From Octopus bimaculoides (taxonomy: Eukaryota), in the NCBI RefSeq assembly GCF_001194135.2, contig NC_068992.1, forward strand, positions 19,447,718-19,484,103: 36,386 nucleotides of DNA. Reading direction: 5' to 3'. Position numbers and translations under genes: made by a program. The notes below the pieces were generated by a model. The model made no database searches, was not told the DNA's origin, and saw only the letters and a program-made list of their open reading frames with translations. Below are positions 1 to 36,386 of the stretch, one piece after another. Numbering within the stretch: the first letter of the stretch is position 1; every line of letters starts with the position of its first letter.

Positions 1-79
1 ATATATACATACATATATATATATTATTATTATCATAGTTGTTTTTGTTGTTGTTGCTGCTGTTGTTGTTATTATTATC

Positions 80-296
80 AAGGCGGTGAGTTGGCAGAAT
101 CATTAGAACGCCGGGTGTTGTGCTTAGCGGCATTTTGTCCGTCTTACTGTTCTGAGTTCAAATGTCACCGAGGTTGACTTTGCTCTTTATCCATTCGAGA
201 GCGATAAAAGAGATTACCAGCCGAGCAGTGGGGCTGATGTAATCTATTCACCCGTTCCCTCAAAATACCCAAATTTGTACCGAATTTTTAAACCAT
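80..296 (+). mobile_element. tRNA-derived SINE, family A (octopus-type), older copy
   Basis: Head aaggcggtgagttggcagaa, core ttctgagttcaaat...gaggttgactttgc, tail ttgtaccgaatttttaaacc. Sits in an (ATT/GTT)n tract and aligns by eye with the other family A copies. Confidence 0.85.
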
Positions 297-1426
297 TATT
301 ATTACTATAGCTGTTGATGTTTATTTATTGTTTGTTTTTTTCTTTTACTGACTTACTTTTGTTTTTCTTTAGCAGGGATTACTAATGCAACTCACAACAA
401 TCTAATGACAAATATAAAACATAACTAATGCCGTTGTAAGATGAAGTAGATAGAAATGCCGGACATCAAACGCATCTAATGTAGATATCAGACACAACTA
501 ATGCACTTAGTGCTGACCTGTGTCAAAAGTAATGTAAGATAACAGACAGACTGCAGATATAAATATTGGTACTTCGTAAACATCAGTAATTTTGATGTCG
601 ACTATACATACATATTCGAACATATATACTCTATGCTAAATATAAACTTCAGACACAAGTAATGAATGAAAGAGATAGACATAACTTGTGTAAAAAGAAC
701 AACAAAAAAGTCTACGAAATATGTACCCAGCATTCTGCTATTGAAAATATCAATATCAACTATGCAACCCAAAGAATTTCAACAAAATCGATAATAAATT
801 TATGTATTAGCACACGTCTTGGAAACAAGTTGCATGGTGAATTAACACAATTTCAATAAATGACTTGTATATATTGGAATGCCTATGAACGGAACTAAAA
901 TACCTTAATCGTTCAGCTCTAAGCTACATTGTTTCTGTCCGTACCGTAACAATTCAACATATTAAAATGAACTGATAGATGTTCCAAATTGTATGTCACT
1001 CTTTTTCACGTCGACTGCCGAAGCTTTGTATAGACATCCATCCTTCTAGCAAGACCGTTTCCACCAGTACTTCTCAACGGGTTTCCACAAGGAATCTGAA
1101 TGTTCATATAAGATTNNNNNNNNNNATCAAAATATTATTTTTAGTGTCCCTGAAAAAATTCTGATTTAGATGTATGTATTGTAAGTAACAGCTAGGTTTA
1201 TTTCTCTAACATTTTACATAGGTGTTTTGAAAGACGTTTCTATAAGACAAATCTTTAAACATCGATTGGCTATGGAGATAAACCAGATGAAACAGTTATC
1301 AATGAAATCCACACATAAAAAATGGTTGAGTAATCCTGGTTTAGACTATGTGACTTTACCTGATACTTTCTGTAAATGTATGTGAGGCTAGGCAATTCTT
1401 CTTTTTAATATAGGAATTTGTAATAA

Positions 1427-1608
1427 GACGCCAAATCAAGCAGGAGAAAATGCTTATCGTCATTTCGTCCTTCTTTATGTGGTAGATATTGCCCTTCATC
1501 CTCCAGGGTCGATAAAATAAGTACCTGTTGGGGCACTGGGTTCGATGTTATCGACTTACCCACTAACCTTAAATTGCTCAATTTGTGCACCCAAAATCTG
1601 AAATCAAT
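1427..1608 (+). mobile_element. SINE family A, degenerate copy
   Basis: aaatgctta...catttcgtcc, cccttcatcctccagggtcgataaaataagtacc, old-type tail ccaaaatctgaaatcaat. Confidence 0.7.
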
Positions 1609-3120
1609 ATAGAGAGTCGCAATGTCTTTTAATGACCCAATATTACAAACTCTTGTAACAGTCGATGCTGATTAAATTGACTGAGTTTGTGTACAAAACA
1701 TGATTGTATCGATCTAAGATGCAAGAAGCGACACATTTCTGTTTTCCAAAAATTTCGTAAAATATTGCAGCGACAAGATACAATTTATTTTCACTGCTGT
1801 TATATTTATAGGGCTGAGGAGCGTTTGTAACAAAATCGCAATCTTCCAGAGTTAGGCTGAGAGGGCCACTTCTATTTCATTAATCCCTAAACTTGACAGA
1901 TAATTATTCAGTTTTTAGAATCATGAATATCTCAGACGATTCCAAAAGAATTTTAGTGTGGGAAGTAAAGGTACGTAATCCAATAATGCAGAGCGTGCGA
2001 TGCTTTCTTGATTATGCCATCCTGAGCTATGATATGACTAATAATAACATTATATGCAATTAATGTAAATTTCAAACTCGACTAATGTAGACAGCAGATA
2101 AACCAATTCACGTGCGAAGTAAATGAATTCAAACGGGAAGATACCGTTATAGGATATAGACAGTGATGTATTCGACATTAATAAAATGCAGTACTAATGG
2201 CCATCAGACACAATGAATAATTAATGCGTATTTTGGATAAATTTAAAGTGGATTATATATAGAAGTAATGAAGATATTAAAGGAATCTAAGCAAGATATA
2301 CAATTTTGCAAAGCGCCTAATCTGATAAATTAATCTGTGATTTGAAACCTAGACATAGCTTCTTAAAGTATGCAGATATTTATTTGTTTAGGCTTTCTGA
2401 TATTCCATAATTATTTTATTTTACTTACATAATTTCAAAATTACGTGATCTCGTTCTAAGCAACACCAGTAGTAACGACAATGATAATAGGAGCATAAAT
2501 CAATGTAGGCGAAAAGTTTCTCCTAAAATGTTCATATCAACTTGTCATTACTTGGACTGTCTGCACAACATAGTTCTATGATATAAATATTTATTTCAGT
2601 CTAGAACGAAACGACAATCGTATTTCTACTACAGACAACAGTGCGGCTTTGCAAATCTTACTTCAATATCATGATCACTATATTATTTTAAAAGAACCTA
2701 AGATGACACAATTAATAATTCAAGATTTCGCAACATCATCCAACGCAAGAGTTTAGCTTCTCACCAGTTGTTTAATTTCTTATGACAAAATATTTTATTT
2801 CAAGTGAAAAGATAAATCGATTAATGTGACAATCATTTCTTATCAAATGAGATTTTCTGTCTAACTAAAGTAAAATGGTGTATTTTCTTGTAGAAGGAAC
2901 CTGCTATTATATTGCTTGATTTGAAGCAAATAATGTAATTCAAATGAAATGATGTTGTTAAATTAGCTAATACCTATATACGTTAAACATCTCGCCATGG
3001 AAATAATTATGTACAGTGATTCGTTATTGTCATGCTAACGAAAGTACACTGAGCGCTAGAAATAGCAACGAAATCTTCCAAATTATACACACTGCAAACA
3101 TGAAAAAAGAATGGTTATAT

Positions 3121-3175
3121 TTCTCTTTTCTCTTTTACTTGTTTCGGTCATTGGAGTACAACCATGTTGGGGCCT
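3121..3175 (-). mobile_element. SINE family C, 3' end fragment
   Basis: tcttttacttgtttcggtcatt...ccatgttggggc is the reverse complement of the tail seen at 20305-20385 and 30390-30438. Confidence 0.55.
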
Positions 3176-5272
3176 TTCAGGGTGCATTTTGATGCAGTCA
3201 TGCTACTTGCAGTATTTTGTATTTAAACCTATCGATGGTATCACTTGTATCATTGGGTTTTCTTACTTTTTGAAAATACAAACGGATATTTATTTATCTA
3301 GTATTGTCTCATGAACTATATATTACCTTTTGTTTCCAGGTAAATATCACAAATTATTTAATAGATCAAGATTTCAGTTACAGTAAACATCTATTCAGAA
3401 TAATTAATCATTTGACTATCATTTCTGTTTCCACATTGCCTTTTGTTTATACTACTGAACATGATAATTATTTGGCAAATACTTCATCAAGCGGACACAA
3501 GTACATGCATAATTGTATTCACCACACAGCTGCCTGTTACATCATCTCCTTTACGCAGTTTTTTCATTAATTCTCCGTCGCTAACCTTGCTTAATATATT
3601 CTTTTTAATATGACACTATCACCTAGCCATTTCTTTAATCAGAAGAGTTGATAATGGCGTTTTTGTTGTTGCTATTTTATGACATATTACTTGTCTCTTG
3701 AAAAAGTTAATCTTCTTTTACTTTGTCGAACATCTTGTATAAAATCTTTTCTGTTTTGACATCTCACATTATATCATATCATTGTTCACAAATTTATTAA
3801 TTATACACTACTATCGGCCCCCTCTATCTCCCCAGACATTCTGTCTTCCTCTGTCTTGTTTTCTATTTCTATATCTCTCCATGCGGTGCCAGAAAGTAAT
3901 AATATTTTTTTAATCGTCCACCGTGTATTCGAAAATATAAACATATAAATCAAAAAACAAAAAATTAATAAAGACTTTTATATATTTTCTTTAAGATTTT
4001 TGTTAATATAAATTTGTTTCTTCTATATTTTCTTCTCTGCACTTTTATACGTAATTTTATCTGTTTTCGATTTTCCTGTTAAGATTTGTCGAATTCTTTT
4101 ACATGTATTCCCATGAAGGCATCTTGAAAGAAATTAAAAATTAACTGTTTTCTATGTTTTTGTTGTTGTATTATTTTTGATTACTTGTATTTTACTGTCA
4201 TTAAATTTTAACATACTTTATCAATTATTCCATTACGATTAATATTTTTTCACAGGCCCTTTATTGAAACAACTGCAAAGAACGTTTAATTTATTTTTAG
4301 CTCTTAATTGACAATCAAAATGTTCTTGTTTTATTGATTCTAATATTGTTTCTTATCTTCTTTGTGACATTTTCTTTTTCATTTTTTGTTTTCTAATTTC
4401 TCAGAGATTTTCATCTGTTCAGTCTGATAAAGTTTTATTCCCACTGCGTGTTGGCAGAAACAAAAATTAACAATATCTAAATATTCTCAATACTCTTTCC
4501 GTGCTTTAGCAATTTCATTCGGAAAAAAAACAACATTTTTTTAATGCATTTCTGTACATATTCTTTTGGAATAAAAAACTGTTTCATGCTGCGAATAAAA
4601 TGATTGCAAACAGAAGATAAATGAGTAACGTATATAATACACGTTTAACATCGAAATGCTCGGATATTTTTTGACTTTTTTCTTCATTCATTTTTCCTGA
4701 AATATATTCTTTAATTAATAGTATGGATTCGAGACATTATCATTGTTTACCTGCAAAAATCCGAGGGGTACTAAATGCTTTCTTTGTAAATTATTTTTCT
4801 AATGATGAATGTCTTTATTGTATTTAAGCTATTTAATAAAATTAGCAAAGATATTAGATTGCTTGGCTTAATTTCAATCTTGTATTTAGGTTGATTTCTT
4901 ACTGTCTAAAGTTCAAACGCTCCCAGAATTGATTTTACCATTTATATTTCGATACTGGAGAAGTAGATATCAATATAATGCACTTGAGAAAACTAAACAT
5001 AGGTTTTTATGGGAAAAAGCATTATTCATTATATAAATATTATAAGACAAGTGACAAGTGTTACAATGAGGTTTGCAAGAGATTTAGATTTGCGACAAAA
5101 TTATTGATCCGAAATTATAAATATCAGGAGTAACAATGTCATGGTCACTTCCCTCCTAATTATGAAATATATATGGTGGATATATCAGTTTTATCTTGTC
5201 TTCAACATTCATATCTACGCAAGCATACATACATACATACAGACAGGCAGACATATAAACAGGTAGAGAAAA

Positions 5273-5306
<34 letters not shown>

Positions 5307-6079
5307 CTAGATAGACACATAGAGAGATAGATTAACAACATGAACGAATGTGTTCTCGGCTCTTTTCAGATCGTAGGATGGATTTCGAGGAATCTTTACT
5401 TCTATTTCTATAATTTCAAATGACTTCGACGAAACGTTCCGCAGCTGTTTTTAAAGTAAACACTTTCTGTTTTATTTTATCTCTCGATTATTCTTATAGA
5501 AGACAACACCATTTCGCAAAGGACTTCAAGTCTTGATTATCATATTTTGATCATATTTTATATAAATTATATTTTCTATGGATATTACATTATCTATAAA
5601 ACAATACTTTGGTCTGAGAAGACAATATTGCCAGGAAACGCCTCTCACCTTCTCTTTCACACTTTAGGTTCAATATTCCTAAGAGACATATTTAGTGTAA
5701 AAGCGGTGTGAGATACGAGTCATTTTTCATTCCTTCAGAGAAGTGACTTGTGTAAGAGGTGATGCACGGTACATGTAAATTAAGTTTCCTTACTTGCATG
5801 ACGTACTGGATATTTGGTAAATTTAAAGATGATATCATAGAATTGGTAAATGTGTTGTTACTTACATAGATATAAATGCTTATTAGGAATCCATCGCTGT
5901 AATACATACTCCAGATTGCATTTATTTTGAATTTCCTAACATCTGCTGGTTTTAAGATAATATAGCATACATATGTGAAAAAGCTGATGACGTTACTTCT
6001 AAACGGATACTCTAGAAAGAACGAATACATTTCTTTGAAATTACGTCTTTAAAATGTATACATTATATAATGATATACT

Positions 6080-6477
6080 GTGGTTGGTTGGCGGTTGGCA
6101 CTCTGTCGGTTTCGACGACGAGTGTTCCAGTTGATCCGATCAACGGAACAGCCAGCTCGTGAAATTAACGTGCAAGTGGCTGAGCACTCCACAGACACGT
6201 GTACACTTAACGTAGTTCTCGGGGGAGGTTCAGCGTGACACAAAGAGTGACAAGGCTAGCCCTTTGAAATACAGGTACAACAGAAACACGATGATAGAAT
6301 AAGAGAAATTTGTGGTGAAGGAGTACAGCAGGGTTCGCCACCAGCCCCTGCCGGATCCTCGTGAAGCTTTTAGGTATTTTCGCTCAATAAACACTCACAA
6401 CGCCCGGTCTGAGAATCGAAACCACGATCCTACGATCACGATTCCGCTGCCCTAACCACTGGGCCATTGCGCCTCCA
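6080..6477 (-). mobile_element. Full-length tRNA-derived SINE, family B, with TSD
   Basis: On the minus strand: A box TGGCCCAGTGG (6456-6466) and B-box-like GGTTTCGATTC (6413-6423). Flanked by the direct repeat aatgatatact (6069-6079 and 6477-6487). Confidence 0.85.
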
Positions 6478-6510
6478 ATGATATACTATGTACATGGTGT
6501 CACAGCTTGC

Positions 6511-6590
6511 CTAGTCGCGGCTAGCGTAATGGTGGCTTGGCTAGTCACGGCTAGCGTAATGGTCACTTCCCTAGTCGCGGCTAGCCTAGT
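6511..6590. repeat. 30-bp-period tandem repeat of near-palindromic units
   Basis: ctagtc(g/a)cggctagc starts at 6511, 6541 and 6571; the first two are followed by gtaatggt. Confidence 0.85.
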
Positions 6591-7251
6591 CAGGGTTAGA
6601 AAGACTTCATTACGGAAAGAATTGTTTGTAACTGATATTGGCCAAAATAACAACATCAGTATCACAGCGATAGAAGTCTCTTGAAATTTTATTTAAGATT
6701 CAAATCGAATTTTTCAATCGAAAAATAAATCATAATTTTAAATATTCATTTTGCTATGTCTCACAATAATCTTACTGCCAAATTCAATGAATTTATAATT
6801 TAGAGCAAATAAAGTCATATCATTAATAACTTTCTGATGTGAATGTTGGTGTTTTACTACAATTACACGACCTGTTGCAAATAGCAGCAAACGTTTTCGA
6901 ACACGAGCCCTTCATTATGATTATATGTCTGTCAGTTCGATTACGGTTGGTATTTGATTGTGCAATAGTAAAGTGCAATGACCGGAAATACGGTCTCGAG
7001 TTTATAAAGCTTAAGATCAAACTTTTTTATTTCGATAAATATTCTTATCTAGACGTACATGTAATGCAAAATATGAATATTGTTCAACCTACCACGGTTT
7101 CTGTAAGACCTGGTGATCTTCTTTTGACTGTCTCTATATACTGCATAGTGTCCAGAATCATTTCGTGTCAGATGTAACTCTAATGCGTAGCATTGGACAG
7201 CCGAAATACCATGAAATACAAATCTATCACTCACGCAATTTCATATCATCT

Positions 7252-7470
7252 AAGGCGGCGAGCTTGCAGAAACGTTAGCACGCCGGGGAAATGCTTAGCG
7301 ATATTTCGTCTGTCTTTACCTTCTGAGTTCAAATTCCGCTGACGTCGACTTTGCCTTTCATTCTTTCGTGGTCGCTAAATCAAGTACCAGTTGCTCACTG
7401 TGGTCAATCTAATCGACTGGCACCCTTCCCAAAAGTTTCCGTCCTTGTGGTGCCTAGAGAAGAAAAGAAT
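7252..7470 (+). mobile_element. SINE family A, full-length, TSD-flanked
   Basis: Complete head, core and tail gcctagagaagaaaagaat. TSD aatttcatatcatct (7237-7251) / aatttcattacatct (7468-7482). Confidence 0.9.
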
Positions 7471-9162
7471 TTCATTACATCTAGCATTAAATTATAATGT
7501 GTATTAAACAAACTGCGTCTACTAATGTATCTTTTTTCCGACTACTGACAAGAAAATATCTGATGCTCTGCATGACGGCCTGCCAGAGATTTGAATAAGT
7601 GGTATTCTGTTGCTTGTGAGGGCGCATAGCCCATTCGGTAAGGTATCACTCACTATCGTGAGATCGTGGTAGCAATTTGTGCTCCAGGTTGTGCGTTATG
7701 TTCTCGAACAATTTCTGGACCTGGTTCTACGTTGCTCTGCAATCATTTCGATATCTGATGTGTGGCTCCCTGCGAATCTAGTCAGCCGACATCGAGTTGC
7801 TGAAGTGAGTGAGCTAATATACAAAATTTACATTGGATGAATATTAACACATTAGTCACGCGGGTTGTCCAGCAAGAAATTGCTGAACCGTATTTCTTGG
7901 AACACGAGAGTCTAGTGTTATTCATTTGTTCCCCTGCTCTATGTTAGCCCATTTTGCACAGGTTCCTTATTGTCTGAATCTCATCATTCTTCTAGCAGAA
8001 ACTTCTTACTGGTAGAATTTCACTGTTTGGTCTTTGGCGTTATTAAACTGGTAGGCTGTTAAGCAGGATCGAGGTAATTTGACACAAGTGTTCTGCCAAA
8101 TATTAAAGTACGAATACAGAAAACCGAGAGAGACGCCATATCATCTACGAAGTATTCTACTAACTCGTCGCTATAGACTGACACTTTATTAATTGATTCT
8201 GAGAGAATGAAGAGCAAAGTACCCCACAGTAACATTTGAACACGAAGAGCTGAAAGCCAAATGTGACAGCGCAAGTTATTCTACCCGATAATCTAATGAC
8301 TATGTTTATGCATCACTTTACTGTTGAATGTTATCTCTGGTTAATATATGACACAACGAAAATATAATGCTTTTTCCTTCCAACATTTTTTTGCTTTTCT
8401 GTAAGTAAACTGGAATTAGTTGAGCTTCCAGAAATCAGTTCTCATAAAAAATATTAGTAAGCAAGCAATGGTTTTAACAAGGACATATCGATTATTATTT
8501 CGACGCACAACATAATTCGATAGTGTATGATTGTTCCACCATCAGAAGATTATGTTTACTTCAGCTCTCGTAAGTCTAGAGTTTATGATTTGTTCTACAA
8601 TGGCCATTATTTTATAGCTGGTGTTTTGCTTTATCATAATACCCGTAGAATTTATGATGATAGAGAAAAAAATAGGCTTCAATGCGTTTCAATTTCAAGC
8701 CGATATGATACAGAAGAGAGTTTTTTTGTGGCAAGAATATTCTAAAATATGGTGAAAACTAAGAGTATAAGGAGAAACAAAGATATTTACATAAATACAT
8801 TTCAATAGGCACAGCATCAACTTTAGTCGATCAAGATTGTAATTGATTGAAATGAGACATCAGTATATCTACTGTATCATTATTCTCGATTGCAGACAAC
8901 TCAGATATAGAGTTAACAATAATGCGGTTTCAAAACTTAGCAGTAGTGTTGGCAATTCAATAACCAAAGATATCTAGACCGATTCATTAAAGTTGTGACA
9001 GATACGCTGATTTTAAATAAAGGAATTTCCAACATGATGATGATGATGACGACGACGACGACGACAATGCTCATCATCATGTCGACGACGTTGTCGATGT
9101 CGTGTTGATGGCTTTTTGAATTGACATGAAGGATGAAATATTGATGTAATTGATGATTTTAG

Positions 9163-9277
9163 ACGAGAATAACACAAAAAGCACACCTAACAAAGAACAA
9201 AATGAAGAGAAAATTGAGAGGAGGAAATTACCAAGCAAGGAAGTCCCAACAGACCTGAATCTCTCTGGCCGCCAACG
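9163..9277 (+). CDS. Putative internal coding exon of an unidentified gene: (x)ENNTKSTPNKEQNEEKIERRKLPSKEVPTDLNLSGRQ(R)
   Basis: ttttag acceptor, CG/GTAAGA donor, open frame, phase 1-2. Splices in frame to 9434-9505 across a 156-bp GT-AG intron. No homology recognised. Confidence 0.45.
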
Positions 9278-9433
9278 GTAAGAGGTAGCCCCGTTTACAT
9301 GTAACATTTTATAATTCCCCACAATTGTTTAAACGAATTTAATGGAAATCAACGACTTGCTTTCCAACTAACACTTTAAATAATTAATGAGGGTTTGCCA
9401 GAAATGAAAAGTATTTGTTTTCCATCATTACAG

Positions 9434-9505
9434 TTTAGTCCTCCAGAGAACCCCGAACAGTCACTATGTTGAAGAAAGACTACCTGCTCTCCTCTCCAAA
9501 GAAAC
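9434..9505 (+). CDS. Putative coding exon: LVLQRTPNSHYVEERLPALLSKE(T)
   Basis: tttccatcattacag acceptor. Only the frame compatible with the upstream exon is open. Ends at a GTAACG donor, or reads on to a TAA at 9507-9509 if terminal. Confidence 0.45.
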
Positions 9506-10438
9506 GTAACGTGGTGGTTTTCACGATGGACTCAATTCAAGTAATAGTGGGATATGTCTCACACATGACAAAAACGGTTTTTCAAAAACAACAAAAGAAC
9601 AATGGCTATACGCCGAAAGTTTGTATGGAAGACCATATATTTGTTCAATGTACATCTCAGGCAGGCCCAGTGGAGAGCATTGTGGATGTGTAAAGCTTGT
9701 CTACAACTCGAACCTTAGAACCAGTAGCAATACTGAGCTTGGGATTCTTGAAAGTTGTTTGATCCGGCATTAACAACACATGTTACAATCAAAGCTAAAA
9801 TTGTCATTTATCATTTTCACCATTGCTGTTGGACGATTTTCGTTTGGTAGTGTTATACCTTCGTGAATAAACGTAGTACGTCCGTAATTTATATCTCCAG
9901 ACGAGGAATACCCGAATTAATCTGAATTTCGCGATATATTTGCATTAAATATGATACACATATGGCTTGAAAATATATTAAACATAAATAATTATGAACA
10001 GAAAAGCATTTTCTGGATGCAGAACTTTGACAATATGATAGTGAAAAGATTGATTTTGCTACCCATTATATTCCCAGCACTTCTACCACACACCTAACAT
10101 TAAAGCGATAATGAAGTTGCTAAGTTGTAGTCATTGGCATTTAAGTGGTAAATGCTATTCTGGAAAATCAAAACACACCTATGGTAATAAAAGAGAGAAA
10201 ATAAATAAGTTTGATAAATCATTATAACAAAACAAAGTGATATTAAACAATGGGAAGATGCACATCAATGACAGCAAACCGACCAGACATTATAGTTCAT
10301 GATAAACAACAAAAGCTAATGATGCTAATTGATATTGTTATTAGATTGTCGAATTACAGACAAAGACTGAATTATTAAAAAAAGCAAAAAAAAATTTGAA
10401 AAAGCTGTGATCTTGTCAGATCACAGCGCCTCTCATTT

Positions 10439-10552
<114 letters not shown>

Positions 10553-10913
10553 TATGAGCTTAATCGCAAATTCATAACAATAACTATTTGAGATCTAGAC
10601 ACAATAACGAACTATGACAATCTCGAAACAATAAATGAAACTTGGCTTAAACTTCAACATCTATGAATTGTAAAAGCAAACCTCTTTCAGTACGGCACGT
10701 ATTTTAACATAGTTGAAAGAATATAAATTTTAACATGCTAAATGCTTAGATAAATGTCACCAGTTCCTCCCGCTGATTGTCTTTATCTTGAAGTGGAGAA
10801 TGTTGTTGCTTGTATTATATCAATAATAAAAATCATTTCTGATACACTCACAAGGTCGCATTTGTAGTTGGAAGGAATCGAGGAGTAAACAGACGACAAT
10901 ATTTCACTCGTAT

Positions 10914-11129
10914 AATGCAGCAAGCTGGCAAAATCAGTAGCACGCTGAGTAATGCATAACGGCATTTCGTCCGTCTTTTGTGTTGCGAGTTCAAATTCCG
11001 TCGAGGTCGATTTTGCATTTCATTCTTTCGGGACTGATAACACAAGTACCAATTGAGCACTTGGATCAATGTAATCGACTGACCCCTTCCCTCTAAATTC
11101 CTGGCCTAGTACCAAAATTTGAAATCAAT
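10914..11129 (+). mobile_element. SINE family A, older full-length copy with eroded TSD
   Basis: Head, core and old-type tail ccaaaatttgaaatcaat. TSD aatatttcactcgtat (10898-10913) / aatacttcactgatat (11127-11142). Confidence 0.85.
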
Positions 11130-12475
11130 ACTTCACTGATATTTTTTTTTATCATAATAAGAATATAAAGCTATATGCAATCCTACGAGATCTGAACGCA
11201 CAGAGTAAACATTTGTAAGTAGATGAAGCAAATTGTGCTTTATTATTCATTCTGCAGTATTACACGTCACATTTATTGAAGTTTTGAAAGCAGTTATTGA
11301 ATCTAAGTAGTAACAATTGTCTGCTGTTAAAGATAAAATGATGAACAAACGTTGACATTCTACTACAACGACTCCCGTACGACCCATTCTCACCGACATT
11401 CAGTTTTGTTATTTTACATGACGATATGCAAGCGTGGGATACTCTATCACACACACACACACACACAAAATAATGAATATAAAGAAATGAACAAAAGGAA
11501 GGAAAATTAACATTGTTATCTGTAAGCCTAAACTTCTCCCAGAATATTTCCATTTCAAGTAAAACAAAAACTACGTTATGGGTCCATAATATAATTTGAA
11601 AGACACTTAGCTGCTATTTCTAAGAAACTGAGCTAATATGTAGAAGTTTCTTGGTTTGGTAAAAAGAAGTGATTAGATAGAGGATACAGGACGATTATTT
11701 GTAGACTCAAAATATTGCCCTGAATACTCGCAAATATGGGAAAGCCACCAAAATCCTGTAACTGTAGGAGTAATTTTCTCTTGCATGAGAAAATTATTAT
11801 TCCTAGTTTAAATAAAAAAGATACACTCACAGCAGATATCATATCAGGTTATACGTTCAGGCCAAATAGGAGGGATGAATGGTAGATTTATCAAAGACAG
11901 AATAGAAAGAACAGAAGCATCGGTTTTATATTTCTGAACACTCAATTCAAAACCTGCCTTCCATTATTCTGCAGTCGATGAAGGAAGAAATAGTCTATAC
12001 TGGAATTGAACATATCATTCTCTTTCTCTTTTAATTGTATAAGGCTTTCAAAAATCCCGTTTGATTTCTTCCGGAATGAGAACTACCTGAAGTTTACAAA
12101 TATCTGCTGTGTTACCCAAAAGAATACAGAGTTTAATTACAAATTCTCAGCTATGTAGAAGTACCGATTCATCAATCTATCCTGTAGAGAAATGAGTCAA
12201 TTGCAATATCTTTCGATTAAATTTTGTTAATGAAGTAATTTTGTGAGAATATATAATCATAAGGACCAGCGTGCAAATAAACAACTGAAAATACCAATAA
12301 TTTGTTTTCTGTTATTCATTCAATATTTTCCGCTCTATTTCTACGTTATAGCTAATCATCAAATATGCTTCGTTAGCGGTGTAATATCAAAGTATAGTGC
12401 AGCCAAGATATGGAGTCATGATAAGGCAACATGTCATGCATTGAAAGCATACAAGTTATGCGTTTGTGTGCGTGC

Positions 12476-12600
12476 AGGTCGACTTTGCTTTTTATCCTTT
12501 CGGGGTTGATAAATTAAGTACTAGTTAAGTACAGAGTTCGATCTAATCACCTGCCTCCTCCCCCAAAATTTCGGGCCTTGTGCCTAGAGTAGAAAAGAAT
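12476..12600 (+). mobile_element. SINE family A, 5'-truncated young-type copy
   Basis: aggtcgactttgc...aaaatttcgggccttgtgcctagagtagaaaagaat. Confidence 0.9.
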
Positions 12601-12635
12601 CATTATTATTAATCATATTCCAAAATGCATTGGAT

Positions 12636-12793
12636 AAGCAGAACTGTTACCTCACCGGATTAAATGCTTAGCGGCGTTTCGTCCTTCGTCTTTACGTTCA
12701 GAGCCCGATCTCTCCGAGGTCCACTTTGCCGTTCATCCTTCCGGTATCGATAAATTAAGTACCAGTCAAGTACTTGGGTTGATGTAACCGACA
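12636..12793 (+). mobile_element. SINE family A, degenerate copy lacking tail
   Basis: aaatgcttagcggcgtttcgtc...gaggtccactttgcc...gataaattaagtaccag. Confidence 0.75.
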
Positions 12794-13356
12794 AAACTGC
12801 AGAACCTCTGCCTATGGTAAACATGATTATTAATTCCATTTCTTATAATTTCTCCTAGTCTGCTGTTATTTTTTTTTTCGCAGATCGTATAACATTTCTG
12901 TTACATTTGTTAATAATTTAGCAAAAACAAAAATATAAGTCGATAGTACGTGTGAATATTCTATGTTTTATAAGTCATTAGACATGAGATCTTATAAATA
13001 TGGCAATAATCTGTTAAGAATACTTTAATAATATATAATGCATGTCTTCTCTTTTCTCATCTTCAAGGCCGTCTCGTTTCACGGAGAAGCGTTGTTTGTG
13101 TCTGTTTCTGTCTTTCAAATATAGAACATTGACATTTCGAATAAAAAGTAACGTAAGTATTTACATTTTAAGGAGCTTCAAGTATTGCCCTTTTATATAA
13201 GAAATAAAGCGTGCATTTCTGATAGAAATATATTTGTATTAGTTTATTTCACTTTAGGCAAAGCAGTATCAAATGCGAACACAAGTGTGCTGAAGTATCA
13301 TGTTTTTTTGTTTCGGGTAACGACAATGAAATGCAAAGGTGCAATGAATTCATGTG

Positions 13357-13424
<68 letters not shown>
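13357..13424. repeat. (ATT)n microsatellite
   Basis: Directly visible. Confidence 0.98.
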
Positions 13425-13756
13425 GCTAAAGTTTCTAAAGAAGTTTTATTGTTGAGTTTGCTGAATTTAAGCTCATTGTTTGATGCAAAGAAGATATGAA
13501 AGCGGTCAGATATTCCGGCTATTATTAAACACAATTCATTTTCTATTATAAAGTCACTGGATAAAATGAGATCAGAAAGATAAGTAGAAAATTTGAGACA
13601 AATCGTTTATGCTGATAAAATTTATTAAGACAATAGTTTACGGTGTCTTGCCGTATAACAATGGAATAAACTTCTAATAACAATAGCAGCGGTAGCTGTA
13701 TTCACAGCAGCAAAAAAACAGTGCTAAAAACAGCACCAGCACTAGCAACTAGAATA

Positions 13757-14336
13757 GTAACAACAACAACAACAACAGCAGCAATGAAAATAAATAACAG
13801 CAAGAAAAAAGATGGCGACGACCAAGACGAGGACGACGACGACCACCACCACGAAGAAGAAGAAGAAGAAGAAGAAGAAGAAGAAGAAGAAGAAGAAGAA
13901 GAAGAAGAAGAAGAAGAAGAACAAGAACAAGAACAAGAACAAGAACAAGAAGAACAAGAACAAGAACAAGAAGAACAAGAACAAGAACAAGAAGAACAAG
14001 AACAAGAACAAGAACAAGAACAAGAAGAAGGAGGAGAAGGAGAAGAAGAAGAAGGAGGAGAAGGAGAAGAAGAAGAAGAAGAAGAAGAACAAGAACAAGA
14101 ACAAGAAGAACAAGAACAAGAACAAGAAGAACAAGAACAAGAAGGAGGAGGAGGAAGAGAAGAAGAAGACGAAGAAGAAGAAGAAGAAGAAGAAGAAGAA
14201 GAAGAAGAAAAAAGAAGAAGAAGAAGAACAAGAAGAACAAGAACAAGAACAAGAAGAATAAGAAGAACAAGAAGAAGTAGAAGAAGTAGAAGGAGAAGTA
14301 GGAGGAGAATAATAATAAGAAGAAGAAAAGAAGAAA
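13757..14336. repeat. Compound trinucleotide/hexanucleotide microsatellite (AAC, GAC, CAC, GAA, GAACAA, GGA, AGT/AAT)
   Basis: Directly visible; source of the poly-E, poly-K, poly-F and poly-L pseudo-ORFs. Confidence 0.97.
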
Positions 14337-14395
14337 CTATCTTATGTACCCATTTAGGATAAATTCAGGCGATTCATACATGCATGCATAATATG

Positions 14396-14497
14396 TATTT
14401 CTTTATTGACCCCAGGGGGCTAAACATAGAGGAGACAAACAAGGACAGACAACGGAATTAAGTCGATAACATCGACCCCAGTGCGTAACTGGTACTT
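14396..14497 (-). mobile_element. SINE family A, 3' fragment with alternative tail
   Basis: Reverse complement of aagtaccagttacgcactggggtcgatgttatcgac plus tail ttgtctgtccttgtttgtctcctctatgtttagcccc; the same tail occurs at about 15270-15335. Confidence 0.85.
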
Positions 14498-14790
14498 GCA
14501 TGTATAATATTAAATGTTAATAGTGGAGATTAACGATAAAGGTAATGTCGGACAAATATTATTTAAAAAAAAAACTTTTCTGGTAGCTTAGATCATTATA
14601 CAATTATACTAAGAGGACATTTTCAAAATATCACTAAAAATAAAAGTGTATAATAAATATATAATTCCAGACGACAACAATGGGAAAACATGTTTTATTG
14701 AAGTATATGCGGAACAAAAATAATATTCAAACTTGTTCGCTTATAATTGGTTGAAGCACTCAATGTCACTTGGCGCTGGCCACCATTCAT

Positions 14791-14961
14791 ATTCTTTTAT
14801 ACCCTAGGCACAAGGCCCGAAATTTTGAGGGAGCCAGTCGATTAGATCGACCCAGTACGAAACTGGTACTTAATTTATCGACACCGAAAAAATGAAAGGC
14901 AAAGTCGACCTCGGCAGAATTTGAACTCAGAACGTAACGACAGACGAAATACCGCTAAGCA
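14791..14961 (-). mobile_element. SINE family A, young-type copy, head missing
   Basis: Reverse complement of core and tail (gcctagggtataaaagaat). Confidence 0.9.
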
Positions 14962-15194
14962 GTTTGTCCCTGATGCCCTCAAAATTGTCCATCAATATCC
15001 GTATGGGAGAAGACAAGACGTCTTCTGGTTCTTCCCGTTATAGCAAATACCAGATATCTTTTGTTTGAATTCCAGCATTTTCTTTTACTTTTTGTGTGTG
15101 TACTTCGTTTGCAAGTTTCCTGGAGTAAACTAGTGTCTTCATACATATATTTTGTTGTTTCGTGAGAGTTATGCCTATAATAAATACACGCCGT

Positions 15195-15534
15195 AAGGCA
15201 GTGACCTGGAAGACACGTTAGCACCCCGGTGCGTAAATGGTACTTAATTTATCGACCCCAATGTAATCGACTTAATACCTTTGTCTGTCCTTGTTTGCCC
15301 CCTCTATGTTTAGCTCCTTGTGGGCAATAAAGAGACAAGAAACGTTAGCACGCCTAGCGAAATGTTTTGCGGTATTTCGTCAGTTTTACGTTCTGAGTTC
15401 AAATTCCAACGAGGTTGACTTTGCCTTTCATCCTTTCGGGGTCGATAAATTAAGTACCAGTAGCATACTGAGGTCGATCAAATTGACTGACCCCCTCCCC
15501 CAATACTTTGGGCCTTTTGCCTAGAGTAGAAAAC
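15195..15534 (+). mobile_element. Dimeric SINE family A copy with internal inversion/deletion (array unit 1)
   Basis: Head 15195-15229, inverted 30-mer 15230-15259, alternative tail, then a second near-complete monomer from about 15338. Identical 16-bp flanks. Confidence 0.85.
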
Positions 15535-15550
15535 AATAAATACACGCCGT

Positions 15551-15753
15551 AATGCGGTCGGCTGGCAGAAACTTTAACTCGCCGGGTAAAATGCTTAGTC
15601 AGTCTTTACGTTCTGAGTTCAAATTGCGCCGAGGTCGACTTTGCCTTTCATCCTTTCGGAGTCGATAAATTCAGCATCAGTTGCGAACTGGGGTCTATCT
15701 AATCGATTGGCCCCTTCCCCAAAATTTCGGGCCTTGTACCAGGAGTATAAAAG
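15551..15753 (+). mobile_element. SINE family A monomer (array unit 2)
   Basis: Head aatgcggtcggctggcagaa, core, young-type tail gccttgtaccaggagtataaaag. Confidence 0.9.
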
Positions 15754-15769
15754 AATAAATACACACCGT

Positions 15770-15921
15770 TTTAAGGTTCAGAGTTCAATTTCCACTGAGG
15801 TTTGACTTTGCCATTCGACATTTTTGGATCGATAAAATAAAGAAGTATCGAGCATTGGGGGTCAATATTATCGACTTAATCATCCTCCGACCATACCGGC
15901 CTTGTTCTAAAATCTAAAATC
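15770..15921 (+). mobile_element. SINE family A, old degenerate copy (array unit 3)
   Basis: gttcagagttcaatttccactgaggtttgactttgcc..., old-type tail cttgttctaaaatctaaaatc. Confidence 0.75.
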
Positions 15922-16099
15922 AATAAATACAGGCCATGGTTCTATTTCATTTCTTGATTTTAATTAGTGAACTTGTTAAAGATTGAACCTATAAACCCAC
16001 TGATTGTTTGATTAATCGTACAGTTAGAATTGTCAATGTCCTTTCTTCACTGTTCTTGACCTTAACAATAATATGACCTCTCTACTCTAGGTTTACTTA

Positions 16100-16670
16100 A
16101 CATATCTTCGCACTCCGAGCTGAACAACGCCTTTGGTATGGAATTTACAAGGCGCTACATATCTTTCGAAAGATGCTATTCATGCCATCTTTGTGGTGCT
16201 TGCTCTTTCTGTTTGTCTGACTTAACTAGGGCCCGCTCTTCATTTTGTGGGCTTTCATTTTGCCCCGTATGCTTTCTCTGCATTAACTGTTTCGAGAACA
16301 GTTTTAGTAACCATTCACTTAAGAGATGTTACTTCCTTCAATATCTACAACTATAAACCGCATTGCTCTTGAACTTGGGATCACAACTATAAACCGTATT
16401 GCTCTTGAACTTGGGATCTGCGGCTGTAAATAATTTTTCTACAGATCCTTCACTATCTTGATTGAAAAGGCTTTTTGACCTCTTAGTTAAATTCCAGCCC
16501 TGAAGGCTGTTCAGCGTTTCCATGGTTCCAGGGCCTCGACTGGAAATGCTTCGAAAAAAACATAACTTACGCGACTTTTCTCGATGGTTATGCACTTAGT
16601 CCTTTTCAGCTTGCATTTTTGTTTGTTTCTGCACCTGTTAAAGAAAACCTTCCAGCGCCCAAGTTGTTCC
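16100..16670 (-). mobile_element. Heavily decayed non-LTR retrotransposon fragment (RT C-terminal region, R2-group/R4-like)
   Basis: Minus-strand frames give GTTWALEGFL*QVQKQTKMQAEKD*VHNHREKSRKLCFFRSISSRGPGTMETL and SEWLLK...QRWHE. These echo the W.LEEL...R.TRK....H......RLY..R..GGRG and EWLLK...W motifs seen more clearly at 31255-31715. Multiple stops. Confidence 0.4.
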
Positions 16671-17359
16671 TAGAAACAATGCTACACACCATTTGTCCAC
16701 ACCTTTCTCCATTCTCCATGTACTGGAGAACAATGAGATTCATCATCTGTTCAGTACCCTAGTTGCGACGGTTCTCTTTTCTGATACCACATAAGGGGAA
16801 CAATTGCACATTGAAGCTCCGAGCACTGGTATTCTGGTTATCTCCACAACAACGGCAGCAGCGGCGGCATCCTTAAAAGACGAAAAGTAACAACCTTGAG
16901 TGATAACCGATCCAATCAATCGATACATCTGAATATATATACATTGTGAAGACGTGAGTTGATGAATACAACTGATATTTGTCGAAATTATTTGATCTCC
17001 ACATTGTAGCACACTAAGCTGATTTGCAACGTCTTAGAACAATTATCAATTTATACGGAATAATATGGAATTCAGTGAGGGTGATTATGTATATCAAGAG
17101 CCGAGATGTGGGAAAATACTTTGGGAATTATAAAAAGACTCATGGTATGGTTTTACGTGGGAAATATAGCGAGATGGAAAAATTCGATTCACTGAGATTA
17201 TCAACGCAGTTATATGAAAGCATTTCCTCTAGTTTTGTTTATTTTTATTAAATTAAATGTAGCTACTAAGATTGCTTGTTCAAACTCTAAAAATATGAGT
17301 CAATCAAAATTATATGAAAACAAATGTTTTGCAAATGAAAATGTATCTCATTCTTTGAA

Positions 17360-17534
17360 ACAAAGAATCATTGCCGCGTCGGACAAAATGCCTGCTGATA
17401 TCTCTTCCGGTTCCTTACATTCTGAGTTCAAATACCGCTGTGGATGTTGCTTACATTCTATCAATGAAATGAATACCATTTAACCACTAATATTTTCCTT
17501 CTAGAATTCTGGCCTTGTGTCAACAATTCAAAAC
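17360..17534 (+). mobile_element. SINE family A, very degenerate
   Basis: aaatgcc...ttctgagttcaaataccgctg...ttctggccttgtg. Confidence 0.55.
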
Positions 17535-17637
17535 GTGTTTAAAGCCAAATGTTGACGGAAACTGCCATGTTGATATTTTGTTGGAGGTGCTCTGCGAAAC
17601 ATCGTTGGCAAGGCGTAAACGCGATCATGGAATATAG

Positions 17638-18314
17638 GGATCTTTTTTAAAACGGGGGCCACATTTTTCATTAACGAAACACTTTGAAACTTGGAACACT
17701 GGTAGAATGGGTCATATAAAACATCTTTTTCTCTTAGTCTTCTTTAAAAAAAAAGAAATCCATAAATTATTCCATGTTAAAGTTGTCGTATTTCTGTAAT
17801 TTCAACCAATCACTGACGTCCATTCAGCCGATATACATTAAGTGCCGACTACATAAACAAACGATTCTGAAACAATTAANNNNNNNNNNNNNNNNNNNNN
17901 NNNNNNNNNNNNNNNNNNNNNNNNNNNNNNNNNNNNNNNNNNNNNNNNNNNNNNNNNNNNNNNNNNNNNNNNNNNNNNNNNNNNCTCTAACCCTAACCCT
18001 AACCCTAGGGTTACGGTTAGGGTTAGGGTTAGGGTTAGGGTTAAAGCAAATTTAAAATGAAAAAAGCAAATAAAACGAAGAATCGTTTGTTTATGTAGTC
18101 GGCACTTAATGTATATCGACTGAATGGTCGTCAGTGATTGGTTGAAATTATCGAAATAAGACAATTTTTTACATGAAATAAATTCGAATACAAAAATATT
18201 TTTCTGTTCTATAACACAAAATAGATAAGTATACGAAGTTTGAAAGTCTTTCGGTACCAAAAACACTACGTAAAACATTAATGAAAAATGTGGCCCCCGT
18301 TTTAAAAAAGATCC
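17638..18314. mobile_element. Non-autonomous DNA transposon (MITE/foldback) with telomeric-repeat core
   Basis: Perfect 37-bp TIRs ggatcttttttaaaacgggggccacatttttcattaa (17638-17674, 18278-18314). 8-bp TSD gaatatag (17630-17637, 18315-18322). Internal 72-bp inverted repeat with 2 mismatches (17797-17868, 18079-18150). Confidence 0.92.
17985..18043. repeat. Interstitial telomere-type repeats, (CCCTAA)n-CCCTAGGG-(TTAGGG)n
   Basis: Directly visible next to an N gap; centre of symmetry at 18006/18007. Confidence 0.95.
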
Positions 18315-20304
18315 GAATATAGTAATGCTTCAGATAAATGTCGTATATGCGACTGAGAAAAAAAAATCAGAGGCAACATCTGCGTACTCGGAAACAGACA
18401 TACTTATAGTCTCAGACATGCAATATAAGAGCTAAAATTGTTCGATTAATTGACAATACTGATATAACTTATCATATGGGAAATAATAAAAAAACACTAC
18501 TAAATAGCGTAATTATCTGTACGACTATATCTAGCTGTTACTCTTCATTACATGTCATTCTTAATTGCGCAAACCGCTGATTCAAAGAATTTCAAATAAT
18601 AAAAATGAACCATCGACCTTATTTGAAGAATGTGTACGACTACAGTTCTACTCTATTATTCCCTTTCCTAAACCTGTTGGAATAATCTGAGGGATATTTG
18701 ACTGCTAGTTGAAGCCAGTCAAGTGATCAGGTAAAATACCCTCGTTGGTAATACTATTATTTAGGTACTGAATAATAAGTTGATGATAAATATGCATAAC
18801 TATATGATATTTAATCTACAAACAGATCGAGACTCCCAAACGTTGAATCTAAAGAACACAAGCACACATATACATACACACACGCATGTACATACACACC
18901 ATATTCACNNNNNNNNNNNNNNNNNNNNNNNNNNNNNNNNNNNNNNNNNNNNNNNNNNNNNNNNNNNNNNNNNNNNNNNNNNNNNNNNNNNNNNNNNNNN
19001 NNNNNNNNNNNNNNNNNNNNNNNNNNNNNNNNNNNNNNNNNNNNNNNNNNNNNNNNNNNNNNNNNNNNNNNNNNNNNNNNNNNNNNNNNNNNNNNNNNNN
19101 NNNNNNNNNNNNNNNNNNNNNNNNNNNNNNNNNNNNNNNNNNNNNNNNNNNNNNNNNNNNNNNNNNNNNNNNNNNNNNNNNNNNNNNNNNNNNNNNNNNN
19201 NNNNNNNNNNNNNNNNNNNNNNNNNNNNNNNNNNNNNNNNNNNNNNNNNNNNNNNNNNNNNNNNNNNNNNNNNNNNNNNNNNNNNNNNNNNNNNNNNNNN
19301 NNNNNNNNNNNNNNNNNNNNNNNNNNNNNNNNNNNNNNNNNNNNNNNNNNNNNNNNNNNNNNNNNNNNNNNNNATATATACAGGAATATATAATTTTATA
19401 TATATATATATATCATTTTCTTTCATTTTATATTTGATAATGAATGGCGAAAAGCAATTTCGAAGGAATAAAATACTAGATATCTTATCAGAATGACTTG
19501 CACGGAGACCTTGTTATCTTTTGCTGTGGCAAACATTACGCGTCAGATTTCAGATTAAAACGCATGGTTATCACTGGAGGGCTTAATTAGAAATATATCA
19601 AATTGGCTTTAGCTACGACCTGTGAATACAATACGCAATAGTATATACGTGGTAACATATTGATAAGTCCCTTTGATTTGAGATTGTTGCTACTTAAGTA
19701 CATTTATAATACACAGACGTCTTTGTTTAAAAAGCAATGTTATCACAAATGCTTGGTACTCGTTATAAGTTTCTTTCCGGTTTTGTTTCAATTGCACCAC
19801 AAGTAGTGTTCCAACGACGATCACTTTAGCAACGAATTTTATATCAAACGTTGAACGGTTAAAGAAAGAAAATATAAGATAAACAAACTAATGCAAATCA
19901 TATTGAAATGTTATTTATTCAAAGTTTCATAGGAGACAATAGTTTTAAGGCAACCATAAGTAGATATAAGAGTAATAACAATTGTAATACCAATAGCAAC
20001 AATTACAAAGTAGAAGTTAATAAAAAAAAAAAAGAAATGAAATATTCACAATGAAATGCAGTTACAGAGTATGGCTGCCATTATTATTCTCACGATCGGC
20101 TCTTTTTCCTATTTCGTTGATCATTTTATTTGCTGTCTTTAGAAACTTATGTCGAACATCGTACACTAGAACTACGTTACAGAAATGAACAGAGGTTGTG
20201 AGGTAGCATGGCCATGGCTTTTGAGCTGAACTACAGGAACGAATAACGGAACAGAACTGATATTTAGTTAATATATGTTGTTTTGCTTACATACCCGTAA
20301 GCTA

Positions 20305-20385
20305 GCGGGGTCAATTCGTTCGACTAAAAGCCGTGCTCTAGCATGGTCGCAGCCGGATGACTAAAACAAGTACCACAAAAAGAAA
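20305..20385 (+). mobile_element. SINE family C, 3' fragment
   Basis: cgttcgactaaaagccgtgctctagcatggtcgcagccggatgactaaaacaagta. Confidence 0.65.
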
Positions 20386-22726
20386 ACTCTTTAAATGTGA
20401 TCCATAAAAGAATAGAGGTTTCGAATGTAGCAATAACCATTGATCTTGGGCCTTGAGCCAATATGATAATGCTTAGAAAGAGCTCTCTTGGTGTATAAAG
20501 AACATAAAGAGCAAGTGACTTAGATATGTGAACTGTGAAATTATTGATGCTAAGTACGTGAAGCAAGCGATCTTTGGGAGCCCCAAAATCAGGAACAGCT
20601 GTTGTCTTGTTTAAAGGGAAAACTTTCTATAATCGTTTTTAAACAAGCTCCGTTTTGTCTGCGTAAATACTTCTTGTGGTGTTTACTGCGAATAATATTT
20701 TTCAGTAGAGCTAGACACATAGTTTTCGTGCTTCTTATCTCACACCTGTGTAGTGGATATTATGTAAAGTAATTATTAAATCGCACAAATCAGTCAGGAA
20801 CTGAAGCAATATTTTAACTCTCAGCATCAGGATTCTGTGCTTTCTTCAAATTAATATAAGACTTTCGTTTCTATTACAAATAGCTAGTAAAAAGACGTAT
20901 TCTTCTGCATAAATTCTATCCTTGCGTTTAAAAGCCTTTACATGTATTGGATTATGTGGACTTAATTTTCTACTAAGTTTGTGTCCGCTTAAGTCATTGA
21001 ACTTTGGATAGAAAATGTAACTGCTTTGGTATTAGCAGGACGTTTTCGTACAGTTATTGCTGGCAGAAAACATAAAACCTCTCCCAATTCCTATACATTG
21101 TAAGCTATCAAAGACGAATCTCAGCTACACTTTTATCTTTTCCTTTTTTTCACCTTCTTGCAAACAAAGAATAAATATTGGCTAAGCAAAATTACCGATA
21201 TTAGCTAAATGCCAGTTCTGTTCCTTTATTCATTCATGTAGTTCAGCTCAATAAATAAATAAATAAATAAACAAATAGGGCACCTCCTGCTACCTTTCAG
21301 TCCAAAAGCAAACAATAACAAACACAATATGACACAGAAATTGTTCTGGTACCAGATAATTTATCAGACTTCTTGAGAACCGACGGATGTTTTTACACTA
21401 GCTCCTTATGAATCTAGTAGCCTTCTAGCGGTGCGTCTCTCGGGAGCTTTGTTTCCGTGACGTTCGTATCAAGCATCAATTTCAATATGGCAGTTGCAGC
21501 GGACATTTTCTCCTTTCTACATTATTTCAAATATTCCTCCGAAATATGATTTTCAGTCAATATCTTGTCTAAAGACTCATAGTAAGTTGAATTGCTAGCG
21601 AGAAACAATTATCTGTGCATAAGACGCCGAATAAAGAAATGTTATTAACGAGAATAATCATTGGCTTAATAAAGATCCAACAGGCATGACTTTACATGCG
21701 TATTAATTTGTATCTAATAAATACAATTTCTTTCTGTAAATTTCATTGTATATTATATAATATTTAAAGTTTACGTATTATCATATTAGCGTTACATCGC
21801 TATAAAGTAAACAGTAGACACATAACAAAAGATACTTAGTAACGACTGTGAATTAAATAATTTAGATAAACAGTATCTTTGTCCATTAATATTTATCTGT
21901 TTATATTTGTTAATATACTTTGGGAAATATCTGAAAATCAATTTATCACATAACTGATATCGGTATTTACTACTTTGATTACTCAGACAAAAACCAAACT
22001 TCATAAATCTGCCTCATATCTCGTACCAAGATGCTCAGGGACAGATTATCCAATTCTTGTAGCATGCGTTGGATGTTTTCATCTGTTTGCTTGCTTTCTT
22101 CTTTTTACTGGCTTAGCGCTTATGATATAACCTCACGTTTTCTGAAACTTTATTTCACATTTATTAGTGTCGTTGTGAGCGATGCTGGAGAACTTGATCA
22201 GCAAAGTTCGTGTCAACGCCTACAACTAGATTAAACTTCCAACGAGAGTTTATAGGAACTCCACTACACGTAACTGCAGGGTACCTACCTTTTATCTCTT
22301 TATCAAGACACTTAAATAGAGACCTAACATCTAAATCAGACTCGTAGTCTCTGGCATGGAAGGGTTGTTTATAAAACCACGTGGCTTCTTTTTCAAAATC
22401 ATGAGACCCTCAATATTTCTATTTTCCAGGATACCTCAACAAGTCGAACGAAGTCATCCAGCGAAGCCATACACTGACTCGAACCTTATACCCTTAAACG
22501 CTACAGATTCATCTGCAATCTACTGTTCTTGTATTTCTTACCAAGATCACAAAATCCTTTACATGAAATCACGTTAAGATCGAGCTCTTCATTCCTTTTT
22601 CTATATCTGAAGTCATAAATAAATGCATATAATAACATTCTGCAAAAGAAATAAAGATATGTATGTTACGCCATAATTTCCGTTTAAGCTCATAAATCAT
22701 TATTTGGTGTTCTCACAACATTCATA

Positions 22727-22763
<37 letters not shown>
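22727..22763. repeat. (GAC)n microsatellite
   Basis: Directly visible. Confidence 0.95.
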
Positions 22764-22764
<1 letters not shown>

Positions 22765-23999
22765 CGACAACCGCGACGATGTCAACGGCAACAAATTCTA
22801 TAATAAAAGAAACAGCAGGATATATTGTTTTATTAAGTTATACCCCATTTGTCTGTAACTATCACTGCAATGGACTAATGCTGTAATTTATTGCATATCA
22901 GCCTGGTCTTCTGTAAGTCATTTCAATTTGGAAATGTCAAAACCAGTTGTATGTCGAAAGATTCGTGACTTGAGTGGAAGGCCTGTTACTATCCGCATAT
23001 TGTCATACGAGTGTTCCTTGTCATAATCGTGAATGTCTGTTCAATTGTGATGAATATTTTTTTGTACACTAGAACGTAATTTATATATGTGCCTGTATGT
23101 ATGCAAGTATATGCATTTATATATATATATATATATATATATNNNNNNNNNNNNNNNNNNNNNNNNNNNNNNNNNNNNNNNNNNNNNNNNNNNNNNNNNN
23201 NNNNNNNNNNNNNNNNNNNNNNNNNNNNNNNNNNNNNNNNNNNNNNNNNNNNNNNNNNNNNNNNNNNNNNNNNNNNNNNNNNNNNNNNNNNNNNNNNNNN
23301 NNNNNNNNNNNNNNNNNNNNNNNNNNNNNNNNNNNNNNNNNNNNNNNNNNNNNNNNNNNNNNNNNGAGAGAGAGAGAGAGAGAGAGAGTGAGGGAGGGAG
23401 AGAGGGAGGGAGAGATAGGTTTATAAATGGGGAGAGACACACATACACACACAAACAGAGACAAAGCTAAATAAATGCATAAATTAATGACCAAACGTGT
23501 ATATCTGCGACGCACGTATAAATATGTATGTTTGCGATAAGATATCAAGGCAACAGGTATTAGCGCTCAATATATGTAATGCAAAGTTTATCTTATATCT
23601 CAAGTGGTTAATGTGAGCAATCAGTCAGTCAGTCAGTCTTTTTATTGTTTTGTTTTCTTAATATATAACCTTTTTCAAGCAACGAAATGACACATAAAGA
23701 AATTCTCGGTTTACACATTTGTGTAGACAAAGCTTGAAATACATCGAAATATCCACTTTTCACCCTTCGTTCACTAGCTTTTCCTAGTTGAAAATGGTTG
23801 GTATATATAGCAGCGTAGAGTTAGTTAGTTGAGTATTTTAAGTATCATTAGATTAAATTATCTTTAAAAAAACATTAAAACACGACCATATATAACGTAG
23901 ACATTTTTACATTTCATACCCAAACTATTGTGTTTATTATATTCAATATGCGTAATATGTCTAATTACTTTATCCGCATAATTACTTATATATATATAT

Positions 24000-24294
24000 A
24001 TATGATTTTCAGTCAATATCCTGTCTAAAGTATCGCCATTTTAGATCGCTACCACCACACACATTTTTTTCTCTCCTTGTTTCTTTATGTGTTCCTTTCT
24101 GTGGAAGAGCGTAGGCTCGAAACGTTAAAGACTTTTTCAATTCCCCAGCGTTACACTAACATATCTGTTTGTTTTCTACACCACATGTTTTCGTCTTCTG
24201 TTTTTTTTTTGTGAATTCTCCCTATATATATATATATATGATTTTCAGTCAATATCCTGTCTAAAGTATCGCCATTTTAGATCGCTACCACCAC
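24000..24294 (+). mobile_element. Penelope-like (PLE)-type short repeat in partial tandem (236-bp period)
   Basis: 24000-24058 is repeated identically at 24236-24294. The unit contains a hammerhead-like motif and ends in (TA)n. A related truncated copy lies at 34889-34975. Confidence 0.6.
24095..24130 (+). ncRNA. Degenerate minimal type I hammerhead ribozyme-like motif
   Basis: cttt-CTGTGGA-a-GAGC(gtag)GCTC-GAA-ACGT-T-aaag: stem I cttt/aaag, stem II GAGC/GCTC, palindromic ACGT stem III. Core is CUGUGGA rather than CUGANGA. Confidence 0.5.
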
Positions 24295-24328
24295 NNNNNN
24301 NNNNATGTTTGTATGTGTTTATATATAC

Positions 24329-36386: not shown

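What the first reader, a model, noticed from the sequence alone, without database searches (positions are those of the whole stretch)
15179..15937. Polarised stack of three SINEs separated by four copies of one 16-bp target site
The repeats are aataaatacacgccgt (15179-15194), an identical copy (15535-15550), aataaatacacaccgt (15754-15769, 1 mismatch) and aataaatacaggccat (15922-15937, 2 mismatches). Each interval holds a different family A SINE in the same orientation. The rightmost is the most decayed and has the old-type tail; the others have young-type tails, and the leftmost is a dimer. The best reading is repeated re-insertion into the regenerated upstream TSD copy, giving a chronological, CRISPR-array-like insertion record at a site-specific hotspot. 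A tandem duplication would not explain different tails and structures in each unit.
Basis: partly seen in the sequence, partly recalled or inferred. Interest (0 to 1): 0.72.

Follow-up and report, generated by a model that had tools for sequence, protein, structure and literature searches.

The report
Three SINEs stacked in one target site
Three different short retrotransposons (SINEs) of an octopus-type genome landed one after another in exactly the same 16-base target, each time copying that target; this is a tidy example of a process already described for other mobile elements, not a new kind of system.

Summary
AATAAATACACGCCGT occurs four times (15179, 15535, 15754, 15922; 0, 0, 1 and 2 mismatches), against 0.05 matches expected by chance. 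Each copy sits exactly between a SINE tail and the next SINE head.

The 16-mer is not part of the SINE. Ten other copies in the window share only its first three bases (AAT), which are the end of the SINE tail. Its length matches the 15-16 bp target-site duplications of solitary copies.

The units are not duplicates of one another:
- u3 is 5'-truncated, heavily decayed, and has a different tail and body signature.
- u1b and u2 are 19% apart, no closer than either is to unlinked copies, and share no excess of private mutations.
- The 16-mers are far more alike than the units they separate.
- u1 is a two-SINE chimera inside one duplication pair. An Octopus vulgaris locus shows the same architecture.

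Best reading: sequential, independent target-primed insertions into one site. The oldest unit is on the right; the order of u1 and u2 is unresolved. The "hotspot" is inferred and "CRISPR-like" is only an analogy. Tandem elements sandwiching a target duplication are already known (SINEU-3, R1, P element, bivalve SINE arrays). I could not reach orthologous loci or do a genome-wide scan.

The parts
15100..15178 (+). Left flank of the original (empty) target; unique sequence, not SINE-derived
   Evidence: Local alignment of the flank plus T1 against long-tail SINE copies scored no better than shuffles, with 162-163 of 500 shuffles reaching the observed score. nhmmer found no SINE hit here.
15179..15194 (+). 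T1: target-site duplication copy 1, AATAAATACACGCCGT
   Evidence: Exact match. It abuts the full-length head of u1a.
15195..15335 (+). u1a: rearranged long-tail SINE. Head 15195-15229, inverted body segment 15230-15259, long tail 15260-15335
   Evidence: The tail is 88% identical to the long-tail copy at 14400-14472(-) (I3). The inverted segment is complementary to the SINE body (I5, I6, D4).
15336..15534 (+). u1b: short-tail ('young-type') SINE lacking about 16 nt of the head, fused directly to the u1a tail with no duplication between them
   Evidence: nhmmer hit 15338-15537, E = 4e-59; alignment. The same dimer architecture sits inside one 15-bp duplication pair in Octopus vulgaris, L001 17208-17566(-).
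15535..15550 (+). T2: duplication copy 2, identical to T1
15551..15753 (+). u2: short-tail SINE with a full 5' end and an internal deletion of about 10 nt
   Evidence: It is 19% from u1b and 17-21% from unlinked young-type copies.
15754..15769 (+). T3: duplication copy 3, AATAAATACACACCGT (one CpG-type change). Its last 4 nt double as microhomology with u3
   Evidence: u3 alignment starts at 15766.
15770..15921 (+). u3: 5'-truncated, heavily decayed SINE of the 'AAATCAAT'-tail subfamily
   Evidence: Model positions 44-201. Tail and GAT(A/G)TTATCGACTTA block are shared with c10891, c1481 and the long-tail type (D8). CpG kept 2/10.
15922..15937 (+). T4: duplication copy 4, AATAAATACAGGCCAT (2 changes), followed by the original right flank
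12470..12828 (+). A second, independent tandem SINE pair (c12469 and c12638) separated by a 21-bp spacer. Related phenomenon, not part of the stack
   Evidence: The spacer holds the upstream duplication of c12638 (ATTATTAAT...TCCA). No third copy lies upstream of c12469.

Best explanation
The stack records at least three separate LINE-driven retrotransposition events (target-primed reverse transcription) that used the same staggered nick pair in one genomic site.

The original site read ...GAGTTATGCCTAT-AATAAATACACGCCGT-GGTTCTATTTC... In each event:
1. The bottom strand was nicked at the left edge of the 16-mer.
2. The SINE RNA 3' end (...GAAU) paired with the AAT of the target and was reverse-transcribed.
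3. The top strand was nicked about 16 nt downstream.
4. Fill-in duplicated the 16-mer.

The upstream copy keeps both the original left flank and the whole 16-mer, so it remains a valid target and was hit again.

Most likely order: u3 first (5'-truncated, joined through CCGT microhomology), then u2 and u1 in an order that is not resolved. u1 is a chimera made in one event: reverse transcriptase copied a short-tail SINE RNA almost to its 5' end, then switched to the 3' end of a long-tail SINE RNA.

Shown:
- four copies of the target;
- exact junctions;
- independence of the units;
- a duplication length typical of the family;
- the age gradient for u3.

Inferred:
- the enzymology;
- use of the upstream copy;
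- template switching;
- that the site is intrinsically hot.
For: 1. There are four 16-mers against 0.05 expected, each exactly at a tail/head junction.

2. Solitary copies of the same SINE have 15-16 bp duplications that also begin with AAT: c7251, c10891 and the L001 dimer.

3. The 16-mer is absent from 10 other copies except for AAT, and the left flank is not SINE-derived.

4. u1b and u2 differ by 0.19, the same as each differs from unlinked copies (0.17-0.23). They share 1 derived state, the same as random pairs, which share 0-2.

5. u3 is 0.35-0.44 from everything and carries the other subfamily's tail and body block.

6. The 16-mers are far more alike than the units. P(0/16 differences | 19% divergence) is about 0.03, and P(<=1/16 | 37%) is about 0.006 (my arithmetic).

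7. 16-mer differences fall from right to left: T3/T4 = 3, T2/T3 = 1, T1/T2 = 0. All three changes are private, and two are CpG-type transitions. u3 is also by far the most decayed unit.

8. The same dimer architecture, with a different fusion point, lies inside one duplication pair in O. vulgaris.

9. Precedent for sequential insertion sandwiching a target duplication: SINEU-3 (PMC4494074) and P, hobo and R1 (PMC5932611).
Against: - No orthologous or polymorphic intermediate (0, 1 or 2 units) could be examined.
- If all the divergence of u1b arose after insertion, the perfect identity of T1 and T2 would be unlikely (about 0.02-0.1). So u1 must be a recent copy of an already diverged source, or SINE divergence is a poor clock here.
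- No partner LINE tail was found, and no tRNA or Rfam signal appears in the heads.
- The recognisable target motif (AAT...) is too weak on its own to explain three exact hits.
- The draft assembly has many N gaps, although none lies in this region.
Confidence: 0.8

Rival explanations
1. Mixed origin. u3 and one younger SINE inserted independently. Unequal exchange between two copies of the 16-mer then duplicated the younger unit, giving the ancestors of u1b and u2. Later rearrangements followed: fusion of u1a, loss of about 16 nt, and a 10-nt deletion in u2.
For: u1b and u2 belong to the same short-tail subfamily. A duplication immediately after insertion would also give a star-like pattern with no shared derived states. 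Exchange between target duplications is the mechanism proposed for bivalve TSD1-(SINE-TSD1)n arrays (PMC11481361).
Against: u1b and u2 differ by 19% while T1 and T2 are identical (P about 0.03). They are no closer to each other than to unlinked copies. Extra events are needed to place a full-length u1a head exactly against T1. The same dimer form arises elsewhere as a single insertion.
Confidence: 0.1
2. Satellite-like tandem duplication of a single [16-mer + SINE] unit, followed by divergence of all three units.
For: Head-to-tail layout with a constant spacer. Such arrays exist in molluscs (PMC11481361).
Against: The units have different tails, different 5' ends and different lengths (340, 203 and 152 bp). 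u3 shares diagnostic blocks with another subfamily. The spacers are much better conserved than the units, with a joint probability of about 2e-4. Tandem Repeats Finder reports no array here.
Confidence: 0.05
3. Assembly artefact: haplotypes or reads from a polymorphic insertion site were concatenated in a draft assembly.
For: The window is a gap-rich draft with many N runs.
Against: There are no Ns within 15100-16000. The flanks are not duplicated. A diploid individual can supply at most two alleles, yet three different units are present. The 16-mers carry graded private substitutions.
Confidence: 0.04

Closest known systems
Sequential ('double') insertion tandems that sandwich a target-site duplication: SINEU-3 in crocodilians (Kojima 2015, PMC4494074); P element, hobo and R1 in Drosophila (McGurk & Barbash 2018, PMC5932611)
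   Same: The layout is element-duplication-element, the junction spacer equals the flanking duplication, and the structure is explained by repeated insertion at a preferred site.
   Different: Here there are three events rather than two. The elements belong to different subfamilies, one is a chimera, and the target is an apparently unique sequence rather than a repeated host element (Mariner-N4_AMi, rDNA) or a known promoter hotspot.
TSD1-(SINE-TSD1)n arrays in the blood clam Scapharca broughtonii (PMC11481361)
   Same: Mollusc SINEs in direct tandem, separated by copies of one target duplication.
   Different: Those arrays consist of highly similar units truncated at the same position and are attributed to unequal recombination. 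Here the units are dissimilar and independently truncated.
Chimeric retrocopies made by reverse-transcriptase template switching (for example the tripartite chimeras in Magnaporthe, PMC2104539, known to me from its title and abstract; U6-L1 chimeras in mammals, from my own knowledge)
   Same: u1 and the O. vulgaris dimer are two RNAs' copies fused head-to-tail inside a single duplication pair, with the 3' partner truncated at a variable 5' point.
   Different: Both partners are SINEs of related families. Template switching is inferred from structure only.
CRISPR arrays
   Same: Only the picture is similar: a short repeat alternating with acquired inserts, possibly added at one end.
   Different: This is eukaryotic DNA. 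The 'repeat' is host target DNA duplicated by insertion, and the 'spacers' are the mobile elements themselves. There is no leader, no cas genes, and no evidence of any function.

Membership tests
LINE-mobilised SINE insertion (target-primed reverse transcription) | Each insert is flanked by direct repeats of the length typical for the family | tested here: met
   The stack has 16-nt repeats. Solitary copies c7251 and c10891 and the L001 dimer have 15-16 nt duplications.
LINE-mobilised SINE insertion (target-primed reverse transcription) | Constant 3' ends with variable 5' truncation | tested here: met
   All units end in ...(A/C/G)AAT. 5' ends fall at model position 1 (u2, u1a), about 16 (u1b) and 44 (u3).
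LINE-mobilised SINE insertion (target-primed reverse transcription) | Head derived from a Pol III gene (tRNA-like, with A and B boxes) | tested here: inconclusive
   ARAGORN and Rfam give no hit. A B-box-like GAGTTCAAATTCC is visible in the consensus, judged by eye only.
LINE-mobilised SINE insertion (target-primed reverse transcription) | 3' tail shared with a partner LINE | tested here: inconclusive
   No significant similarity to the 3' regions of the one LINE family at hand, in the window and in L001/L002. Other LINE families could not be sampled.
Sequential-insertion tandem sandwiching a target duplication | Junction spacers equal the outer duplications in sequence and length | tested here: met
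   T1 = T2; T3 has 1 mismatch and T4 has 2.
Sequential-insertion tandem sandwiching a target duplication | The units are independent copies, not sister duplicates | tested here: met
   u3 belongs to another subfamily. The u1b-u2 distance equals their distance to unlinked copies, and they share no excess of derived states. The sample is only 11 copies.
Sequential-insertion tandem sandwiching a target duplication | Intermediate states (fewer units) exist in relatives or in the population | not testable with these tools
   Flank ORFs are not on record. No coding sequence was found to anchor an orthologue: the SINE ORF search found nothing and 10 of the longer non-repeat ORFs gave no Pfam hit.
SINE-derived tandem array by unequal exchange (satellite-like) | Highly similar units with identical truncation points | tested here: not met
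   Unit lengths are 340, 203 and 152 bp, pairwise distances are 0.19-0.37, and the 5' ends differ.
CRISPR array | Prokaryotic repeat-spacer array with a leader and cas genes; the spacers are derived from invaders and the repeats are not | tested here: not met
   The context is eukaryotic repeat-rich DNA with microsatellites, SINEs and a LINE. Ten of the longer non-repeat ORFs gave no Pfam hit, so no cas-like gene turned up in that limited check. The repeat is duplicated host target.
Chimeric retrocopy by template switching (applies to u1) | Two elements fused with no duplication between them, enclosed by one duplication pair, with a variable fusion point | tested here: met
   In u1, the u1a tail is fused to u1b at about position 16. 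In the O. vulgaris L001 dimer the fusion is at about position 50, inside the pair TATAC(T/A)CATCAACCT. The switching itself is not testable here.

The most novel reading that the evidence does not exclude
A resident SINE, or the duplication/head junction it creates, actively recruits further SINE insertions to its own upstream target copy. On this reading the octopus SINE expansion built ordered, same-orientation stacks genome-wide, and these can be read as local chronological records of subfamily activity. The hints are two tandem SINE groups among about 11 SINE loci in 36 kb, and the very low chance expectation for three exact hits: of order 0.001 triple sites per genome under uniform insertion. 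That figure is my estimate, using the 4.64% SINE content from PMC10925132 and an assumed genome of about 2.3 Gb.
Probability: 0.12. Interest if true: 0.6.

Novelty: new member of a known kind. Interest (0 to 1): 0.3.

Why it matters
It is a clean, internally dated example showing that the retrotransposition machinery behind the octopus SINE expansion re-uses exact nick positions. That implies strongly non-uniform target choice.

If such stacks are common, they offer a cheap way to order SINE subfamilies in time. They would also warn against treating SINE presence or absence at a site as free of homoplasy in cephalopod phylogenetics.

The stack is also the kind of dimer or trimer seed from which SINE-derived tandem repeats can later expand.

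In itself it does not reveal a new mechanism or a function.

Tried and rejected
- **Orthologous or allelic loci:** exact look-ups of the two flank ORFs found nothing.
- **SINE-derived ORF as a handle on more octopus DNA:** no homologue in the protein collection.
- **LINE fragment as a handle:** it gave two O. vulgaris loci with only 4 SINE hits, two of which form one dimer. Three ENA contigs (L011-L013) contain no copy of this SINE.
- **Metagenome scan with the SINE core:** it returned only a 35-45 nt conserved core inside an unrelated SINE-like family, not octopus copies.
- **Is the 16-mer or left flank the tail of an older long-tail SINE?** Rejected; the alignment is no better than shuffles.
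- **Partner LINE by tail homology:** nothing significant.
- **tRNA or Rfam identity of the head:** no hits.
- **Coding exons to anchor synteny:** no Pfam hits in 10 of the longer non-repeat ORFs.
- **Literature search by sequence string:** no paper found. Albertin et al. 2015 is not held.
- **The second tandem pair (12470-12828) as a test of polarity:** no third shared duplication, so it is uninformative.

Full report
**Observation**

The 16-mer AATAAATACACGCCGT is present at 15179 and 15535 (exact), at 15754 (1 mismatch) and at 15922 (2 mismatches). Allowing up to 2 mismatches, these are the only four matches on either strand of the 36-kb window. Dinucleotide shuffles give 0.05 on average and never reached 4.

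A profile built from the SINE copies of the window finds same-strand copies in each interval: 15338-15537, 15567-15756 and 15766-15924. Every 16-mer lies exactly between a SINE 3' end and the next SINE 5' end, or the unique flank.

**Is the 16-mer part of the SINE?**

Eleven copies of the family were aligned, eight of them from elsewhere in the window. The 3' end of the family is ...AGAAAAGAAT in the short 'young' tail and ...GAAATCAAT in the 'old' tail. Beyond AAT the sequences of different copies are unrelated.

So only the first three bases of the 16-mer overlap the element. That is the kind of terminal microhomology expected when a nicked target primes on the 3' end of the RNA. The head consensus starts AAGGCGG..., immediately after the 16-mer in u1 and u2.

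In u3, which starts at model position 44, the last four bases of the 16-mer (CCGT) also match the SINE just before the truncation point. This is typical microhomology at a truncated 5' junction.

The unique left flank plus T1 does not resemble the long-tail SINE end any better than shuffled sequence does. The target is therefore not the remnant of an older element.

**Is 16 nt a plausible target duplication for this family?**

Yes. The solitary copies have duplications of the same length:
- c7251: AATTTCATATCATCT(A).
- c10891: AATATTTCACTCGTAT against AATACTTCACTGATAT.
- A dimer in Octopus vulgaris: TATAC(T/A)CATCAACCT.

All are 15-16 nt, and the two window copies begin with AAT.

**Are the units copies of each other?**

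Pairwise distances:
- u1b-u2: 0.19.
- u1b or u2 to the unlinked young-type copies c7251, c14964r and c12469: 0.17-0.21.
- u3 to everything: 0.35-0.44.

u1b and u2 share a single derived state, as do random pairs of unlinked copies, which share 0-2.

u3 carries the tail AAAATCTAAAATCAAT. This matches 15/20 with c10891 and c1481 but 10/20 with the young consensus. u3 also carries the ...ATTATCGACTTAAT block that the young type lacks (D8).

The structures differ as well. u2 has a complete 5' end with a 10-nt internal deletion. u3 lacks the first about 60 nt. u1 is a chimera.

The spacers are far more alike than the units:
- With 19% divergence between u1b and u2, 16/16 identity of T1 and T2 has probability about 0.03.
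- With 37% divergence between u2 and u3, at most one difference in 16 has probability about 0.006.

A simple tandem duplication of [target + SINE] is therefore rejected. A duplication limited to the u1b/u2 pair is unlikely but not excluded.

**The leftmost unit**

u1 has three parts at its 5' end:
- a 35-nt head (15195-15229);
- a 30-nt body segment in inverted orientation (15230-15259);
- a long-type tail (15260-15335), 88% identical to the long-tail copy at 14400-14472(-).

This is fused with no intervening duplication to a short-tail SINE that starts at about position 16 (15336-15534).

A locus from the O. vulgaris chromosome assembly (L001 17208-17566, minus strand) shows the same architecture: a long-tail SINE fused to a 5'-truncated short-tail SINE, here truncated at about position 50. 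The whole is enclosed by one 15-nt duplication.

Two independent cases with different fusion points suggest a recurrent process. The most economical is template switching of the reverse transcriptase from one SINE RNA to another within a single insertion event.

**Order of events**

All three substitutions among the four 16-mers are private to T3 or T4, and two are CpG-type transitions. Differences between neighbouring copies run 3 (T3/T4), 1 (T2/T3) and 0 (T1/T2).

Unit decay:

| Unit | Consensus CpGs kept | Non-CpG divergence from the young-type consensus |
|---|---|---|
| u3 | 2 of 10 | 32% |
| u2 | 12 of 16 | 9.8% |
| u1b | 10 of 17 | 6.6% |

The u3 figure is measured against a consensus that is not its own subfamily, so it overstates its age.

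Both lines of evidence make u3 the oldest unit, which fits growth at the upstream end. They do not order u1 and u2.

One tension remains. If the divergence of u1b had all arisen after insertion, the identity of T1 and T2, including four intact CpGs, would be improbable (roughly 0.02-0.1). So u1 is probably a recent retrocopy of an already diverged, possibly composite, source, and SINE divergence is not a clean clock here.

**Mechanism**

The anatomy fits target-primed reverse transcription by a LINE endonuclease/reverse transcriptase:
1. A bottom-strand nick at the left edge of the 16-mer.
2. Priming on the ...GAAU end of the RNA.
3. A top-strand nick about 16 nt downstream.
4. Fill-in that duplicates the target.

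After each event the upstream copy keeps the original left flank and the full 16-mer, so the same nick pair can be used again.

The top-strand nick fell at the same position although the sequence to its right changed each time: first unique flank, then the u3 5' end, then the u2 head. This argues for a fixed stagger measured from the first nick.

These steps are inferred. No partner LINE tail was found in the one LINE family available, and the heads give no tRNA or Rfam signal.

**Hotspot?**

The only visible target motif is AAT plus A/T-rich sequence, which is too common to explain three exact hits.

Assume SINEs occupy about 4.64% of the genome (PMC10925132), so roughly half a million copies (my estimate). 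Uniform insertion would then give on the order of 0.001 same-site, same-orientation triples per genome.

So target choice must be strongly uneven, or a resident SINE favours further hits. The window holds a second tandem SINE pair (12470-12828, 21-bp spacer). That pair shows no third shared duplication and cannot test polarity.

**Comparison with what is known**

- Tandem SINEU-3 copies 'sandwiching a TSD', attributed to sequential insertion at a preferred 16-nt site, were described in crocodilians (PMC4494074).
- Double insertion at one target, with the target preserved in the junction, is established for P element, hobo and R1 (PMC5932611).
- TSD1-(SINE-TSD1)n arrays occur in a bivalve. There they consist of near-identical units and are ascribed to unequal exchange (PMC11481361).

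The present stack is a three-event, mixed-subfamily member of the first kind. The CRISPR comparison concerns layout only.

**Limits**

- All family-level statements rest on 11 copies from this window plus the four SINE hits found in O. vulgaris.
- Orthologous loci, population data and a genome-wide census were out of reach.
- The region itself has no assembly gaps, but the window is a gap-rich draft.

Noticed in passing
window 12470-12828: A second same-orientation tandem SINE pair. A 5'-truncated young-type copy is followed after 21 bp by a full-length diverged copy. The spacer contains the upstream duplication of the second copy (ATTATTAAT..TCCA), but no matching copy lies upstream of the first.
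   Followed up: partly
L001 17208-17566 (minus strand; Octopus vulgaris OX597818.1): A dimer of a long-tail SINE fused to a 5'-truncated short-tail SINE inside a single 15-nt duplication (TATAC[T/A]CATCAACCT). It has the same architecture as u1 but a different fusion point.
   Followed up: partly
window 15230-15259: A 30-nt body segment of u1a lies in inverted orientation between its head and its tail (complementary to GGGGTCGATAAATTAAGTACC...). It may be a fold-back or template-switch scar made during reverse transcription.
   Followed up: no
L003-L005, L007, L009 (JGI metagenome contigs): A 35-45 nt core of the octopus SINE (CTTTGCCTTTCATCCTTTCGGGGTCGATAAA) is almost invariant inside an otherwise unrelated SINE-like repeat family on metagenome contigs. 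This suggests a highly conserved central domain shared across taxa. I did not assign the superfamily.
   Followed up: partly
window 17632-18320: A palindrome of about 700 bp (arms 93-95% complementary) centred on an N gap and head-to-head telomere-type repeats, (CCCTAA)3 then (TTAGGG)5, at 17985-18046. It may be a fold-back element or an assembly artefact.
   Followed up: no
window 34975-35300: A 5'-truncated 3' fragment of a LINE ORF2 C-terminus with one in-frame stop, running into an N gap. It is 64% identical to an O. vulgaris 'hypothetical protein' and 73% identical, over 41% of the query, to a small ORF called about 0.9 kb upstream of endonuclease (Exo_endo_phos) and RT (RVT_1) ORFs on ENA contig L011. 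Its 3' region shows no similarity to the SINE tails.
   Followed up: partly
window 13853-14335: A 483-bp (GAAGAA)n microsatellite with 87% matches lies about 850 bp upstream of the stack. A perfect (ATT)22 lies at 13357-13424.
   Followed up: no
window 16347-16418: A 36-bp unit duplicated in tandem (97% identical) lies 400 bp downstream of the stack.
   Followed up: no
window 14790-14975 (minus strand) and 14400-14510 (minus strand): Two further SINE copies in the opposite orientation lie within 800 bp upstream of the stack. They form long imperfect inverted repeats with u1, u2 and u3 (up to 98 nt, 87-88% complementary).
   Followed up: no
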